Assembly (NCBI GenBank): GCA_029267355.1
Contig: JAJUJA010000002.1
Coordinates: 1,386 to 65,385, forward strand
Source: Elusimicrobiota bacterium
GTDB lineage: Bacteria; Elusimicrobiota; Elusimicrobia; Elusimicrobiales; UBA9959
Length of the DNA stretch: 64,000 bases
Direction: 5' to 3'
In this document: one piece after another, positions 1 to 64,000 of the stretch
Layout: every line of letters starts with the position of its first letter
Numbering within the stretch: the first letter of the stretch is position 1
Notes under the pieces: model-generated
Databases searched by the model: none
What the model was told of the DNA's origin: nothing
What the model saw: only the letters and a program-made list of their open reading frames with translations
Made by a program: the position numbers and the translations under genes

Positions 1-49
1 ATAAATCGTATAGGGCTTTGGGCCTATTGACTCAGGGGACCTTTTAATA

Positions 50-78
50 TTGACAAATCAAGACCTTCATACTAAAAC
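50..78 (+). promoter_or_regulatory. Candidate sigma70-type promoter of the protease gene
   Basis: TTGACA at 50-55, a 17-nt spacer, then TAAAAC at 73-78. AAGGAGG Shine-Dalgarno at 85-91 and ATG at 96. Confidence 0.45.
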
Positions 79-95
79 ATACACAAGGAGGATTT

Positions 96-1202
96 ATGAA
101 AAAGATCTTTTCAATCGCAAGCCTTATCCTCCTTATTTGTCCGGTTTTACGCGCAGCCAATCCCGCCTCAACTGTGGCCGGCTATATGCCCGTGGCCATT
201 TACGGAGAAGATAACAGGCAGGATTTTTTTCAGGCCGATGAAATAAGCAAAAAGCTGGCCTCATCCACCGCAGCTCTTTTCAGAAGCAAAGACCTTTCCG
301 ATTTGGGCAATGGCTGGCATCAGATAAGACCGGTAACGCTTAAAGACAGATTTAATCTGGCTGAAACCGAAGCTTTTGCAGACCAGCCTTCAGTATCTTT
401 CTGCTCGGCGGCCCTGGTGGGAAAGGATATGATTTTAACCTCGGCGCATTGCTTAAGGCAGGTGCCTTGTGAAAAGATCAAAATAGCCTTTGATTACAGA
501 ATTGAATCGGCGGGCAGATACCCGGAATTTCTCAAAAGCTCTGAGATATACTCCTGCAAAAGCGTCATTTCTCAAAAGTATGACCAGAACGGCGCCGATT
601 ATGCCCTGATAAGAACTGACAGGAAAGTAAATAGAACTCCGCTGGCCATAAACAGAAAAGACGATATAAAGGCCGATACGAAAGTTTTTGTCATCGGCTA
701 TCCCTCGGGCCTTCCAGTAAAAATTTCCAATAATGCCAAAGTTAGGGAGGTTAAAACCGAGTTCTTCATAACCGATCTTGATACTTTCAAAGGCAATTCA
801 GGCAGCCCGGTTTTCAATGAAGAGACAATGAAAATAGAAGGCGTTCTTTCAAGAGGCGGCACCGACTATATGTACAACAGCTATGTCTCGGAAGAACCCG
901 AGGCAGACCCTTCCAATCCCAACAGTCCGATATTCAAGCCCGGCACGGCCCACAGGGTAGGCCAGAACGAAGGCAGAGGCGAGGATGTGACAAAGGCCTC
1001 CGTATTTCAGGCCCTTATACCGCAGACAGATTTTGAAAAAGCCCTGAACGAAGCGATAAAACAGGGCGTAAGATTTGAAAGGGAAAAACAGAACGGCATC
1101 AGACCTGCGGTTTATACGCCTTCAGACTGGGGCCAAACTCAAATACAGCCCGCCGTATACTATCCTCCTGTCAATACAAGACCGGAAGTGATAGAAATTT
1201 GA
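96..1202 (+). CDS. Secreted trypsin-like (S1, V8/Glu-endopeptidase-like) serine protease
   Basis: N-terminal signal peptide (MKKIFSIASLILLICPVLRA). Catalytic-His context LTSAHC and catalytic-Ser context GNSGSPV, both typical of chymotrypsin-fold proteases. Strong SD upstream. Confidence 0.8.
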   Translation: MKKIFSIASLILLICPVLRAANPASTVAGYMPVAIYGEDNRQDFFQADEISKKLASSTAALFRSKDLSDLGNGWHQIRPVTLKDRFNLAETEAFADQPSVSFCSAALVGKDMILTSAHCLRQVPCEKIKIAFDYRIESAGRYPEFLKSSEIYSCKSVISQKYDQNGADYALIRTDRKVNRTPLAINRKDDIKADTKVFVIGYPSGLPVKISNNAKVREVKTEFFITDLDTFKGNSGSPVFNEETMKIEGVLSRGGTDYMYNSYVSEEPEADPSNPNSPIFKPGTAHRVGQNEGRGEDVTKASVFQALIPQTDFEKALNEAIKQGVRFEREKQNGIRPAVYTPSDWGQTQIQPAVYYPPVNTRPEVIEI

Positions 1203-1207
1203 ATGAA

Positions 1208-2899
1208 TCAGTTTTTTCTCTTGTCCATAACATAGGCGCTTTTTTCAAAGGTCTTGGCGGCTTTCTTTAATTCGCTGCCTATATTGCTTATCTGGGCGTA
1301 AGAAGTCAATTCTCTTATATTGTTATGAACTATGGCCACGGAAACGGCCAGAAGCGGAAATTTTTTCAAGTTGCCCTGCCTATCCTGGGCTGTTATATAA
1401 CCCCTTTGAGCGTCTTCTTTTTTATAAAATGAAGGAGAAATTTCGTCAAAAGCCTTCGTTATTTTAGCGGCCAGCTGTTCGCCTTTTTCAAAAGAGGTCA
1501 CCATTATAAAATCGTCGCCGCCTATATGGCCTATGAAATCGCCGGAATTTTCATTGGGCATCGCTATCTTCACCAAAAGATTGGCTGTGGCCTTTATAAC
1601 TCTGTCGCCGGCCTCAAAACCGTATATATCGTTATAAGCCTTAAAGTTGTTCAAGTCGATATAAAGAACTGCGAACTTGCGCTTTTCGCTTAAAGCCCTT
1701 TCTATGCGGGCCTGTATAGAAGGATTGCCCGGCAGCTTTGAAAGGGGATTGGTGTCTAAGACCTGCTTATTTCTCTTAAGAACCATCTTTATTCTTGCTA
1801 CAAGCTCATCCGTGTCAACAGGCTTTATAAGGTAATCATCTATGCCCATGGACAGGCCCCTCAGCTTGGCCTGTTTTTCCCCGAAGGCCGTAACTATTAC
1901 TATCGGTATATGCGCAAACAAAGGATTATCCTTGAGCTCCGAGGCGGCCGTAAGGCCGTCCTTAACCGGCATATTATAGTCCATTATTATTATGTCCGGA
2001 TTTGTTTCATAAACCATTTTAACGGCTTCCTCTCCGTCTGAAGCTATAAAAACCTCAAAGCCGGCCTTTTCAACCGTTTCTTTAACAAGCATCAAAAGCT
2101 CTGTCTGATCATCAGCAAGCAGAACTCTGGGTTTAACCGAAGAAGAAACTATGCCGTCATCGCTTTCGCTTATCTTTTTTTCTATCTGCTCAAGAAGGAA
2201 TTTCTCGTCAAGCTCCTTGTAAATCATTTCCGGAAAACCGGTAAGCATGCCCTTGTCCTGATAGGCGTCAAATTTGAGAGCTGTTATGATTATTATAGGC
2301 ACAGAAGCGGTAACCTTCTTCTCCTGCAATTCCTGCATTATTTCAAATCCGTCTTTGCCGGGCATCATTATATCCAGAAACAAAAGAGCCGGTCTTAAAG
2401 TATTTACCGCCTCAACCGCTCTGGCCGGATTATTTTCCGCATAAGCTTCCCAACCCTGAGCGCTCAAAAACATTTTTAAAAGTTCGGAGAACTCGCTGTC
2501 ATCGTCAACTATGAGTATTTTTTTATTTTCGCCCGTATAATTTGACGCTATTCTCTTGAGCTCGTCAAAATCAACAGGTTTTGAAAGATAGCCGGCCACT
2601 CTTGGCGCCGGGCCGACAATATTTTCTATTTTCCTGTTTTGCGAAGCTATCAGAATTCTATTTTCGCCGGACGGCTTGTGGTTTTTTATTTTGTCTATAA
2701 TCTGCAGTGGATTAAAGCTTTTGGAAAGTATGTCCACTATGAAAAGGGAATAAGCGTTTTTTTCCGCCGAAAAAAAATCGTCAGGCAGAGAGGACGCTAC
2801 AGTAAGCTTGTAATACCTCGGGTCAAGTATTTCCCGGACCTTATCCGTAAAAATCAGATCATCCGTCAAAAGAAGTATCTCTTTTATGGCCGAGTCCAT
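1208..2899 (-). CDS. Multi-receiver response regulator with a GGDEF (diguanylate cyclase) output domain, PleD-like
   Basis: A degenerate N-terminal receiver-like region is followed by two canonical REC domains (ILIVDDD...FLDIMMPGKDG and VLLADDQ...IIMDYNMPVKDG...LIKP). A C-terminal GGDEF domain carries the signature HIGGDDFIMV. Confidence 0.85.
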   Translation of the reverse strand: MDSAIKEILLLTDDLIFTDKVREILDPRYYKLTVASSLPDDFFSAEKNAYSLFIVDILSKSFNPLQIIDKIKNHKPSGENRILIASQNRKIENIVGPAPRVAGYLSKPVDFDELKRIASNYTGENKKILIVDDDSEFSELLKMFLSAQGWEAYAENNPARAVEAVNTLRPALLFLDIMMPGKDGFEIMQELQEKKVTASVPIIIITALKFDAYQDKGMLTGFPEMIYKELDEKFLLEQIEKKISESDDGIVSSSVKPRVLLADDQTELLMLVKETVEKAGFEVFIASDGEEAVKMVYETNPDIIIMDYNMPVKDGLTAASELKDNPLFAHIPIVIVTAFGEKQAKLRGLSMGIDDYLIKPVDTDELVARIKMVLKRNKQVLDTNPLSKLPGNPSIQARIERALSEKRKFAVLYIDLNNFKAYNDIYGFEAGDRVIKATANLLVKIAMPNENSGDFIGHIGGDDFIMVTSFEKGEQLAAKITKAFDEISPSFYKKEDAQRGYITAQDRQGNLKKFPLLAVSVAIVHNNIRELTSYAQISNIGSELKKAAKTFEKSAYVMDKRKN

Positions 2900-2911
2900 A
2901 ACTTGATTTTA
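2900..2911 (-). promoter_or_regulatory. -10 element (TAAAAT) 6 nt upstream of the ATG of the GGDEF regulator; candidate leaderless promoter
   Basis: The minus strand reads TTG TAAAAT CAAGTT ATG. The hexamer is at 2911->2906 and the ATG at 2899->2897. No SD is present. Confidence 0.45.
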
Positions 2912-2980
2912 CAATTTATCGCCCGCCCGCCGCAAACCCCGAACCCCGAACCGGGGGCGGGTAGGACTTTGGGGTAAATG

Positions 2981-3011
2981 AAAACGCCCCGGCTTGAGGC
3001 CGGGGCGTTTT
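2981..3011 (-). terminator. Rho-independent terminator downstream of the SWIB gene
   Basis: Perfect 13-bp stem AAAACGCCCCGGC / GCCGGGGCGTTTT with a 5-nt loop. On the minus strand it is followed by TTTTCATTT. Confidence 0.8.
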
Positions 3012-3031
3012 AGTTTTTCCCTTTAAGGAAA

Positions 3032-3292
3032 TTATTTCACATGCTTGCTGATAAGCTTGGCAAGATCGAACATGCTGATCTGTTTCTTTCCGAAAAATTT
3101 GGAAAGTTTTTCATCGGCATTGATCATTCTCTTGTTTTTCTTGTCCTGGAGACCATTCTTCTTTATGTAAGCCCATATTTTCTTGACGATTTCGGTTCTG
3201 GGCATGGCTTTCGCGCCGACTATTTCGGCAAGAACGGCATCCGGAGTAACAGGAGCCATGAATTTGGCATTTCCTTTAGATTTAGCTGGCAT
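3032..3292 (-). CDS. SWIB/MDM2 domain protein
   Basis: An 86-aa protein with the characteristic SWIB core: PRTEIVKKIWAYIKKNGLQDKKNKRMINADEKLSKFFG. AAAGGAGG SD upstream. Confidence 0.8.
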   Translation of the reverse strand: MPAKSKGNAKFMAPVTPDAVLAEIVGAKAMPRTEIVKKIWAYIKKNGLQDKKNKRMINADEKLSKFFGKKQISMFDLAKLISKHVK

Positions 3293-3321
3293 TTAATCCT
3301 CCTTTAACTTCAATACCTATA

Positions 3322-3351
3322 ATAATAGTCATTTCTACAGGGATTTGTCAA
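3322..3351 (-). promoter_or_regulatory. Candidate sigma70 promoter of the SWIB gene
   Basis: On the minus strand: TTGACA (3351->3346), an 18-nt spacer, then TATTAT (3327->3322), about 30 nt before the ATG at 3292. Confidence 0.5.
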
Positions 3352-3368
3352 TAGAAAATTGACTTTTT

Positions 3369-4913
3369 TCACAATGAGGGCCCGCCTGAAATTATTCCCT
3401 GGTCTTTTATGGACAATTTTTTGAAATTTTCGGCAAACATGGAGGCCAGCTCTTTTTTCTTGCTTTCATAAGCCTTTTTGTCGGTCCAGGCTATGGACGG
3501 ATTAAGAACCGCAGGGTCGGCGCCGCCGAAATTCAAAGGTATTTCAAAGCCGAAAACAGGGTCTTTTTCGTATTTGACAGAGCTTTTATCTCCGGAAACG
3601 GCGAAATTCACTATGGCTCTAGTGTCTTTTATGCTTATTCTTTTGCCTATGCCGTAAGGCCCGCCGCAAAGGCCGGTATTTATAAGCCAGCACTCGGTTT
3701 TATGCTTTTGCATTTTTTCAGACAGCAATTGCGCATAAACTGTCGGATGCCAGCTCATAAAAGGCGCGCCGAAACAGGCGCTGAAAGTCGCTTTCGGCTC
3801 TTTTATGCCTATCTCAGTATTGGCGACCTTGGCGGTATAGCCTGAAACGAAATGATACATCGCCTGATTGTAATTAAGTTTGGATACCGGCGGCAATACG
3901 CCGAAAGCGTCATAGGTAAGCATCAAAATATTTTTAGGATGGCCGAAGGTATCGCCGAATACGGCATTGTCTATAAAATCAAGAGGATAACCTGCCCTAG
4001 TATTCTCAGTTCTTGAGCCGTCATTGAAATCCGGCAGACCGTTCTTGTCAAAAACCACATTTTCAAGCACGCACCCGAAACGGTTCACAGCCGCATATAT
4101 CTGCGGCTCGGCCTGTCTTGAAAGATTTATTACCTTGGCGTAGCAGCCCCCCTCAAAATTAAATATTCCCTTATCGTCCCAGCCGTGCTCATCGTCGCCT
4201 ATAAGCCCTCTCTGAGGATCGCTTGATAAGGTCGTCTTGCCTGTGCCTGAAAGTCCGAAGAAAAGCGCAGTATCGCCGTCCTTGCCGGCATTAGCCGAGC
4301 AATGCATCGGGAAAACCTTCTTTAAAGGCAGCAGATAATTCATCACGCTGAAAGCTGTTTTCTTTATCTCGCCGGCATAGCCGCTGCCGCCTATTATGGC
4401 CACTCTCTTTGCGAAATTTATTATTATAAAGGTCTCGCTTCTTGTGCCGTCAAAAAATGGATCCGCCTTGAATCCGGGCGCAGATATTATGGTGAAATCC
4501 GGATTATTGAAATCCTTAGAAGCGTTTCTGAAAAGATTTTTGACAAATAATGAGTGCCAGGCATATTCTGTCCACACATTGAGATTAATGGCATGCTCGC
4601 CGGCTCCTACGCTGCATTTCCTGAGATATACGTCTCTGGCTGACATATACTCTCTCAATCTGGCATAAAGCGAGTCAAATTTACTCTCTTCTATCGGTTT
4701 ATTATTCTCTCCCCACCATATGTTTTTTTCGGAAGAATGCTCCCTGACTATGAATTTGTCTTTGGCCGCGCGCGCCGTATGAAAACCCGTATTGACGGCC
4801 AAAGCGCCGGTGGACAGTATCCGTCCCTCGCCGTTTCTGACGGCATGCTCATAAAGCTCGCCGGCAGAAAGATTTATAAAAACCTTATTTTCGCTTTTTA
4901 TAAAAGTCTGCAT
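3369..4913 (-). CDS. pckA: Phosphoenolpyruvate carboxykinase (ATP)
   Basis: Length of 514 aa. Kinase-1a P-loop FFGLSGTGKTTLS and the conserved GDDEHGW and NFEGGCYAK blocks of ATP-dependent PEPCK. Confidence 0.95.
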   Translation of the reverse strand: MQTFIKSENKVFINLSAGELYEHAVRNGEGRILSTGALAVNTGFHTARAAKDKFIVREHSSEKNIWWGENNKPIEESKFDSLYARLREYMSARDVYLRKCSVGAGEHAINLNVWTEYAWHSLFVKNLFRNASKDFNNPDFTIISAPGFKADPFFDGTRSETFIIINFAKRVAIIGGSGYAGEIKKTAFSVMNYLLPLKKVFPMHCSANAGKDGDTALFFGLSGTGKTTLSSDPQRGLIGDDEHGWDDKGIFNFEGGCYAKVINLSRQAEPQIYAAVNRFGCVLENVVFDKNGLPDFNDGSRTENTRAGYPLDFIDNAVFGDTFGHPKNILMLTYDAFGVLPPVSKLNYNQAMYHFVSGYTAKVANTEIGIKEPKATFSACFGAPFMSWHPTVYAQLLSEKMQKHKTECWLINTGLCGGPYGIGKRISIKDTRAIVNFAVSGDKSSVKYEKDPVFGFEIPLNFGGADPAVLNPSIAWTDKKAYESKKKELASMFAENFKKLSIKDQGIISGGPSL

Positions 4914-4930
4914 TTTTCCTCCGCAAATCT

Positions 4931-6094
4931 TTATTTTCCGTCAAGATATTCCCTTATCCTGTTCACGCCTTTCACTATGTCCTCTTTCTTGCCGCAAAAA
5001 CTTATCCGCAAATGACCGTCCACGCCGAACTCGGCTCCGGGAACGGTCACAACTCCCGTTTTCTCTATAAGTTCGGCAGACAATTTTGAGCTGTCCGGAT
5101 TATATGCCGAAAAATCGGCGAAGCTGTAAAAGGTGCCCAGAGGTTTTTCAAATTTAAGCTTTTTAAACTTTGAAAGCTCTGTTACAAGGGCGTCTCTTTT
5201 TTCCTCAAGCTCCTTGATCATCCTTTTTGTGAAAGCGTCCCCTTCCGTCAAGGCGCCTATGGAGGCCGCCTGACTCAATTCGCTCGGGCATGAGGTTATC
5301 TGGCCCTGAACCTTGGTCATAGCCGAAGTCATTGACTTTGAAGCCACAGACCAGCCGATTCTGAATCCTGTCATTGAAAAAGTCTTTGAAACGCCGTTCA
5401 CGGAAACTATATTTGATTCGTCTATTTTCTTTTTTGAAAATGAAAAAGCCGACGGCACATTGATACCGCCGAAAACCAGCTTATTGTAGATATCGTCCAT
5501 CAGCAGGAATATCCCTTTTTCCTCGCAAAGCGACACTATTCTTTCTATGAACTCCGGCCCGTATATAAGCCCGCTGGGATTATTGGGCGTATTGAGCATA
5601 ATCGCCTTTGTGTTTGAAGTAATATGCCTTTCTATATCTTCAAATGAGCAGAGAAGGCCTTCGGACGGTTTTACCGGCACGGGCTGACCGTATACAAGCC
5701 TGACCATTTCAGTATAGCTTACCCAGTAAGGCGCTGGGAATACCACCTCGTCGCCCGGATTGACTGCGCAGAGAAGGAAATTGTATATGGACTGCTTGGC
5801 GCCTGAGGAGACGCATATATTGGCAGGAGCTGTCTCTATGCCGTAATTGTCCATAGTATATTTGCAGATTTTTTCTTTAAGCTCAGGAATGCCGGATGTG
5901 GGCGTATATTTGACCCTTTTGGAGTTTATTTTTTTTAATGTTTCCTCAGCCGCTTTTTGAGGAATATCAAATTCCGGCTCGCCGCCGCCGAGATGTATTA
6001 TATCCTTGCCCTGTTTTTTAAGATTGGCGGCCAATTCATTAAGTTTAAGAGTGGCGGACTGGCCGAGAGAAGAAGCTATTTTGCTTAGCTGCAC
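4931..6094 (-). CDS. Class I PLP-dependent aminotransferase (aspartate aminotransferase-like)
   Basis: 387 aa. NPSG motif (NTPNNPSGL) and the PLP-lysine context SKTFSMTGFRIGW. GTG start preceded by GGAGG. Confidence 0.85.
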   Translation of the reverse strand: MQLSKIASSLGQSATLKLNELAANLKKQGKDIIHLGGGEPEFDIPQKAAEETLKKINSKRVKYTPTSGIPELKEKICKYTMDNYGIETAPANICVSSGAKQSIYNFLLCAVNPGDEVVFPAPYWVSYTEMVRLVYGQPVPVKPSEGLLCSFEDIERHITSNTKAIMLNTPNNPSGLIYGPEFIERIVSLCEEKGIFLLMDDIYNKLVFGGINVPSAFSFSKKKIDESNIVSVNGVSKTFSMTGFRIGWSVASKSMTSAMTKVQGQITSCPSELSQAASIGALTEGDAFTKRMIKELEEKRDALVTELSKFKKLKFEKPLGTFYSFADFSAYNPDSSKLSAELIEKTGVVTVPGAEFGVDGHLRISFCGKKEDIVKGVNRIREYLDGK

Positions 6095-6166
6095 AATGTC
6101 CTCCGGGAACCGATTTTTTATTTTATTGAAGTCGGCCCCTTTTAATCAGATGCCGGGAAAGATAAA

Positions 6167-6238
6167 AGGCGCGGGTCGGAATCGAACCGACGTATAGCGG
6201 TTTTGCAGACCGCTGCCTTTCCACTTGGCTACCGCGCC
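6167..6238 (-). tRNA. tRNA-Cys (anticodon GCA)
   Basis: The reverse complement folds by hand into a cloverleaf. Acceptor stem GGCGCGG/CCGCGCC. Anticodon stem GCGGU/ACCGC with loop CUGCAAA. T-arm GUCGG-UUCGAUU-CCGAC. Discriminator U, as expected for tRNA-Cys. No encoded CCA. Confidence 0.93.
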
Positions 6239-6312
6239 ATACTTTTATCTTATCAAAAACCTTAAACCTTTGGCAAATTGACTTTCAGCAAAAAAATGCC
6301 GAAAATAATCCA

Positions 6313-6324
6313 AATTGCTATAAT
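6313..6324 (+). promoter_or_regulatory. Extended -10 (TGcTATAAT) 6 nt upstream of the exonuclease GTG start; candidate leaderless promoter
   Basis: AATTGCTATAAT at 6313-6324, then CTTTAT, then GTG at 6331. The identical 12-mer recurs at 25288-25299 in the same position relative to a start codon. Confidence 0.5.
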
Positions 6325-6330
6325 CTTTAT

Positions 6331-6852
6331 GTGAACAAAAAAACGAATTTCGCCGCCATAGACTTTGAAACCGCCAACTATGAGCCGACATCTGCATGCG
6401 CCGTAGGCATAACGGTGGTCAAAAACGGAAAAATATCCGGCTCCTTCTGCTCTCTTATAAAACCGGAACCGTTTTATTTTGTGCCGGAATTCATAGAGAT
6501 ACACGGCATAAGGCCGGAGCATACCGCTTATGCGCCGGATTTTGAAGAGGTTTGGCCGGAGATGAAAAAGAGAATAGAAGGGCTCCCGCTTTTTGCACAT
6601 AATGCGCCTTTTGACAAAAAGGTGCTGCTTTCATGCCTGCGTTTTTACGGTATAGATTTTGAAGAGCCGGAATTTTTCTGCACCTGCCGTCTTTCAAGGC
6701 AGGCCTGGCCGCATTTTGAAAATCACAAACTTTCAACGGTTTGCCGGATGCTGAATATACCTCTTGACCATCATAAAGCCGACTCTGACGCCAATGCCTG
6801 CGCCCTTATAGCGCTTAAACTGAGAGAAGAATTAGAAAAGATTTTCCAATAA
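6331..6852 (+). CDS. DEDDh-type 3'-5' exonuclease (DnaQ/epsilon-like)
   Basis: Exo I motif AAIDFETAN, Exo II motif AHNAPFDKKVL and Exo III motif HHKADSDANA. Confidence 0.85.
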   Translation: MNKKTNFAAIDFETANYEPTSACAVGITVVKNGKISGSFCSLIKPEPFYFVPEFIEIHGIRPEHTAYAPDFEEVWPEMKKRIEGLPLFAHNAPFDKKVLLSCLRFYGIDFEEPEFFCTCRLSRQAWPHFENHKLSTVCRMLNIPLDHHKADSDANACALIALKLREELEKIFQ

Positions 6853-6857
6853 TTGCC

Positions 6858-7931
6858 TCAGAAATTATCAACTTGCTCACCAGTCAATATTCCGGCTAAT
6901 CTATTCTCTCCCACAGAACCTGGATTAAAGTGGTCGCTTATAAGCTTTTTATTTTCCTTTTCGATATTTTTTTTGGCATTTTCAAATGTTTTTTCAAAGT
7001 GCTCCTCAGAAATATCATTATTTTGTTTTCCTGAATTGTAGATGTATGGAAGGGCTTTCATCATAGCAATAAAACCGGTAGTTTTTGTTAGGATATATTG
7101 ATTCGGGTTATCCCATTCTATTGGCCAAACTTTTTTAGCCGCATTAAACATGTTTAGCAATATTTTGAGAATAATTTCATCTTTATCCTCTCTGAAATAA
7201 TCGTTAAAAATGCATTTTTGTCTCACAGGCAATTTACCCATTTTAGCAATAATATCCCTATCTTCATCTGGATTATCACTAATGTGCACTAAAAGATGTT
7301 TTACAAATGTACCCTGAGATAAACTTTGATTTTCTCCCCCAGTATTTCTTCCAAGCATTTTTAATCTACGATACCACGGAGATCCAGGTGTACTGTTCAT
7401 TGCACGTGCTATTTCATGAGCAGTTTTATATGGGCTTCTGCCTTTAGTTATACCAAAAAGATCGTACACCAGAGAAGCAGGCACCTTTGTCTGTTTACCG
7501 TTTATAATTGCAAATATAAGCGCTTTCTGTTCAACCGTAGGACTTGGGATTAAAACAACAGGAATTTTAAAATCTTTTGCTCTACCGCTTTCCTTTATTC
7601 CCTGTATCCTATGCTGACCATCAACAATTTCTGCAACTACGTTATCCTTAATGTCAATTGAATCAGAAGTATCATCTATATCATATTCACCATCTTTGAG
7701 AGCCAATAAGATCGGTGTTGGAAAAGCGGCGTCGAGAGTTTGTGCATATTCAGATATCTCCTTAATACGCTTGCTCGAAGGTTCACGTTGAATACCTTCA
7801 GAGCTTCTTAATTTGTTATCATCGAATGCTCTGGGTTGAGCCTTCGACATTTCTATTAACACGTCAGCACCCATTACAGTCAAATAAAACTCTCCTGCAG
7901 GCTGCTCGAATTTCATTATTCTAAGTTTCAT
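6858..7931 (-). CDS. DGQHR-domain protein (DndB-like, ParB/Srx-fold)
   Basis: Literal DGQHR motif (AEIVDGQHRIQGI), preceded by the ParB-N-like block GIQREPSSKRIKEISEY. Its start overlaps the upstream stop as ATGA (7928-7931). The gene is AT-rich relative to its neighbours. Confidence 0.8.
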   Translation of the reverse strand: MKLRIMKFEQPAGEFYLTVMGADVLIEMSKAQPRAFDDNKLRSSEGIQREPSSKRIKEISEYAQTLDAAFPTPILLALKDGEYDIDDTSDSIDIKDNVVAEIVDGQHRIQGIKESGRAKDFKIPVVLIPSPTVEQKALIFAIINGKQTKVPASLVYDLFGITKGRSPYKTAHEIARAMNSTPGSPWYRRLKMLGRNTGGENQSLSQGTFVKHLLVHISDNPDEDRDIIAKMGKLPVRQKCIFNDYFREDKDEIILKILLNMFNAAKKVWPIEWDNPNQYILTKTTGFIAMMKALPYIYNSGKQNNDISEEHFEKTFENAKKNIEKENKKLISDHFNPGSVGENRLAGILTGEQVDNF

Positions 7932-8428
7932 ATCTTAACTCCGTTTTCATCGCTTTTTATATTTTTAGCCTTTTTTGATAAATCAGCAATCTCATCATCC
8001 TCTTTCTGAACAATCTTATCTGCAGATTCTTCCCAAGAAGCGTAACGGAAGCAATACAAATATGATGCAAACATAATAACAAGAAGTGTAATCACAAAAA
8101 CCCAAAATATCTGTGCTCCTTCTAAAATAACACCAACATTCAGAATAATCAGAAAAATAGCAATCATAAATCCTATGGTCCTGATTGAGCTACTCTCCTT
8201 TGAAACACCAGACTTTATTGAAGTAGCAGCCGCAAAACATTCAGCCAATAATACTATATTAAAGGAGGCGACATCGGCAATTGCAGACTCCATACTAACA
8301 TTTTTCCAAATGATGGGGAGCCAAATTCCTACGGTTCCCAAAAACATGATCGTAACAAGCCACATTATAAATTCGTGCCGGTGTGACTTAATTTCATTGA
8401 GTGGCTCTAAAAAGCTTTTTGAAACCAT
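7928..8428 (-). CDS. Small integral membrane protein (about 4 TM helices, acidic C-terminal tail), unknown function
   Basis: Four hydrophobic segments (WLVTIMFLGTVGIWLPIIW, SFNIVLLAECFAAATSI, IGFMIAIFLIILNVGVIL, IFWVFVITLLVIMFASYLY). GGAGG SD upstream. Translationally coupled to the DGQHR gene. Confidence 0.6.
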   Translation of the reverse strand: MVSKSFLEPLNEIKSHRHEFIMWLVTIMFLGTVGIWLPIIWKNVSMESAIADVASFNIVLLAECFAAATSIKSGVSKESSSIRTIGFMIAIFLIILNVGVILEGAQIFWVFVITLLVIMFASYLYCFRYASWEESADKIVQKEDDEIADLSKKAKNIKSDENGVKI

Positions 8429-8479
8429 ACTTTATTCCTCCGAAAAAACAGAAAGTTTGTCACACACATATCAGTAAAC

Positions 8480-9412
8480 TTAAACAGGTGCCACTATTCT
8501 CTCTAAAGTCCCCTTTTCAACCATATTCAGGGAAATTAAAAAATCATTGTGCTCAAAAGTTTCACGAAGCGGCTTCTGAGTTTTAACCCAACCCAAGCCA
8601 TCGGTAATCCACACAAAAGTATAACCGGATCCTCTCAGATGATCTTGCAATGTTTTATATTCACCTGCTGTGGATTTTAATTTGGAACCGCCTCCGCTGT
8701 AAAAATTAGTTTCTACTATGACAAGCGTTTTTTTGTTATTTATAACAAAATCGTATCTGCGTGAAGATTTATCTACAGGAACATCGTATCCAAATTTTTC
8801 TTTAATAAGACTGCTATTTGCTTCCTTTAAATAATTAAATCCATACTTTTTGCATAAACTTGAGACAAAAAATTCAACAATATTCTCCATTGCATGTCCG
8901 GAACGGTTTTTTCTGCCATTACTGTCCAAACCGGCTTCAACTCCTATGACATAATCAACCAAATTTTTTATCTTGTTTTCAGTAAACAATCTGGAAAGTC
9001 CGGTATTTTTAACAAATTTCAAAATTCTTTTTATTTCATCTTGCGACAAACCGCCCCGACCATCAAAATTAAAGTCCTCATAAACAAATTTATTTTTTGA
9101 ATAATCAACAAGAATCCTGTATCTTTTGGAAGATTCCCCGTCACGGACAAGCAAAACCGGTATCGCCGTTATAGTTTCAGGATATTGCCTTACTAAAGAC
9201 TCAAACTCCATGTCAAAATCTTTTTTTCCTATAAGGGAATTAAGCAGGTTCAGATACCTTTCCACATTTCCGGCATTCTCAAATACCTTATCCCAGTTTA
9301 CAAAGTAATTCCATAGCAGTATAGATTCTTTCAGGTTACCGATTAAATACTTAAAAACCTCATCCTTATCTTTACAATTAAGCAATTCCTCATAAAAAGG
9401 CAGATATTTCAC
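8480..9412 (-). CDS. Type II restriction endonuclease, DpnII/MboI family (GATC-type)
   Basis: Blocks recalled from R.DpnII: NLVDYVIGVEAGLDSNGRKNRSGHAMENIVE, RYDFVI...LVIVETNFYSGGGSKLKSTAGEYK and WITDGLGW...LRETF. GTG start immediately after the methyltransferase stop. Confidence 0.88.
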   Translation of the reverse strand: MKYLPFYEELLNCKDKDEVFKYLIGNLKESILLWNYFVNWDKVFENAGNVERYLNLLNSLIGKKDFDMEFESLVRQYPETITAIPVLLVRDGESSKRYRILVDYSKNKFVYEDFNFDGRGGLSQDEIKRILKFVKNTGLSRLFTENKIKNLVDYVIGVEAGLDSNGRKNRSGHAMENIVEFFVSSLCKKYGFNYLKEANSSLIKEKFGYDVPVDKSSRRYDFVINNKKTLVIVETNFYSGGGSKLKSTAGEYKTLQDHLRGSGYTFVWITDGLGWVKTQKPLRETFEHNDFLISLNMVEKGTLERIVAPV

Positions 9413-10357
9413 TTATCCCCCAAAGTGAGAGAGTAGCTGCTCTTCTTTAAATGATATGGATTTTCTAATTCTTTTCACAGCCGTTTCAAGGTAAATTTTA
9501 TCCATCTCTATGCCTATAAATTTCCTGCCCAGGTCCACTGCGGCCACCCCCGTTGTACCTGAACCCAAAAACGGATCAAGTATCAAATCCCCAGGATTAG
9601 AGCTTGCAAGTAAGATCCTTTTAAGCAACTCCAGCGGCTTTTGTGTCGGATGCTTGCCAAATTCTTTTTCAGACGATGAAGGCGGATATATATGCCAGAC
9701 ACTTTTCATCTGCTTACCACCATTCATGCGCCTCATATCCTGATAATTGAATAAATGCCTGCTTTTGGTATTCTTTGCCGCCCAAATCACTGTTTCGCTT
9801 GCGTGAGTAAAATAGCGGCATGAAAGGTTCGGCGGCGGGTTCGGCTTGACCCAAGCAATATCATTTAATATTTTAAAGCCAAGCTGCTGCATCGCAAAAC
9901 CTATGGAATGTATTACATGTGAAGTCCCGCTCACCCATATGGTTCCATTAGGTTTAAGCGCTTTTTGACAAACAGATAGCCAATCTCTATTAAATTGATG
10001 GTTTAATTCCGGCCCATTGCTTCTATCCCATTCTCCTTTGTTTACGCTAACCATTTTACCGGACTGGCAGGAAATTCCTCCATTGGAAAGGAAATAAGGC
10101 GGGTCAGCGAAAATCACATCAACAAAGCCATTAGGATAAACATTAGACATTTTTGCCAGGATATCAATACAATCTCCGTGATACAAAGTGATATTTTTTT
10201 TGGAATCACTAAAAAAAGGCTGGATGCCAGCACCGCAGTAATGACTTACTGAATTTTCAGCAATAGAATGTGCATTTTTGCGAAAATATTTTGAATGCTT
10301 AAGATAAACCTTAGATGTTTTTCTTATTTTTTTTTCAGATTTCAGTTTTGCCTTCAT
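9413..10357 (-). CDS. Beta-class N6-adenine/N4-cytosine DNA methyltransferase (DpnA/M.MboI-B-like)
   Basis: Motif IV FADPPYF precedes motif I ILDPFLGSGTTGVAA. This IV-to-I order defines the beta class. The gene abuts the DpnII-type endonuclease gene. Confidence 0.88.
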   Translation of the reverse strand: MKAKLKSEKKIRKTSKVYLKHSKYFRKNAHSIAENSVSHYCGAGIQPFFSDSKKNITLYHGDCIDILAKMSNVYPNGFVDVIFADPPYFLSNGGISCQSGKMVSVNKGEWDRSNGPELNHQFNRDWLSVCQKALKPNGTIWVSGTSHVIHSIGFAMQQLGFKILNDIAWVKPNPPPNLSCRYFTHASETVIWAAKNTKSRHLFNYQDMRRMNGGKQMKSVWHIYPPSSSEKEFGKHPTQKPLELLKRILLASSNPGDLILDPFLGSGTTGVAAVDLGRKFIGIEMDKIYLETAVKRIRKSISFKEEQLLSHFGG

Positions 10358-10424
10358 AATTGGGACAATTTAGCACCTTATCTACCCTATTATATACATT
10401 TTCAAGAACCGCAGCCATATCCGC

Positions 10425-10433
10425 ATTCTAACA
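10425..10433 (-). promoter_or_regulatory. Extended -10 (TGTTAGAAT) upstream of the methyltransferase/endonuclease block
   Basis: The minus strand reads TGTTAGAAT (10433->10425), about 68 nt upstream of the methyltransferase ATG at 10357. The same 9-mer occurs at 24260->24252 and 47456-47464. Confidence 0.4.
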
Positions 10434-10569
10434 CATATACGCGACAGGGACATGTCGCGGAAAATATAAAGCGGAAAATCAACAGGCAAATTTAACAGCC
10501 ATTTTTAATTCTTTAAATACAGGCAGCATCCGCCTTTATAACAGACAAAAGCCGCAATGAACAAATGCT

Positions 10570-11865
10570 TCAGTTTGATACGCTCTCCCCTTTATAAAAA
10601 CCGTCCTTATCCAATTTCAAACCTATATCCTTTCTGTAATGCTTGCCTTCAAAATTAATTCTTTCCGCCTTTTTATACGCTAAAGCCAAAGCTGCGCTGT
10701 GATTTTCTCCCAAAGCCGACACAGTTAATACCCTGCCGCCGGCAGTATAATATTTCCCGTTTTCAAATTTTGTCCCGGCATGAAAAATATTTATCCCTTC
10801 CTCTTTTTCAAGGCCGCTTATTTCATCGCCTTTTCTCGGATTTTCGGGGTAGCCGCTTGAGGCAAGCACCACGCATGCGCAGGCGCCGCTTTTAACTTCG
10901 GCTTCTTCTTTTTGAAGCTTCCCGCCGCAGGCCGCATCATATAAAAGTCCGGCCAAATCCTCATTCAAAAGAGGCAGTACAGCCTGCGTCTCAGGGTCGC
11001 CGAAACGGCAATTAAATTCCAGAACCTTAGGCCCGTTTTTTGTTATCATAAGGCCGGCGTATATTACGCCTCTGTAATCTATCTTCTCGGTAACTATGCC
11101 TGTTATAAAGCGCCAGAGAATCTCATTTTTTATTTCATCCAAAAGTTCTTCTTTAAGCTTGACCGGGCATATCGCGCCCATGCCGCCTGTATTGGGCCCT
11201 TTATCCGAGTCCAAAAGTCTTTTATGGTCCATTGACACAGGAAGCATCGTAAAAGTTTTGCCGTCAACCACCGCCATCACCGAGCATTCCCAGCCTTCTA
11301 AAAATTCCTCTATCACTATCTTGGAGCCCGAGCAGCCGAAAATCCTTTTCTCCATAAAATCCTGCGCCGCCGCAATAGCTTCATTTTCATTGAAACATAT
11401 CCTCACTCCCTTACCGGCCGCCAGGCCGTCCGCCTTAACGACAATAGGATATTTGTTCCTTTCCTTTATGTATTCCTTCGCATAAGAAAAATCGTAAATT
11501 ATCTTAAAATCGGCGGTAGGTATATAATGCCTGTTCATAAACTCCTTGGCCACCTGTTTTGAAGACTCTAAAACGGCGCCCCTGAGTTTAGGGCCGAAAA
11601 CCTTTATCCCCTTTTTCTCCAAAAAATCAGATATGCCCTTGCATAAAGGCTCTTCGGGACCGGCCACAACCAGATCTATTTTTTCATCAAGACAAAAAGC
11701 CGCTATTTTTTCAAAATCCAAAGCGGCTATATCCCGGCTGTCGGCTATTTCTGAAATCGCTTTTGAGTAAGGCAGCTGGAAAAGTTTTGCGGTTTGAGGG
11801 CTTTCTTTCAATTTCGCGCACAAGGCATGCTCCCTGGCGCCCGCGCCTATAACAAGTATATTCAT
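10570..11865 (-). CDS. purD: Phosphoribosylamine--glycine ligase
   Basis: Starts MNILVIGAGAREHAL with an ATP-grasp body. I prefer the ATG at 11865 (GGAGG SD at about 11872) over the track start at 11976, which would overlap purF by about 100 nt. Confidence 0.93.
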   Translation of the reverse strand: MNILVIGAGAREHALCAKLKESPQTAKLFQLPYSKAISEIADSRDIAALDFEKIAAFCLDEKIDLVVAGPEEPLCKGISDFLEKKGIKVFGPKLRGAVLESSKQVAKEFMNRHYIPTADFKIIYDFSYAKEYIKERNKYPIVVKADGLAAGKGVRICFNENEAIAAAQDFMEKRIFGCSGSKIVIEEFLEGWECSVMAVVDGKTFTMLPVSMDHKRLLDSDKGPNTGGMGAICPVKLKEELLDEIKNEILWRFITGIVTEKIDYRGVIYAGLMITKNGPKVLEFNCRFGDPETQAVLPLLNEDLAGLLYDAACGGKLQKEEAEVKSGACACVVLASSGYPENPRKGDEISGLEKEEGINIFHAGTKFENGKYYTAGGRVLTVSALGENHSAALALAYKKAERINFEGKHYRKDIGLKLDKDGFYKGESVSN

Positions 11866-11875
11866 AAAACCTCCG

Positions 11876-13213
11876 TTACACCGGGTAGGAACCGTCAAAA
11901 CAGGCGCTGCAAAAACCCCTGTCGCCCCGGCCGCAGGCTTTGATGAGATTTTCAAGCGACAGATAATGCAGTTCATCAGCGCCGATAAATTTTCTTATTC
12001 TTTCAATTTCCTTGAGACGAAACGCTATGAGCTCTTTTTGCGTAGGAGTGTCTATGCCGTAAAAACAGGGAGCAATTATCGGCGGGGAGGCTATGGCCAT
12101 TATGATCTTTTTCGCGCCGGCTTTTCTTAAACTGCCTATGATTTTAGATGAGGTTGTGCCTCTCACCAGAGAATCGTCTATAAGCACTATTTTCCTGCCG
12201 TAAATGGCGTCTTTTATCGGCGCCAGCTTAAGATGCGCCGTAAATTCCCGCATTTTCTGATCCGGCTGTATGAAAGACCTTCCGGCATAATGATTTCTCA
12301 TAAAAACGGGAACATAGGGAATGCCGGAAGCTTTTGAAAAGCCAAGGGCATAAGATGTTCCCGAATCAGGCACGCCGGAGACTATATCAGCCTTCAATGA
12401 CTTCAGCTCCCTGAAAAGGTGCTGGCCTATCAAATATCTGGCATTCTGAACAGTCTGTCCGCATATAATTGAATCAGGTCTGGCAAAATATACCTGCTCA
12501 AAGATGCAGCGGCTTTTCCTTTCGGGCGCGGCAAATCTGAAAAAAGATATCCTGCCGCCTCTTACCACGGCCGCCTCGCCCGGCTCTATTTCCCTTATGA
12601 TATCCGCGCCTATGACGCTGGCCGCGCAGGTCTCTGAGGCAAAAATAAAGGCCTTGCCTTTTTTTGCCAGTATAAGAGGCCTGAAGCCGTAAGGGTCTCT
12701 GGCGGCAAGCAGGGCGTCTTTATGCAAAAAAAGAAAAGAGTAGGCGCCTTTCAATTTCGGCAGCTGATCAGCGGCCGCCGAAACGAAATCTTTTTGGGAA
12801 CTTCTGCTTATAAGATGTATGATGATTTCGCTGTCGGTGTCGGACTGAAAAATGGCGCCTGAATTAACCAGCTCGGACTTTATCTCAGCCGCATTCACTA
12901 TGTTTCCGTTATGAGCAGCTGCCGCTTCGCCGTATTTACATTTGAAATATATGGGCTGCGAATTGTTTACCGTGCTGGAGCCGGCAGTGGAATATCTCAC
13001 ATGACCTATGGCCGTATCTCCCTCAAGCGACGACAGTATGGACGGATTAAAGACTTCATTTACCAGCCCCATGCCGTTATAGTATGAGAGACGTCCTTTA
13101 TTCAGGGAGGCGATTCCGGCGGATTCCTGGCCCCTGTGCTGCAAAGTAAAAAGCGCTATGTATGAAAGTTTCGCGCTCTCCTTATCGCCGGATATTCCAA
13201 AAATGCCGCACAT
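11876..13213 (-). CDS. purF: Amidophosphoribosyltransferase
   Basis: N-terminal MCGIFGI nucleophile and the PRPP-binding loop LIDDSLVRGTT. GGAGG SD upstream. Confidence 0.95.
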   Translation of the reverse strand: MCGIFGISGDKESAKLSYIALFTLQHRGQESAGIASLNKGRLSYYNGMGLVNEVFNPSILSSLEGDTAIGHVRYSTAGSSTVNNSQPIYFKCKYGEAAAAHNGNIVNAAEIKSELVNSGAIFQSDTDSEIIIHLISRSSQKDFVSAAADQLPKLKGAYSFLFLHKDALLAARDPYGFRPLILAKKGKAFIFASETCAASVIGADIIREIEPGEAAVVRGGRISFFRFAAPERKSRCIFEQVYFARPDSIICGQTVQNARYLIGQHLFRELKSLKADIVSGVPDSGTSYALGFSKASGIPYVPVFMRNHYAGRSFIQPDQKMREFTAHLKLAPIKDAIYGRKIVLIDDSLVRGTTSSKIIGSLRKAGAKKIIMAIASPPIIAPCFYGIDTPTQKELIAFRLKEIERIRKFIGADELHYLSLENLIKACGRGDRGFCSACFDGSYPV

Positions 13214-13246
13214 AAAGCCTCCGCCGGAAAAAATAAATCTTAGAAA

Positions 13247-14494
13247 TTAAAACCTGTAATCCGCGCCGAAAGTGGCAAACCAGCCTTCAAGGGAGTATTT
13301 AACCGCTCCCTCTTTTCTGCTGCCCTTGCCGTAAAGCAGGCCTGCAGTCAAATCCCAGGCCGAAAGCTTCTTCTTTACGCCGGCCGAAAACCTGTGCATA
13401 GGCACATCAACCGCGCTGGAAAAGTCTATGCTGTCCTTATCTATGGCCGGCGTATCAAAAGCATAGCCGCCCATATAGGAAAAATCATCGCCTAAGCTTT
13501 TTTCAAAGCCGAGTCTGAATTTTATTGAAGTTCTCCAGTCAAAAGTTTTCGGCTGATTGACCAGTGTTGTCTGCGGAGTATCCATTGTTATCTTGTTTGA
13601 GAATCCGTTCCACCAGGTCTGGGAAAAATCAGCGCCTATTTTTAAAGTCTTATCATATTTGTAAAGGGCGCCTATGGTTGATGTGGGCGGCTGCTTGACC
13701 TTGAAAGTAAAATCTGATTTTTCAGTCAGCGCGCCGTTCGTATATGCCTTGGCCTTGCCCTCTATTTTGACCGTGCCTCCCGTTCTGAAAACGGCAGAAC
13801 CGGTCAGTTTATCATTGAAGTCATATTTTAACCCGCCTATGCCTTCAAAACCAAGCCCTGTGCCCGAAAGTTTGGTTTTCAATTCAAGAGTAAAAGGCCA
13901 TGTAACGCCAAGCTTTGTCTCTCCGTTTAAAATACCGTTCAGGGCATTAAGGCCGAAACCGGCTGAAAACTTAGGGCTTAGTATAACTGAATACGAAACA
14001 TTGGCGACAACCAGCCCGGCAAAACTTTTGGTGTCTATCTTGCTGTAAAGCGGATTCAGGGATTTATCATCCTCAAAATCCACGCTGTTCATAAGCGGCG
14101 TAAAAAAACCGAAGCCGAGAGCAGATTTTTCGTTCAAAGGCATAACGGCGCCGCCTGAACCGAGAATGAAAGATGAATCCTGATGTTTTTTCGCAAAATT
14201 ATTGTCCGTGCCGTTAATTTTTATTGAGTTTCCGTCCTTAACATTCATCTGGCCCGGTCTGGCTTCAAGTCCGGCCTGTTTAGGCGAGCCGGCTATCCCT
14301 GCCGGATTCCAGTAAACATGCGCCCAGCCGCCATTATCTGCCGAAACGGCGCCGCCTTTCAATACTTCGCCGCTTCCTACGCCGTCAAATTCATAACCGG
14401 ATGAAAAAGCGCCTTTTACAAAGACAAAAAGCGCAAGGACAGCTAATAACTTAACCGGCAATTTTTTTAAGCTTAAGCGTAATGAGAACCCCAT
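13247..14494 (-). CDS. Outer-membrane beta-barrel protein, FadL/OmpP1-like (hydrophobic-compound channel family)
   Basis: Signal peptide (LPVKLLAVLALFVFVKGAFS), alternating beta-strand pattern and a terminal aromatic residue (...GADYRF). I prefer the ATG at 14494, preceded by AAGGAG. The track start at 14515 is a TTG. Confidence 0.6.
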   Translation of the reverse strand: MGFSLRLSLKKLPVKLLAVLALFVFVKGAFSSGYEFDGVGSGEVLKGGAVSADNGGWAHVYWNPAGIAGSPKQAGLEARPGQMNVKDGNSIKINGTDNNFAKKHQDSSFILGSGGAVMPLNEKSALGFGFFTPLMNSVDFEDDKSLNPLYSKIDTKSFAGLVVANVSYSVILSPKFSAGFGLNALNGILNGETKLGVTWPFTLELKTKLSGTGLGFEGIGGLKYDFNDKLTGSAVFRTGGTVKIEGKAKAYTNGALTEKSDFTFKVKQPPTSTIGALYKYDKTLKIGADFSQTWWNGFSNKITMDTPQTTLVNQPKTFDWRTSIKFRLGFEKSLGDDFSYMGGYAFDTPAIDKDSIDFSSAVDVPMHRFSAGVKKKLSAWDLTAGLLYGKGSRKEGAVKYSLEGWFATFGADYRF

Positions 14495-15755
14495 ATTTAT
14501 CTCCTTTGTTTTCAAGTTTTATTTGAGCGTCATTCTGATCGCACAGGTCTTTGACTATCATAAGCCCCAGACCTGAGCCGTCTTTTTTGGTTGTGAAGGA
14601 ATCCTTAAAGGCCGCCCCAAGCATATTCTCAGGGAAAGCCGGACCATTGTCAAATATCTCCACAAACAAAAAATCTTCATCCTCTCGGCAATTTACTTTT
14701 ATAAGTTTTTTCTCATTTTTTTCGCCTTCAAAAGCTTCAACGGCGTTTTTAAGAAGATTGAATATAACGGTATAAAATTCACTGGGATTGAAATATGCCT
14801 TTTCATTTTCAACTTTTGAGACGGAGAATTCATATCCTATATCAGCCGAATAAAATTTCATCACCGTTATTGTATTTTCAACTATCTCGCAAATATTCGC
14901 CTGCCGGCTTTGATAGTCCTGACCTTTTCTGGCATAGGCGACAATGGCTTCCATAGACTGCGAAAGTTTGTCTATGGAGTCCTGTATGGCGCCGAAACGC
15001 CTTTCGTCATTTCTTATCTCTTCATTTTTTCTGGACATCTTTATGTAGTTTTTTATCAATGTTAAGGGCGTTCTCATATCATGAACCACTCTGTGAGCTA
15101 TAAGACCGAGATTACCCTGCTTTTCCAATTGAGCGTATTTGGCTATGAGCATCTCCCTTTCCCTGGCCTCGGAGCTGAGTTTATTCTTGACATTTTCGTA
15201 TATAAGATTGGCGCTGTATGCCACTGTAGCCATAAATGAAACGGTGGAAAATGAAACTATAAAGGTTGTAAGAGGACTGTCATATATAGCTCTGGCGCCG
15301 CTGCTGTAAACCGGCAGCGTTCCAAAAAACTCAAGACAAATAACGAGAGTATAACTGAGTATGCCGAAATACGGCGAATATCTGTTCGCTATTCCGCCTA
15401 TATTTTCAAAAATATAAACGCAAAAATAGAGGAAAATGAAAGGCGAAGTTATGCCGCCGCTTAAATGTATGACAGCCGCCAGAACTATAAAGGCAAAAGC
15501 GCTTAGCAGTCCTGTTACTTTTGTAAATCTTTTCTCCGGGATTTTATGATAGGTTAAATAGAAAATAAAATACGAGATTGAGGAAATCAAAGCTATTATT
15601 CCCATCAGCTTCGGAAATGGAAAATCTGTAAAAAAAATAACCAGCGAAGCCAAAAAATTAAACTCGCCGGTTATAAGCGCCTGTCTTTTGACGGAATCGC
15701 CGGCTATTATATTTTTGTAAATTCTTTCTGTGATGCTTTTTCTTTGGGCGCTCAC
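14451..15755 (-). CDS. Membrane sensor histidine kinase (polytopic N-terminal domain); no cognate regulator adjacent
   Basis: About 6 N-terminal TM segments. H-box AHRVVHDMRTPL, N-box FNLLKNAVEA and G-boxes FDNGPAF and GSGLGL. Confidence 0.85.
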   Translation of the reverse strand: MSAQRKSITERIYKNIIAGDSVKRQALITGEFNFLASLVIFFTDFPFPKLMGIIALISSISYFIFYLTYHKIPEKRFTKVTGLLSAFAFIVLAAVIHLSGGITSPFIFLYFCVYIFENIGGIANRYSPYFGILSYTLVICLEFFGTLPVYSSGARAIYDSPLTTFIVSFSTVSFMATVAYSANLIYENVKNKLSSEAREREMLIAKYAQLEKQGNLGLIAHRVVHDMRTPLTLIKNYIKMSRKNEEIRNDERRFGAIQDSIDKLSQSMEAIVAYARKGQDYQSRQANICEIVENTITVMKFYSADIGYEFSVSKVENEKAYFNPSEFYTVIFNLLKNAVEAFEGEKNEKKLIKVNCREDEDFLFVEIFDNGPAFPENMLGAAFKDSFTTKKDGSGLGLMIVKDLCDQNDAQIKLENKGDKYGVLITLKLKKIAG

Positions 15756-16282
15756 TTTTCAAATTCCCCCTGCCAGTATCTGACAAAAGTCGGCGCAATA
15801 AGCATAAGAAGCGAATAACCCATTATCAATTCCCAAGGCAAATTAAAGAAGGGTATTATCCCCCAATCCCAGCCCAGCACATCAATATTGTAAGTCCATA
15901 CGCCGAAATGCGCACCGACGGCTTCCATGGGCAGGCAGATAAAAATAGCCGTCACTATGTCAAAAAGAAATATCCTTTTATCTTTATCCGCAATAGGATC
16001 TTTCTTAAAAACAAGCCGGAACAATTTTTCCGAAATTATCGGCACCAGCGTAAGCATTATCATCCAGCCGGTTATAACAGCCGCGGGAGTATCTCTGTAA
16101 AAATTTATTCTGAAATTATAATCCCACAGTGGTTCCGTGGCTATCTCCCAAAAAACGCCGACTATGCCGGCGGCTATCAGCTCGCCCAGAACATTTCTCT
16201 TTGCGTATTTCTTGAAAAGCCACCACAATAAAGGCGCCTGCACAAAGCCGATTATTTCCAGCACTATCAGCGTTTTGCTCAT
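15752..16282 (-). CDS. Polytopic membrane protein, possibly a fused two-repeat relative of the lycopene-cyclase domain
   Basis: 176 aa with about 6 TM segments. Two internal segments (WEIATEPLWDY and NLPWELIMGY) sit where the neighbouring genes carry P-I-E-E. This assignment is weak. Confidence 0.4.
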   Translation of the reverse strand: MSKTLIVLEIIGFVQAPLLWWLFKKYAKRNVLGELIAAGIVGVFWEIATEPLWDYNFRINFYRDTPAAVITGWMIMLTLVPIISEKLFRLVFKKDPIADKDKRIFLFDIVTAIFICLPMEAVGAHFGVWTYNIDVLGWDWGIIPFFNLPWELIMGYSLLMLIAPTFVRYWQGEFEK

Positions 16283-16665
16283 TTTCCCGAATCTCTCTTT
16301 TTAAAATAATTTTCAATAACAAGCATAAGCAGAACCACAAAAAGCGGCGGAAACCAGTAATATAAGAGCGGCTCTTCTATGGGAACGCCGAAAATGGTCT
16401 GGCCGACAGTGCGGTTCGGGTTCCATACCCAATGACCGCGGCTTACAGACATTATCTCGCAGGCAAACATAAGTATCTCAAAGGTTATTATCATCGCTAT
16501 GGCGGCATACCAGTTCAGAGTTTCTTTGGCGGCCTTGTAAAAAGGGACAACAATGAGAAAGAAAGGCGCAGCCAGTATAACCGTGGCCGGCCACCTCTTT
16601 TGCTCTTTCGGCGCGGCGGCGGCTTTATTTTCGTCCTGTTTTTCTTTTATCTCTTCTTCAGGCAT
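16279..16665 (-). CDS. Lycopene cyclase domain-containing membrane protein (CrtYc/CrtYd-like half-size subunit)
   Basis: 128 aa with about 3 TM segments. The block HWVWNPNRTVGQTIFGVPIEEPLLYYWF matches the W..(n)..G..hPhEE.hhh signature of the heterodimeric lycopene beta-cyclase domain. Confidence 0.6.
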   Translation of the reverse strand: MPEEEIKEKQDENKAAAAPKEQKRWPATVILAAPFFLIVVPFYKAAKETLNWYAAIAMIITFEILMFACEIMSVSRGHWVWNPNRTVGQTIFGVPIEEPLLYYWFPPLFVVLLMLVIENYFKKRDSGK

Positions 16666-16996
16666 TTTTATTCCTTGATTTCAATTTTTCAAAAAGGCGG
16701 CAATAAGCGAGATAAAGCGAAAGGCAGAAAGGAGTGGCGCCGAACCAGTAAACATATTCCTCTATAGGCGCCTTCCATATCCATATGCCGAGCAGCGGAT
16801 CTATCCTCTCTGAAAATCCCCATACGTCAAATTTCAAGTACAAATATTCCATAATGACCGAAACAACGGCCATTATGAAAACTGTAAGCCAGAAGGCTTT
16901 CCTTGTATAAGTCTGCAGCGGCCTGTAAAGAAATATCAAAAACAGAATTGAAGGGACCCAGAAAAGAACGGTATATGAAATGAAATAAACCGGCAT
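16658..16996 (-). CDS. Lycopene cyclase domain-containing membrane protein (second half-size subunit)
   Basis: 112 aa with about 3 TM segments. The block DVWGFSERIDPLLGIWIWKAPIEEYVYWFG shows the same signature. It overlaps the next gene by 8 nt. Confidence 0.6.
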   Translation of the reverse strand: MPVYFISYTVLFWVPSILFLIFLYRPLQTYTRKAFWLTVFIMAVVSVIMEYLYLKFDVWGFSERIDPLLGIWIWKAPIEEYVYWFGATPFCLSLYLAYCRLFEKLKSRNKNA

Positions 16997-17002
16997 AGCT
17001 TA

Positions 17003-17008
17003 ATTATA
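17003..17008 (-). promoter_or_regulatory. TATAAT 6 nt upstream of the ATG at 16996; candidate internal leaderless promoter of the membrane cassette
   Basis: The minus strand reads TATAAT (17008->17003), TAAGCT, then ATG (16996). It lies in the 27-nt gap after the purQ stop. No SD is present. Confidence 0.45.
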
Positions 17009-17023
17009 TAAATAAAGCGGCCT

Positions 17024-17758
17024 TCACGAGCAATAATCCACAGCGTTCTTAAAAAACATAAAACCGGCCGATAAAAAATTCTTTCCTTCCTTTTTTTGAC
17101 CCTGAACGCCGAAAAAATTCCTCTCCGGATGCGGCATAAGCCCCAGCACATTGCCGCGGCTGCTGCATATACCCGCTATGTCCGCCGCCGAGCCGTTGGG
17201 ATTTTCGACGTAGAAAACAGGCGCCAGATTGCCGGCCAATATCGCTTCAAGGTCTTTTTTGTCCCGCGGCAGGAATTTGCCTTCGCCATGCGCTATGGGA
17301 AGCTCTATCTCCTCAGGCAGGCCTTTTGTGAATATGCAGGGGCTTTTGGGATTGACCTTCAACTTTACCCATTTGCAGATGAAACGGCCGCAATCATTTA
17401 AAAAAAGCGTGGCCCTTCTTTCTCCGCAAGGATTTTCCGGGAGATAACCCGTTTTAACCAGGACTTGAAAGCCGTTGCAAATGCCTATAACCGGTTTGCC
17501 CGCTTTTATAAAATTTTCAAAGTCTTTCTTTAAGGACCTTATTTTAAGCGCAAATATCTGACCGGCTGAAATATCATCGCCGTATGAAAATCCGCCGGGC
17601 AGCGCCAGAATATCATAATCTGAAATTTTCTTAAAACCTTTCAGTATCTCGTTTATGTGAACTGTTTCAGCCTTCGCTCCGCAATAATTGAAAGCGGCTG
17701 CAGTTTCCATATCGCAGTTGGTGGCAGCGCCTCTTAAGATCAAGGCCTTGGGTTTCAT
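17024..17758 (-). CDS. purQ: Phosphoribosylformylglycinamidine synthase subunit I (glutaminase)
   Basis: Class I amidotransferase nucleophile elbow GICNGFQ, the catalytic HGE (PIAHGEG) and MPHPER near the C-terminus. Confidence 0.93.
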   Translation of the reverse strand: MKPKALILRGAATNCDMETAAAFNYCGAKAETVHINEILKGFKKISDYDILALPGGFSYGDDISAGQIFALKIRSLKKDFENFIKAGKPVIGICNGFQVLVKTGYLPENPCGERRATLFLNDCGRFICKWVKLKVNPKSPCIFTKGLPEEIELPIAHGEGKFLPRDKKDLEAILAGNLAPVFYVENPNGSAADIAGICSSRGNVLGLMPHPERNFFGVQGQKKEGKNFLSAGFMFFKNAVDYCS

Positions 17759-20124
17759 ATTTTATCCCCCAGGGAATTTTTCCATAATGAAAGCAGTTTT
17801 TTTGTATCGGCTTTTATTTGAGTTTCCCCTCTTAAAGATATTTCCAGTTTTTCATCGGCTGAAACAAAACCTATTTTGGAAATCCTTATGCCGCAAGACG
17901 ATTTCAAAAAAGCTTTTTCTTTGCCGGATTCAACCTCAACGATTATCAAGCCGGGCCCCTGCGAAAAAAGCGCCTCTTCAGTCCTGAGCCCGCGGCAAAC
18001 GCCGCCGAGTTCCAGCTTGCAGGTCAGTCCGTCAAAAGACATTTTTGCCGCAGCGGCCGCCAGCCCGCCCTTGGAGACATCATGAGCCGCTGCAACAAAA
18101 CCGCTCTCTACGGCTTTTGAAAGAAACAAATAATCCTTCATATGCTCTCGGGGCTTACACGGCGGCAGGACATTGTTTTTCTCCTTGAATATTTTTGAGT
18201 AAACACTGCCGCCCATGCCGCCCTTTATTCTGCCTATCAAATAGACCGGATTGCCGGCTTTTTTGAATTCGCTTGAAACCGTTTTTCTCACATCTTTAAC
18301 CGGCGCTATGGCCGAAATTAAAAGCGAAAGCGCTATCGGATAATCTTTGCCTTTGACTTTTGACTGATTATAAAAACTGTCTTTCCCCGATATGAAAGGC
18401 GCGCCGTAGGCAATAGCCGCATCCCTGCAGCCTAAAGCCGCCATGGCAAAATCTCCGAGAATATGCGGATTTCCGGGATTGGCGCAGCAGAAATTATCCA
18501 GCAGCGCAGTTCTTGAAATATCGGCGCCTGCGCAAGCCAGAGATCTTATGGCCTCGTCAATGGCGTAAAATGACATCAAGTAGGGATTTATCTTGCCTGA
18601 CTGCGAATCAAAGCCGTGAGATACGGCAAAGCCCTCATAATTGTCCATCTCGCCGGTAAAGGCATAAGGCCAGATTACCGCCGCATCCGAAGGCGTATTG
18701 CCCGATTTTCCGCAAAAGGGCTTCAAGACGGTCGCGCCCTGAACTTCATGGTCATATTGTCTGATTATCGCCTCTTTTGAGCAGACATTGACATCTGAAA
18801 TTATCCGGTTTAGAACTTCATTATAATCCTTAGGTTTATGAGTAAAATGTTTGATCTCGGGACGCGGCTTGTAAACGGCCTTTTTTACAAACTTCGGCAG
18901 GCCGCCGTGAAGAAAGGCCATATCCATGTCTATTATTTTTTCATTTCCAAAAAATACTCTTAATCTGCCTGAGCCGTCAAAACTGCCAAGCACGCATATC
19001 GGGCATTCTTCTATCCCGCATATATCTTTGAGAGCCGCAAGATTTTTCCTTGGAACGCTTAAAACCATTCTTTCCTGGGATTCGCTCACCCATATCTCCC
19101 ATGGTTTGACCGATGAGTCCTTAAGCAGGGCTTTTGACAAATCAACGCAGGCGCCGGTATCAGCACCCAATTCGCCTATGGCGGAAGAAAAGCCGCCGGC
19201 GCCGCAATCTGTAAGAGCATTGTAAAGTTTTTTATCGGCAGCTTTCATTATGACGTCCAGAACCTTCTTTTCATTTACCGCATGGCCTATCTGAACTGCG
19301 CTTGAACCCGTATTCTCGTCTATATCCGCGGAAGAAAAAGTGGCGCCATGTATGCCGTCCCTGCCGGTAGGGCCGCCTATGACAACTATTAAATCGCCTT
19401 TTTTAATCTTTTTGAAAATCCTGTCCTTTCTTATCAGCCCCACACAGCCGACATAAACCAGAGGGTTAAAAGTATAGCTTTCGTCAAAATGCACACTGCC
19501 GGCCGCAGTGGGTATGCCCATTCTGTTGCCGTAGTCCCTGACGCCTTCAACTACGCCTTCATAAATCTTCTTCGGCGGTAGAAAACCCTTCGGCATTTTT
19601 TCCTTTTCAAAAGGGCCGAAGCAAAAATTATCGGTATTAAGCACAGGTTTGGCGCCAAGGCCTGTGCCCAGAATGTCTCTTATCACTCCGCCGACGCCGG
19701 TTTCAGCGCCGCCGTAAGGGGCCACTGCGCAGGGGTGATTATGTGTTTCTGCCTTGAAGGCCAAACCCCATTTGGAGCGCGGCGACATTTCTATCACGCC
19801 GGCATTGTCCTTGAATACTGACAGGCACCATTTTTTATTGAGTTTTAAAGTGGCCTTCACTATTGTTTCTTTGAAAAGGTTCCTGAAAAGTCTTTTTCTC
19901 CCGCCGATGCAGAGCTCCACAGGGCCGGAAAATGTTTTATGCTTGCAGTGCTCTGACCAGGTCTGGGCTATAGTTTCCATTTCGGCTCTGGTCGGATTTC
20001 TGCCCAAGCCGGCGAAATAAGCTCTTGCTTTCTCAAGCTCGGCTGAGTTCAATGACCAGCCGAATTTTTCATTGAGCTTTAAAAGCTCTTTTTTTGAGGC
20101 ATTGATAAAATTTTCCATAGTCAA
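17755..20124 (-). CDS. purL: Phosphoribosylformylglycinamidine synthase subunit II
   Basis: 789 aa with duplicated PurM-like ATP-binding halves and the ETHNHP block (KAETHNHPCAVAPYGGAETGVGG). Confidence 0.95.
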   Translation of the reverse strand: MTMENFINASKKELLKLNEKFGWSLNSAELEKARAYFAGLGRNPTRAEMETIAQTWSEHCKHKTFSGPVELCIGGRKRLFRNLFKETIVKATLKLNKKWCLSVFKDNAGVIEMSPRSKWGLAFKAETHNHPCAVAPYGGAETGVGGVIRDILGTGLGAKPVLNTDNFCFGPFEKEKMPKGFLPPKKIYEGVVEGVRDYGNRMGIPTAAGSVHFDESYTFNPLVYVGCVGLIRKDRIFKKIKKGDLIVVIGGPTGRDGIHGATFSSADIDENTGSSAVQIGHAVNEKKVLDVIMKAADKKLYNALTDCGAGGFSSAIGELGADTGACVDLSKALLKDSSVKPWEIWVSESQERMVLSVPRKNLAALKDICGIEECPICVLGSFDGSGRLRVFFGNEKIIDMDMAFLHGGLPKFVKKAVYKPRPEIKHFTHKPKDYNEVLNRIISDVNVCSKEAIIRQYDHEVQGATVLKPFCGKSGNTPSDAAVIWPYAFTGEMDNYEGFAVSHGFDSQSGKINPYLMSFYAIDEAIRSLACAGADISRTALLDNFCCANPGNPHILGDFAMAALGCRDAAIAYGAPFISGKDSFYNQSKVKGKDYPIALSLLISAIAPVKDVRKTVSSEFKKAGNPVYLIGRIKGGMGGSVYSKIFKEKNNVLPPCKPREHMKDYLFLSKAVESGFVAAAHDVSKGGLAAAAAKMSFDGLTCKLELGGVCRGLRTEEALFSQGPGLIIVEVESGKEKAFLKSSCGIRISKIGFVSADEKLEISLRGETQIKADTKKLLSLWKNSLGDKI

Positions 20125-20561
20125 TCTGCCCTGACAGAATGTATCAAATCATTGCCGAAACAGGCCATAACGGCGCTTTGAGCTTCCAGAGGGCTAAGGC
20201 CTTTTATATAGAACACGCGCCCTGTAACAATTTTAGCCGGCTTTGAAAAGCCGCCCAGAAACAGCGCCTCGGCCGCGCTTTGAGCCAGCACATCGGTTAT
20301 GCCGGGCTTAAAAAGCATTTCCACTCTAACAAAACCGTCAAGTTTTCTCGGCTTGCCGGCTGTAAAATCCTCCGCTATAAAATCGCTTAAGACATTCCCG
20401 GCCATTTTTTCAAAATCTTTTTTCCCGTAAGAGCCGTCTATAATGTAAAGTTTGCTTTCCCTGGCGGCCCTTGCCCTGGGCGAAAAATGGGAAAGTTTCC
20501 TAAGCAGGCCTTTTTCTTCGTTTGAAGCGAATTCTTCTCTGGTGAATACCTCTATTTTCAT
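20121..20561 (-). CDS. purS: PurS-like protein, double length (two PurS-like halves)
   Basis: It sits in the purC-[x]-purL position with 4-nt overlaps on both sides. The C-terminal half (VRVEMLFKPGITDVLAQSAAEAL...VTGRVFYIKG) matches the PurS pattern. The N-terminal half is a degenerate copy. Confidence 0.6.
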   Translation of the reverse strand: MKIEVFTREEFASNEEKGLLRKLSHFSPRARAARESKLYIIDGSYGKKDFEKMAGNVLSDFIAEDFTAGKPRKLDGFVRVEMLFKPGITDVLAQSAAEALFLGGFSKPAKIVTGRVFYIKGLSPLEAQSAVMACFGNDLIHSVRAD

Positions 20562-21421
20562 GATATTATCTTGCCTTCTATCTCTCTGTAAAGTTCGGCT
20601 GTGCGCGCCGCGATATCCGGCGGCAGCTCAGGCGCAGGCGGCGTCTTAAGATCCCAGCCGCTTTTAATAAGCCAGTTGCGTACAAATTGCTTATCATAAC
20701 TGTCGGGGCTTTTGCCCGGCTGCCATGTCCCGGCGTCCCAGAACCTTGAAGAGTCCGGCGTAAAAGCCTCGTCTATCAGTATCAGCTCTCCGTCCAGGAA
20801 CCCGAATTCAAGCTTTGTGTCGGCAAGTATTATTCCTTTCTTCAAAAGATAGTCATGGGCAAAATTATAAAGCTCAAGGGATTTTTTCCTCACCTCATTC
20901 GCCGTTTCAAGACCTATTTTATCCGCCATAAACTCAAAGGAAACATTTTCATCATGCCCCTTGTCCGCTTTTGTAGTGGGCGTAAAAATCGGCTCGGGCA
21001 ATTTCTGAGCTTCTTTCAGCCCGGCAGGCAATTGAATGCCGCAAACAGAGCCGCTTTTGAGATATTCCTTCCAGCCGCTGCCTGTTATGTATCCGCGTAC
21101 TATACACTCAAAATCTATTCTTTGGGCCCTGGCCGCCAGAACGCTTCGGCCGTCAAAATATTGCGGAAGCTCAACTCCGGTCAGATCTTTAATTTCAGCC
21201 AAATCTGCGCTTATCAGATGATTTTTTATTATATGCTTTGTCTTTTCAAACCAGAACAGGCTTATACGGTTAAGCACAGCGCCCTTTCCCGGTATTTCGC
21301 TCGGCAAAACGAAATCAAAGGCGGAAATTCTGTCCGTGGCGCATATGAGCAGTTTATCTTCATCAACAAAATAAACATCTCTGACTTTGCCTTTGTACAG
21401 CTTAAGATCCTGCAGCTTCAT
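20558..21421 (-). CDS. purC: Phosphoribosylaminoimidazole-succinocarboxamide (SAICAR) synthase
   Basis: YKGKVRDVY N-terminal block, ATDRISAFD and ILADTKLEFG. Confidence 0.93.
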   Translation of the reverse strand: MKLQDLKLYKGKVRDVYFVDEDKLLICATDRISAFDFVLPSEIPGKGAVLNRISLFWFEKTKHIIKNHLISADLAEIKDLTGVELPQYFDGRSVLAARAQRIDFECIVRGYITGSGWKEYLKSGSVCGIQLPAGLKEAQKLPEPIFTPTTKADKGHDENVSFEFMADKIGLETANEVRKKSLELYNFAHDYLLKKGIILADTKLEFGFLDGELILIDEAFTPDSSRFWDAGTWQPGKSPDSYDKQFVRNWLIKSGWDLKTPPAPELPPDIAARTAELYREIEGKIIS

Positions 21422-21434
21422 TTCGCCTCCCTTT

Positions 21435-22964
21435 TCATTCCCACTCTATTGTTGCGGGCGGTTTGGAAGTTATATCATAAACCACCCTGTTTATGCCTCT
21501 GACCTCGCTTATTATGCGCGAAGAAATTCTGCCCAAAAGCGAATGTTCAAGTTTCGACCAGTCGGCTGTCATACCGTCCACGCTGTCCACGCACCTTACG
21601 GCCAGAGCGTTCTCATAGCTTCTCTCATCGCCCATAACACCTACCGACTTGACCGGCAGCAGAACGCAAAAAGCCTGCCATATCTTATAGTAAACTCCTG
21701 CTCTGTTTATTTCCTCTCTCATTATCAAATCAGCCTGTCTTAAAATGTTCAATCTTTCTTTATTCACTTCGCCTATTATCCTTATGGCCAGTCCCGGCCC
21801 CGGGAAAGGATGCTGATAAAGGATTTCTTTCGGCAAGCCGAGTTTTTCTCCTACTTCGCGCACCTCATCCTTGAAAAGAAATTTGAACGGCTCTATCAGC
21901 TTAAAACCGAGTTTTTCCGGCAGCCCTCCGACATTATGATGGCTTTTTATCACGGCTGAAGGGCCTTTAACCGATACTGACTCTATTATGTCCGGATAAA
22001 GCGTGCCCTGCAGCAGGAATTTGGCGCCTTTTATTTTTTTCGCCTCTTTCCTGAAAACATCTATAAATGTTGCGCCGATAATCTTTCTCTTTTTTTCAGG
22101 GTCCTCTATCCCGGCCAGCCTTTTTAAGAATATGCCGGATGCATCCGCCACCTTTATGTTGAAATGAAATTTCTTTCTGAAAACGCTTTCAATTCTCTCC
22201 CTGTCGCCTGCTCTGAGCAGTCCGGTATCCACAAAAACGCAGTTAAGCCTGCTGCCGAGCGCCTTATGCGCAAGAACAGCGGCCACTGAACTGTCAACGC
22301 CGCCTGAAAGCGCGCAAATAACCTTTTCCCTGCCGGCAGTTTCCTTTATCTCTTTTATGGAATTTTTTATGAAGTCGCCGCTATTGAAAAAATCCCTTAT
22401 TTTGCAGACATTAACCGCAAAATTTTCAAGGATTTTAATGCCGCCTTCAGTGTGAAAAACCTCCGGATGGAATTGAAGCGCGTAAATGTTCCTTGACGGC
22501 TTTTCTATGGCGGCTATAAGCCCGTTTTCCGTCTTGGCGCATACGGAAAATTCAAGGGGAGCTTTTTTAACCTCATCGCCATGGCTCATCCATACATTCA
22601 GCTCCTTCTTCAGCCCTTTAAAAAGCCCGCCCTGCGAAACCCTTATTTTCGTAAGGCCATACTCCCTTTTAACGGCTTTTTTTATCTCGCCGCCCAAATC
22701 TCTGGAAATAAGCTGCATGCCGTAGCATATTCCCAAAATAGGCACAGGGCAGGTGGCTATATCAAAGGGCGAACCGGGTGCATTGCCTGCATATACGCTT
22801 TGCGGCCCTCCTGAAAATATAATGCCTTTTATATCGTCTCTTATCAGTTCTTTAAGCGGCGTATTGAAAGGCTTTATCTCGCAATAAACCTTCAAACTTC
22901 TCAAACGCCGGGCTATGAGCTGCGTATACTGGCTGCCGAAATCAAGTATCAGTATCTGTTCCAT
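21435..22964 (-). CDS. guaA: GMP synthase (glutamine-hydrolysing)
   Basis: GATase domain (GICYGMQ, HPE), ATP-pyrophosphatase P-loop SGGVDSSV and the C-terminal ...PPATIEWE. Confidence 0.96.
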
Positions 22965-22968
22965 CGGC

Positions 22969-24138
22969 TTATTTCTGCTTTCCCATGCCGACTATCTGCG
23001 CTTTTTGTAAAAGCTTGCCCTCGGTTTTTATGGAAGGAGCTATTATTATCGGCACCATCTGCATTTCCTTTATATTATGCGCTCCAAGCGCGCCCATTGA
23101 AGTTTTAAGAGCGCCGACAAGATTTTGAGTGCCGTCATCAGTTCTGGCCGGGCCGAATAAAATCTCTTCTATGCTTCCCGTGGTGCCCACATGAACCCGC
23201 GTGCCTCTCGGCAGATTGGCATGAGGGGTGGCCATGCCCCAATGATAACCTTTTCCGGGGGCTTCCTTGGCTTTGGCAAAAGGCGAGCCTATCATAACCG
23301 CGTCGGAGCCGGAAGCTATCGCCTTGCATACATCGCCGCCGGTTATCATTCCGCCGTCGGTTATTATGGGCACATATTTGCCCGTTTTCTTGAAATAAAC
23401 ATCTCTGGCCGCCGCGCAATCCACTGTCGCCGTAACCTGCGGCACGCCTATACCCAGAACGCCGCGGCTGGTGCAGGCCGCTCCGGGGCCGACTCCTATA
23501 AGAAGCCCGGCCGCGCCGGTCTCCATAAGCTCAAGCGCGGCTCTGTAGGTAACGCAATTTCCAAGCACCACCGGGATTTTCATTTCCTTAATGAATTTAA
23601 AAAGGTCCAGCGGCTTTTGCTTTGAAGATTCATATCTCACTGAAATGACGGTGGACTGAACAAAGAAAATATCGGCGCCAGCCTCTCTGGCTATTGGACC
23701 GAATTTGCCGGCATTCTGCGGTATGCAGCTTACAGCGCAGGGAACTTTATGCTTCTTTATTTCCTCAACTCTTCTTGCTATAAGATTGGGCTTTACCGGC
23801 TCCCTGTAAATTTTCTGGAAAATCTCAGTTGACTCCTCCGGTTTGCAATTGACCAGGCGCTCAACCGCCTCTGCGGGATTCTCATAGCGGCTGTTTATGC
23901 CGTCCAGATTTAAAACGGCCAGGCCGCCGAGTTTGTTCATTGCCGCAGCAAAATCCACGCCTACAACGCCGTCCATAGCCGAGGCGAGAAAAGGGATTTT
24001 CAGTTTTATGCCGCCGATTTCAACTGAAGTATCCGTATCGTCCGGATCTATCGTTAAACTGCCCGGCACCAGTGCTACATCGTCAAAACCGTAAGTCTGT
24101 CTGGCTTCTCTGTCTCTGCCTATGTAATTTGACATCAT
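22969..24138 (-). CDS. IMP dehydrogenase-related protein lacking the CBS subdomain (GuaB3-type)
   Basis: 389 aa, against about 490 for canonical GuaB. TIM-barrel blocks and an active-site-loop-like [11 protein letters not shown]. There is no room for a CBS pair. Confidence 0.8.
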
Positions 24139-24172
24139 TCCTCCGTTTTTCCCTCATAAAAGACAAAAAGCC

Positions 24173-24198
24173 CGCTGAAAACGTTTTTTTTTTCAGCG
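24173..24198 (-). terminator. Terminator-like hairpin inside the gua/pur leader (candidate attenuator)
   Basis: The minus strand reads CGCTGAAAA-aaaaaacg-TTTTCAGCG, followed by GGCTTTTTGTCTTTT. It lies 35-60 nt upstream of the guaB3-type ATG at 24138. Confidence 0.5.
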
Positions 24199-24251
24199 AG
24201 CTCACAGTCCGTAATGCCCGGACCTTAAAAACTCTGCAAATCTATGCTAAG

Positions 24252-24260
24252 ATTCTAACA
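24252..24260 (-). promoter_or_regulatory. Extended -10 (TGTTAGAAT) for the gua/pur cluster
   Basis: The minus strand reads TGTTAGAAT (24260->24252), about 110 nt upstream of the ATG at 24138. Confidence 0.45.
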
Positions 24261-24267
24261 AATTAAA

Positions 24268-24288
24268 AGGCGAAAACAAAATTCGCCT
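24268..24288 (-). terminator. Terminator-like hairpin upstream of the gua/pur promoter (end of a short divergent transcript, or first element of a tandem leader)
   Basis: The minus strand reads AGGCGAA-ttttgtt-TTCGCCT, followed by TTTTAATTT. No upstream minus-strand gene exists for it to terminate. Confidence 0.45.
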
Positions 24289-24345
24289 CCGCCGTATTCA
24301 AAATATCACCGCTTTTCCCGGCAAACTCCCTAGGCAAAAATTCCG

Positions 24346-24351
24346 TATAAT
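24346..24351 (+). promoter_or_regulatory. TATAAT 6 nt upstream of the radical SAM ATG; candidate leaderless promoter
   Basis: TATAAT at 24346-24351, ATTGAA, then ATG at 24358. The opposite strand reads TATTAT at 24352->24347, so two divergent -10 elements may overlap here. Confidence 0.45.
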
Positions 24352-24357
24352 ATTGAA

Positions 24358-25254
24358 ATGGAAGGTATTGAGCCGGTAATACATATAACGACAGCATGCA
24401 ATCACAGATGCCTGTTCTGTTCCCGCAAGGGAGACCCGCCGGAATCGCCTGAAGAAATCATTGAAATACTTAAAAATTTCAAATACACCATAACAATAGA
24501 AGGCGGCGAGCCGACCTTGTCAAAAAAATTATTTTCTCTCATCAGAAAAGCAAAAAAGGAGAAAGTAAGGGAGATAATGCTTGTAACAAACGGATTTTCT
24601 CTGGACAGGCAGGAAAATGTGCGGAAAATGACGGCCGCCGGCGTGGATGTTTTCAACTTTAATTTCCCTTCGCATATTGAAAAAATTTACAATTTGCTGA
24701 CCGGCTCAAAAAATTTCAGAAAAACTGTTTCGGCTATCAAAAACTGCATTGATATAGCCGGCCCGCAAAAAACAAGGCTTACCATGGTTTTGAACTCCAT
24801 GAATTATAGGTTTTTGGCTGCCTATGCGGGATTTGTAAAAAAAGAATTCGGGAAAATTTTCTACTGCGAAATAAATATGATAAAAGTTCTGGGCTCAGTG
24901 AGAAAAAGGACATGGCTGGTCCCGAAGCTTGCGGATATGGCTCCCTATTTAGACGAAGGTTTTGCCGCCTTTAAAAAACTCGGCATCAAATTTGTAAGCG
25001 ACGGCCTGCCGCTTTGCTTTATGAAAGGCAGCGAGGAAAACAATATAGATGCCTGCATGGCTGCCTCAGGAGGACTTTTTTCCGCCTCGGAAAAAGCGCA
25101 TACTCCTTTATGCACTAAATGCCTTTTGAAAAAATTCTGCCCCGGACCGAGAAAGGATTATATTTCGCTTTACGGCTGCGCAGAAATTAAACCCTGCAGA
25201 AATGCCCAGTACGCCTCATCCGTCAAAAAAAGGCTTAAAAACGGACAGTATTAA
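24358..25254 (+). CDS. Radical SAM protein with a Cys-rich C-terminal (SPASM/twitch-like) region
   Basis: CxxxCxxC at residues 14-21 (ACNHRCLFCS) and a GGE motif (TIEGGEPTL). C-terminal cysteines: PLCF...DAC...PLCTKCLLKKFCPG...YGC...KPC. Confidence 0.8.
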   Translation: MEGIEPVIHITTACNHRCLFCSRKGDPPESPEEIIEILKNFKYTITIEGGEPTLSKKLFSLIRKAKKEKVREIMLVTNGFSLDRQENVRKMTAAGVDVFNFNFPSHIEKIYNLLTGSKNFRKTVSAIKNCIDIAGPQKTRLTMVLNSMNYRFLAAYAGFVKKEFGKIFYCEINMIKVLGSVRKRTWLVPKLADMAPYLDEGFAAFKKLGIKFVSDGLPLCFMKGSEENNIDACMAASGGLFSASEKAHTPLCTKCLLKKFCPGPRKDYISLYGCAEIKPCRNAQYASSVKKRLKNGQY

Positions 25255-25287
25255 ACTTAAAATTTAGCGGATTTTTACGGTTTTTTG

Positions 25288-25299
25288 AATTGCTATAAT
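25288..25299 (+). promoter_or_regulatory. Extended -10 (TGcTATAAT) 6 nt upstream of the NERD gene ATG; candidate leaderless promoter
   Basis: AATTGCTATAAT at 25288-25299, TTTACT, then ATG at 25306. Confidence 0.5.
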
Positions 25300-25305
25300 T
25301 TTACT

Positions 25306-26979
25306 ATGGCCAAAATGTATCCCTCGGGTCTTGTAAGCTTCATAAATTCAAGCGAAAGAGAATTTTATGAGCTCTTAAAAGACAGCCCGGCTACCAGAGA
25401 CTGGACCGTTTTCTATTCTCACAGGCTGGTCTCAGCCAAATACTTAAATGAAATTGATTTCCTCATACTCATTCCAAATCTCGGCGTTTCGCTCATAGAA
25501 TTGAAGGCCAATAACCCAGTAAGGATCTCGCCCGACACCTTCTCATACAGCTATATGGGCAAGATTACTGAAAAAGAAAATCCCTTCCGCAAAATAAAAA
25601 ATCTCATAAGCCAGTTCAAAACGGTGCTCAAGCTGCCAGGCGAAGAGCTTGATAAAATATTCGTTTCCCATATACTGATTTTCCCGGAATACAAAAATTT
25701 CTTTGACAGGAAAATCTGTTTTTCTTCAAACTCCGACAATTACATAAACGCCTTTACGGAGAAAAAAGATATACCGGCCAGAATAGAGGAGCTTCACAAA
25801 AAGCAGAGTGAAACAACAAACAGAAAGGACTCCAATCCGGATAAAAATGAGAGCATAGAAATACTGGCGAAAATCGAAAAGATACTTAAAGGAGAATTTG
25901 ATATTGATGAAAGCGTTCTGGCAAGGCAATTTGAACAGGAAAAGGAAGTCGTTTCCAGAAAAAGCCTGTTGTCGCGCTGGCTTATGATAGAAGGCCTGCA
26001 AAAAGCCGTTTTATGCGGGCCGGCCGGATCCGGCAAAACCTTCTGCTGCATTCAGCAGCTTATAAAAAAGGCGAATGAGGGCCTTAAATGCGCCTATTTC
26101 TGCCAAAGCAGTCTCGCAGCGGTAAAGCTTTCCAGAGATTTTTCAAAAACTGAAAATATTGAAATTTTTGATTTGCGCTCCTATCTTATAAGGAAACTTA
26201 AAAAGGCCGCAAATGATCAGTCGCCGGTTCAGGAATTGATTAAGGAGCTGCTCAAAGTTTCTCCTCGGCCGCAATATGATTTTATCGCCGCGGATGACGC
26301 CGAATTTTATCTCTCTGCGCAGTTTCTTTCTTTCGCAGATAAAATTCTCAAAAACGGGCTTAAGGACGGCTTCTTTTGGGCCGCGGCAGATGAGGACTTT
26401 ATCATCAAGGATAAACGTGATTCCTTCAATGACGCTCTGGCAAGCTTTAATCTCAAAGGCCTCAAGATAAAAATGGGAGCCAATCACAGGCATTCGCAAA
26501 AAATATCATCCATGCTTTCTTCATTTGCCGGAAAAACTTTATACGAAGACAGCGAAGTCTCCTCTTTATCATCCGTTCAGGCCTTCCCCTATTCTCAAAG
26601 CCAGGAAGCATATCTGGACCTGCTTCTTGAGCCCTTGCTGCAAAAATTCAAGCCCTCAGAAATCGCTCTGATAAGCGTTAAAGACCTGAAGAATTCCCTG
26701 GCCTTCAGATTGAAAGAGGAGAACAGGGGCTGGGGCAAAAGAATGGCCGCACTGTCTTCGCCTCAAGAGGGCTTTCTGCGTTACGGAGACATAAATTCCT
26801 TCTGCGGCCTTGAAACGAAAGTGGCGGTAATAACGGATATAGATCAGGATTTCCTTTCAAATCCTGATGCCGGTCTGATTCTCTATAAGGCGGCTTCAAA
26901 GGGGCTTTTCAAAATAATTTTTCTGGTTGAAGAAAAAGCGAAAGAGCTTTTTTCCGCCTATACCAGAGGCGAATTATGA
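25306..26979 (+). CDS. NERD-domain nuclease fused to a P-loop (SF1/UvrD-like) helicase-like domain
   Basis: The NERD PD-(D/E)xK core is EIDFLILIPNLGVSLIELK. Walker A is CGPAGSGKTF and the Walker B-like segment is FIAADDAEF. The C-terminal block CGLETKVAVITDID resembles the UvrD_C KGLEF..V motif. I prefer the ATG at 25306 over the TTG at 25285. Confidence 0.7.
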   Translation: MAKMYPSGLVSFINSSEREFYELLKDSPATRDWTVFYSHRLVSAKYLNEIDFLILIPNLGVSLIELKANNPVRISPDTFSYSYMGKITEKENPFRKIKNLISQFKTVLKLPGEELDKIFVSHILIFPEYKNFFDRKICFSSNSDNYINAFTEKKDIPARIEELHKKQSETTNRKDSNPDKNESIEILAKIEKILKGEFDIDESVLARQFEQEKEVVSRKSLLSRWLMIEGLQKAVLCGPAGSGKTFCCIQQLIKKANEGLKCAYFCQSSLAAVKLSRDFSKTENIEIFDLRSYLIRKLKKAANDQSPVQELIKELLKVSPRPQYDFIAADDAEFYLSAQFLSFADKILKNGLKDGFFWAAADEDFIIKDKRDSFNDALASFNLKGLKIKMGANHRHSQKISSMLSSFAGKTLYEDSEVSSLSSVQAFPYSQSQEAYLDLLLEPLLQKFKPSEIALISVKDLKNSLAFRLKEENRGWGKRMAALSSPQEGFLRYGDINSFCGLETKVAVITDIDQDFLSNPDAGLILYKAASKGLFKIIFLVEEKAKELFSAYTRGEL

Positions 26980-27443
26980 AAAAAAACATATTCAAGCCGC
27001 AAATGGGCAAAGGCGACAGCGGTTGCACGGACATCAAATCAAAAAGAGTAAAAAAAACTGACACGATAATACTGTTAAACGCAATGCTTGACGAATTAAA
27101 CGCTTTGCTCGGATTTTGCAGATCTCAAAAGGCGGATAAAAAAATATTTGAAATTCAAAAAGAGCTTTTGGACGTCTCCGCAGTTATAGCCGGGTATAAA
27201 GATGCTCGGGAAGCGCAAAAGCTGGCTGATAATCTCGCCGAAAAAATCAGGGAATTGCCGCTAAAAAAGAATCTTCCGGAAAAATTTTTGATATTCGGCA
27301 AAGATAAAAGAGCTTCCATTTTGAATCTGGCCAGGGCCAAGGCGAGAATAGCCGAGATAAAGGCCTGGGAAGCTGGACTGAAAAAGCCCGCGGTATATCT
27401 CAACAGACTTTCAGATTATCTCTTTCTTTTATCGCTTGAATAA
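26976..27443 (+). CDS. PduO-type ATP:cob(I)alamin adenosyltransferase-like protein (short form)
   Basis: N-terminal GKGDSGCTDI...RVKKTDTIILLNAMLDELNALLGF matches the PduO/MMAB signature (G.GD.G.T.L...R..K......A.G..DELN). ATGA overlap with the upstream gene. Confidence 0.7.
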   Translation: MKKNIFKPQMGKGDSGCTDIKSKRVKKTDTIILLNAMLDELNALLGFCRSQKADKKIFEIQKELLDVSAVIAGYKDAREAQKLADNLAEKIRELPLKKNLPEKFLIFGKDKRASILNLARAKARIAEIKAWEAGLKKPAVYLNRLSDYLFLLSLE

Positions 27444-29033
27444 TTACATTCTTTCAGGCGCGCTGACGCCTATCATTGAAAGGCCGCGCCTTATGGCAAG
27501 AGCCACAGCGCCCATTAAAGCCAGTCTCACAGCGCTTGCCTGCTTATTTGTCTCATCAACAACCTTATGCCTGTCATAGAAAGAATGAAAAAGACCTGCC
27601 AATTCCGTCAAATATGTCGGTATATGATGCGGCGAAAGCTCCTTCTCGCATTGCAAAAGAACTTTTTCCATATAAACAACTTTCAGCAGAAGCTTTCTTT
27701 CATCGTCATTTAATCTGTATGACGCCCAGTCGGGCTTTATGCCTGAAAGCCCTTTCTGGGCCGCATTTTCAAATATGGAATTAATTCTGGCATGAACATA
27801 CTGAACATAAAAGACCGGGTTTTCATTGCTTTTTTTCTTGGCCAGATCTATGTCAAAAACAAGATGGGTCTTCGGCGAGCGTATTGTAAAGAAAAAACGG
27901 CAGGCATCAGTTCCCACTTCGGATATAAGCTCGCTTAAGGTCACGAATTCGCCGGCTCTCTTGGACATCTTTACGGTTTCTCCGCCTTTCTTCAATGAAA
28001 CAAGCTGATGAATTATTACAGTGAAGGCCTCCGGCGGATAGCCAAGCGCTTCCAGCCCGGCCTTCATTCTCGGCACATAGCCGTGATGGTCTGCGCCCCA
28101 GATATCTATGACCTTATTGAAACCTCTGGAAAATTTATCCGCATGATAGGCGAGGTCATTGAGGAAATAAGTGTTTATCCCGCCGCTTTTTACCAGAACG
28201 CGGTCCTTGTCGTCTGAGCCGGATTCAGCCAGGCCAAGCCATATGGCGCCGTCCTTTTCATAGGCCATATTTTTTTCTTTAAGCGCGGCCAGCGTTTTGG
28301 CGGGAAGATTTCTTTCATGCAAAGAGCTTTCTTCAAACCAGAGGTCAAAATCGACATTAAAATCGGCCATTACTTTCTTTTGCGAACTTACTATTTTTTC
28401 CATCGCAAAAGCGCCGAACTTCTCCGGCGGCCACGAAGCCGCCTCTTCCGGCACTTCTGCCGCTATATCTTTGAGATATTCGCCGTGATAACCCTCATCT
28501 GGCACTGGCTGTCCTGAAAATCTGGCTTTAAGAGACAGGCCGAGCATTCTGACCTGATTGCCCACATTGTTTATATAATACTCTCTGCTAACGCCGTAGC
28601 CGAGAGCCGATAAAATTCTGGCCAGGCTGTCTCCGAGAGAGGCGCCGCTGCCGCTAGCCAGATGCAGGGGGCCGGTGGGGTTGGCAGACACGAATTCTAT
28701 GTTTATCTTCGTTTTTTCCTTTTCCGGAGAAGAAAAATATTTTTCGCTTTTAAAGGCGTCCAAAAATTCAGGGAAAAAAGAATCCTTCAGCTTGAAATTC
28801 AGAAAACCGCCGGTATTTTGAACATCCATGATTGAAGACAGGGCGCCGGCCGCCAGCTTTGCCGTTTCAACAGGATTCTTCCCGGCTCTCTTTGCCGCAG
28901 ACATGGCAAAACTGCTGGCAAGGTCCGCCCCTATATGCGGCGGCGGTTCGGTAAAGGAGAAATTCTCAGCTTCTATGCCGAAATCTTTCTGTAAAAGTTT
29001 TCTGGCCTGTTCTTCAAGATTTCTTATAAGCAT
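27444..29033 (-). CDS. argS: Arginine--tRNA ligase
   Basis: HIGH-type motif (ANPTGPLHLASG), KMSK motif (VKMSKRAG) and a DALR anticodon-binding C-terminus ending ...APERM. I prefer the ATG at 29033. The track start at 29213 adds an out-of-context 60-aa basic extension over the rsfS tail. Confidence 0.92.
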   Translation of the reverse strand: MLIRNLEEQARKLLQKDFGIEAENFSFTEPPPHIGADLASSFAMSAAKRAGKNPVETAKLAAGALSSIMDVQNTGGFLNFKLKDSFFPEFLDAFKSEKYFSSPEKEKTKINIEFVSANPTGPLHLASGSGASLGDSLARILSALGYGVSREYYINNVGNQVRMLGLSLKARFSGQPVPDEGYHGEYLKDIAAEVPEEAASWPPEKFGAFAMEKIVSSQKKVMADFNVDFDLWFEESSLHERNLPAKTLAALKEKNMAYEKDGAIWLGLAESGSDDKDRVLVKSGGINTYFLNDLAYHADKFSRGFNKVIDIWGADHHGYVPRMKAGLEALGYPPEAFTVIIHQLVSLKKGGETVKMSKRAGEFVTLSELISEVGTDACRFFFTIRSPKTHLVFDIDLAKKKSNENPVFYVQYVHARINSIFENAAQKGLSGIKPDWASYRLNDDERKLLLKVVYMEKVLLQCEKELSPHHIPTYLTELAGLFHSFYDRHKVVDETNKQASAVRLALMGAVALAIRRGLSMIGVSAPERM

Positions 29034-29490
29034 TTTTCTTTGCGGTTTTTTTGACTGATCTCTTTTTTGGTCCGGCGGCGCTTCTTTTTCTGGAAGTCTT
29101 TGAAGCTGCGGCTTTTTTAACCGTCGCCTTCTTTTTGACTTCGCGCCACGGCAGCTGCTGACATGAAACATACAGCTTGTCCAAAGCGTAAAGCTGTCTT
29201 GTTTCAGGATCAAATATATGGAATATAAAGCCGCCGTAGTCCAAAGCGCGCCATTTGGCGGAAGACGTCCCGTCTTTATGCTGGCTGTAAAGACCTTCTT
29301 TCTTCAATGACATTATCAGCTCTTCCTCAACAGCTTTTATCTGAGGCGTTGATTCAGCGGTAGCCAGCACGGCATAATAGAAAAGCGGGCTGTTCCTGGA
29401 AACGTCGTAAATAACTATGTCGGAGGCTTTCTTGTCATCTGCCAATCTGGCGGCTTTCACTGCAAGTTTGGCATACTGTTGTTTGGTCAT
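29014..29490 (-). CDS. rsfS: Ribosome silencing factor RsfS with a lysine-rich C-terminal tail
   Basis: Core blocks AARLADDKKASDIVIYDV, WRALDYGGFIFHIF and YALDKLY. They are followed by a basic tail of about 40 aa (KKKATVKKAAASKTSRKRSAAGPKKRSVKKTAKKNAYKKS). Confidence 0.85.
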   Translation of the reverse strand: MTKQQYAKLAVKAARLADDKKASDIVIYDVSRNSPLFYYAVLATAESTPQIKAVEEELIMSLKKEGLYSQHKDGTSSAKWRALDYGGFIFHIFDPETRQLYALDKLYVSCQQLPWREVKKKATVKKAAASKTSRKRSAAGPKKRSVKKTAKKNAYKKS

Positions 29491-30338
29491 AGAAAATTTT
29501 TCCTGTCTTTAAGTTTATCCATCAGAACGCTTTCCTTGAGGACCGCTATATTTTTCAGTCCGGCGGAAAGTATAAATGATATTGTATTAAATATCACGCT
29601 CCAATTGTTCCTTTCATTCTCTGTCATTTCAGCCTGCGCGTCAAATACTATGTACGCCTGCGTTTTGCCTTTTTCGGAATAAACTATGGCATAGGCGTTT
29701 TCGTCAAGCCAGCCGTTCTCAGAGGGTATTTTAAAAGTTTCATTGCTTTCAAATTCCCTGTTGGATCCGGCCTTTTCATATTCATCATTATAAAAATTGT
29801 AAAAAAAAGACTCTATGTTCCAGCTTCCTTCAAAATAAAAGGCGACCTGCTCCACTATCTCGGAAAGGAATTCCTTCTCCTCGGCGTATTTTTTTGTCAA
29901 AAGCCGGCTTATATCATAGAGAAGCGTAAGCTCTTTGGAAGTGTGCTGAAGACGGCAAAGGGAAACGCTGGTTATGGCGGAAAATAAAGAGAAGCCTTCT
30001 CTGGGGTAGTTCCCGGTCAGCTCATAGAACCCTTCTCTACCTACCTCATAAACAAGGCAGTCTTCCTCCGCCCTGGCCGAGGCGGTCCTTACCGTTTCCT
30101 CTATCACGGCTATCTCGCCGAAAAAATCGCCTTCGCCTACAAAGGCCAGGACCTTATCCTCGCCTTCGCCCATTGATTTCCTTATTGATATGCGCCCCTT
30201 TTCAAGGAAAAAAAGCGAATCGCCCTTTTCATTTTCCCTGAATACAAATTCGCCGGCCTTTATGTTCTTGGGCAAAAAATATTTTTCCATTATTTGCGGA
30301 TTTTTTTTAAGTTCGGCTAAAATATTCTCTTTTCCCAT
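29487..30338 (-). CDS. Cyclic nucleotide-binding domain protein with an uncharacterised C-terminal domain
   Basis: The cNMP-binding cassette is GEFVFRENEKGDSLFFLEKGRISI...GDFFGEIAVIE...RTASARA. The C-terminal 150 aa or so has no motif I recognise. Confidence 0.75.
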   Translation of the reverse strand: MGKENILAELKKNPQIMEKYFLPKNIKAGEFVFRENEKGDSLFFLEKGRISIRKSMGEGEDKVLAFVGEGDFFGEIAVIEETVRTASARAEEDCLVYEVGREGFYELTGNYPREGFSLFSAITSVSLCRLQHTSKELTLLYDISRLLTKKYAEEKEFLSEIVEQVAFYFEGSWNIESFFYNFYNDEYEKAGSNREFESNETFKIPSENGWLDENAYAIVYSEKGKTQAYIVFDAQAEMTENERNNWSVIFNTISFILSAGLKNIAVLKESVLMDKLKDRKNFL

Positions 30339-30350
30339 AATCTTCCCCCA

Positions 30351-31412
30351 TTAAGCCATGGAACAAAGTTTGGCCAGCACTTCCTTGTCATGCGCTTTTG
30401 ACAGAGCCAGCTCTTTGTCTATCACGCCCTGTATGACAAGATTGGCCAGAGACCTGTCCATGGAAATCATGCCGAATTTAGCTCCGGTTTCTATGGCGCC
30501 GTATATCATATGCGTTTTGCCTTCCCTTATAAGATTGGAAATAGCCGGCGTCATTATCATAACTTCTCTGGCGGCGACCCGGCCCTTGCCGTCCTTTCTT
30601 GGAAGAAGTATCTGAGACACCACAGCCTGCAGGCAGGTTGAAAGCTGAACTCTTATCTGAGTCTGCTGATGAGAAGGGAAAACGTCTATTATTCTGTCCA
30701 CGGTTGAAGGCGCGTCCTGAGTATGCAGTGTGGCAAAAGTCAGATGTCCGGTTTCTGAAGCGGTTATGGTAAGCTGTATGGTCTCAAGGTCTCTCATTTC
30801 GCCCACAAGTATGACATTGGGGTCTTCCCTCAAGGCGGCGCGCAAAGCGTGCCCGAAGGATTTGGTATGCTGACCCACTTCCCTTTGCCTTATAAGGCTG
30901 GCTTTTGCCTCATATGTAAATTCTATCGGATCTTCTATGGTGAGTATATGCGATTTTTTCTTCTCATTTATGAGATTTAAAAGGCAGGCCAAAGTCGTTG
31001 ACTTTCCAGAACCAGTGGGACCAGTGACAAGCACAAGGCCTCTGGGCAAATTGGCAAGCTGCACAATGGACGGCATAAGAGCCAGATCTTCGGGGGCCGG
31101 TATTTTGGAAGGAATAACCCTCATAACAGCTTCAACCCCGTTTTTTGTATTAAGAACATTGAGTCTGAACCTTGAAACGCCTGTCAAAGCAAATGAGCAG
31201 TCCAGCTCCCAGGTCTCTTCAAGCCGCCTTTTCTGCTCATCATACAGCAGCGCATAGATCAAAGCCCTAGTATGCTCGGAAGACAGAGGCGCGGACTCGA
31301 CTATGGGGACAAGCTCGCCTGACAACCTCATCATCGGCGGTTTGCCGACCGTTATATGTATATCGCTTGCGCCTTTTTCAACGGCAGTTTTCAAAAGAGT
31401 TGATAAATCCAC
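30351..31412 (-). CDS. pilT: Type IV pilus retraction ATPase
   Basis: ASDIHI block, Walker A GPTGSGKSTT, Walker B/Asp box ILVGEMRD and the His box. 353 aa, as expected for PilT. GTG start. Confidence 0.92.
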   Translation of the reverse strand: MDLSTLLKTAVEKGASDIHITVGKPPMMRLSGELVPIVESAPLSSEHTRALIYALLYDEQKRRLEETWELDCSFALTGVSRFRLNVLNTKNGVEAVMRVIPSKIPAPEDLALMPSIVQLANLPRGLVLVTGPTGSGKSTTLACLLNLINEKKKSHILTIEDPIEFTYEAKASLIRQREVGQHTKSFGHALRAALREDPNVILVGEMRDLETIQLTITASETGHLTFATLHTQDAPSTVDRIIDVFPSHQQTQIRVQLSTCLQAVVSQILLPRKDGKGRVAAREVMIMTPAISNLIREGKTHMIYGAIETGAKFGMISMDRSLANLVIQGVIDKELALSKAHDKEVLAKLCSMA

Positions 31413-31421
31413 ATGCCCTCC

Positions 31422-32273
31422 CTATTTTACGAACGCAAAATCTTCTCCTGCTATAATCTCAGCTTCGTAGATATTATACTTTTCTTTTTTTACTTTCACG
31501 GCCGAATCTTTTATGCCGAGCTCTCCGGCAAGTTTCCTTGCGCCGTAACCGCCGCTGTCATAAGAAATTATCTCGGTTTTTTTCCTGGCTTTGGTCTTTT
31601 TGAAATCCATAATATCAAAACCTTTGGACCTTAGAAAAGAAAGAGTCTTTTCTATATCATGCTTTTTGCCGGAAGCGTCGGTGAATCTTATTTTTATCTT
31701 TTCAGACAAAAGCCTTTCATCTCCTTTTTCTTCCTCTTCATCATTCTTTGCGCTGTCAACCTCAATATAAGAAAAATCCAGCGGCTTGGCCCTGAGTATC
31801 TCAAAATAAACCGAAAGTCTGTCTGCAGTATTCAAATTAGAGCGCGAACCTGAAAAGATTTTGGCAAAAGCGGATGTAAAGGCGGTAAGCTTGCGAGGTT
31901 CCCTGCGCCATGAGCCTAAAAAAGACGATAGAATTTCGGGGGAAACGTTCTCATCAAGACAGGCGTAAAAAAAACTGTCTCTCAAGGGCTCGGCCCCCTC
32001 TATTTTCCTTCTTAATTCATAGGCCCTGTTATAGGCGCTTCCTGAAAGTTTCATTTTACCCGCCGCTTTTATCAGGCGGTATTTGCCCTCGGCAGGCTCA
32101 AAAGCCATAAGCCAGCCGCCTGAGCTTTTTTTCTCATCTCCGCAATAGGCAAGCGAAATCGTGAAACTTTTATTTTTGGCTTTGGTTAAAGACAGCGGAG
32201 ACAGAAAAAAAATCAGGCCGGCAACGGCGCACAAGAGCATATAAACGCAAAGCGCTGTAAATCTCTTATTCAT
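31422..32273 (-). CDS. Membrane-anchored protein with a LytR_C-like C-terminal domain
   Basis: N-terminal TM anchor. The C-terminal segment IKIRFTDASGKKHD...LRSKGFDIMDFKKT...TEIISYD...ARKLAGELG has the LytR C-terminal domain pattern. Confidence 0.5.
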   Translation of the reverse strand: MNKRFTALCVYMLLCAVAGLIFFLSPLSLTKAKNKSFTISLAYCGDEKKSSGGWLMAFEPAEGKYRLIKAAGKMKLSGSAYNRAYELRRKIEGAEPLRDSFFYACLDENVSPEILSSFLGSWRREPRKLTAFTSAFAKIFSGSRSNLNTADRLSVYFEILRAKPLDFSYIEVDSAKNDEEEEKGDERLLSEKIKIRFTDASGKKHDIEKTLSFLRSKGFDIMDFKKTKARKKTEIISYDSGGYGARKLAGELGIKDSAVKVKKEKYNIYEAEIIAGEDFAFVK

Positions 32274-33369
32274 AGGGCAGTATCTCCAGACCTTTTTTTC
32301 TAAGATACTCTTTTTTGGCTTTTCTCATATCAAGGAAAGCATTTTCCAGAGAAGAAAAGGCCTTTTTCCTTATTTTCTCAGAAAGCGGATGTTTTCTGTC
32401 AGGCGAGGCGAAATCGGCTGTCTCAAGTATTTTTGAAAGTTTTGAAGGATTTTTTTTGCCGCAGGAATGCCCAGAAATGGCGGACAAAACCTCCTTATCT
32501 TTGACTGAAAAATTGAAAAACGCCTCAGCCGCGCCGGCATACTGATGAATCACTCCGGGAGCTTTTCCGGCTAAGGCGCGGAAATCCCGGTCCTTAAACA
32601 AAAGAGAAGCTTTCCTTATCTGCTTTTCCAAGGGCCATTCCTTGGCGCAATCATGAAGCAGAGCGGCTAAAAGCGCCTTTTTTGAATCAGCGCCGTGCCT
32701 TTCGGCCAGAGCACAGGCCAGACTGCATACGGCCAAAGTGTGCGAAAATCTCTCTTCAGACATTACTTTTGAAATCCTCATGGCCGTTTTTGAAAAATAA
32801 ATGTCCTTTGAGATAATCTCTCTCTTGACCGCCGGCGGCAGCAGGGAGAAATCTCCGGAAAGAATTTTTTCTCTTGCCGAACTGGATGAAAAGTCGGGAT
32901 AAACTTTTTTAAGAGAAATAAACCTTTTATCTTTGCCGGCCCTGAAGTTTTCCCTTGGCGCTATAACTATTCTGCAATTGGCCAGTATATAATCGGGTCT
33001 TTTCCATTTTTTGAAGGAGGCAATCAAATCAGAGCCCATGAGAAAAAAAAACTCATGTTCCGGATGTTTGTTTTTTAGATATCTTATTAATTGCCAGGTA
33101 TAAGTTTTTCTTTTCCTTTCCGCTTCAAAGCGGCTTATGCGAAGTATGCTGCGGAATTTGAAATCAGAAAAAGCTTTTTTCAGCAGACTCTCTCTTTGCT
33201 CATAAGAAGCCCAATGTCCGTATTTAAAAGGGGACTGCCACGACGGCACTGCAAGTATCAGGTCAGGCCTGACAAGCTTAGCCGCATCTGTCAGGGCCTT
33301 AATATGCATCTTATGCGGCGGGTCAAAGCTTCCGCCGAATATCAAAATCCTGCCTGTTTTGGTCTCCAT
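32266..33369 (-). CDS. nadD: Fusion of nicotinate-nucleotide adenylyltransferase (NadD) and the YqeK HD-domain hydrolase
   Basis: The N-terminal part has GGSFDPPHKMH, the (H/T)xGH nucleotidyltransferase motif. The C-terminal part has the HD-domain residues HTLAV...LLHDCAKE. Confidence 0.85.
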   Translation of the reverse strand: METKTGRILIFGGSFDPPHKMHIKALTDAAKLVRPDLILAVPSWQSPFKYGHWASYEQRESLLKKAFSDFKFRSILRISRFEAERKRKTYTWQLIRYLKNKHPEHEFFFLMGSDLIASFKKWKRPDYILANCRIVIAPRENFRAGKDKRFISLKKVYPDFSSSSAREKILSGDFSLLPPAVKREIISKDIYFSKTAMRISKVMSEERFSHTLAVCSLACALAERHGADSKKALLAALLHDCAKEWPLEKQIRKASLLFKDRDFRALAGKAPGVIHQYAGAAEAFFNFSVKDKEVLSAISGHSCGKKNPSKLSKILETADFASPDRKHPLSEKIRKKAFSSLENAFLDMRKAKKEYLRKKGLEILPYE

Positions 33370-33384
33370 AAAGTTGTATAATAT

Positions 33385-34251
33385 ATGATAGCATTTTACC
33401 TTTCCGCAGCTTTAAAGCGGAAAGTTATTGCGAGATTATTTATGTCAAACAATAGAGAGAACGCTTTAATTCTTGTTCTTCATGCTCCTGAAACAGAGTT
33501 TATTTTTCCTCAATTAAAGGACGCCTTCGGCGCCGAGAGAGCTCTACATATAAACAAGGACCTTTATATACAGGCCTGGCGGCTGGCGGAATCATTTAAA
33601 TCGGCCATAAAAATAATCGCCTATTCAAAGACAATGAAGCATCCTGATCTGACATGGCTGTCGGCTGAAGACCCGGGCTTTCTGGAATGCCACGGCAAAG
33701 ATTACTCAGAGATGGCCTATATGGCCTCAAATCTGGCTTTTACAACCGGCTGCAAAAGAGCCGTATTCATAAACCATCTGTGCCCCTTTATTACGGAACA
33801 GCATCTGGAATTTGCCTTTTCCAAAATTTCAGAAAAAAATTGCGTTCTTGGCTCTTCGCCTGAAGGAAGAGTATATCTGGCAGGTTTCAGCAGAGAAAAT
33901 CTCAAGATAATGGAAGGCTTTTCACTCTGGCAGGAGAATTATCTGCAGGAAATGCTTGAAAAGGCCAAGAGAAATAAGGCATCTGTTACCGGCATGGAGG
34001 ATTTGACAGTTGTAAAAGATGAGCTCACGCTTAAAAACTGGCTTGAGGCAAGAGGTTCGCAGTCTTCTTCCATTTTCTCTGAAATTCTAAAAAATGCCGG
34101 CCATTCGGAAATCAGAGAAGGCAATCACAAAAGAAAAAGAAGGGAAAAACACGAAAAGGAAACATTTGCTATTGAAACGCCCAGGGAAGAGGAGCCGAAA
34201 GCGGCTGAAAACGGACAAAATTCAGAAGTCAATGATAAGGAGGGGCAATGA
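33385..34251 (+). CDS. DUF2064-like (nucleotide-diphospho-sugar transferase fold) protein with a charged C-terminal tail
   Basis: Weak pattern match (ALILVLHAP..., RAVFINHLCPFIT, VLGSSPEGRVYLAGFS). The start is uncertain: the ATG at 33442 (MSNNREN) is an alternative. Confidence 0.35.
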   Translation: MIAFYLSAALKRKVIARLFMSNNRENALILVLHAPETEFIFPQLKDAFGAERALHINKDLYIQAWRLAESFKSAIKIIAYSKTMKHPDLTWLSAEDPGFLECHGKDYSEMAYMASNLAFTTGCKRAVFINHLCPFITEQHLEFAFSKISEKNCVLGSSPEGRVYLAGFSRENLKIMEGFSLWQENYLQEMLEKAKRNKASVTGMEDLTVVKDELTLKNWLEARGSQSSSIFSEILKNAGHSEIREGNHKRKRREKHEKETFAIETPREEEPKAAENGQNSEVNDKEGQ

Positions 34252-34778
34252 AAAAGAATCTTATGCTTGCGCTTATGGCGATTTTCTCGCTTTCTTTAAG
34301 CGCTCAGGAAAAAACAAGAATAAGCGAGAACGATTTTCTGTCTTCGCTTTCAACCGTCAAGACTCAGGCTATTGAGGCTAAGGCCGAAAAGACTGAGATT
34401 CCGTATGTAAGAACCGGAACCTATGTCACGCTTACAGGCTATGTAAACCTTAACGGCGGCGCTTTTGTGCCTCAAAACGGCGGTTTTATAAGCGTCAATT
34501 TAAGCGGCTGGGCGCAATTGAACAGCTATGATTACAAGGTTAAAACGGACAATCAATATGTGACTGTATATGCCTCTCTTTGGGCCAATCCCAACCAGTA
34601 TGTCTCGCAGACCGTTTATCCGAATATTTCCTTCAGGGTATACAAGGAAGGCAAGTATATAGGCACCGTTTATTCAAACGGCTCCGTGAATGTAAGCGGC
34701 TGGGTTTCAGGAAATTATGTGAATCTTTCCGGCTCAGGCTATCTTAACGCTTCCATCTATATACCGGAAGAAGAATAA
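34248..34778 (+). CDS. Secreted hypothetical protein
   Basis: Signal peptide (MKKNLMLALMAIFSLSLSA) and GGAGG SD. Recurrent (V/L)N(L/V)SG(W/S) segments. A terminator follows. Confidence 0.5.
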   Translation: MKKNLMLALMAIFSLSLSAQEKTRISENDFLSSLSTVKTQAIEAKAEKTEIPYVRTGTYVTLTGYVNLNGGAFVPQNGGFISVNLSGWAQLNSYDYKVKTDNQYVTVYASLWANPNQYVSQTVYPNISFRVYKEGKYIGTVYSNGSVNVSGWVSGNYVNLSGSGYLNASIYIPEEE

Positions 34779-34795
34779 AACTTTATCCAAAAACG

Positions 34796-34823
34796 AGAGC
34801 CCCGGAGTAAAACCCGGGGCTCT
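34796..34823. terminator. Bidirectional rho-independent terminator between convergent genes
   Basis: 10-bp stem AGAGCCCCGG / CCGGGGCTCT with an 8-nt loop. An A-run lies upstream and a T8 run downstream. Confidence 0.85.
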
Positions 34824-34843
34824 TTTTTTTGACGAGGCAATTG

Positions 34844-35326
34844 TCAGCGTGCCGCGGCAAATTTATCCATTCTTGCCTTGCATGAAGCGGAGAGCTTGGA
34901 GATATTCTCGGCAAGACATTTTTTTATCCGGCCGTCTCCGGGCTTTACATTGGCGCAGAACTTTGAGGCATCGTCTCTGCAAACGCCGGTTTTCTCATTT
35001 TTAGCCATAGTTTTTTTGAAAGCTTTAGGCCCGAAACCGGCTTTGAATCCGTCCTTAAATCCCTGCCTGTATAGAGCAAAACAGGCTTGACCGCTCTTAT
35101 TCTTTTTTCTCTCTCTGGCTGAAGAGGCTTTTTCAACCCTTTGAGCGCAATCTTTTGAAAGCTCTTTCTTGTGCTCATTAAGGCAGGCAAGAATACGGCC
35201 CTGCCCGGGTTTTACATCAGCGCAGAACTTTTCCTTTTCCCGGCTGCAAACTCCGCTGTCCTGCGGCTGGCCGGCATAAACGGCGCCTGATACCAAAAAC
35301 GCGAGAACGAATACCGCTTTTTTCAT
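34844..35326 (-). CDS. Secreted cysteine-rich repeat protein (two copies)
   Basis: Signal peptide plus two copies of the FC..VKPG.GRI..CL......LS..C repeat: EKFCADVKPGQGRILACLNEHKKELSKDC and SKFCANVKPGDGRIKKCLAENISKLSASC. Confidence 0.65.
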   Translation of the reverse strand: MKKAVFVLAFLVSGAVYAGQPQDSGVCSREKEKFCADVKPGQGRILACLNEHKKELSKDCAQRVEKASSARERKKNKSGQACFALYRQGFKDGFKAGFGPKAFKKTMAKNEKTGVCRDDASKFCANVKPGDGRIKKCLAENISKLSASCKARMDKFAAAR

Positions 35327-35409
35327 AACTCCTCCATGCCTCGTCAGCTATAAAACGATAAAGAACCTCTTTTATTGCATTACAAGCCGAAAAAAAATTT
35401 AATATTAGC

Positions 35410-36096
35410 ATGCGCATATTGATAGCAGAGGATGAAATAGATATTTTGCGGACGCTGGAATATAATCTGCGCCGTGAGGGCTTTGAGGTCGAAAGCTTTA
35501 CTGACGGAGCCGCGGCTCTTGAAAGGATACTGTATTCAAAACCGGATTTAGCCGTACTTGATATAATGCTCCCCGGGCTTGACGGGCTAAGCATATGCAG
35601 AGCCGTAAGGGCAAATGAAGCCGCAGCGTCAATGCCGGTGATAATGCTTACAGCAAGGGCTTCCGAAATAGACAAAATAACGGGTCTGGAGAATGGAGCC
35701 GACGACTATATAACCAAGCCTTTTTCCGTAAGGGAGCTTATAGCCAGGATAAGGGCCATCTTAAGACGCAGCGCAGTCAGAGTTAAAACCGCATCTGTCA
35801 TAAAAAGCGGCGATATTGAGCTTGACAATGAAGCCGTCAAAGTGACCGTCGGCAGGAAAGAAATAAAGTTGACGGCAAAAGAATTTTTTATACTGAGAGA
35901 GCTGCTTGAAAATAAAGAAAAAGTGGTTTCCAGGGAAGCTTTGCTGGAGAAAATATGGGATATCGGAGAAGCCTCGGGTCTGGACACCAGAACGGTTGAT
36001 GTTCATATAATGAATCTAAGAAAGAAACTTGGAAAAACTGGAGCCAGAATAGCAACGGTAAAAAATTTCGGATACTGCTGGCGGGAAAATGCTTAA
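35410..36096 (+). CDS. phoB: OmpR/PhoB-family response regulator
   Basis: REC domain (ILIAEDE...VLDIMLPGLDG...LTA...KP) plus a winged-helix output domain (LTAKEFFILRELL...VDVHIMNLRKKL). It heads the Pho block, and the gene symbol is assigned from that context. Confidence 0.85.
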   Translation: MRILIAEDEIDILRTLEYNLRREGFEVESFTDGAAALERILYSKPDLAVLDIMLPGLDGLSICRAVRANEAAASMPVIMLTARASEIDKITGLENGADDYITKPFSVRELIARIRAILRRSAVRVKTASVIKSGDIELDNEAVKVTVGRKEIKLTAKEFFILRELLENKEKVVSREALLEKIWDIGEASGLDTRTVDVHIMNLRKKLGKTGARIATVKNFGYCWRENA

Positions 36097-37831
36097 GGTA
36101 TTCAAAAACAAGATACTTCTCACATACTTTTCCCTCGTTTTTCTGTCCTTTGCCCTGCTTAACTATATCCTTGTAAAACATTTTGAGAAAGAAACCCTTT
36201 CCCGCAATATCGAAAAAGCGGAATTATACCTTAAGACCCTTGAGGCGGATATTGAGGCGAAAAAAGCGGCTCCGCAGGCGCTTAAGAAGCTGGCAGATGA
36301 TTACTTCTCCCGTTTCGGCGTCAGGCTAACCTTTATAGCTGCCTCTGGACAAGTGGTGGCAGACTCGCAGGTGCCCTGCGAAAAGATCACGGATATGGAC
36401 AACCATCTCGGCAGGGCTGAAATTGCCGCAGCGGCCGAAAATGGAACAGGTTTTTCCCTGAGATATTCAACTACCTTGGGCAAAGAAATGATTTATTATG
36501 CCGAAAAAAAACAAATCGGGGAAAAAAATATGTTTTTAAGGGCGGCTCTGCCTATGCAGCAGGTTAATGCTCAGCTTCTTTCATCCAGAAAAAAAATATC
36601 GGCCTATTTCCTTTTTTTCCTGTTTATCTCAAGCATAGCTGCCTGGCTGGCGCTTAAAAAGTCTTTTTATCCTCTTGAAAAAATAGTTTACGCCTCCAAA
36701 CGCTACGCCTCAGGCGACTTCTCGCACAGAATACTGCCGGAGGGCGCAAGCGGAGAACTGAAAAAATTGTCGCAAACTCTGAATTATATGGCCGACAGCA
36801 TTCAAAGTCAGATGCATGAGCTTGAATCTAAAAACAGGCAGCTTTCGGTTATTTTTGAAAATATGCAGGAAGCGGTGGCATTGATAGATGAACACAAACT
36901 TCTTAAGCAATACAATCAGAAATTTGCCGAAATCTTTGCCGGAAACGCCTCCAACAAAGATATTGAAACTGCGCTGAAAAGCGGTGAAGCACTGGAGGCG
37001 ATAGATATCGCCTGGAAAACAGGAGTAAAGACAGAAAGTGATTTTCTTTATTCTCAGGACGGCAGGAATTACCGCATATGTGCCATACCTCTTGCCGAAA
37101 ACTCATCTGATGCCGCTATTGTGGCGGTTATTTACGATACAGATGAACATAAAAGGCTTGAGGATATGAAAAAGGATTTTATAGGTAATCTTTCGCATGA
37201 GATAAAGACCCCGGTCACTGTAATAAAAACGGCCATAGAAACGGTACTAAGCGATCCTTCTATGAAAAAACAGGACTTAGACAATTTCCTGAACGCAATA
37301 GACAAAAATGCGGCCAGAATAGAAAATATAGCGAGAGACATAATATCTCTCAATTATCTGGAATCAAATATAAGGCTTAACAGGGAAAAAATAAACCTCT
37401 TTTCATTCATACAGGCTATACAGGACTGCTTTAAGGCATATATACATGAGTCCGCAATAACTTTTCATAACGATGCTGCGCGCGATTTTTTTATAAACGC
37501 AGACAAAGACATCATTGAAAAAGCTTTTTTCAATCTCTTTGACAATGCCGTAAAATTCAATATTGACAAAGGTTTTATCAGAGTGAGCGCCGTTAAAGAG
37601 AAAAACAGCTGCCTGATAATCTTTGAAAATTCCGGACCGCTGATACCAAAGGAAAGTCTGGAAAGGATATTTGAAAGGTTCTACACGGCGGACAAATCGC
37701 GCTCGCGGCTTAAAGGCGGAACTGGATTGGGCCTGTCAATAGCCAAACATGCCGTAGAGCTGCATGGCGGAAACATAAAAGCTGAAAGCGCCGGCGGAAT
37801 CAACAAATTCACGGTAAATCTGCCCTCTTGA
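36089..37831 (+). CDS. phoR: PhoR-like sensor histidine kinase
   Basis: Two TM segments, HAMP-like and PAS-like segments, H-box FIGNLSHEIKTPVT, N-box FDNAVKF and G-boxes ENSGP and GTGLGLSIAK. Overlaps phoB by 8 nt. Confidence 0.82.
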   Translation: MLKVFKNKILLTYFSLVFLSFALLNYILVKHFEKETLSRNIEKAELYLKTLEADIEAKKAAPQALKKLADDYFSRFGVRLTFIAASGQVVADSQVPCEKITDMDNHLGRAEIAAAAENGTGFSLRYSTTLGKEMIYYAEKKQIGEKNMFLRAALPMQQVNAQLLSSRKKISAYFLFFLFISSIAAWLALKKSFYPLEKIVYASKRYASGDFSHRILPEGASGELKKLSQTLNYMADSIQSQMHELESKNRQLSVIFENMQEAVALIDEHKLLKQYNQKFAEIFAGNASNKDIETALKSGEALEAIDIAWKTGVKTESDFLYSQDGRNYRICAIPLAENSSDAAIVAVIYDTDEHKRLEDMKKDFIGNLSHEIKTPVTVIKTAIETVLSDPSMKKQDLDNFLNAIDKNAARIENIARDIISLNYLESNIRLNREKINLFSFIQAIQDCFKAYIHESAITFHNDAARDFFINADKDIIEKAFFNLFDNAVKFNIDKGFIRVSAVKEKNSCLIIFENSGPLIPKESLERIFERFYTADKSRSRLKGGTGLGLSIAKHAVELHGGNIKAESAGGINKFTVNLPS

Positions 37832-37837
37832 AAAAAC

Positions 37838-37876
37838 TTTACCTGAAATTTACAAGCCTTTAACTCTCATTAAACG
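37838..37876 (+). promoter_or_regulatory. Candidate Pho box: three to four TT(T/A)AC(A/C/T)-like direct repeats with 11-bp spacing
   Basis: TTTACC at 37838, TTTACA at 37849 and TTAACT at 37860, plus a degenerate TAAACG at 37871. The array ends 9-10 nt before the -10 hexamer TAGAAT (37886-37891). Confidence 0.55.
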
Positions 37877-37885
37877 CGGGTTTTT

Positions 37886-37891
37886 TAGAAT
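37886..37891 (+). promoter_or_regulatory. -10 element (TAGAAT) of the porin-pst transcription unit
   Basis: TAGAAT lies 8 nt upstream of the ATG at 37900. There is no -35 hexamer; the Pho-box repeats occupy that position. Confidence 0.5.
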
Positions 37892-37899
37892 TTATTTGT

Positions 37900-39174
37900 A
37901 TGAAAAACCTTCGTAATCTTAAAACGGTCTTGACAGCCGTCATCCTCGCAGCCGGAAATAACCTTTATTCCGGCGAACTTGACGGGCTCCTTGATAAACT
38001 GGTTGAGAAAAACATTATTCAGGGATGGGAAGCGCAGGAAATAAGGATCAACACAACGGAGGAAGTGAAAAGAGAAATATCCGATGGTATGCATAAAACC
38101 CTGCCTTTGTGGCTTCAAACCATCAATCTGGGCGGAGATATACGATTAAGGTATCAGGAAAGCAAAAATGACAATCTGCCTTATGAAAGACAGAGAGGAC
38201 GCTACAGAGTGAGGCTTTTTGCCAGCACAAAGGTGAACGAGCAGGTTATTGCCGGCTTCGGCTTCGCCAGCGGAGAAAACTCCGACCCGCGCTCAACAAA
38301 TCAGACTTTCAAGGACAATTTCGGCAAGAAGGGGCTTTACATAGATTATGTTTATGCCGAATATTATCCTTATTCATGGCTGGCTCTCGCCGGCGGCAGG
38401 AATAAAAATCCCCTGTGGATGTCCAATGATATGTTATGGGACTCTGACATAAATCCGGAAGGCGCCAATTTCAAAACTGAGTTTTCGCCCGCCTCAACCG
38501 TCAAAATTCAGAATACCGGCGGTTTTTTTATTCTAAACGAAACGGCGGCCGGCAATAATGATCCTTATGCTATCTATCTGCAGCAATTTTTATCTCTGAG
38601 AGATTATGACAGCAGTTTCTCATTTAAAACCGCCATAACTTACTATGATTTCAAGTATATCACAGGAAAAACCGCGCTTAACTACAGGCCGGCGATCGCC
38701 GACGGTTATCTCAACTCCAATACGGTTTCTGCGGGCAAATACAGGTATTTCTACAGGCCTGCAGTAATTGAAACAGAAGCTTCCTTCAATCTTTCACAGC
38801 CGCTGAAAATACCACTTGCGGCGCGGGATATAACAAATATTGCCGTCTTCGGCTCTCTTGTGCGAAATACGGCAATAAGCCGCAACAATGCCGGTTGGCT
38901 GGCAGGACTGCGTTTCGGCCAGGAAAAAGTCGAAGACTCCGGACAGTTCCAGTTCTCTTTTTCTCAAAGAAGGCTTGAAAAAGACGCCTGGCTTGACACA
39001 TATCCCGACAGCGATTTTTACGGCGGTTCCACCGGTGTAAAAGGGCTGGAGTACATTCTTACAATAGGCTTGCTCAGGAATTTTTCGGTTATGCTTGATT
39101 ACTACGACTCTGTTCCAATAGGCAAGTCAAAAAGAGAAAGGCTTATGCAGGCGGATGTAAACTTTAAGTTTTAA
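37900..39174 (+). CDS. Putative outer-membrane porin (phosphate-regulon associated)
   Basis: Signal peptide, short N-terminal helical segment, alternating beta-strand pattern and a terminal ...VNFKF. Located immediately upstream of pstS. Confidence 0.6.
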   Translation: MKNLRNLKTVLTAVILAAGNNLYSGELDGLLDKLVEKNIIQGWEAQEIRINTTEEVKREISDGMHKTLPLWLQTINLGGDIRLRYQESKNDNLPYERQRGRYRVRLFASTKVNEQVIAGFGFASGENSDPRSTNQTFKDNFGKKGLYIDYVYAEYYPYSWLALAGGRNKNPLWMSNDMLWDSDINPEGANFKTEFSPASTVKIQNTGGFFILNETAAGNNDPYAIYLQQFLSLRDYDSSFSFKTAITYYDFKYITGKTALNYRPAIADGYLNSNTVSAGKYRYFYRPAVIETEASFNLSQPLKIPLAARDITNIAVFGSLVRNTAISRNNAGWLAGLRFGQEKVEDSGQFQFSFSQRRLEKDAWLDTYPDSDFYGGSTGVKGLEYILTIGLLRNFSVMLDYYDSVPIGKSKRERLMQADVNFKF

Positions 39175-39191
39175 TTAAAGAGGAGAAAAAA

Positions 39192-39998
39192 ATGAAAAAA
39201 ACGATAAAAACAGCAGTTCTCGCGGCGGCTCTGTGCTCATCAGCTGCCGCTCAAAACAAGATAGTCCTTGAGGGCTCCACCACGGTTCTGCCTATAGCGC
39301 AAAAGGCGGCCGAGGTTTATATGAAAAAAAATCCGGACATGAACATAATAGTGCGGGGCGGCGGCTCGGGAGTCGGCCTGACTTCAATAATAGACGGCAT
39401 CTGCGATATAGCGGATTCCTCAAGAGCCATAAAACAAAAAGAGCTGGATAATGCCTTTAAAAAGGGCAAACAGCTTAAAGCGCATACTGTTGCGATGGAT
39501 GCAATAATTATTGTCGTAAATCCTTCAAATCCCGTTGAGGATTTATCAAAAGAGCAGGTAAAGGACATTTTTACCGGGAAAATAAAGAACTGGAAGGAAT
39601 TGGGCGGAAGCGACATGAAAATAGTCGCGGTGTCGCGCGACAGCGCCAGCGGAACTTTTGAGGCGTTCATAGAGCATGGGCTGGATAAAAAAAGAGTCCG
39701 CCCCGACGCACTGACACAGGCCAGCAATCAGGGCGTAGCGAATATTGTTGCTCAAAATCCCGGCGCCATAGGATATGTGGGTATAGGATACATATCCGAT
39801 AAGGTTAAGCCCGTAAAGTACAATGGAGTGAAAGCGTCAAGAGAAACCGTACTGAAAAACAAGTATTCGCTTGCCAGGCCTCTTTTTATGTACACAGAGC
39901 AGAATATGAAACCTGAAGTAAAAAAATTCATAGACTTTATCAAAAGCGATGAAGGCTCAGCTATTGTTGAACAGGCGGGATTCATAGCTCTAAAATAA
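39192..39998 (+). CDS. pstS: Phosphate ABC transporter substrate-binding protein
   Basis: Signal peptide, then GSTTVLPIAQKAAE, GGGSGVG and SRDSASGTF, which are typical of the PstS family. Confidence 0.92.
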   Translation: MKKTIKTAVLAAALCSSAAAQNKIVLEGSTTVLPIAQKAAEVYMKKNPDMNIIVRGGGSGVGLTSIIDGICDIADSSRAIKQKELDNAFKKGKQLKAHTVAMDAIIIVVNPSNPVEDLSKEQVKDIFTGKIKNWKELGGSDMKIVAVSRDSASGTFEAFIEHGLDKKRVRPDALTQASNQGVANIVAQNPGAIGYVGIGYISDKVKPVKYNGVKASRETVLKNKYSLARPLFMYTEQNMKPEVKKFIDFIKSDEGSAIVEQAGFIALK

Positions 39999-40008
39999 GG
40001 GGGAACCG

Positions 40009-40905
40009 ATGAAGGGAAAGGGCGAAAAATTCAGGGAAAAATTAATAGAATACATACTTTTTGCCCTTTCTCTTTCCGCCATTATTTTTCTGGCCGGGAT
40101 AGTTTTAACTCTTCTGAAAGAAGCAGCGCCAGCTTTCAGGGATACAGGTTTTTTGAATATGATAGTTTCAAAAGACTGGTATCCGACTTATGAACCCCCG
40201 GATTTTGGAATGCTGCCTTTGATCGCGGGCTCATTCATGGTAACTGCAATAGCTTTAATGGTCTCTGTTCCCCTGGGGCTGTGCAGCGCGGTTTATATAA
40301 GCGAATTGGCCGGAAAAAAGGAAAAAATTCTGCTTAAACCTTTTATAGAGCTTCTTTCCAGCATACCTTCAGTCGTTTACGGTTTCTGGGGAATTGTTTT
40401 TCTGGCTCCTGCCATACAAAGACACTTTGACCTCTCAAGCGGATATTGCGCTCTGACAGCCGGCATAGTGCTCGGAATAATGTCCTCGCCCATAATAGCC
40501 AGCCTCTCAGAAGACGCTCTCAACTGCGTTCCGCGCTCCTTCAAGGAAGCCTCCTTCGCTATGGGGGCAGACAGGCTTGAAACTTTAATAAATGTGACGA
40601 TACCTGCCGCGGCTTCTGGGATAATAACTTCAATAATACTCGGCACGGGCAGGATAATAGGCGAAACAATGGTCGTTCTTATGCTCAGCGGAGGAGCGGC
40701 CATAATAACGCTTTCGCCGATGGAGCCTGTCAGACCGATGACTTCGGCTATAGCCGCCGAAATGGGAGAAGCGGCCTTTCAAACGCCTCATTATCACTCG
40801 CTTTTCGCAATAGCCATAATTCTTTTCATTATCACCTTTATTTTGAATATGGCGGCTGAAAAACTGGCCGGGAAATACAGATTGAAACTGGGGAGCCATA
40901 GATGA
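40009..40905 (+). CDS. pstC: Phosphate ABC transporter permease PstC
   Basis: 6-TM permease with the EAA loop (EASFAMGADRLETLINVTIP), in the pstS-C-A-B order. Confidence 0.92.
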   Translation: MKGKGEKFREKLIEYILFALSLSAIIFLAGIVLTLLKEAAPAFRDTGFLNMIVSKDWYPTYEPPDFGMLPLIAGSFMVTAIALMVSVPLGLCSAVYISELAGKKEKILLKPFIELLSSIPSVVYGFWGIVFLAPAIQRHFDLSSGYCALTAGIVLGIMSSPIIASLSEDALNCVPRSFKEASFAMGADRLETLINVTIPAAASGIITSIILGTGRIIGETMVVLMLSGGAAIITLSPMEPVRPMTSAIAAEMGEAAFQTPHYHSLFAIAIILFIITFILNMAAEKLAGKYRLKLGSHR

Positions 40906-41771
40906 AAATGCAGGCAAAATCCTTAAGGCAATACGCCGCATTCCTTATGGTAAGAGCGGTTTTTTTGTTCACATCATTCATTCTCCTTTTAATAACGGGA
41001 TTTTTGCTCTTAAAAGGCGCAAAGGTGTTGTCTTTTGATTTCATTTTTAAAATGCCGGAAAATTCAATGACAGCAGGCGGTATATTTCCTGCAATACTGG
41101 GAACCTTCTATCTTGTTGTAATGAGCATTATCTTCTCCGCAATTCCCGGCATAGCCTGTGCCATATATCTCAATGAGTACGGCCCGAAAGGCTGGATTTC
41201 AACTATGATAAGAACAAGCATAAACAATCTTTCAGGAGTGCCTTCAATAGTTTTCGGGCTTTTCGGGCTGGCCGTATTTGTTAAAAAACTCGGTTTTGGA
41301 GTTTCCATATTGTCAGGTTCTCTCACTCTCTCAATAGTAATACTCCCTGTCATAATTTCTTCAACAAGGGAAGCCCTGATGGCCATACCTCAATCAATGA
41401 GAGAGGCCTCAATGGCTCTTGGGGCGACCAAATGGGAGACCGTGTGGAACATAATACTTCCGCAAGCTACGCCTTCAATTCTTACGGCCATAATAATCGG
41501 CATAGGCCGCGCGGCAGGCGAAACAGCGCCGATACTTTTTACCGCCGCAGTTTTCTACTCAAAAGAGCTGCCAAGATCAATTTTTTCCGAGGTTATGGCC
41601 CTGCCTTATCACATATATGCCCTGGTCACTGAAGGCACAGCGCCGCAGTCCCAAATCCCCATAGCTTACGGCGCTTCCATAGTGCTTTTATTTCTGGTAA
41701 TAATCATATCCCTATCAGCTATATACATAAGACAAAAACACAGGAGCGCCTATGCTAAGATTGGACACTAA
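40902..41771 (+). CDS. pstA: Phosphate ABC transporter permease PstA
   Basis: 6-TM permease with the EAA loop ([20 protein letters not shown]). 4-nt overlap with pstC. Confidence 0.92.
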
Positions 41772-42597
41772 CAAGAACAAGCCTGATTTTTCAAGCACTG
41801 AAATAAGGGATCCATTGAACAGGGTGCATATTGACGTCTCACAGCAGCCGAAAATACGGGTGAGAAACCTTGATTTCTATTACGACGAAAATCAAACTCT
41901 CAAAAAAATAAATATGGATATATACGAGAAAAAAGTAACAGCCATAATAGGGCCTTCGGGCTGCGGCAAGTCAACTTTCATAAGAATACTCAACAGAATG
42001 AGCGATTTCGCGGCCTCATCAAAAGTCAGAGGAGAAATATCTCTTGAAAGACGCGATATTTTTGACCCGGAATTCAGCCCAGTTGAGCTGAGAAAAAGGG
42101 TAGGCATGGTTTTTCAGAAGCCGAATCCCTTTCCCAAAAGCATTTTTGAAAATATAGCTTACGGTCTGAGAATAAACGGAGTCAAAAATTCGCATGAGAT
42201 AGAGCAAAGGGCCGTAAAATCGCTTAAGAGGGCGGCTCTTTACGAAGAGGTCAAAGACAGATTAAAGGAAAGCGCCCTGAGCCTTTCAGGCGGCCAGCAG
42301 CAGCGTTTGTGCATAGCAAGGTGCATAGCCATAGAGCCGGAAGTAATACTTTTTGACGAGCCCTGCGCAAGCCTGGACCCTATTTCAACCGCGAAAATAG
42401 AAGAGCTGATACTTGAATTGAAGAAATACTATACGATAGTGATAGTAACCCACAATATGCAGCAGGCTCTTCGCGTATCCGATTACACCGCCTTTTTCCT
42501 TATGGGAGAGCTTATTGAATTTAATGAAACTAAAAAGGTTTTTGAAAATCCCTCAGATAAAAGAACTGAAGATTACATAACGGGAAGGTTCGGATGA
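41752..42597 (+). CDS. pstB: Phosphate ABC transporter ATP-binding protein
   Basis: Walker [10 protein letters not shown], signature LSGGQQQR, Walker B ILFDEP and the PstB-typical C-terminus [10 protein letters not shown]. Confidence 0.95.
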
Positions 42598-42686
42598 AAA
42601 AAAGAAAAAAATCAAAAAGAAGGTATGCACACAGTATTGATAAGGATTTTCTCAAGATACTGGCTCTCAGAAACTGAGGAGGAACT

Positions 42687-43352
42687 ATGTACAGGCATTT
42701 TGAAGACGAATTAGAAGGAATTAAAAGCTCAGTTCTGAAGATGAGCTATCATGTAATGGATCAGATACTTTCGGCTCTCAAAGCCCTTGAAAGCCGCGAC
42801 AGAGCCATGGCGTTGAGAACCATAGAGAAAGACGCCCTAATAGACGAGATGGAGATAATCATAGAAGAAAAATGCGCCGAACTTATACTTCGTCATCACC
42901 CTCTGGCAAAAGACCTCAGATTTGTGCTTGCCACGCTTAAACTTAACGGCGATCTTGAAAGGATAGCGGATCTTGCCGTTGATATAGCGCAAAGGGCAAT
43001 GGAAATTTCAGAATATCCTCAGATAAAACCCTATGAGGATCTGCCCAAACTTGCAGATACGGTAATGAAAATGCTCAAGGATGCCGTTGAAGCTTTCACA
43101 GAAAAAAACTATGAAACAGCCAAGAAAGTAATTTTATCTGATTGCGAAGTGGACAAACTGAGAGACAGAATCACTATTGAATTGCTGCAAAAATACATCA
43201 AAAGAGAGCCGGAAAGGGCGGACATTGCGCTTTCGCTTATACTTGCGGCAAGGCATCTTGAAAGGATAGGAGACCATTGCGTAAACATAGCTGAAGACGT
43301 TATATATATGGCTTCAGCCAAGATAGTGCGCCACCATCACAGCGAATTTTAG
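42687..43352 (+). CDS. phoU: Phosphate signalling complex protein PhoU
   Basis: Two PhoU repeats, each carrying the E(R/x)IGD-type motif (DLERIADLA and HLERIGDHC). GAGGAGG SD upstream. Confidence 0.93.
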   Translation: MYRHFEDELEGIKSSVLKMSYHVMDQILSALKALESRDRAMALRTIEKDALIDEMEIIIEEKCAELILRHHPLAKDLRFVLATLKLNGDLERIADLAVDIAQRAMEISEYPQIKPYEDLPKLADTVMKMLKDAVEAFTEKNYETAKKVILSDCEVDKLRDRITIELLQKYIKREPERADIALSLILAARHLERIGDHCVNIAEDVIYMASAKIVRHHHSEF

Positions 43353-43361
43353 CAATTGCGG

Positions 43362-44798
43362 CTACATGCAGATGCGGACCTTTCTGAATCTTGCCGGGCT
43401 TGAGGCATGACACATTCTTGAAATTTGAGTCGGCTGGCCCTTGCCGCAATTTGAAACGCCGTAAAGTTTCCAGTGCCTGTGATTTGCTATGGCGTCACAG
43501 GAATTCCAGAATTTCGGCGTTATCCCCTGATAAACCGGGTTTTTCACAAGGCCGGCTATCTTGCCGTTTTTTACAAGTCTGCCTGACTCGCAGCCGAACT
43601 GGAAATTCAGTCTTTTCTGGTCTATGCTCCAGGACTTATTGCTGTCCAGTATTATTCCGTTCTTGACGCCTTCCACCATTTCAAGATATTCATGATTTCC
43701 CGGCATCAGGCTCAAATTCGGTATTCTCGTTATCGGTATTGAAGAAAAACTGTCAGCCCTGTTGCAGGACATGCTTTCAGTCTGGCCTATTCTGCCGCAG
43801 AATTCGCGGTTGGTGGCATAGCCGTTCAATATGCCGTTTTTAATCACATGCCATCTTTTAGACCTTACGCCGTCATCGTCATAGCCCTGAGTGGCCAGGC
43901 CGCCGGGCAAAGTGCCGTCGCCGACTATATTGACTATCTCGCTGCCGTATTTGAACCTGCCGAGTTTTTCAGTAGTGGCGAAACTGGAGCCTGCATAGGA
44001 TTCTTCATAGCCCAGAACTCTGTCAAGCTCAGTAGCATGACCCACGGATTCATGTATCTGTAAAGCGAGCTGATCGCCCATAAGTATAAGGTCCATTTCC
44101 CCGCTCGGGCATTGCGGAGCTGAAAGAAGGGCTACGGCCTCTTCCCTTATACGCTGCGCATTTTCAACCATTTTCAAATCTTCAATCACTTCCCAGCCCA
44201 TGCCGAGCGCGCCGGAATGCTCTCCGGGAAAAGATCTCTGCTGAACCTGATTATTATCCGCAGATACGGCCCTGTAAAAGCCGCCGCTGTAAAGAAGCAC
44301 CTGTTCTATCTCGCTGCCTTCCGTGGAGGCGTACCATTTATGCGTTTTTATGAACTTCAATCTTGAATAGGCGTTTTTTATCCTTTTGTCCGCCGTGAGA
44401 ATTTTGTCTATGGCAAAAAGCATTTCCAGCTTTTTTTCAAGCGCTATCTCAAACGGGTCCTTTAAATACGGAGTCTGCCAGTAATCTTTATGAGCCGGTT
44501 CATAGGCCAGTTTAGTCTTTGTTTTTTTGACTGAAGCGGAAGCTTTGGCTATTTCCAAAGCTTTCAAAGCGGTTTCCTTTACGCAGGCGGCATTAAGAGT
44601 TTTTCCGCTGGCAAAACCCCATCCGCCCCTGTAGAGAACCCTTATTCCAAAGCCCATTGAAATATCGTCGGCCATATCGCCTATATTGGAATTTTTGACG
44701 GAAAGAAATTGCGACCTTTCATCAATTATTCTTATATCGCCGAACTCCGCTTTATTGAACTCAAGAACCTCTATGGCTTTTCTGGCTAAATCAAACAT
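43362..44798 (-). CDS. tldD: TldD-family metallopeptidase
   Basis: 478 aa with the HExxxH motif in the context LQIHESVGHATELD and a conserved glycine-rich C-terminal half. Confidence 0.88.
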   Translation of the reverse strand: MFDLARKAIEVLEFNKAEFGDIRIIDERSQFLSVKNSNIGDMADDISMGFGIRVLYRGGWGFASGKTLNAACVKETALKALEIAKASASVKKTKTKLAYEPAHKDYWQTPYLKDPFEIALEKKLEMLFAIDKILTADKRIKNAYSRLKFIKTHKWYASTEGSEIEQVLLYSGGFYRAVSADNNQVQQRSFPGEHSGALGMGWEVIEDLKMVENAQRIREEAVALLSAPQCPSGEMDLILMGDQLALQIHESVGHATELDRVLGYEESYAGSSFATTEKLGRFKYGSEIVNIVGDGTLPGGLATQGYDDDGVRSKRWHVIKNGILNGYATNREFCGRIGQTESMSCNRADSFSSIPITRIPNLSLMPGNHEYLEMVEGVKNGIILDSNKSWSIDQKRLNFQFGCESGRLVKNGKIAGLVKNPVYQGITPKFWNSCDAIANHRHWKLYGVSNCGKGQPTQISRMCHASSPARFRKVRICM

Positions 44799-44806
44799 AA
44801 ATCCTC

Positions 44807-46126
44807 CTAAAACTGTGTGCCCGAAGAGAAATTAAAATCCTTGACAACAAGAGCCGGACAGGCGCTTTTGCCGAAATAGCCGCCGAAAACTTCCGCTTTA
44901 TCGCCCACAGCTTCTATATTTTTGAAAGCGTCAATGGCGCTGTGAGTAAAACGCAGATTTTTTACGGCTTTGCTTATTTTCCCGTCCTTTATAAGGAAGG
45001 TCCCGTTTCTTGTCATGCCTGTCATCTCTATCGTTTTCGGCTTCAGGCAGTTTGTATAGTGAAATTGAGTAATAAGCAGGCCGTATTCGCAGTTTTTCAC
45101 CATTTTTTCAAGGGAGGTGCCGCCTGGCTTCATCTCTATGTTCATAGGCATGGGGCCATAAGAATTGGGCTGAGGCAGGGAATGGCCTGTATATCTGAAG
45201 CCTGTCTTTTTAGCCACATTTCTGTCGGTAACAATATTTTTTACAACTCCGTTTGCTATAAGCTCAACTTTTTCTTTGGGCCAGCCTTCAAAGTCAAAAG
45301 GCATTGAGGCGGCCGCGCCGTCAAGCGCATTATCCGTGACATTTATAAAATCGGGAAACATTTTTTTGCCGAGATTTTCACTCACAAAGCTTCTTTTTTC
45401 TACATAGGCCTGTCCGGCAAAGCCGTAATAACCCATAAAGCTTAAAAGCTCATTGGCCGGCTGCGGCTCCAGAACAACCGTATATTTGCCGGGCTTTATC
45501 TCAATGGGATTTTTTGACATCTCCGCTTTTTTTATCGCTGTCGCGTTTATGGCGTCAAAATCAAGGTCCATATTATTGCTGTAGCCCGCGGCAGCGCCGT
45601 AACCGGAACCGCATTTGACCGTTACCTCATACTCAAGCGCCGTTTCCAAAGCCCTTTGATAAACGCCGCTGGTATTGGCTATTATCACTTCTGAAGAGCC
45701 GTTTGAGATTATGCCGTAGGCGGTAAGCCCCTTTTTGGCGCAGTAAGCCGTAAGTTTCTTCGCCTTTTGCGCCCTGAAATCAGCTGAAAGGCCGGCGGTC
45801 TCGGCGTCATGGAGTCTCTGAGAATTTATGCGGACAGAAGTTTTAATTAAAGGCAGAAAATCCTTCTCCTTTTTCATATACTTGAGAGAAATAAAGGCGT
45901 TATTGAAAGCGTTTTTCAAGCTTTCATCGTCAAATTTATTAAGGGAAAACTTGAAATTTTTCCCGTCTTTCTGCACTCTAACATCGGCGTATTCATTATC
46001 AGAGAAAACATTCTGTGATATTTCATTGTCGCCTATTCTGGTAAGGGCGTTTTTTGCCCTGAAAAATATAACTTCACAGGCCATGCCTTCGGCATGCCTG
46101 AATATTTTTTCAATATTTTTTTTCAC
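44807..46126 (-). CDS. pmbA: PmbA/TldE-family protein (TldD partner)
   Basis: TldD/PmbA-fold C-terminal blocks without HExxxH, adjacent to tldD. I prefer the GTG at 46126, preceded by GAGAGG. The track start at 46162 is also possible. Confidence 0.8.
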   Translation of the reverse strand: MKKNIEKIFRHAEGMACEVIFFRAKNALTRIGDNEISQNVFSDNEYADVRVQKDGKNFKFSLNKFDDESLKNAFNNAFISLKYMKKEKDFLPLIKTSVRINSQRLHDAETAGLSADFRAQKAKKLTAYCAKKGLTAYGIISNGSSEVIIANTSGVYQRALETALEYEVTVKCGSGYGAAAGYSNNMDLDFDAINATAIKKAEMSKNPIEIKPGKYTVVLEPQPANELLSFMGYYGFAGQAYVEKRSFVSENLGKKMFPDFINVTDNALDGAAASMPFDFEGWPKEKVELIANGVVKNIVTDRNVAKKTGFRYTGHSLPQPNSYGPMPMNIEMKPGGTSLEKMVKNCEYGLLITQFHYTNCLKPKTIEMTGMTRNGTFLIKDGKISKAVKNLRFTHSAIDAFKNIEAVGDKAEVFGGYFGKSACPALVVKDFNFSSGTQF

Positions 46127-46259
46127 AGTATCACCTCTCAAAAAGATTATAACATTAAACACAGTCCATAAACATGTGAAACCGGGTTAACATTGATTTC
46201 GCAGACATTTTTCTTATATTATTATTGGATATTACGCTTTTGAAGGCAATGGAGGTTTT

Positions 46260-47396
46260 ATGAAATTTTTCACATTGATTTTGTCAGCGCTTATTTCTTT
46301 TTGCTCTTATTCCGCTGCCGGCGTTCAGGATGAGGCGCAGAGAATAAAAAATGATTTGAAAGCCAGGCTTGAAAGCCAGAACATAAAGAAGCCGGCTCAG
46401 ATAGCGATTATGAATTTTGACGAGATAGCCAAAGATGCAAGGGATGCCGCCGCCGGCAAAGCGTTCGCCTCGGCTTTGGTGGAAGCTTTTTCTTCAGATA
46501 AGGATTTCATCGTTGTTGAAAGGGAAAAGATTGAGAACATATTTAAGGAGCTTAAACTGAGCATGGCCGGGGCTGTAAGCGAAAAGGATATAAAAAGGGC
46601 CGGCCTGATACTCGGCGCAGACTGGCTTATTATGGGCGATATTTCAGAATCCAACGGCGAGTTTCTTGTGCAGGCCAGAGTAGTCAATTCTGAAAGCGCG
46701 GCCGTAGCCGCCGCCTCTTCAATTCCTGTTGAGAAAAGCAAACTGATAAAAGAAGCTGATGAGAGAATATCCATGGTGGCAAAAAATTACTTTTCACTGC
46801 TTTACGGGGATTTGGATTTGAATGACTTGAATGCCAAATTGCCTTCGGCCGCCGTAGAGCTCAGGCATAATACTACGAAAAATCAGTATATATCCTTTTC
46901 GGCGCTATTTTCATTGAAGGAAAGCGATGATTTGATGACCAGTAAATACATATCTGTTGTGCCGGAAATTTTTAATAATCCGCTCACAATAGAGGAAAAA
47001 ATAAAATCCATTACCGCCTTTTCGCTTAATTACGGCTTTATTTTCAAAATGCCGCTTAAAACAGTTCTCAGAGTTGAGGCCGGCCCCGGTTTTAATGTGG
47101 TCAAGTCCGAGCAAAAGCTATTCTCAAACGCCTTCATAACATCCATGAATGTGAATCTGCCCAAAACGTATGAGCAGAAATATTCCTTCCCCTCCTTGAA
47201 CCTGTCGGCCTCCATGGAAAAAAGAGTATGGAAAACCGTATATTTCGGCCTGGACTTTAATTATAAAAAGTTCTCCTTTGACAGGGAAATATTAAGCGAA
47301 GGCAATTCCGGGCTTAAATCATATCTTGACCCGCTGAAAAATAATATTTCTTCTTCTTCAAAATCAATATTCGGCCGTTTCTCTTTCGCCTTTTAA
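46260..47396 (+). CDS. Putative outer-membrane protein: CsgG/FlgO/LpoB-like N-terminal domain plus a beta-barrel-like C-terminal half
   Basis: Signal peptide. The N-terminal segment AIMNFDE...FIVVEREKIENIFKELKLS...GADWLIMGDISE...FLVQARVVNSESAAV is typical of that periplasmic domain. The protein ends ...FGRFSFAF. Confidence 0.45.
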   Translation: MKFFTLILSALISFCSYSAAGVQDEAQRIKNDLKARLESQNIKKPAQIAIMNFDEIAKDARDAAAGKAFASALVEAFSSDKDFIVVEREKIENIFKELKLSMAGAVSEKDIKRAGLILGADWLIMGDISESNGEFLVQARVVNSESAAVAAASSIPVEKSKLIKEADERISMVAKNYFSLLYGDLDLNDLNAKLPSAAVELRHNTTKNQYISFSALFSLKESDDLMTSKYISVVPEIFNNPLTIEEKIKSITAFSLNYGFIFKMPLKTVLRVEAGPGFNVVKSEQKLFSNAFITSMNVNLPKTYEQKYSFPSLNLSASMEKRVWKTVYFGLDFNYKKFSFDREILSEGNSGLKSYLDPLKNNISSSSKSIFGRFSFAF

Positions 47397-47414
47397 TAAA
47401 AGGCGGCATTTTTC

Positions 47415-47437
47415 TCCCCCTCAGCGCCGGAGGGGGA
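47415..47437 (+). terminator. Rho-independent terminator
   Basis: 8-bp stem TCCCCCTC / GAGGGGGA with a 7-nt loop, followed by TTTTTGCTTTTT. Confidence 0.8.
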
Positions 47438-47455
47438 TTTTTGCTTTTTCAAATT

Positions 47456-47464
47456 TGTTAGAAT
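47456..47464 (+). promoter_or_regulatory. Extended -10 (TGTTAGAAT) 6 nt upstream of the mutL ATG; candidate leaderless promoter
   Basis: TGTTAGAAT at 47456-47464, CTATTT, then ATG at 47471. No SD is present. Confidence 0.5.
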
Positions 47465-47470
47465 CTATTT

Positions 47471-49213
47471 ATGCCGGTACAGATTTTGCCCAAGGAAATC
47501 GTTTCGCTTATAGCTGCAGGCGAGGTAATAGAAAGCCCCGCCTCAGTGCTTAAAGAGCTTGTGGAAAATTCCATAGACGCAGGCGCCAAAAGCATAGATA
47601 TAGAAATAAAAAAAGCCGGCAGAGAACTTATAAGGGTAAAAGATGACGGCGAAGGTATGGATGAGCAGGACTTGCGTCTTTGCGTATATCCTCATTCAAC
47701 AAGCAAGATTAGGGCCTATGAAGATTTAAATTCAATATCAAGCTACGGCTTCCGCGGCGAGGCGCTTTATTCGGTTTTCAGCGTTTCAAAGATAAAGATA
47801 CAAACATACAACGGCAAAGGAAATTCAGGTTTCGCCCTTTACGGCGAAGGCAAAGACCCTTCAACCGCTCAAATAAAGCCTTCTCCGCCCGTGAAAGGCA
47901 CTATAGTTGAAATAAAGGAACTTTTCTTTAATACTCCGGCCAGAAAAAAATTTTTAAAAAGCGACAATTCTCTTAGAGCCGCCGTAATAAGAACGGTTGA
48001 AGAATTTATACTCGCCAGGCCTGATATTTCTTTCTCATTGAAAATTGACAGTTCGCCGATTTTTTCAATCAAGGGCTCAGGTGATTTGAATGAAAGCGTC
48101 AGGGCGGTTTTTATGCCTGCCGCAGCCGAAAGGATGATAGATGTAAAGGCTTTTGAGAAAGGCTGGGAATTGACCGCCAAAGTATCGGACCCTTCATCTC
48201 TTATAGCTTCCAGAAATTCGCAGTATTATTTCATAAACGGCCGCGCAGTTGAATGTAAAACCGCTCAAAAGGCCGTTTATAAAGCCTATGAACATATACG
48301 CAATGGCAAACATCCGGCTCTGGCCGTTTTCCTTAAAGGACCAGCTGAAGAAATAGATGTCAATGTTCATCCTCAAAAGAAGGAAGTGAAGTTTAAAGAC
48401 GAGAACTTTATTTACTCCTTTGTTTATTCCTCAATTTACAGCCGTATAATGCAAAATCAGACGCCGCCGAAACTTGAACAGCCGAAAGAAGCTATAAACC
48501 GGGATTTTGAGGGCAATACCGCTCAGTCCATACCGGATAAAGAACAGCCGCCTGAAGCCCTGCCGCAGTATGCTCAGGAAGATTTTCTTGCCCATATATA
48601 TCAGCCGGCTGGAAATAAGAGCTGGAACAGAAAACCCGTCGTTTATATAGGCCAAATCTTTGACAGTTTGCTGATTTTTCAGAATCCTCAAGCTATGCTT
48701 ATAGTTGATCAGCATGCGGCAGCTGAAAGGATACTTTTTGAAAAATACCTGGAAGAGTTCAGGCGCGAATCCGTAAAGATACAGGATTTGCTTATACCGG
48801 CCGTAATAGAAATGAGCGCTTCAAAAGCCGAAAATCTTATGCTTTGGAAAGACTGGCTTTTGAAAGCCGGTTTTGAAATAAACAGGTCCGGCCCAAATAC
48901 CGTGACGGCTTATAGCGCGCCTTCCGTATTCTACTTCACGCCGCAGGCGCTGAAAGATTTCTTCTTATATCTGTCCGAGATACTCGGCGATCCGTCAAAG
49001 GCCCCTGAAGAGCTTAAAAGGAACTCCATAGCCACGCTGGCCTGCAAAAAATCCATAAAAGCCAGGGAAAAAGTTGATTCCGTCTCCGCTTTAAAAATGC
49101 TTGAGGAGCTTTCCGGCTGCCAGGACCCGCTTCATTGCCCGCATGGCCGGCCCACGCTTATAGAATTTCCCCTTGAAGAGCTTACAAGAAGGTTTCAGAG
49201 AAGCTCCATTTAA
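47471..49213 (+). CDS. mutL: DNA mismatch repair protein MutL
   Basis: GHKL N-terminal motifs (VLKELVENSIDAGA, DDGEGM, YGFRGEAL) and the C-terminal endonuclease-type motif region (DQHAAAERILFE; CPHGRPT). Confidence 0.95.
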   Translation: MPVQILPKEIVSLIAAGEVIESPASVLKELVENSIDAGAKSIDIEIKKAGRELIRVKDDGEGMDEQDLRLCVYPHSTSKIRAYEDLNSISSYGFRGEALYSVFSVSKIKIQTYNGKGNSGFALYGEGKDPSTAQIKPSPPVKGTIVEIKELFFNTPARKKFLKSDNSLRAAVIRTVEEFILARPDISFSLKIDSSPIFSIKGSGDLNESVRAVFMPAAAERMIDVKAFEKGWELTAKVSDPSSLIASRNSQYYFINGRAVECKTAQKAVYKAYEHIRNGKHPALAVFLKGPAEEIDVNVHPQKKEVKFKDENFIYSFVYSSIYSRIMQNQTPPKLEQPKEAINRDFEGNTAQSIPDKEQPPEALPQYAQEDFLAHIYQPAGNKSWNRKPVVYIGQIFDSLLIFQNPQAMLIVDQHAAAERILFEKYLEEFRRESVKIQDLLIPAVIEMSASKAENLMLWKDWLLKAGFEINRSGPNTVTAYSAPSVFYFTPQALKDFFLYLSEILGDPSKAPEELKRNSIATLACKKSIKAREKVDSVSALKMLEELSGCQDPLHCPHGRPTLIEFPLEELTRRFQRSSI

Positions 49214-49253
49214 AAGCATTTCTGACAGCTTAAAAATTTTATAACATAGCTTT

Positions 49254-49793
49254 ATGGACATTCTTGAAGCGATAAAAAAAAGAAAAAGCGTCAGAGCTTA
49301 TGCCGATAAGCCAGTTGAAGATGAAAAGCTGCGGCTTTGTCTTGAGGCGGTAAAACTTTCGCCTTCAGCCTGCAATCTTCAGCCCTATAAAATACATATC
49401 CTTACCGGAAAAAACAAGGACGAATTTTGCGGGCAGGTTTTTTCCGGCACATATTCGGCCTGCTCCTTTGCGGCGAAAGCGCCTGTCATTTTCGCCTTTG
49501 TCTCCAGCAAAAAAACTTTTACCGGCTGGGCCGGCAATCAAATACAGGGAACAGATTTCCCCCTTATAGACATAGGCATAGCCGGAGAGCATCTGGCTCT
49601 TCAGGCTGCTGCTCTCGGCCTCGGCACTTGCTGGCTGGGCTGGTTTTCCAAGAAAAAGGCCGATAAATTCCTTAAAACCGGCTTTGGCGAAAAAACCGAG
49701 ATACTTATGTCTCTGGGCTATCCTGCAGGAGAGACTCCGGCAAGGCCCAGGAAAAAAGACGATGAACTTTTCTTTTTCACGGAGAAAATATGA
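49254..49793 (+). CDS. Nitroreductase-family protein
   Basis: N-terminal AIKKRKSVRAY...SPSACNLQPY and a GLGTCWLG block. Confidence 0.85.
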   Translation: MDILEAIKKRKSVRAYADKPVEDEKLRLCLEAVKLSPSACNLQPYKIHILTGKNKDEFCGQVFSGTYSACSFAAKAPVIFAFVSSKKTFTGWAGNQIQGTDFPLIDIGIAGEHLALQAAALGLGTCWLGWFSKKKADKFLKTGFGEKTEILMSLGYPAGETPARPRKKDDELFFFTEKI

Positions 49794-50122
49794 TAAAAGT
49801 TCTGCTTTTTACGATTCTGGCCGTCTTTTGCGCTCAAACTCCGGATACCTGCTCCAAGAAAGAGGGCTGCTCATTCAAGCCGGTAACTCTTGAGTCGGCC
49901 CTGGCAGCGCCTGCCGCCAAAGCCGACACAAACAAGGCGCAGGCGGATAAAAAACCTGCAGCAGACCGGGATATAAATCCTCCGGCGCAGCCGCCGCAGA
50001 ATTCAAATAATGAGAGCGCAAAAAAAACTTTGGAAAATCCGCAATATCTGCTTGTCTGGATAATGATACTGGCCGGGCTTTACTTTTATCTCAGGGATAA
50101 AAAGAAAAAAGGCAAAAAATGA
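49790..50122 (+). CDS. Hypothetical small protein: signal peptide or N-terminal anchor, Pro/Ala-rich linker, C-terminal TM segment
   Basis: Supported only by ORF context (ATGA overlaps on both sides) and hydrophobic termini. Confidence 0.4.
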   Translation: MIKVLLFTILAVFCAQTPDTCSKKEGCSFKPVTLESALAAPAAKADTNKAQADKKPAADRDINPPAQPPQNSNNESAKKTLENPQYLLVWIMILAGLYFYLRDKKKKGKK

Positions 50123-50760
50123 ATATAGATGCAGCGTCTCAAACGGTTCATGTGCTCTTCGGCACAGCCCTGCTTTATGCCGCGATAACAGAGGCCGTGA
50201 AAACTTTAAATCCCTCTTCCTTATGGCAGAAATATATCCCTGCGGCTTTTCTGGCCGCGGGCTTCTTTTGCGCCGCTGCCGTACTTTACTACTGCCCGTC
50301 TCAATTTAAATTATTTTCTTCATTGATATTTTCGCTTTTATCTCTGGGGCTGGCAGCTTTCTTTGCGCCTGCCCAAAAAAGCTGGGAAAGGCTTTATTTC
50401 GCCCTGTATATACTTGCAGCCGTGTTCATAATGTTTTTCCCGAAAGCCATGGCCGAAAGTTTCCGCCAGCAGGAATATGCCAAGCATCTGCTTATCTCAG
50501 CTCCTTTGGCGGCTTTTGCGCTTCTTAAACTGGCCGGTTTTAAAAAACGGGATACGGGCAAAGCTGCGGCTATACTGCTTTTTATAACCGCCTTTCAGCT
50601 GATTTTCTATAATGCCGAAAAAGGCTCATTTTCGGCCGGAAATGAAGAAACTTATTCCTTAACGATTCAAACGCCGGTAAAAGACAATATCGGGGAAAAT
50701 GAAAAAAATACTGATAAAAAAAGCGCTGGCGATAAGCAAAAAAGACAGACTTCTAAATAA
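50119..50760 (+). CDS. Hypothetical polytopic membrane protein
   Basis: About 6 hydrophobic segments. Overlaps the pyrC start by about 60 nt. Confidence 0.45.
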   Translation: MNIDAASQTVHVLFGTALLYAAITEAVKTLNPSSLWQKYIPAAFLAAGFFCAAAVLYYCPSQFKLFSSLIFSLLSLGLAAFFAPAQKSWERLYFALYILAAVFIMFFPKAMAESFRQQEYAKHLLISAPLAAFALLKLAGFKKRDTGKAAAILLFITAFQLIFYNAEKGSFSAGNEETYSLTIQTPVKDNIGENEKNTDKKSAGDKQKRQTSK

Positions 50761-51976
50761 GCTGGATATTCTTGTGGAAAACGGCAGGATTTCAAGAATA
50801 TCCAACTCAATAGAGCCGTCTAAAAACTGGAAAACAATAAAAGCCGAAAAGCTTTGGCTGACGCCAGGGATCATAGACACGCATGTGCATTCAAGAGTGC
50901 CTGGCGGCGAAAACAAAGAGGATTTCAAGTCTCTAACAAGGGCCGCTTTATCCGGCGGCATAACAAGCGTTCTGCTTATGCCCAATACTGAGCCGCCGAC
51001 AGATGAAAATCTTCTGCCTTTTTTGAAAAAGAAGGCGGCAGCGGAAACCGCTCTCAATATATTTTTTGCCTGCGCCATAACCCGGCAAAGAAAAGGCAAA
51101 TTGCCGGTAAACTTTGATAAGGCAGTAAAGGCGGGAGCTTCAGCTTTCACGGATGACGGCTCATGGACTTCAAGTTCATCGGCTATGCTGAAAGCGCTTG
51201 AATATTCCACTAAGACAAAAATCCCTGTTCTATCTCATTGCCAGCTTGAAGGCTTTAATGGAGCCGTCAATAAAGGAACCGTTTCAAAAAAACTCGGCCT
51301 TAAAGGCCAGCCGGATTGGGCGGAATACAAGGCCGCTTTGAGAGATATAAAACTGGCCGTTCAAACCTCAGGCCGTCTGCATATACAGCATGTAAGCTGC
51401 GCAAAAACCGCAAATATAATCGCAGATATAAATTCGCCTTCAATAACAGCTGAAACCTGCCCTCATTACTTCTTTTTCACTCAGGAGGATCTTTTGCCGC
51501 TTGACGCCAATTTCAAGATGAATCCTCCCCTGAGAACAAAAAAAGACAGAAAAGAGATCATAAAAGCCCTGAAAAAAAATCACATCTCCATAATAGCAAG
51601 CGACCATGCCCCGCATTTGCAAAAAGATAAAAGCGCAGGCCTTGAAAAAGCGCCGTTCGGTGTAATAGGCCTTGAAACTATGCTTTCAGCTTCCATAAGC
51701 GCGCTTTACCATGAAAATAATTTGCCCATTGATGAAATAATTGAAAAAATGACCTCAGCGCCGGCCGCTCTTTTAAATCTTGAGAATAAGGGCGTTTTAA
51801 GGCCGGGAGCGGATGCAGATCTGGCCATAATAGACCCTGAACTTGAATGGCTGCCTGAAAAATTTTATTCCAAGTCGGCCAATTCTCCCTTTATCGGCAA
51901 AAAATTAAAGGGCAAAGCGCTCATTACCATACTGAAAGGCAGAATAGTTTATGAAAAAGGAAAATTTTATCTATAA
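50699..51976 (+). CDS. pyrC: Dihydroorotase
   Basis: Amidohydrolase motif PGIIDTHVH, the ASDHAPH block, 425 aa. Confidence 0.9.
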   Translation: MKKILIKKALAISKKDRLLNKLDILVENGRISRISNSIEPSKNWKTIKAEKLWLTPGIIDTHVHSRVPGGENKEDFKSLTRAALSGGITSVLLMPNTEPPTDENLLPFLKKKAAAETALNIFFACAITRQRKGKLPVNFDKAVKAGASAFTDDGSWTSSSSAMLKALEYSTKTKIPVLSHCQLEGFNGAVNKGTVSKKLGLKGQPDWAEYKAALRDIKLAVQTSGRLHIQHVSCAKTANIIADINSPSITAETCPHYFFFTQEDLLPLDANFKMNPPLRTKKDRKEIIKALKKNHISIIASDHAPHLQKDKSAGLEKAPFGVIGLETMLSASISALYHENNLPIDEIIEKMTSAPAALLNLENKGVLRPGADADLAIIDPELEWLPEKFYSKSANSPFIGKKLKGKALITILKGRIVYEKGKFYL

Positions 51977-52949
51977 AAGAATTTTAAGACCCGCTTTTTT
52001 CTCTCTGGACCCTGAAAAGGCGCATGACACGGCAATTATTTTTCTCAGGGCACTGAACGCCGTTCCTTTCAAAAAGAAATTAATTTCCTTTTTTTTCAAA
52101 GAAACAAAAAAAGAGCTGGAAATTGCAGGCATTAAATTTAAAAATCCGCTCGGACTGGCGGCCGGCTTTGATAAAAATGCAGAGGTATATCCCGTTCTTG
52201 CTCTTATGGGCTTCGGCTTCATTGAGACAGGCACCATAACCTTTAAGGCCCAGCCCGGCAGCCCAAAACCGCGCCTTTTCAGATACCCGGAAAATATGGC
52301 GCTGGTCAATAAAATGGGCTTTAACAATTGCGGGGCAGAAAAAGCCGCGCAAAATTTTCGCAAAAACGGGAAAATCTCCGTGCCTCTGGGAATAAGCGTA
52401 GGGAAAAATTCGGATTGCCCTATAGAAAAAGCGCCTGAAAATTATGCGGCTGCCTTTGAAATTCTGGCCTCTTACGGCGATTTCTTCAGCATAAATGTCA
52501 GCTGCCCCAACATACAAAATCTTTCGCTTCTGCATGCGCAGCATTATCTTGAAAAAATTTTTTCAGCTTACAGGAAAGCGGCCGGAGAAAAACCTGTTTT
52601 TCTCAAAATAGCCCCTGACCTTAACGATGAAGAGCTGAAAAATGTGATTTCAGTATGCGCCAAATACAAGGCCGGCCTTATAGCTTCCAATACGCTGCCT
52701 GCCGAAAAGGCCGGCTATCCGCAAAAGGGCGGCTTAAGCGGCAGGCCTTTATCAATGCTGGCTTTGAATTGCCTTTCAAGGATAAGAGCCATATCAAAAG
52801 ATATTCCGCTGATATCAAGCGGCGGCATATTCAGCGCCTCTGATTTGAAATTAAGGTTTGAAGCCGGAGCCGATTTGGCGCAAATTTACACAGCAATGAT
52901 CTATGAGGGCCCTTTTACCGCCCAAAATATTCTTTCCGGATTGAAATGA
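51951..52949 (+). CDS. pyrD: Dihydroorotate dehydrogenase, class 2 (quinone-type)
   Basis: N-terminal extension (LRPAFFSLDPEKAHD), then GLAAGFDKN, NxxGFNN and the SGGI blocks. Confidence 0.9.
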   Translation: MKKENFIYKRILRPAFFSLDPEKAHDTAIIFLRALNAVPFKKKLISFFFKETKKELEIAGIKFKNPLGLAAGFDKNAEVYPVLALMGFGFIETGTITFKAQPGSPKPRLFRYPENMALVNKMGFNNCGAEKAAQNFRKNGKISVPLGISVGKNSDCPIEKAPENYAAAFEILASYGDFFSINVSCPNIQNLSLLHAQHYLEKIFSAYRKAAGEKPVFLKIAPDLNDEELKNVISVCAKYKAGLIASNTLPAEKAGYPQKGGLSGRPLSMLALNCLSRIRAISKDIPLISSGGIFSASDLKLRFEAGADLAQIYTAMIYEGPFTAQNILSGLK

Positions 52950-52950
52950 T

Positions 52951-53961
52951 TTATCTGCCGTACTTGGCCGCTATGGCCTCGGCTATTTGAACCGAATTAA
53001 GAGCTGCGCCTTTGTAGAGATTATCTCCGGCCAGCCATACGGCGAATTCTCTTTCCGCAGCGCCGGGCCTTAATCTTGAGACATATACGCATTCAGTTTT
53101 AGCCGTATTCAAAGGCGTGGCGTATTCAGGCGGTTTTATATATTTAGCGCCGGGAGTTGATGAAAATGTCTTTTCCAGAGCCTTGATGGTCCAGGGCTTG
53201 GAAGTTTTTATCCAGGCGGCAAGACAATGAGTTCTAACAGCAGGCACTCTTACGGCGGTAACGCTTATCCTTATGGAGCCGGCGCGCCATATTTTTTTAA
53301 GCTCAGCCGAGACCTTATTCTCTTCTCCGCTATAACCCAGCCTGTCAAAAGAGCCGACTTGCGGGAAAATATTGAAAGCTATGGGATGGGCAAAGGGACT
53401 TTCCGGCGATTTGACATTATGGCCGGTCCTTATAAATTCAGCGCTTTCCTCAAACAAAGCGTTCAAGGCTCTTTTGCCTGCGCCTGAAACCGCCTGATAA
53501 GATGAAAGTCTTATTTCCTTTATGCCGAATTTTTTATGTATTTGAGCGCAGCCCACGGCCAGCGGCGTCAATGTGCAATTGGGGCCAGCTATAACTTTTT
53601 CTCTTTCATCTATAATGTCCCCGTTTATTTCAGGTATTACAAGAGGCACTCTCTTGTCCATCCTGAACCTTGAAGAATCGTCTATGCACCATACGCCTTT
53701 TTCTGCCAGCTTAAAAGCGTATTTCTCGGAGACTTCCTCATTGCTTACAAAAAAAACTATTTCGCATTCAGACATTTTCTTAAAATCGGGCTTTTCGCAG
53801 CCGTATTTCCTGCCCTTAAATTTCACAAATGATTCTCTTTTGCCTGAAGAAAAGAAATATGCCCTGCTGACCGGAAATTTCCTTTTCTCAAGCAAATACA
53901 ATAATTCGCCTCCGACCATGCCGGAAGCTCCGACAACGGCTATTTTCCACTCTTTTTTCAT
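52951..53961 (-). CDS. asd: Aspartate-semialdehyde dehydrogenase
   Basis: Rossmann start IAVVGASGMVG, active-site context AGPNCTLTP and the SYQAVSGAG block. Confidence 0.92.
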   Translation of the reverse strand: MKKEWKIAVVGASGMVGGELLYLLEKRKFPVSRAYFFSSGKRESFVKFKGRKYGCEKPDFKKMSECEIVFFVSNEEVSEKYAFKLAEKGVWCIDDSSRFRMDKRVPLVIPEINGDIIDEREKVIAGPNCTLTPLAVGCAQIHKKFGIKEIRLSSYQAVSGAGKRALNALFEESAEFIRTGHNVKSPESPFAHPIAFNIFPQVGSFDRLGYSGEENKVSAELKKIWRAGSIRISVTAVRVPAVRTHCLAAWIKTSKPWTIKALEKTFSSTPGAKYIKPPEYATPLNTAKTECVYVSRLRPGAAEREFAVWLAGDNLYKGAALNSVQIAEAIAAKYGR

Positions 53962-54965
53962 TTTTGCTCCGTTAAATTTTCCTGATCATTCTCGGCTGAC
54001 TTTTTTACGGCGGCTGGAATTTTTATCTCCTTGCTGTATCCGTTATTTTCATATATATCCCTGCCGGCCGCCCTGAGGTAAAAGAAATCCTGCGGCAATG
54101 CTTTTCTGTCAAGGGAAATAAAATACGGGGGCTGATAAATATAGCCGCCGATTTTTTGCCATTCAAATTTATCATAGGACATTTCCAGCCAGGCCTTCTG
54201 TATATCGGCGCCTATGACATTAAAAGAAGCCACAATATTTGAGTCCGACACCTCGGCTGAAAAATTTTTTATTATCACTTTAAACTCGTTCTTAGGCACA
54301 AGTTTTATGGCTATAGCCGGCTTTATTCCTGATATGGGAGTTTCCGCAGCGCCCGGCCCCGAAGGCGGAACGCCTTTAATAGAGCGGTTCAGCCAAACAT
54401 CCTCTTCTTCACCTTCTTTATATCCGGCTGCTATTATCGGAGAGGTTTTGCTGGAAACAAAATTATCGGACTGCGACCATATGGCTATATAATTGTCTTT
54501 CTCGCCGCTTATTCTTGACAAAGGCACGGAAGCCCAGAACCATCTTGATTCTCCCGCCCCGGGCACGCTTTCATTTTCCAGCGGCTCTTTTGGTATATCT
54601 TCACCTGAAGCCAGAAAATAGCCGGCATCAGAGCTGAAAGACGGCCTGTCTGAAACCGCGGCATAAATTTTGCCTTCCACAGGGGAAAAGTCCTTTTCAG
54701 TCTTGGCTCTGCCGAGCTTTGCCCCTATATACGCTTTTTCAATCCCGTCTTTTTTTACAGGCGGCAATTTGACTATCCATGAATTGTTATATCCCACATA
54801 CCAGTCGGCGTGAAAACCTCCATTGGCATACATAAAATACGCGCCCAAATCGCTTATTTGCGAGACATATCTTATGGGAGGATATTTTGAGCTTTCCTGT
54901 GCAAAAGCCGCCATTGAGAAAAAGGACACTAAGCAAAAAAACAAGTTAACATAATATTTACGCAT
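53958..54965 (-). CDS. Secreted hypothetical protein
   Basis: Signal peptide (LFFCLVSFFSMAAFA). Co-transcribed by position with parAB and asd. Confidence 0.5.
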   Translation of the reverse strand: MRKYYVNLFFCLVSFFSMAAFAQESSKYPPIRYVSQISDLGAYFMYANGGFHADWYVGYNNSWIVKLPPVKKDGIEKAYIGAKLGRAKTEKDFSPVEGKIYAAVSDRPSFSSDAGYFLASGEDIPKEPLENESVPGAGESRWFWASVPLSRISGEKDNYIAIWSQSDNFVSSKTSPIIAAGYKEGEEEDVWLNRSIKGVPPSGPGAAETPISGIKPAIAIKLVPKNEFKVIIKNFSAEVSDSNIVASFNVIGADIQKAWLEMSYDKFEWQKIGGYIYQPPYFISLDRKALPQDFFYLRAAGRDIYENNGYSKEIKIPAAVKKSAENDQENLTEQK

Positions 54966-54988
54966 TAATTATCACCTGCCCTTCAGCG

Positions 54989-55846
54989 TCAGTTCTTCAG
55001 CTTGAAAACTATTCTGTCAAAATCTTCCAGCGAATAGTAATGGAGAATTATTTTCCCCACCCTGTGATCCGGACCTGGAATTATTTCAACTTTGGCACCC
55101 AGCGCCCTTTCAAGCTCGGCTTCCGCCTGACTGACTTCCGGATTTTTTGTCTCTGCCGTTTTGTTTCTTTTGGAAGACGATTTATTGAAAGTCTTGGCCA
55201 GGGCCTCAACATCCCTGACAGAAAGCTTCTCCGAAATCACTCTTTCAAAAACTCTCTTTCTCTCGGCTTTGTCCGGCACCGAAAGCAAAGCCCTGGCATG
55301 CCCCTCATCCATACTCCCGTTTCTAAGCGCGCTGATCATCTCATCATCAAGCTCAAGCAGTCTTATGGAATTTGAAACAGCATATTTGGACTTGCCGCAG
55401 AAGTCTGCAACTTCAGTCTGATTCATAGAAAAATCGCTCATCAGTTTCTTATATGCCAAAGCTCTTTCAACAGGATTTAAATTTTCTCTCTGCAGGTTTT
55501 CTATCAGGGCGACAGCCAGTTTTTTGCTGTCTTCCATATTCTTTCTCACTATGGCTTCTATATGGGTAAGCCCGAGATGTTTGAAAGCCCTGAACCTTCT
55601 CTCGCCAGCTATTATCTCATAATTGCCGCCCTCTATTTCCTGCACTATTATGGGCTGGGCCAAACCATGCTTCTTTATTGAAGCAGCCAGCTCTTTTATG
55701 GCTTCCTCGTCAAAATCCTGTCTCGGCTGAAGTCTGTTAGGCACTATCTTTTCCAAAGCTATTTTCCTTATATTCTGCCCGCCGGCATCGTTTTCCTGAA
55801 CCCTTGTTATCAGGGCGTCTATTCCTTTTCCCAATGCTTTTCTCAT
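54989..55846 (-). CDS. parB: Chromosome partitioning protein ParB
   Basis: ParB box (GLAQPIIV...YEIIAGERRFRA) and an HTH segment. I prefer the ATG at 55846 (MRKALGKGIDALI), preceded by GGAGG. Confidence 0.92.
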   Translation of the reverse strand: MRKALGKGIDALITRVQENDAGGQNIRKIALEKIVPNRLQPRQDFDEEAIKELAASIKKHGLAQPIIVQEIEGGNYEIIAGERRFRAFKHLGLTHIEAIVRKNMEDSKKLAVALIENLQRENLNPVERALAYKKLMSDFSMNQTEVADFCGKSKYAVSNSIRLLELDDEMISALRNGSMDEGHARALLSVPDKAERKRVFERVISEKLSVRDVEALAKTFNKSSSKRNKTAETKNPEVSQAEAELERALGAKVEIIPGPDHRVGKIILHYYSLEDFDRIVFKLKN

Positions 55847-55859
55847 CTTTTCCTCCGGC

Positions 55860-56696
55860 TTATTCTCCGTAATCATAGTCAATAGCGTCTTCGCTCACAT
55901 ATATTTCCGACTTTTTGTAATTTTCAATATTCACGCCCCTTCTGGCCAAAAACTCCAGCGCCAAATTCTTGTATGCCTGCGCGCCTCTTGAGCTTGGATC
56001 ATATGTGAATATCGGCTGACCGAAACTCGGGGCTTCGGCCAATCTCACATTTCTCGGAACCACGGTCTTATACAATCTTTCGCCATAGTATTTTGAAATC
56101 TCGTTTAAGACCTGATTAGCAAGATTTATCCTTGAATCGAACATGGTTATTATGCCGCCGTCTATCTTCAGCCCCGGATTCAAGGCTTGCTTTATCTTGT
56201 CCACAGTATTTGTAAAATAGGTAAGCCCTTCCATAGAATAATACTCGCATTGAACCGGCGTTATGACAGAATCCGAGGCGGTGAGAGCGTTTACAGTTAA
56301 AAGCCCGAGAGAAGGCGGACAGTCTATTATTACAAACTTATACATATCCTTAAGAGGAGACAAAGACCGCTTAAGCACAGATTCCCTGGAAAACTCGCTT
56401 ACCAGCTCTATTTCTGCGCCGGCCAAGTTATGATTAGTAGGCAATATATCCAATAATTCAACCGAAGTTTGCCTTATGGCCTTTTCCAATGGGGCGGTTT
56501 CAGACAAAACATCATAAATACCCGGGGTATCCTTGCTCATTTCTATACCCAGACCGGAAGTGGCATTTCCCTGGGGGTCCAAATCCAGTATCAAGGTCTC
56601 AAAATTGAGAGCCGCAAGAGCAACGGCCAGATTTATTGCCGTGGTAGTTTTCCCCACTCCGCCCTTTTGATTGGCTATAGCTACTATTTCGGCCAT
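55860..56696 (-). CDS. parA: Chromosome partitioning ATPase ParA/Soj
   Basis: Deviant Walker A NQKGGVGKTT and Walker B-like segments. I prefer the ATG at 56696 (MAEIVAI), preceded by GGAG. Confidence 0.93.
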   Translation of the reverse strand: MAEIVAIANQKGGVGKTTTAINLAVALAALNFETLILDLDPQGNATSGLGIEMSKDTPGIYDVLSETAPLEKAIRQTSVELLDILPTNHNLAGAEIELVSEFSRESVLKRSLSPLKDMYKFVIIDCPPSLGLLTVNALTASDSVITPVQCEYYSMEGLTYFTNTVDKIKQALNPGLKIDGGIITMFDSRINLANQVLNEISKYYGERLYKTVVPRNVRLAEAPSFGQPIFTYDPSSRGAQAYKNLALEFLARRGVNIENYKKSEIYVSEDAIDYDYGE

Positions 56697-56727
56697 ATTA
56701 ATCTCCATTTAGCGATACTGAAGCTTT

Positions 56728-56747
56728 TAGTTTTCACGTGAAAACTA
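56728..56747. promoter_or_regulatory. parS-like palindrome 1
   Basis: Perfect 20-bp palindrome TAGTTTTCACGTGAAAACTA. The central 12 bp, TTTCACGTGAAA, are identical to the core of the widespread parS consensus TGTTNCACGTGAAACA. It lies 32 nt upstream of the parA ATG. Confidence 0.7.
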
Positions 56748-56752
56748 CTTAA

Positions 56753-56781
56753 ATATTATCAAAAAACACTTGAAAGGTCAA
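56753..56781 (-). promoter_or_regulatory. Candidate parAB promoter
   Basis: On the minus strand: TTGACC (56781->56776), a 17-nt spacer, then TAATAT (56758->56753). The predicted transcription start falls inside parS-like site 1. Confidence 0.45.
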
Positions 56782-56797
56782 TTATAAGCAGCTGTTT

Positions 56798-57391
56798 TTA
56801 GTCTTTTCTCTCAAAATATACTAAATCCGCCATAAAAACAGCGCCGAGAAGCAATGCTTTTTCTTCAATAGAGGCATTGGCTGGGAACTTAATAGTGAAA
56901 TTATCTGCATCGGTAAACATCTCCTTGCCGGCCCCGGACCATTTTTTCAATATTTCCCCCGCTTCAATACCGTTTTTATAAACTTTAAGCGTCCAGGGAT
57001 GCAGTATTTCAGACTCTATTCTATAAAGCTCGCCGCCGTTCTCATCCTCAACTGTCAGTTTTTTCTTTACAAGCGACCATTGTCTTTTAATTTTTCCATA
57101 GTACTTACCGTTGAAATCCCCAACCCTGCCCTCATGGAAGAAGAATCTGAAAGGTTTAACTATCTTGAAAACGCCGGCGCCGTCAAGATTCATAACATGC
57201 ACCTCAAGAGGCCTCATAAACTGAAGGAATAACCTTGCCAGGAATGAGCTTTTCTCTGCGGCAAAATATACATCATTGTCATAGGAATCCTTGACTGAAT
57301 ACCTGTTTTTCCCCTCAAAGCCGGAAAAAACCTCTATCCATTCAACCTTTTGCTTTACAGTCGCCATCTCCATAGTTCTCAGCTTTTCCAT
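56798..57391 (-). CDS. Scramblase-family (PLSCR/LURP-one, Tubby-C-like fold) protein
   Basis: VKQKVEWIEVFSGFEGKNRYSVKD...VYFAAEKS...RPLEVHVMN... and the C-terminal hydrophobic segment ALLLGAVFMADLVYFE follow the phospholipid scramblase family pattern. Confidence 0.78.
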   Translation of the reverse strand: MEKLRTMEMATVKQKVEWIEVFSGFEGKNRYSVKDSYDNDVYFAAEKSSFLARLFLQFMRPLEVHVMNLDGAGVFKIVKPFRFFFHEGRVGDFNGKYYGKIKRQWSLVKKKLTVEDENGGELYRIESEILHPWTLKVYKNGIEAGEILKKWSGAGKEMFTDADNFTIKFPANASIEEKALLLGAVFMADLVYFERKD

Positions 57392-57400
57392 TTTCCCTCC

Positions 57401-57763
57401 TTAGCCTATAACCACCTCTATCACAGAATTTTCTCTTTCAAGTCTCACCTTACTGAAGCTTACGAGACTATCTCTCACCTTTTTAAGTTCCTCGGTAAAA
57501 AGATTTATTCCATTGTATTTAAGATCAGCGTTTATTCTGCTCATAATGGCAGACAAAAAAAGCTCATTAACATCTGCATTAGTTTCTTTTACCCTATCCC
57601 CTGAAATTATCCTTATGGAGAGTTTTTTTCCTTTTCTCCTCATTTTACCTAAGGACCTTGAATCATCATCTTCCTGTAAGGCGTTTAAAAGCTCCAGGGC
57701 CTCATAGGCGTTTATTTTCCCTTCTTCAAGCATAGTCAATATTTTTATCTTTCCGTGATCCAT
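57401..57763 (-). CDS. Small protein with an N-terminal SHOCT-like / YvlB-LiaX-N-like helix pair
   Basis: KILTMLEEGKINAYEALELLNAL is the typical SHOCT-like motif. The rest has no motif I recognise. Confidence 0.45.
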   Translation of the reverse strand: MDHGKIKILTMLEEGKINAYEALELLNALQEDDDSRSLGKMRRKGKKLSIRIISGDRVKETNADVNELFLSAIMSRINADLKYNGINLFTEELKKVRDSLVSFSKVRLERENSVIEVVIG

Positions 57764-57774
57764 ATATCCCTCAA

Positions 57775-57792
57775 AGTTTTCACGTGAAAACT
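57775..57792. promoter_or_regulatory. parS-like palindrome 2
   Basis: Perfect 18-bp palindrome AGTTTTCACGTGAAAACT with the same core as site 1. It overlaps the stop of the DUF2089-like gene and lies 12 nt upstream of the ATG at 57763. Confidence 0.7.
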
Positions 57793-58159
57793 ATTTTTTT
57801 ATATCTTTTATCATTTTTACGGCATCCTGAGCGGTTATCTCGCCCCTCTCAAGTTTTTTAAGTATTTCCATCTTTTTATTTTTAGCGTCAAAATCATAAT
57901 CGGATATACCCATTTTATTAACTATCTCTTCCAGCCTGGATTTAACAGTAGGATAAGAAATATTAAAAATTTTCTCCATCTCCTTTATCCTGCCGCCTGT
58001 AGCCAAAAAAACTTTAACAAATTCAAGCTCATTTTCATCAAGACAATCAAAAGAACTTAATTGGAATTTGCCTTTTATAGATGTGGAACAGGCATCACAG
58101 TGAAATTCGCTTATATGTATTTTGGAATTACACGATGGACATTTATTTGGCTTTTTCAT
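57791..58159 (-). CDS. DUF2089-like protein (N-terminal zinc ribbon plus C-terminal HTH)
   Basis: CPSC...x12...CDAC zinc ribbon, then FVKVFLATGGRIKEMEKIFNISYPTVKSRL (HTH), then a SHOCT-like tail LERGEITAQDAVKMI. I prefer the ATG at 58159, preceded by GGAG. The track start at 58195 is a TTG. Confidence 0.62.
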   Translation of the reverse strand: MKKPNKCPSCNSKIHISEFHCDACSTSIKGKFQLSSFDCLDENELEFVKVFLATGGRIKEMEKIFNISYPTVKSRLEEIVNKMGISDYDFDAKNKKMEILKKLERGEITAQDAVKMIKDIKK

Positions 58160-58208
58160 TTTAATAATCTCCAAATTAACTTTTTTAATAAGCAACTAAA
58201 TTTATTTA

Positions 58209-58238
58209 ATTTTAGAATAATTTTTATGAAATTGTCAA
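58209..58238 (-). promoter_or_regulatory. Candidate promoter of the DUF2089 / SHOCT-like / scramblase operon
   Basis: On the minus strand: TTGACA (58238->58233), an 18-nt spacer, then TAAAAT (58214->58209). Confidence 0.45.
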
Positions 58239-58302
58239 CTAAATTTTTAAAAATAAGTCCTCATAAGAAAATACAAGGCGTAGGCATAAAGGAGGGAATA
58301 AA

Positions 58303-58324
58303 AAAGGGGCCCGAAGGCCCCTTT
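58303..58324 (-). terminator. Rho-independent terminator after the repeat-protein gene
   Basis: The minus strand reads AAAGGGGCC-ttcg-GGCCCCTTT, followed by a T-run. Confidence 0.8.
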
Positions 58325-58340
58325 CTACTTGAAAGTTATT

Positions 58341-59318
58341 TTATTGCTGATTCAAGAAAACAAAGAAGTATTGAAGGAAATCATAAAGGTCGCAATTCTC
58401 AAGTTTAACCTCAACCGGAGCATGATTCATAGCGCCCTTGAGCTCGCCTGAGACTTTATCAAATGTAAGAGAAACAGGGGAATGATTGGCATATCCCTCA
58501 ATTTCCACAATATTCTCGCCGGCCTGCCCCTCTTTCATATCAAAGCTTAATTCCAGGGGTGAATTGTTTGAATAACCTTTTAGAGTGCCTTCTTTCCATT
58601 TGACTGTATAGTCCACGGGGCTTCTATTGGCGGCGCCGTATACTCTTACCTGAGAAACGCTCCAATCAAATTTAAGGTCTGAGTTTATTTGATTTACAGC
58701 GCCCTTTATGGTCTTTTCCTTATGGTCAATCTCAAGCCAAACAAAGCCGAGATTCAAATTACCTCTTATAACCCAGTTGATTTTATCCAACGTAAGATCC
58801 GCAGGGGCATAGTTCATAAGACCTTTAATAGTGCCGATTCTCACGGCATAAGCTGACTTAACAGAAAAAAGTTCATCATAAGTCTTTTTGCCGACCCTAA
58901 CTTCCTTCACATAATAGTATTTTGCCAGCCCCAGGGCTTCCGAGGCGGCATTTTTGCCTTTAAGGTCCGCTATTATGAAGTAAAAACCGGATCCGTCCTG
59001 ATAAGCGGAAACCTTAAATCCGTCCTTCTGTAAATCTTTCAAATAGAAATCAATGTCTCCAGGCTTAAGTATCAGTAAAACCGAATCATCGGCCTGAGGA
59101 TCTATTTCATTTACCTTTATCTTGGCCAGCGCCATGTTTTGCTGATTATATTTGCCGTTTTCGACGGAAAAACCGCTGTTCTGCGGGGCAGGTATGGCTG
59201 AAAAAGCTTCGGAGAAATCAACTGATTTAATCTCAGATCCAGCTCTGGAATTTTCAAAAGACTGAGAATAGCAGTTATATGAAAGAAACATTATGGCAGA
59301 AACTATAATTTTCACCAT
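58341..59318 (-). CDS. Secreted protein with about seven tandem short repeats in the C-terminal half
   Basis: I prefer the ATG at 59318 (MVKIIVSAIMFLS signal peptide), preceded by AGGAGG. The repeats have the form h-x-G-x-x-N-x-x-P-h-x-h-x-h-D, for example LKGYSNNSPLELSFD, IEGYANHSPVSLTFD and LKGAMNHAPVEVKLE. Confidence 0.55.
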   Translation of the reverse strand: MVKIIVSAIMFLSYNCYSQSFENSRAGSEIKSVDFSEAFSAIPAPQNSGFSVENGKYNQQNMALAKIKVNEIDPQADDSVLLILKPGDIDFYLKDLQKDGFKVSAYQDGSGFYFIIADLKGKNAASEALGLAKYYYVKEVRVGKKTYDELFSVKSAYAVRIGTIKGLMNYAPADLTLDKINWVIRGNLNLGFVWLEIDHKEKTIKGAVNQINSDLKFDWSVSQVRVYGAANRSPVDYTVKWKEGTLKGYSNNSPLELSFDMKEGQAGENIVEIEGYANHSPVSLTFDKVSGELKGAMNHAPVEVKLENCDLYDFLQYFFVFLNQQ

Positions 59319-59438
59319 CAAACCTCCTATTATTTGCTCACTTATATAATTCTCCAAAAAAATGAGGAAAAATCCTATAGACTTAGGGGCAAAATTTGGA
59401 AGTTTTTTGTGCCTGCTCAAAATAGGACTTAAGGGTAA

Positions 59439-60149
59439 ATGAAATTTGCTAAAATTAATCTCATGAGAAAAACAGAATTAATAACGGCTTTGGACCTTGA
59501 GCTTGACGAGGCTCAAGAGCTGGTTAAAACGCTGTCAAAGGATGTGAAATATTACAAAATAGGGCCGGTGCTTTTTATGCGCCACGGCCTCAAAGCGATA
59601 GAAATGGTAAAAAAATACGGGGGGGAAGTTTTTCTGGACCTGAAACTTCACGATATACCCAATACCGTAAAAGAAGCCATAGAAAACGCCAATAAACTGG
59701 GCATTTACTCAATTTCAATGCATATACTCGGCGGCCCCACTATGCTAAAAGCCGGAATTAATGCGGCAAAAAAACTGAAAATATGGGGCGTGACCATTTT
59801 GACAAGCATAGATCTCATAGAATTTCATAGAATAGGATTCAGATACAGCCTTGAAAAACAGGTTCAGCATCTTGCCAAACTGGCCAATGAAACTGAACTT
59901 GACGGCGTTATAGCCTCGCCGAGAGAGCTTTATTATTTAAGGAATACTCTGGGCGAAAAAATAAAAATCATAACCCCGTCAATAAGAATGGGCTCAACGC
60001 AAAAAGATCCTTTTGACGATCAAAAAAGATTTTTAACTCCGAAGGAAGCAAAGGAAAAAGGCGCCGATTTTATAGTGGTAGGCAGACCTATAACTCAGGC
60101 CAAAGACCCGCTAAAAGCCGCCAGGGAAATACTCAAGGAAATAGAATGA
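59439..60149 (+). CDS. pyrF: Orotidine 5'-phosphate decarboxylase
   Basis: LITALD...YKIG...FLDLKLHDIPNTV and the C-terminal VVGRPI blocks. The real start may be the ATG at 59463. Confidence 0.9.
   Translation: MKFAKINLMRKTELITALDLELDEAQELVKTLSKDVKYYKIGPVLFMRHGLKAIEMVKKYGGEVFLDLKLHDIPNTVKEAIENANKLGIYSISMHILGGPTMLKAGINAAKKLKIWGVTILTSIDLIEFHRIGFRYSLEKQVQHLAKLANETELDGVIASPRELYYLRNTLGEKIKIITPSIRMGSTQKDPFDDQKRFLTPKEAKEKGADFIVVGRPITQAKDPLKAAREILKEIE
59447..59455 (+). promoter_or_regulatory. Extended -10 (TGcTAAAAT) 7 nt upstream of an in-frame pyrF ATG at 59463; candidate leaderless promoter
   Basis: TGCTAAAAT at 59447-59455, TAATCTC, then ATG at 59463 (MRKTELITALD). Confidence 0.45.
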
Positions 60150-60706
60150 GAAATCTAAGGGAAATACTTGAAAAAAAGAAAGCCCTGCTTACGGGCCATT
60201 TTCTGCTTTCAAGCGGACTGCACAGCCCCAATTATGTTCAATGCGCCCTGGCCTTAAGCGACACAGCTCTGGCGCGCCAGCTTGGCAGGGCCCTGGCTGA
60301 AAAATGGAAAGGCCCCAAACCGGATATTATAGTTTCTCCCGCTATGGGGGGGATAATAATAGGCCATGAAACGGCCGCCGCTATGAAATTGCCCTTTTAT
60401 TTTACGGAGAGGGAAAACGGCGAAATGACATTGAGAAGAGGTTTCAAAATTGAAAAAGGCCGAAAGGTTTTAATAGTTGAAGATGTTTTCACAACAGGAA
60501 AATCCACGCTTGAAACAGCCAGGGCGCTGAAAAAGAGCAAAGCGAAAGTTATCGGCGCGCTGTCCATAGTGAACAGAATGGGGAAAAGAAGGCTGCCTTT
60601 GAAAAATTCCAGTCTCATAAAGATAGACATAAAAACATTCAGTCCTGAGAAATGCCCTCTCTGCAAACAGGGAATACCGGCGGTAAAACCGGGGAGCCGG
60701 AAATAA
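60146..60706 (+). CDS. pyrE: Orotate phosphoribosyltransferase
   Basis: GHFLLSSGLHS block and the PRPP-binding loop VLIVEDVFTTGKST. Confidence 0.9.
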   Translation: MRNLREILEKKKALLTGHFLLSSGLHSPNYVQCALALSDTALARQLGRALAEKWKGPKPDIIVSPAMGGIIIGHETAAAMKLPFYFTERENGEMTLRRGFKIEKGRKVLIVEDVFTTGKSTLETARALKKSKAKVIGALSIVNRMGKRRLPLKNSSLIKIDIKTFSPEKCPLCKQGIPAVKPGSRK

Positions 60707-60718
60707 AAAGGAGTTTTT

Positions 60719-62389
60719 ATGCCCACAGATATAGAAATAGCAAGACAGATAAAACTTAAGCATATACGCGATATTGCCGCCATGGCTTCAATAAAGGAAG
60801 ATGACCTTATATATTACGGCAAATACAAGGCGAAATTGCCTTTGAGCCTGATAAATGAGGAAAAGATCAAGAAGTCCAAATTAATACTTGTCTCCGCCAT
60901 AACACCCACTCCGGCCGGTGAAGGCAAAACTACAGTTTCCATAGGCCTTACCCTGGGCATGAACCGCATAGGCAAAAAAACCATAGTCGCTCTCAGAGAG
61001 CCTTCGCTCGGCCCGGTATTCGGCATAAAGGGCGGCGCCACAGGCGGAGGCTGGTCTCAGGTGCTTCCTATGGAGGACATAAATCTCCATTTCAATGGAG
61101 ATTTCGGCGCCATAGAAAAAGCGCATAATCTGCTTTCAGCTATAATAGACAACAATATACAGAACAAGAAGAACAATATAGGCCTGGATCCGAGAACCGT
61201 AACCTGGAAAAGGGTAATGGATATGAATGACAGGTCTTTAAGAAAAATAATAGTGGGGCTCGGCGGCACAATGAGCGGAGTGCCCCGCGAAACCGGTTTT
61301 GATATAACAGCGGCCAGCGAGGTTATGGCCATACTTTGCCTTTCCAAAGATCTACGCCATCTCAAAGAAAAACTTGGAAATATATTTATTGGCTACACCT
61401 ATGACAAGAAGCCGGTTTATGCCAGAGATCTCAAAGCTAACGGCGCCATGGCCGCTCTTTTGAAAGACGCCATAATGCCCAATCTAGTTCAAACAAGCGA
61501 AGGCACGCCGGCCATAATTCACGGCGGCCCTTTCGCCAATATAGCCCACGGGTGCAATTCAATAATAGCCACAAAAACGACGATGAGCCTGGCCGATTAC
61601 ACCGTAACCGAGGCCGGCTTCGCCTTTGAACTTGGCGCCGAAAAATTCCTTGATATAAAATGCAGATATGCCGGTCTTTCACCGTCGGCAGCCGTTCTTG
61701 TCGCCACGGTAAGAGCGCTCAAATATCACGGCGGAGCTTCCTTAAAAGATTTAAATACCCCTGACCCCGCCAAAGTGGCCAAAGGCCTTGAAAACCTTGA
61801 AAAGCATATAGAGAATATGAAACAGTTCAATATATGCCCTGTGGTGGCCATAAACAAATTCACTTCCGATACCCCTCAGGAAATAGAGGAAATAAAGAAA
61901 AAATGCGCTGAGCTCGGCGTGCCGGCAATAGAGGCGGATGTATGGGGCAAAGGCGGAGAAGGCGCCATTGAACTGGCTAAAAAGGTAAGCGAAATAGCCG
62001 ACGCTGCCAAATGCTCCTATTCGCCGATATATGAGCTGGAATGGAGCGTTGAGAAAAAGATAGAGACCATAGCGTCAAAAATGTACGGCGCTCAGCATAT
62101 AGACTATACAGCAAAAGCTAAAAAAGATCTTGAAAAAGTCTATAAACTCAATCTGGACAAATTGCCTGTATGCATAGCCAAGACGCAAAAATCTCTTTCA
62201 GACAATCCTGACCTTATAGGCAGGCCCAAGGATTTTGTCGTAACTGTAAGGGAAATAGAAATAGCCTCAGGCGCAGGCTTCATAATACCCATAACCGGCG
62301 AGATTATGCGTATGCCCGGGCTGCCCGAGCATCCAGCCGCCGAGAACATAGACATAGATGAATCAGGCAATATAAGCGGCCTGTTCTGA
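60719..62389 (+). CDS. fhs: Formate--tetrahydrofolate ligase
   Basis: PTDIEIA start, P-loop-like TPTPAGEGKTT, the PSLGPVFGIKGGATGGG block, 556 aa. Confidence 0.96.
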   Translation: MPTDIEIARQIKLKHIRDIAAMASIKEDDLIYYGKYKAKLPLSLINEEKIKKSKLILVSAITPTPAGEGKTTVSIGLTLGMNRIGKKTIVALREPSLGPVFGIKGGATGGGWSQVLPMEDINLHFNGDFGAIEKAHNLLSAIIDNNIQNKKNNIGLDPRTVTWKRVMDMNDRSLRKIIVGLGGTMSGVPRETGFDITAASEVMAILCLSKDLRHLKEKLGNIFIGYTYDKKPVYARDLKANGAMAALLKDAIMPNLVQTSEGTPAIIHGGPFANIAHGCNSIIATKTTMSLADYTVTEAGFAFELGAEKFLDIKCRYAGLSPSAAVLVATVRALKYHGGASLKDLNTPDPAKVAKGLENLEKHIENMKQFNICPVVAINKFTSDTPQEIEEIKKKCAELGVPAIEADVWGKGGEGAIELAKKVSEIADAAKCSYSPIYELEWSVEKKIETIASKMYGAQHIDYTAKAKKDLEKVYKLNLDKLPVCIAKTQKSLSDNPDLIGRPKDFVVTVREIEIASGAGFIIPITGEIMRMPGLPEHPAAENIDIDESGNISGLF

Positions 62390-62593
62390 GAACGGATTAA
62401 TTAGTGAACCTGTTCATTCAATTTATATGCTTTCTCTATGTAGAGGCATATATGCCTCAGCCGATATCTGATCATTCATAAATTTGAGATTGAACAAGTT
62501 TTCATCTCCATTAAGTTTAGAAGAACTTGCAATATCGAATAAATAATGCTAGGAAATATTTAAGACCTACTGCTTATTCAGGGCAAAATAGAA

Positions 62594-62986
62594 ATGGGCA
62601 ACCCGAGAAAAATATTCTTCGTAATGGCCGGAGGGGGACAGGATACAGACCGCCATCACAACGATGCCATCAAAAACAGACGCAGCATAAGCGAATTCAA
62701 ACATTTTTTAAAGGAATCCGAAGCGAACCTTCTTTCTGAAAGAACCTGCGGCAGGCCATGTGCAGTTTGGGGGGCCATCCAGGGTCCAAGCAATATAAGG
62801 AATTGGGATAATATGCAGGCCGGGGACTATGTTATGGTCTACCGGGAAGGCAAAACAATTCTCCCCGCTGAAATGGCTCTAAAAATCAAGAATCCCGAAC
62901 TCGCTAGTTATTTCTGGGAAGAAGACGACAAATTAAATTTCATGGAGAACGATTATGTCAATAGACTGGGTTTTCCCGCCGTTTAA
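62594..62986 (+). CDS. Hypothetical protein (possible small beta-barrel/PUA-like fold); overlaps the next ORF by 32 nt
   Basis: This is an ORF-only call. The segment CAVWGAIQGPSNIRNWDNMQAGDYVMVYREGK resembles the W-G...N..W..M..GD.V..Y pattern of small nucleic-acid-binding barrels. That resemblance is a weak impression only. Confidence 0.35.
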   Translation: MGNPRKIFFVMAGGGQDTDRHHNDAIKNRRSISEFKHFLKESEANLLSERTCGRPCAVWGAIQGPSNIRNWDNMQAGDYVMVYREGKTILPAEMALKIKNPELASYFWEEDDKLNFMENDYVNRLGFPAV

Positions 62987-64000
62987 CGGCGGGATTGAGC
63001 AAGGATTTGGACATTCGGGAATTCAGTATTTTGAGGGTAATCATGCCACCTGGGTCGCACGTGAAGCAATTCAAAATAGCCTAGACGCTAAGTTTTCGGG
63101 CACAGGATCTAGCTCACCAATCATCGTAGAATTTGAACTAACTCACATAGAAGTTTCCGAAATTCCAGGCATAAAAAAACTAAAAGAAGTATTTAAATTT
63201 TGCCGCGAGCGCGTTATAGAGATAGGCGGAGACACGCCGGAAGAAAAGGAAAAACCATCCTCTGCTATTAATTTCTTTAACAGAGCTATTGAAATATCCG
63301 GAAAAATCCCAGTTCTCGTAATAAGAGATTTTAACACTACGGGTCTAGCCGGCGATGATTTTTCACGTAATTCTCAATGGTATCGCCTCATTAGAAGCAG
63401 CGGGGTAAACAAATTCATAAACGATGGAGCTGGAAGCCATGGAATCGGGAAGTTTGCCCCATTTGCTGCTTCATTTTTGCGTTTAGTATTTTATTCAACA
63501 GTTTCTGATAGTGGAGAAAAAGCTTTTATTGGAAAGTCAATATTGACTAGTTTTAACAACGGCAAAGATGAATGTGATGCTACCGGATTTTATTGTTTAC
63601 AAAAAAAAGATGAAAATGGACGAACACAAGTTGCCGGAATACGAGACAGCGGCAATATACCAAGCTTCTTTAATCGTTCCGAACAAGGAACTTCTCTGTA
63701 TATCATAGGATACCGCCACGAAACAGATTGGGAAAAAGGGCTAATCGACTCCGTCCTTAAAAACTATTACGCAGCGATACACCGCAAAAAACTCATAATT
63801 AAATTCAAAGATTCTACTAGATCACATGAAATAAATGACCAAAATATTCGAAAAATAATGGAAGAAAATAAGAACTCTGCACTGCCTTTTTATCTTTCTA
63901 TTTCAGACCAAAGCTCTTATAAAAAATTTAATGCAAAACTTCCGATTATAGGCGAATGCAGCCTGTACGTTTTAAGAGGCTCAGACCCTGATCTTTATAC
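62955..64000 (+). CDS. GHKL/Bergerat-fold ATPase-like protein, 5' partial (runs off the window); absent from the supplied ORF track
   Basis: I translated by hand from the ATG at 62955 and found no stop through 64000 (348 codons). The N-box is AREAIQNSLDA (E37, N41, D44; E37 codon at 63063). The G1-like segment is VIRDFNTTGLAG and the G2-like segment is GAGSHGIGKF. Confidence 0.7.
   Translation, partial: MSIDWVFPPFNGGIEQGFGHSGIQYFEGNHATWVAREAIQNSLDAKFSGTGSSSPIIVEFELTHIEVSEIPGIKKLKEVFKFCRERVIEIGGDTPEEKEKPSSAINFFNRAIEISGKIPVLVIRDFNTTGLAGDDFSRNSQWYRLIRSSGVNKFINDGAGSHGIGKFAPFAASFLRLVFYSTVSDSGEKAFIGKSILTSFNNGKDECDATGFYCLQKKDENGRTQVAGIRDSGNIPSFFNRSEQGTSLYIIGYRHETDWEKGLIDSVLKNYYAAIHRKKLIIKFKDSTRSHEINDQNIRKIMEENKNSALPFYLSISDQSSYKKFNAKLPIIGECSLYVLRGSDPDLY

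Follow-up and report, generated by a model that had tools for sequence, protein, structure and literature searches.

At the locus described here four minus-strand genes form an operon: a DNA methyltransferase (MTase) gene, a restriction endonuclease (REase) gene and, behind them, a pair of genes encoding a small transmembrane (TM) protein and a DGQHR protein. All four lie in a low-GC island within the window, that is, the whole 64-kb stretch of DNA that was analysed. The features are as follows:

6331-6852, plus strand: RNase T/DnaQ-like exonuclease gene (PF00929), convergent with the operon; its stop marks one edge of the island.
6853..10440, no strand: low-GC island containing all four genes (36.6% GC).
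6858..7931, minus strand: 357-aa DGQHR protein (TIGR03187, 1.8e-48; AF2 model with pLDDT 89.9).
7928..7931, minus strand: ATGA stop/start overlap between the TM and DGQHR genes, read directly from the sequence.
7928..8428, minus strand: 166-aa membrane partner with four predicted TM helices (hydropathy, positive-inside rule, AF2 model).
8429..8479, minus strand: 51-nt spacer from the REase gene to the TM gene, with a GGAGG Shine-Dalgarno sequence 8 nt before the TM ATG and no terminator.
8480..9412, minus strand: DpnII-family type II REase with a GTG start (PF04556, 4.2e-92, profile positions 2-277 of 278; PADLOC REase_II, 1.6e-88).
9413..10357, minus strand: operon gene 1, a beta-class N6/N4 DNA methyltransferase, DpnA/CcrM-like (PF01555, 8.4e-60; PADLOC MTase_II, 2.7e-97; DPPY motif in the translation).
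10440-10459: terminator-like hairpin of purD, marking the other edge of the island.

The four open reading frames stand exactly where an earlier note on this DNA had placed them, and their junctions, too, are as it described. The MTase stop codon abuts the GTG start of the REase gene. The spacer that follows carries its GGAGG and no hairpin: the minimum free energy is -6.2 kcal/mol against -11.05 for shuffled versions (z=+1.95), meaning that it folds worse than they do. No terminator-like site was found in the spacer, and read-through from the restriction-modification (R-M) genes into the pair is therefore expected. The stop codon of the TM gene and the start codon of the DGQHR gene do share an ATGA, indicating, so far as sequence can, translational coupling of the two genes.

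The AT-rich character ascribed to the block is real. At 36.6% GC the island is the lowest of all 3.6-kb stretches in the window (mean 43.8%, sd 2.1%); the 52-55% claimed for the pur genes was an overestimate, the flanks standing at ~44-45% with local maxima near 50%. Repeats at its edges, direct or inverted, do not exceed chance level.

A DpnII-family REase adjoining an adenine MTase constitutes a DpnII-type GATC R-M system. Family membership suggests GATC specificity for the REase, and the MTase is presumed to share it because of its REase partner. The suggestion that a C-protein gene is missing holds, in that no C-protein-sized open reading frame lies upstream of the MTase gene. So, within the window, does the claim that no dnd genes accompany the pair: tblastn of DndB, DndC, DndD, DndE, DptG and DptH gave no match at E<=1e-3, and tblastn and HMM searches found no second DGQHR gene. 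As a property of the family at large that claim fails, as shown below. The pair was probably acquired together with the GATC R-M operon.

Membership of the 357-aa protein in the DGQHR superfamily is clear from both score and motifs. It reaches 165.7 bits against TIGR03187, above the curated threshold (cutoff 58.85), and its N-terminal part matches PF14072 at 49.8 bits (cutoff 29.1); Q48-R49, D104-G-Q-H-R108 and F140-x3-N144 are invariant in an alignment of 116 sequences. The QR, DGQ(Q/H)R and FxxxN motifs are shared with GmrS/DUF262 (PMC4619093), and DndB-like proteins bind ATP and GTP (bioRxiv 10.1101/2025.10.10.680097); on its motifs the window protein is predicted to bind NTP as well. By fold and motifs the NTPase domain, of ParB/Srx type, spans residues 1-160. 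Foldseek with the AF2 model returned ParB, KorB and Noc (probability >=0.99, E 1.5e-3 to 1e-2, TM-scores 0.2-0.43), followed by weaker matches to SspE and BrxU, and a search of PDB sequences with the DGQHR profile yielded chance matches to PsaD alone.

Residues 165-357 make up a helical C-terminal domain with an invariant H172-E173-x2-R176-x2-N179 and no solved counterpart. An HEPN RNase fold has been proposed for the C-terminus of DndB (PMC3632139), and the HEPN motif sought, Rx4-6H in a four-helix domain, has a possible equivalent in the R165-x6-H172 that is conserved in the DGQHR family; no HEPN family was matched in Pfam at E<=0.1 and no HEPN structure appeared among the Foldseek matches.

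The four-TM topology given for the 166-aa protein is backed by hydropathy, which places helices at ~24-40, 53-69, 85-101 and 105-121, and by an AF2 model consisting of four long helices (pLDDT 72). The positive-inside rule predicts both termini to be cytoplasmic, and TM4 runs on into an acidic cytoplasmic tail of ~40 aa (about residues 125-166) with a terminal D-x-x-G-x-x-L. The protein matched no family in Pfam, NCBIfam, PADLOC or PHROG, and Foldseek with its model found no structural neighbour, nothing having E<0.9. Neither it nor the DGQHR protein showed a nuclease, pore-forming or other effector signature in profile and fold searches.

A central question is whether these two genes belong together. 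Evidence that they do came from 80 loci with a DGQHR homologue, sampled across more than 10 phyla, in which upstream open reading frames were called afresh. In 79 of the 80 a same-strand polytopic open reading frame of ~170-230 aa precedes the DGQHR gene; 70 of these 79 partners overlap its start, 56 by 4 nt. A single family, built by iterated HMM search, unites 76 of the 79 partners, the window's 166-aa protein among them, and phmmer with the window protein against the open reading frames upstream of DGQHR homologues gave matches down to E=2e-37. Four TM helices are predicted in 62 of the 76 family members, with the N-terminus, the loop between helices 2 and 3 and an acidic tail of ~43 aa all predicted to be cytoplasmic. 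The two proteins have, moreover, diverged together: their distance matrices correlate at r=0.82 (Mantel p=0.001). Recurring in ~80 loci, the arrangement exceeds chance by far, related loci among the 80 being not all phylogenetically independent. Homologues of the two genes thus co-occur almost without exception across phyla, as a two-gene module would require.

The pair is widespread. Its family numbers 469 clusters (50% identity, E<=1e-30) out of 1.84 billion representatives, and the pair is found in Bacteroidota, Bacillota (oral streptococci and Carnobacterium included), Spirochaetota, Pseudomonadota, Verrucomicrobiota, Acidobacteriota, Chloroflexota and others. Most copies are chromosomal, and some lie on mobilizable and conjugative plasmids, where annotated copies show the same layout with the upstream gene labelled 'hypothetical protein'. 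The TM family becomes visible only after open reading frames are called upstream of DGQHR homologues; at least one public gene call overlooked the open reading frame, and word-index protein searches with the TM protein returned either itself alone or 33 distant alphaproteobacterial members. As a system the pair is in neither PADLOC 2.0, Pfam nor NCBIfam, nor does it match PHROGs or a description in the literature searched, in agreement with the earlier note, which did not recognise it as a named system. We conclude that the window genes at 7928-8428 and 6858-7931 represent a conserved, mobile and unnamed two-gene cassette, of which other copies are located on chromosomal islands and plasmids.

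Labelled restriction or modification genes occur near the pair in 38 of the 80 loci, a count that, like the other context counts, rests on crude open-reading-frame calling and often truncated contigs. A Dam or N6_N4 MTase lies within ~6 kb in 25 of the 80 loci, GATC-type genes are nearby in 21, and in 16 loci a restriction or modification gene is co-directional with the pair and within operon distance of it. The types are diverse: Dam/N6_N4 MTases, DpnII, DpnI, DptGH-DndBCDE (also DptFGH-DndBCDE) and PLD-helicases, together with BglII/BstYI systems beside plasmid copies. Other neighbours match PADLOC models (MTases, PD-Lambda-5, MADS, Pbe, PDC-S05) or are integrases and transposases. Our data thus show association with unrelated types of restriction and modification system, often in the same operon, and place homologous pairs in defence-type neighbourhoods. 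Adjacency may nonetheless reflect nothing more than defence islands, since no defence genes are commoner than those of R-M systems. Clustering of 647 flanking proteins revealed no universal third partner gene, the largest cluster being Dam MTases (17 of the 80 loci). Roughly half of the loci, a large Bacteroidota clade among them, have no recognisable restriction or modification neighbour, and dependence on a neighbouring system is consequently not general.

These distributions bear directly on the suggestion that the pair controls the R-M genes. The DGQHR protein would then be a DndB-like transcriptional regulator of neighbouring genes, sequestered or released by its membrane partner upon an envelope signal, and would here take the place of a C protein. 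DndB, the best-studied DGQHR protein, does repress the dnd operon, under modulation by ATP (PMC4507180); the window lacks a C-protein gene; in the 16 loci just mentioned R-M or Dnd genes lie close enough to share an operon with the pair; and Foldseek aligns a portion of the protein past the N-domain to ParB, KorB and Noc chains, in which a DNA-binding domain is included. Yet around half of the loci offer no R-M neighbour to control, and where neighbours exist they are mechanistically unrelated, as are their promoters. C proteins, moreover, are small HTH proteins whose genes precede or overlap that of the REase, whereas the pair stands downstream of it at the 3' end of the operon and neither protein has an HTH_3-type match in Pfam. 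The plasmid pTR3_1 carries a classical HTH controller between its REase and MTase genes and has the pair besides. The window protein, finally, scores 14.4 bits against the DndB equivalog model (TIGR03233, cutoff 328). We consider the controller explanation, which the earlier note had offered as its alternative, quite improbable.

A second alternative sees the pair as an aid to modification, with the DGQHR NTPase loading or tuning an adjacent MTase or the Dnd machinery on DNA, in the manner of DndB or of DpdB, an ATPase required for inserting 7-deazaguanine, and the membrane protein localising it. In keeping with this, the labelled MTases near the pair are in almost every case amino-methyltransferases (D12, beta-class N6_N4, MT-A70), the window protein is weakly similar to DpdB over its full length (62-64 bits), and the gene of a related family, TIGR04172, lies beside dndCD and overlaps a class I SAM methyltransferase gene directly downstream. 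No single modification enzyme accompanies the pair throughout, however, and it also adjoins the methylation-dependent nuclease DpnI and PLD-helicase nucleases with no MTase nearby. Dam and DpnA-type MTases function alone, and a membrane anchor has no obvious use in genome-wide modification. We regard a role of this kind as very improbable.

The association with plasmids raises a third alternative, namely that the pair serves the mobile element: as a ParB/Noc-like tether of DNA to the membrane, in addiction, or in entry exclusion, the R-M genes being co-travelling selfish cargo. Its presence on mobilizable and conjugative plasmids and in a low-GC island, and the integrases, transposases and toxins of toxin-antitoxin (TA) systems that adjoin it, are what would be expected, and among solved folds ParB, KorB and Noc come nearest, Noc being a protein that tethers DNA to the membrane. 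Against this, copies are mostly chromosomal, and matches (E<=1e-10) occur in only 14 of 72,556 plasmid records. In IMG/VR a relative is present on just 5 of 2.9 million viral contigs, and INPHARED phage records gave 2 weak matches; carriage by phage is so rare that a phage-borne function is unlikely. The recurrent neighbours include nothing that resembles ParA, and although the N-domain shares the fold of the ParB, Noc and KorB clamps, their GERRxRA CTP-binding box is replaced by DGQHR, the motifs fitting the GmrSD/SspE branch and not partition proteins. A function of this sort, too, we hold to be a long shot.

Several known systems are close to the cassette. One is TIGR04172, 'DNA phosphorothioation-associated DGQHR protein 1', a hypothetical equivalog in NCBIfam whose function is likewise hypothetical. 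Residues 6-341 of the window protein align to positions 4-368 of the 381 in this model, but at 159.1 bits it falls well short of the cutoff of 450, as does the copy from a Dnd-linked locus (L026, 156 bits), and it thus belongs to a sister family. The member of TIGR04172 on pRphaN831b has a 176-aa polytopic 'hypothetical protein' encoded upstream with a 4-nt overlap, although this partner escapes the HMM of the window's TM family. TIGR04172 adjoins dndCD, whereas most members of the window's family are not beside dnd genes.

With DndB and DpdB the window protein shares the DGQHR domain and the N-terminal PF14072 match. It differs in that the dndCDE genes with which DndB is encoded are absent, in its 61.9 bits against the DpdB model (NF041060, cutoff 300), and in that neither DndB nor DpdB has a TM partner; nor does the operon contain the dpdA/tgt-like and dpdC genes that accompany DpdB, since it holds just the MTase, the REase and the pair between the exonuclease gene and purD. 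In three loci from Alteromonadales (L019, L026, L060) the pair is lodged between dptH and dndE. Two of these (L019 and L060) possess a genuine dndB gene as well – in L060 its product scores 525 bits against TIGR03233 – from which it follows that DndB and the DGQHR protein of the pair are not interchangeable.

In Salmonella the dptH-dndE slot is occupied by DndI, a DUF262-HNH PT-sensing NTPase/nickase (PMC11662687). Could the window protein be the DndI of DndFGHI? The latter is encoded by a 1,971-bp DUF262-HNH gene with a DGQQR motif, making it an analogue in the same slot and not a whole-protein homologue. The resemblance to DndI, SspE and GmrSD/BrxU is nonetheless instructive. All have the ParB/Srx N-domain with the QR, DGQ(Q/H)R and FxxxN motifs, so that the window protein is DUF262-like at its N-terminus, and all, like the pair, are tied to immunity based on DNA modification. 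They are, however, DUF262 + DUF1524 HNH fusions, whereas the window protein contains no HNH/DUF1524 domain (Pfam, E<=0.1) and its C-domain is all-helical in the AF2 model. Its motif is DGQHR instead of DGQQR, its length ~357 aa as against ~600-770 aa in those enzymes, and the obligate, separately encoded membrane partner of the window's family has no counterpart in DndI, SspE, GmrSD or BrxU.

Two further systems resemble the cassette in layout. In Kiwa, the gene for a 4-TM KwaA of ~190 aa precedes that for KwaB, a soluble, DNA-acting protein of ~300-350 aa, and the two form a membrane supercomplex that answers phage-induced membrane changes (bioRxiv 10.1101/2023.02.26.530102). The sizes and order are similar, but neither protein of the pair has similarity to KwaA or KwaB (PADLOC, E<=0.1), no KwaA chain is among the fold matches, and KwaB is a DUF4868 protein with no ParB fold. 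It is also well recognised that some R-M systems contain accessory abortive-infection genes (PMC12707154; PMC3632139). PrrC within EcoprrI is an example: there, too, extra genes have been added to an R-M operon, and a challenge to restriction is the proposed trigger for their action. PrrC differs in being an unrelated ABC-ATPase anticodon nuclease bound to one type Ic system, whereas the pair keeps company with many types or stands alone.

The idea that a 4-TM and a DGQHR protein form a two-gene module, put forward as a guess in the earlier note, is strongly supported by co-occurrence across phyla, gene overlap, co-evolution and defence-type neighbourhoods, and in all probability this module is a new one that acts against phage or as an accessory to restriction. 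As to its nature, we favour a coupled and co-inherited cassette that forms a membrane-anchored, NTP-gated DNA sensor with a role in defence or as an accessory to restriction, a reading to which we give a probability of about one half. The two proteins would form a membrane-bound complex, probably by way of the conserved acidic cytoplasmic tail of the partner. The DGQHR domain would serve as an NTP-gated DNA-binding switch, in the manner of the N-domains of SspE, DndI and GmrSD that read modification state, and the HNH nuclease of those proteins would be replaced by the helical C-domain together with the membrane partner. Two kinds of output are conceivable: incoming DNA might be held or processed at the membrane for a neighbouring nuclease, or the sensing of foreign DNA might trigger an abortive response at the level of the membrane. 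A sensor-effector function of the abortive-infection type may be what the pair supplies.

A more specific version, which we think unlikely though worth stating, makes the pair a portable reader of modification with a membrane output: a plug-in second layer by which any system based on modification would gain a membrane-coupled abortive or exclusion defence. The DGQHR NTPase would read the host's mark in the way that its counterpart domain in SspE and DndI does. This mark would be m6A in GATC-core sites where Dam, DpnII or BglII-type genes are neighbours and phosphorothioate where Dnd genes are. Unmarked DNA at the inner membrane, or blocked restriction, would be signalled through the 4-TM protein and lead to cell arrest or a block to entry.

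Should the sensor reading hold, an undescribed defence or restriction-accessory module would be spread across many phyla, and the principle of the ParB-fold 'DNA-modification reader', embodied in GmrSD, SspE and DndI, would extend to a membrane-coupled output; the cassette would also be a concrete example of a second layer gained by type II R-M, Dnd and other systems. Recognition of the pair alters the reading of several hundred DGQHR genes: automated tools show only an orphan 'DGQHR domain-containing protein', since its membrane partner either lacks annotation or is overlooked in gene calling. Tractable carriers exist, among them the 15-kb Acinetobacter plasmid pTR3_1, Rhizobium rhizogenes pRiA4, Streptococcus oralis and S. 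mitis, Carnobacterium maltaromaticum, and isolates of Flavobacterium and Maribacter.

The 166-aa membrane protein and the DGQHR protein are encoded by the last two genes of a four-gene minus-strand operon, on which a plus-strand gene converges:

9413-10357, minus strand: beta-class N6/N4 DNA methyltransferase (PF01555, 8e-60)
8480-9412, minus strand: DpnII-family endonuclease (PF04556, 4e-92, nearly full-length)
7928-8428, minus strand: 166-aa protein with four transmembrane (TM) segments, without family match
6858-7931, minus strand: 357-aa DGQHR-domain protein (TIGR03187, 166 bits against a cutoff of 59)
6331-6852, plus strand: RNase T/DnaQ-like 3'-5' exonuclease, 173 aa (PF00929, 9e-18)

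ORF calls returned all four operon genes exactly where the earlier note had placed them, and its description of the junctions held: the methyltransferase stop abuts the endonuclease start; 51 nt, with GGAGG 8 nt upstream of the ATG, separate the endonuclease from the membrane-protein gene; and the stop of the latter overlaps the DGQHR start as ATGA. The spacer, said to lack a hairpin, contains no terminator-like site and folds more weakly than shuffled controls (z = +1.95). The four TM segments claimed for the 166-aa protein appear in hydropathy and, as four long helices, in an AF2 model. As had also been noted, the restriction-modification system is without a C-protein gene (no ORF of that size lies upstream of the methyltransferase) and dnd partners are absent: there is no dnd or dpt gene within 64 kb, nor was a second DGQHR gene found in the window.

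Our data show the pair to be a mobile cassette of two genes, whose proteins are produced jointly and passed on jointly. Relatives of the DGQHR protein, about 355 aa long and at 50-68% identity, number in the hundreds, and an exhaustive HMMER search of 1.84 billion representatives found 469 clusters (50% identity) at E<=1e-30. A one-genome-per-species scan gave 80 loci, in which ORFs were called anew; these span Bacteroidota, Bacillota, Spirochaetota, Pseudomonadota, Verrucomicrobiota, Acidobacteriota, Omnitrophota, Elusimicrobiota, Chloroflexota, Nitrospirota and Gemmatimonadota. Wherever upstream sequence is available, an ORF on the same strand lies directly 5' of the DGQHR gene, its product mostly 170-230 aa long and usually containing four hydrophobic stretches. 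This ORF runs into the DGQHR start in 70 of 79 loci; the overlap is 4 nt in 56 of these. The upstream proteins are homologous to the 166-aa protein (closest E=2e-37, phmmer), and the co-occurrence across genomes that the earlier note had wished to see checked is evident, with 76 of the 79 grouped into one family by an iterated profile. Pairwise identities of partner and DGQHR protein correlate across these 76 loci (r=0.82, Mantel p=0.001), the partner evolving about twice as fast (mean identity 21% versus 43%). Annotated plasmids repeat the arrangement: the gene for a 'DGQHR domain-containing protein' is abutted or overlapped by one for a 'hypothetical protein' of 174-207 aa. On phages the cassette is rare.

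The partner is effectively unannotated, and systematically so, because its family is nearly absent from a word-indexed protein database and a genuine member escaped gene calling in one metagenome: in the moss-metagenome locus L001 (JGI Ga0209208_10000006) a 159-aa partner ORF at 7525-8004 (E=2e-19 to the window protein) was missed by the public call, which has a 60-aa ORF in another frame. This under-annotation explains near-empty protein-database searches. No family was found for the 166-aa protein in Pfam, NCBIfam, PADLOC or PHROGs, and comparison of its AF2 model (pLDDT 72) found no solved structure resembling it. The family nonetheless has recognisable features: the short N-terminus is basic and bears a conserved P-F/L...W motif; the outer loops of the four TM helices are very short; TM4 ends in Y-x-Y-C; and the tail that follows, about 43 aa long, is net acidic and conserved at its extreme C-terminus. 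The N-terminus, loop 2-3 and tail are predicted to be cytoplasmic (positive-inside rule; 62 of 76 members with four predicted TM helices), and in the model TM4 extends into the cytoplasm as a single long helix.

The DGQHR protein (AF2 model, pLDDT 89.9) begins with a ParB/Srx-type alpha/beta domain (residues 1-160) that Foldseek matches to ParB, KorB and Noc at probabilities >=0.99 and more weakly to SspE and BrxU. Invariant across 116 sequences are Q48-R49, D104-G-Q-H-R108 and F140-x3-N144; QR, DGQHR and FxxxN are the three motifs common to DGQHR domains and the GmrS/DUF262 NTPase domain (PMC4619093). A helical region follows (residues 165-357). It includes the helix H172-E173-x2-R176-x2-N179, invariant in the same sequences, and neither a PDB profile search nor Foldseek found a solved counterpart for it. 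The R165-x6-H172 spacing is compatible with the HEPN Rx4-6H pattern, once suggested for the DndB C-terminus (PMC3632139), but no HEPN family (Pfam) or structure (Foldseek) matched. Pfam detected no HNH or other nuclease domain. One sub-clade (the Bacteroidales loci L027, L032, L041, L053 and L076, with L016) carries an extra conserved domain, about 100 aa long, at the C-terminus, which brings these proteins to about 456-468 aa, and the L077 protein has a different extension of 180 aa; these could be add-on effector or sensor domains.

Although a member of the DGQHR superfamily, the window protein falls outside three named families: it scores 14 bits against the DndB equivalog cutoff of 328, 62 against 300 for DpdB and 159 against 450 for TIGR04172. 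The HNH domain by which GmrSD, SspE and DndI are defined is missing from it. Kiwa, with a 4-TM KwaA and a soluble KwaB, is a close architectural analogue, but PADLOC models reveal no homology to either component and no KwaA is among the structure matches. The earlier note did not recognise the pair as a named system; neither gene is part of a PADLOC-DB 2.0 system model, and the full-text literature searched, outside which many subscription papers lie, holds no description of a DGQHR and membrane-protein pair. We class it among ParB-fold NTPase modules linked to modification-based immunity, where it is notable for its breadth, consistent architecture and clear testability.

Clustering of 647 flanking proteins revealed no universal third gene. 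Among the neighbours that recur, restriction or modification genes form the overwhelming majority:

Recurrent neighbours of the pair among the 80 loci
Dam/D12 methyltransferases: 17 loci
N6_N4 methyltransferases: 15 loci
DpnII endonucleases: 4 loci, plus the window
DpnI: 3 loci
DUF6996/6997/7226 proteins, in place of DpnII in otherwise DpnII-like cassettes: 7 loci
PD-(D/E)xK proteins: 3 loci
DptG-DptH with convergent dndEDCB: 3 loci
PLD-helicase-DUF3427 proteins: 5 loci
Uncharacterised SNF2/ParB-like/rSAM-like/HATPase_c_3 cluster: 6 loci

A Dam or N6_N4 methyltransferase lies within about 6 kb in 25/80 loci, GATC-type genes are nearby in 21/80, and any labelled restriction or modification system in 38/80; in 16 loci a labelled gene is co-directional at operon distance. 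The unlabelled neighbours include further methyltransferases, MT-A70, HNH_2, PD-Lambda-5, MADS, Pbe and PDC-S05 components, as well as integrases, transposases and plain housekeeping genes. Neighbourhood type tracks DGQHR phylogeny only partly: GATC-type neighbours occur in at least four separate clades with differing gene orders, while a large Bacteroidota clade is mostly without recognisable restriction-modification neighbours. The cassette shows strong enrichment next to restriction and DNA-modification systems that are mechanistically unrelated, and it often shares an operon with them. The near-exclusive company of amino-methyltransferases would suit a DpdB-like modification helper; the DpnI and PLD-helicase contexts and the membrane anchor do not fit such a role, which we think quite improbable.

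Plasmids provide further examples. On pRiA4 a BglII/BstYI endonuclease and an MT-A70 methyltransferase lie 2-3 kb from the pair; on pRphaN831b a genuine TIGR04172 member, with the same kind of membrane partner upstream, adjoins dndC and dndD; and the 15-kb mobilizable plasmid pTR3_1 has the order BglII/BstYI endonuclease, HTH controller, adenine methyltransferase, partner, DGQHR. That the DGQHR protein is a DndB-like regulator of neighbouring genes appears unlikely, because in half of the loci such a regulator would lack a target, the neighbouring systems are unrelated to one another, the pair occupies the 3' end of operons and pTR3_1 already has its own C-protein. Plasmid copies and the ParB/Noc fold would also accord with mobile-element maintenance or DNA tethering, to which we likewise assign a low probability: the distribution is mostly chromosomal and the recurrent neighbours include no ParA-like gene.

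For function, the ParB-superfamily branch with matching motifs is the best guide. In SspE and DndI a homologous domain reads DNA phosphorothioate and thereby governs both an NTPase cycle and a fused HNH nickase (PMC11662687). GmrSD and BrxU recognise modified bases (PMC4619093), and binding of ATP and GTP was recently demonstrated for a DndB-like protein (bioRxiv 10.1101/2025.10.10.680097). Moreover, in the Alteromonadales loci L019, L026 and L060 the pair lies between dptH and dndE, where Salmonella carries dndI (PMC11662687). These parallels lead us to infer, at a probability of about one half, a membrane-bound, NTP-gated DNA-sensing pair with the sensor logic of SspE, DndI and GmrSD and a different output. 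Partner and DGQHR protein would form a membrane-bound complex in which the DGQHR domain is the NTP-gated DNA-binding switch, and the fused HNH nuclease would be replaced by the protein's own helical domain and the membrane partner. Entering DNA might be retained or processed at the membrane for a neighbouring nuclease, or the output might be an abortive response at membrane level; restriction-modification operons carrying accessory abortive genes such as prrC are of an accepted kind (PMC12707154). The specific version in which the pair reads host DNA modification is doubtful. What probability remains belongs to something not yet considered.

Several neighbours deserve mention in their own right. 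The DUF6996+DUF6997+DUF7226 proteins (about 426 aa; L043, L045, L056, L061, L063, L069 and L070, e.g. L056:5336-6616) occupy the DpnII position of DpnII cassettes, always with a Dam/D12 methyltransferase adjacent and often a second, N6_N4 methyltransferase; they probably represent a family of GATC-type restriction endonucleases that lacks annotation. The cluster directly upstream of the pair in six loci (L066:1355-7400, L068:2760-7355, L022:3830-7400, also L030, L057 and L071), which overlaps it in two, encodes four proteins: an SNF2 helicase (~496 aa), one that is ParB-like (~335 aa), one of ~680 aa with only a weak B12/radical-SAM-like match and a HATPase_c_3 protein (~500 aa). It has the look of a defence or modification system not yet described. 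A second, long DGQHR protein (~763 aa) adjoins the pair in two distant loci (L030:5112-7403; L079, a 760-aa gene at position +3), with its DGQHR domain at 233-536 and a possible PD-(D/E)xK-like motif in the N-terminal region. HNH_2 neighbours occur in three loci; in L001 (59% identity) a 390-aa HNH_2 endonuclease gene (9056-10234) follows the DGQHR gene with a 4-nt overlap, opposite an MT-A70 methyltransferase gene, a layout resembling the DUF262-HNH arrangement split in two.

The AT-richness noted for the operon is real: at 36.6% GC, 6853-10440 is the minimum among 3.6-kb stretches of the window (mean 43.8%, sd 2.1%). The 52-55% quoted for the pur genes was too high, the flanks being at about 44-45%. 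A search for insertion-like repeats around this island found none; its borders are the stop of the convergent exonuclease gene and the purD terminator hairpin. The exonuclease and DGQHR stops are 5 nt apart and no terminator intervenes, so the two transcripts would collide or overlap at their 3' ends. GATC is strongly avoided: its sites number 89 in the whole window (1-64000) against 220.7 +/- 12.7 in dinucleotide-preserving shuffles (0/100 as low), and the island, at 2.2 sites per kb versus about 1.3 elsewhere, is less depleted. This pattern fits a lineage long exposed to GATC restriction, with the island having arrived more recently. Finally, the true purD start is probably an internal ATG, since the longest ORF (10570-11976, minus strand) overlaps the end of purF (11876-13213, minus strand) by about 100 nt and has a non-conserved-looking 37-residue leader ahead of 'MNILVIGAG'.

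Follow-up and report, generated by a model that had tools for sequence, protein, structure and literature searches.

A PDC-M33A-type GHKL ATPase gene and a probable relic reader domain at the likely edge of a defence island in an Elusimicrobiota bacterium

Genes and composition downstream of fhs

The DNA analyzed here is a 64,000-nucleotide stretch of a contig from an Elusimicrobiota bacterium (JAJUJA010000002.1), referred to below as the window, and the locus of interest occupies its right-hand end. Re-reading the coordinates from the sequence places fhs at 60719-62389. It is followed by a spacer without strand (62390-62593) that forms the left margin of a variable region, by a plus-strand open reading frame of 130 amino acids (ORF130, 62594-62986) with a predicted PUA/EVE/YTH-like reader domain for modified DNA without nuclease, and by the N-terminal 348 codons of a predicted GHKL ATPase gene on the plus strand, here called A (62955-64000). 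The frame of A runs from the ATG at 62955 to base 64000 without a stop and is still open at the window edge. Both this open frame and a 32-nt overlap of A with ORF130 had been claimed in the original prediction, and both were reproduced from coordinates and translation; the two genes use different frames. For A, a GGAG ribosome-binding site (plus strand, 62944-62947) lies 7 nt 5' of the ATG, within the tail of ORF130.

The region had been described as AT-rich. This description fits the spacer (GC 0.32) and the fragment of A, whose GC content of 0.388 corresponds to the 7th percentile of segments of equal length, but not ORF130 with a GC content of 0.458 (window mean 0.438). GC3 amounts to 0.31 in A versus 0.50 in both fhs and ORF130. 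The spacer behind fhs had been singled out for its unusual length. With 204 nt it is indeed long for this genome, ranking sixth among 61 gaps (median 9 nt, 90th percentile 145 nt), but it is not unique. We presume that both ORF130 and A are transcribed from a promoter in this spacer; a search of 62300-64000 revealed no consensus sigma-70 promoter on the plus strand, no terminator, no notable or inverted repeat and no tRNA.

A comparison with three related genomes defines the border of the variable region. Nucleotide identity of 76% to these genomes spans 58170-62385 and ends at the fhs stop, and the gene order pyrF-pyrE-fhs, which is kept in all three, is broken exactly at this point. Instead of ORF130 and A, they carry an 878-aa gene with BNR repeats 76 nt after fhs. 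With this loss of synteny, 62390 marks the start of a variable island, in agreement with the 5' island edge that had been proposed for this position.

The ATPase encoded by gene A

The ATG at 62955 is the native start of A, as an alignment of 30 homologues shows hardly any variation in the N-terminal residues M1, W5, F7 and P8. Three segments of A had been assigned to nucleotide binding, an N-box, a G1-like and a G2-like segment, and all of them are real and invariant in the homologue alignment. Across 31 aligned sequences, the invariant residues comprise E37, Q40, N41, S42, L43, D44 and A45 of motif I (the N-box, E37-A-I-Q-N-S-L-D-A45, 63063-63089), which contributes the predicted catalytic glutamate and the Mg-binding asparagine, D125, N127, T128 and G130 of motif II (the G1 box, D125-F-N-T-T-G130, 63327-63344), and G160, G163, G165 and K166 of motif III (the G2 box or ATP lid, G160-S-H-G-I-G-K166, 63432-63452). 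Motif IV, G245-T246 (63687-63692), is present in at least 90% of the aligned sequences, and all four motifs lie on the plus strand. Motif II occurs in a variant form, DxNTTG rather than the canonical DxGxG, in which N127/T128 take the place of the middle glycine and the adenine-binding aspartate and the final glycine are invariant.

The AF2 model of the A fragment (pLDDT 86, pTM 0.86) contains a Bergerat alpha/beta sandwich fold, with the lid loop (residues 151-161) as the sole low-confidence segment. Residues 259-340 were modelled as an alpha+beta region, the putative start of a transducer-like domain, and the matches to two-domain GHL modules are full-length. Foldseek retrieved 47 PDB matches at E ≤ 1e-3 with this model, all of which are Hsp90/GRP94/TRAP1, MutL, GyrB/ParE, TopoVI-B or SMCHD1 structures; MutL LN40 features among the best-ranked ones. 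Judged by its four ATP motifs and its predicted fold, A is a genuine GHKL/Bergerat ATPase of the GHL type (MutL/Hsp90/TopoVI-B-like).

The Bergerat fold and the structural matches to Hsp90, MutL and GyrB could also be expected of a housekeeping GHKL protein, i.e. a two-component histidine kinase or a paralogue of Hsp90, GyrB/ParE or MutL. The original prediction had itself named a kinase, a topoisomerase or an Hsp90 paralogue as the competing identity, but neither the fragment nor full-length relatives contain a Pfam or NCBIfam domain of this sort. The Pfam families HATPase_c, HisKA, HSP90, DNA_gyraseB and DNA_mis_repair do not match A at E ≤ 1, and its TM-scores to Hsp90, MutL and GyrB reach only 0.3-0.45. 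Moreover, the A family is distributed sporadically over unrelated phyla, with at least 440 loci among 185,579 GTDB species genomes, and its fixed gene context described below is unlike that of any kinase, Hsp90, topoisomerase or MutL gene. The housekeeping reading is effectively refuted.

Family assignment of A came from PADLOC, in which PDC-M33A was the one model matched (E 1.3e-82, 276.5 bits; residues 1-344 aligned with profile positions 1-326 of 627). Together with the invariant motifs and the fold, this match upholds the view of A as a MORC/MutL-like, stand-alone GHKL ATPase of the kind that occurs in conflict systems. Membership in the Pfam family HATPase_c_3, which had been named for comparison, was not supported: Pfam (E ≤ 1) and NCBIfam yielded no match to the fragment, and Pfam was equally blank at E ≤ 1 for a full-length relative (locus L007). 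The ATPase profile found no match among PDB sequences either. In a set of 5.8 billion proteins 74 homologues of A were found, none of which has a Pfam domain. Systems of the Hma-like or HEF_HK/Response_reg_2 kind were considered and rejected, given that PADLOC yields PDC-M33A only and HATPase_c_3 is absent. Relatives indicate a full length of roughly 600-650 aa for A. In these relatives, an E-x-P-x-H (ExxxH) motif occurs in 71 of 77 full-length sequences, and a candidate conserved R-x-S-G-M motif is seen as well; both sit past residue 348 and hence outside the window.

The A-B-C cassette in related genomes

We surveyed 83 distinct related loci from Saccharimonadia, Bacillota, Proteobacteria, Planctomycetota, Melainabacteria-type cyanobacteria and other groups. 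The gene order is A, then B, then C, with B and C each present in 79 of the 83 loci. B has about 285 aa and belongs to no known family or domain, while C is a DUF6339 protein; in three loci (L001-L003) the neighbours of A match PDC-M33B and PDC-M33C/DUF6339. A C5 cytosine methylase (Dcm) is encoded within 5 kb in 53 of the 83 loci and in 41 of the 52 whose flanks each cover 3 kb or more. In 39 of the 83 it is the immediate upstream neighbour of the cassette, in 11 the immediate downstream one. In one case (L002), Dcm-A-B-C sits alone amid respiratory-complex (Nuo/Rnf-type) genes; Geobacillus thermodenitrificans DSM 465 has an intact Dcm-A-B-C as well. A conserved gene of 75 aa, which is matched by no PADLOC model, often precedes A. 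The multi-gene conflict-system context near a DNA methyltransferase that had been anticipated for A is thus borne out in its relatives. The partners are different ones, however: PDC-M33B and DUF6339 take the place of the Z1/AIPR proteins that had been named as examples.

Further neighbours of the cassette include AbiE, a KAP NTPase, type I and II restriction-modification systems and PLD-helicase nucleases, and the cassette is also found on 8 viral contigs. No nuclease motif is visible in the sequences of B and C, PDB profile searches with both gave chance matches only (CENP-M at E 1.2; a designed repeat protein), and NCBIfam and PHROGs matched neither the 75-aa protein nor A, B or C. Searches of a paper library on DUF6339, PDC-M33 and paraMORC2 retrieved no experimental work. 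By sequence comparison, A would be the first gene of a widespread candidate three-gene defence-type cassette, in which B, C and the methylase are expected by comparison with relatives whose identity does not exceed 41%. This value is also that of the best GTDB species-genome match to the A fragment among the matches listed.

Besides Dcm, the cassette is associated with Vsr in 20 of the 83 loci and with HhH-GPD glycosylases in 7. These associations could point to a MutL-like repair accessory of C5 methylases, which would direct Vsr or a glycosylase to the T:G mismatches left by 5mC deamination. It is established that MutL of E. coli stimulates Vsr, as discussed in PMC2292703, and a role in repair would also agree with B and C having no visible nuclease motif. 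However, Vsr or a glycosylase occurs in only about a third of the loci, whereas B and C are each found in 79 of 83. The cassette also moves across phyla, among defence genes and onto viral contigs, and the authors of PADLOC chose it as a defence-island candidate. We consider a repair function very improbable.

The copy in the window differs from its closest relatives (L006 and L007), which carry the methylase and the 75-aa gene before A. No methylase is found upstream of A in the window, where ORF130 and fhs lie instead, and an HMM of the 75-aa gene matched none of the six frames of 62300-63050. The ATPase gene or the whole cassette could hence be a decaying remnant that is cut off upstream and broken past the window edge. 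In a collection of 15 billion proteins, no protein is more than 41% identical to the A fragment, even though this collection contains ORF130, Fhs, PyrE and two more proteins of the same contig. As A is absent and five of its contig neighbours are present, A could be broken further on. The missing Dcm and 75-aa gene would agree with such decay, as would the adjoining ORF130, which is itself a probable relic (see below). On the other hand, all 348 visible codons of A are open, every family-invariant residue is retained, and the fragment is modelled with a pLDDT of 86. The absence of A from the collection may also represent a storage gap. In addition, 11 of the 83 loci have Dcm on the far side of C, so the methylase of this cassette may be out of view beyond the window. 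An exact 44-mer search for the continuation of the contig in JGI metagenomes gave 0 matches, and exact look-ups of Fhs, ORF130 and P0225, another protein of the contig, in a gene-position index were equally blank. Overall, we regard decay of the cassette as unlikely.

The reader domain of ORF130 and the place of the locus among known systems

ORF130 has no match in Pfam or NCBIfam, but a search of 1.84 billion representatives yielded 236 relatives at E ≤ 1e-3. Proteins of 320-610 aa with the reader domain at the N-terminus are frequent among them. The C-terminal domains seen in relatives are of the HNH, NucS_C/PD-(D/E)xK, ParB_N or REase_II/mREase_IV type; P0078, P0084, P0086, P0093, P0094 and P0099 have REase_II-like, HNH or NucS_C domains. 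The family profile matches 6p0f, the N-domain of McrB from T. gammatolerans (E 0.0028), followed by the EVE protein 2ar1 at E 0.12. An AF2 model of ORF130 (pLDDT 89) gave 6p0f and 6p0g as best Foldseek matches (probability 1.00, TM 0.62 and 0.58, respectively), the latter being bound to m5C-DNA. The next matches were EVE, THYN1 and ASCH entries with non-significant E-values. Based on profile and predicted structure, ORF130 is a PUA/EVE-like reader that is nearest to the McrB N-domain of Thermococcus.

The protein stops at residue 130, right after the reader domain, and has no nuclease domain, while its tail resembles a collapsed version of the linker of full-length relatives. Its terminal conserved strand has changed from TWExxYF to NFMENDY, and the near-invariant T25 is replaced by alanine. 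Given the loss of the nuclease and the decay of the final strand, we conclude that ORF130 is probably what remains of a truncated restriction-enzyme gene, from a family unrelated to the cassette. Two other origins of ORF130 were ruled out. It is not the window version of the 75-aa gene, whose HMM is silent in 62300-63050, and it is not part of a frameshift-broken reader-GHKL fusion, as A aligns from M1 with homologues starting at the same point.

Alternatively, ORF130 could be a working reader of a modified base (5-methylcytosine or another) that is translationally coupled to A in a Type IV-like, modification-dependent system. McrB joins such a reader to an NTPase motor, and McrB-type entries account for three of the PDB matches of ORF130 (6p0f, 6p0g and 6ut5). 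The confident model with its proximity to the m5C-DNA-bound McrB N-domain, the 32-nt overlap of the frames, the absence of both methylase and 75-aa gene before A and the occurrence of 117-126 aa versions of the domain in databases would all fit a functional reader. The conserved, co-translated partner that had been proposed to precede A was not recovered, however, since the family HMM detects the domain in none of the 83 surveyed loci even at E ≤ 1, and gives 0 matches in a set of 85. The degenerate last strand, the exchange of T25, the linker-like collapsed tail and the sharp difference in codon composition from A (GC3 0.50 versus 0.31) speak against a functional partner. Furthermore, A possesses its own GGAG site and native start, and further close relatives of ORF130 are truncated stubs of 92 and 81 aa. 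A working partner in ORF130 therefore seems improbable to us. Still less can be said for the more specific version in which, in this bacterium with its small genome, a stand-alone m5C-type reader has become translationally coupled to a paraMORC2/PDC-M33 cassette that lost its own methylase. If this long shot were true, a methylation-protected module would have turned modification-dependent, a natural swap of the sensing head on a GHKL-driven defence machine.

Taken together, we interpret 62390-64000 as the left end of a defence island that varies between strains and was inserted directly after fhs, with a PDC-M33A ATPase and a relic reader, and assign this reading a probability of roughly 70%. 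From analogy, we infer that the cassette may be a multi-subunit ATP-dependent restriction module. The methylase would mark the cell's own DNA, a dimer of A would clamp DNA through ATP binding and hydrolysis, and clamped A would license B and/or C to cut or block unmarked DNA. The analogies used are the activation of MutH/Vsr by MutL and the ATP-gated clamps of MORC proteins and topoisomerases. The effector step is a guess, because neither B nor C has a nuclease motif or resembles any solved structure or curated family. ORF130 would stand outside the A-B-C machine as the surviving reader of an older restriction-enzyme gene, whose nuclease end may have been lost close to or exactly at the junction with the more AT-rich cassette. 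The 32-nt overlap could then be explained by the broken ORF130 frame continuing to its first stop within the ATPase gene.

Among catalogued systems, the locus is closest to PDC-M33 of PADLOC-DB, with which it shares the model match of A and, in relatives, PDC-M33B and PDC-M33C (DUF6339) in the order A-B-C. Unlike the complete system, the window shows only 326 of the 627 profile positions of A, and the 75-aa gene of the relatives is outside the model. The family also recalls paraMORC2, for which Iyer, Abhiman and Aravind 2008 (PMC2292703) describe a GHKL plus S5 ATPase with an ExxxH motif conserved in the C-terminal portion of S5, neighbourhoods with Dcm/Vsr and a bias to Gram-positives and cyanobacteria. 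Relatives of A likewise have an alpha+beta domain after the GHKL domain, followed by ExxxH, as well as Dcm/Vsr neighbours and a patchy spread with Gram-positive and cyanobacteria-related members. In regard to partners the two differ: the paper stresses SF-II helicases and RE-fold nucleases, whereas the constant partners here are B and C and helicase-nucleases occur in only 11 relative loci. Judged from the published text description rather than from published sequences, the A family fits paraMORC2.

The resemblance to MORC proper, MutL and SMCHD1, GHL ATPases that close on DNA or on partners when they bind ATP, lies in the fold and in all four ATP motifs (best TM 0.45, to SMCHD1). However, identity is only 10-14%, neither HATPase_c_3 nor a MutL family is matched, and the G1 motif reads DxNTTG instead of DxGxG. 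In the paraMORC3-type Shedu VcSduA, a proven anti-phage system, a GHKL regulatory module is fused to a DUF4263 nuclease (PMC12137116), so paraMORC-type ATPases can act in defence. In contrast to the fused nuclease of VcSduA, A, B and C contain no recognizable nuclease domain, and PADLOC gave no match to Shedu. ORF130 is similar to the N-domain of TgMcrB in fold with about 13% sequence identity but, unlike TgMcrB and the PUA/EVE-nuclease Type IV enzymes, it comes without nuclease or motor and its last strand is degenerate.

Comparative genomics has drawn attention to the family on two occasions, under the name paraMORC2 in 2008 and as PDC-M33 of PADLOC, and what is new here is another member of this catalogued kind of candidate cassette. 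Even if the contribution of the window is small, comprising half of one gene, it offers a clean island boundary and a juxtaposed relic of a reader domain. The combination of a MutL/MORC-like clamp, a cytosine methylase and two uncharacterized proteins is of wider interest: working it out would add a mechanism of restriction immunity and would have a bearing on how DNA methylation is read by the ATPases MORC and SMCHD1 of eukaryotes.

The open frame at the window edge

Reading of the sequence bears out the layout described in the original prediction: fhs stops at 62389 and is followed by a 204-nt spacer, by ORF130 (130 codons, 62594-62986, + strand) and by a frame, gene A, that remains open for 348 codons from the ATG at 62955 until the window ends at 64000, overlapping ORF130 by 32 nt. 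A GGAG lies 7 nt 5' of this ATG. This is the native start: in an alignment with 30 homologues the N-termini begin together and M1, W5, F7 and P8 are nearly invariant. The A fragment is matched by model PDC-M33A of the PADLOC candidate defence system PDC-M33 with an E-value of 1.3e-82; since only profile positions 1-326 of 627 are covered, about half of the protein lies beyond the window. No match was found in Pfam or NCBIfam or in a profile search of PDB sequences. The four Bergerat motifs (E37xxQNSLDA45, D125xNTTG130, G160xxGxGK166 and G245T246) are invariant or nearly so in the alignment. Our AlphaFold model of the fragment is confident (pLDDT 86, pTM 0.86) and all 47 significant Foldseek matches are GHL ATPases, namely Hsp90/GRP94/TRAP1, MutL LN40, GyrB/ParE, TopoVI-B and SMCHD1, the latter with the top TM-score of 0.45. 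The open frame thus encodes a GHKL ATPase, as had been proposed, and belongs to a catalogued but uncharacterised family. An ordinary kinase, Hsp90 or topoisomerase paralogue is excluded because A matches no HisKA, HSP90, gyrase or MutL family and its genomic context is unlike that of any of them. The family is rare: a search of 5.8 billion cluster representatives gave 74 relatives at E<=1e-3, with at most 40% identity, full lengths of about 590-650 aa and a Pfam domain in none of them.

Over its visible part A shows no interruption and retains each residue that is invariant in the family, which makes decay of the gene or its cassette in this genome unlikely. In favour of decay, the protein collection holds nothing close to the 348-aa fragment although five window proteins (ORF130, Fhs, PyrE and two others (580-aa)) are present there as NCBI entries, all from a single 138,633-nt contig. 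This absence could mean that the gene is entered in the source record as a pseudogene, or without a translation, or it could reflect a storage gap.

The edge of a variable region after fhs

A Logan protein in the 90%-identity cluster of the window Fhs led us to three contigs that share the order pyrF-pyrE-fhs with the window. Nucleotide similarity between these and the window is 76% over 58170-62385 and stops at the fhs stop, and the next gene in these related genomes, 76 nt beyond fhs, encodes an 878-aa BNR/Sortilin-repeat protein (L097 4265-6901, L098 4108-6747). Everything from 62390 onward therefore varies between related genomes, in direct support of the suggested island edge. The BNR-repeat gene shows no blastn similarity anywhere in the 64-kb window and may lie at the opposite edge of the island. 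At the 62390 junction no tRNA, repeat or terminator was found. The region had been called AT-rich, which is true of the spacer (GC 0.32) and of A (0.388, 7th percentile among windows of equal length) when compared with the window mean of 0.438, but not of ORF130 (0.458, GC3 0.50), which is indistinguishable from fhs. The spacer is long as noted, though not unique, ranking 6th among 61 intergenic gaps (median 9 nt). At the other end, synteny with the related genomes starts only at 58170; GC in that part of the window reaches its minimum at 57500-58500 (0.29-0.34), covering a 134-aa Cys-rich ORF (57791-58195, minus strand) and the start of a 359-aa ORF.

ORF130 as a probable reader-domain relic

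An exhaustive HMMER search gave 236 relatives of ORF130 at E<=1e-3, in most of which the match covers 110-125 residues at the N-terminus of a longer protein. Their C-terminal parts include HNH (P0086, P0093 and P0099, of which P0093 matches the PADLOC Type IV mREase model), NucS_C/PD-(D/E)xK (P0094) and ParB_N (P0085); the closest full-length relatives, P0078 and P0084, have a REase_II-like end. The domain profile matches Thermococcus gammatolerans McrB in its N-terminal domain (6p0f, E 0.0028), and also a protein with an EVE domain. Likewise, the AlphaFold model (pLDDT 89) finds 6p0f and the m5C-DNA-bound 6p0g as top structural matches (probability 1.00, TM 0.62/0.58), followed by EVE, THYN1 and ASCH domains. 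Profile and model together mark ORF130 as a predicted PUA-like reader of modified DNA.

ORF130 is probably a relic, as six features indicate. It ends just past the reader domain, whereas its closest relatives run 80-250 residues further; NFMENDY stands in place of TWExxYF, the last conserved strand of the family, and an alanine replaces the near-invariant T25. The last residues of ORF130 can be aligned, allowing two gaps, with the linker that full-length relatives carry, a weak piece of evidence that would fit internal deletions. Two other close relatives are stubs of 92 and 81 aa, and a GC3 of 0.50 against 0.31 in A points to different histories. Moreover, the domain was not detected in any of 85 A-related loci, either by single-sequence phmmer or by a family HMM at E<=1. 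For these reasons a functional pairing of ORF130 with A, which the original prediction had read from the overlap as co-translation, is improbable; the overlap is most simply explained by the broken ORF130 frame continuing to the first stop codon that it meets within A.

The closest named relative, a 92-aa stub in a Minisyncoccia MAG (L086 3077-3355; also L087), sits between uvrB and uvrA of this candidate-phyla-radiation genome, which suggests that several small genomes are losing the reader-nuclease gene to decay, and that the window may stem from a comparable organism. In the giant P0075 (7691 aa), ORF130 residues 61-98 are matched in 30 separate stretches; it is a repeat protein made of a piece of the reader-domain motif.

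The A-B-C cassette and its possible role

In the first three loci looked up, A is followed by a protein of about 240-275 aa (B) and a DUF6339 protein (C), which match PDC-M33B and PDC-M33C; a C5 methylase adjoins the cassette in all three and Vsr in one. With each species represented by one genome, a scan detected relatives of A at no fewer than 440 loci in Saccharimonadia, Bacillota, Proteobacteria, Planctomycetota, Nitrospirota, Melainabacteria-type cyanobacteria and others. ORFs predicted in 85 loci were assigned by comparison to reference proteins, and the counts below refer to 83 distinct loci. The three-gene cassette is fixed: B lies 3' of A in 79 of the 83 and C is likewise found in 79, the exceptions being mostly cut contigs. 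It is also strongly linked to C5 methylases and T:G-repair genes. A Dcm-type methylase occurs within 5 kb in 53/83 loci, and in 41 of the 52 with at least 3 kb on both flanks. In 39 loci the methylase gene is the immediate upstream neighbour, and in 11 it comes straight after C. Vsr is encoded in 20/83; HhH-GPD glycosylase genes adjoin the cassette in seven (e.g. L013 13420-14109) where they probably do the T:G repair for which the other 20 have Vsr.

The cassette is horizontally mobile and has defence-island neighbours. In L002, Dcm-A-B-C stands alone amid respiratory-complex (Nuo/Rnf-type) genes, the signature of a self-contained mobile unit, and relatives of A occur on eight IMG/VR viral contigs. 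The defence-island reading of the window finds support in outline; the reading of ORF130 as a co-translated partner does not. Directly 5' of A, and often with a 4-nt overlap, 30-35 loci have a conserved gene for a protein of about 75 aa (L006 475-690, L007 9768-9983, L055 6105-6332 and about 30 others). The protein, with the motif RFxRLAEARTNKI..LLGNCSN..NYEYT..D..KIF, has no family in Pfam, NCBIfam, PHROG or PADLOC. It may serve the cassette as a fourth component or as a controller, and is absent from the window. PLD-nuclease + ResIII helicase proteins (11 loci; L023 4708-7137) and NgoFVII-like B3-domain proteins (six loci; L011 13416-14567) recur beside the cassette and represent a second, NgoAVII/CglI-like type of restriction system in the same islands. 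Some genomes carry tandem double cassettes (L046, A at 3979 and ~10004) or rearranged and shortened copies (L074, an extra B-C upstream of Dcm-A).

A is a GHL module that binds ATP and has its catalytic Glu intact, and closure driven by ATP binding is known for the ATPase domains of MutL, MORC and type II topoisomerases. By analogy, the A dimer would close on DNA or on its partners upon ATP binding and would license B, C or both to cut DNA that lacks methylation or to block it, while the methylase would protect the cell's own. The effector step is the weak point of this mechanism, as B (conserved P9, V10, D15, D16, G129 and W229) and C (N65, R101, W102 and an LWW motif) have no recognisable nuclease motif and no solved relative. 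The main functional rival, for which the Vsr neighbours might speak, is a repair role of the cassette as a MutL-like helper of Vsr; we regard it as very improbable.

In prokaryotes, MORCs and five families of GHKL+S5 ATPases named paraMORC have been described from restriction-modification neighbourhoods that also hold cytosine methylases and Vsr (Iyer, Abhiman and Aravind, PMC2292703). The A family is probably their paraMORC2, matched by published description rather than by sequences: neighbourhoods are the same, the phyletic spread is similar and, in agreement with the conserved ExxxH that the paper gives for the C-terminal part of the S5 domain, E-x-P-x-H is near-invariant in relatives of A (71/77 sequences), where it sits past residue 348, at which the window copy ends. 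No experimental study of DUF6339, PDC-M33 or paraMORC2 was found in the papers searched; the related paraMORC3 (VcSduA, a GHKL-Shedu fusion) protects against phage (PMC12137116). Through A, the window holds a further member of the known, computationally defined PDC-M33 kind, which is probably paraMORC2, beside what is probably the relic of a reader-nuclease restriction gene. The window adds only a boundary and half a gene to this family, which is itself a worthwhile experimental target.
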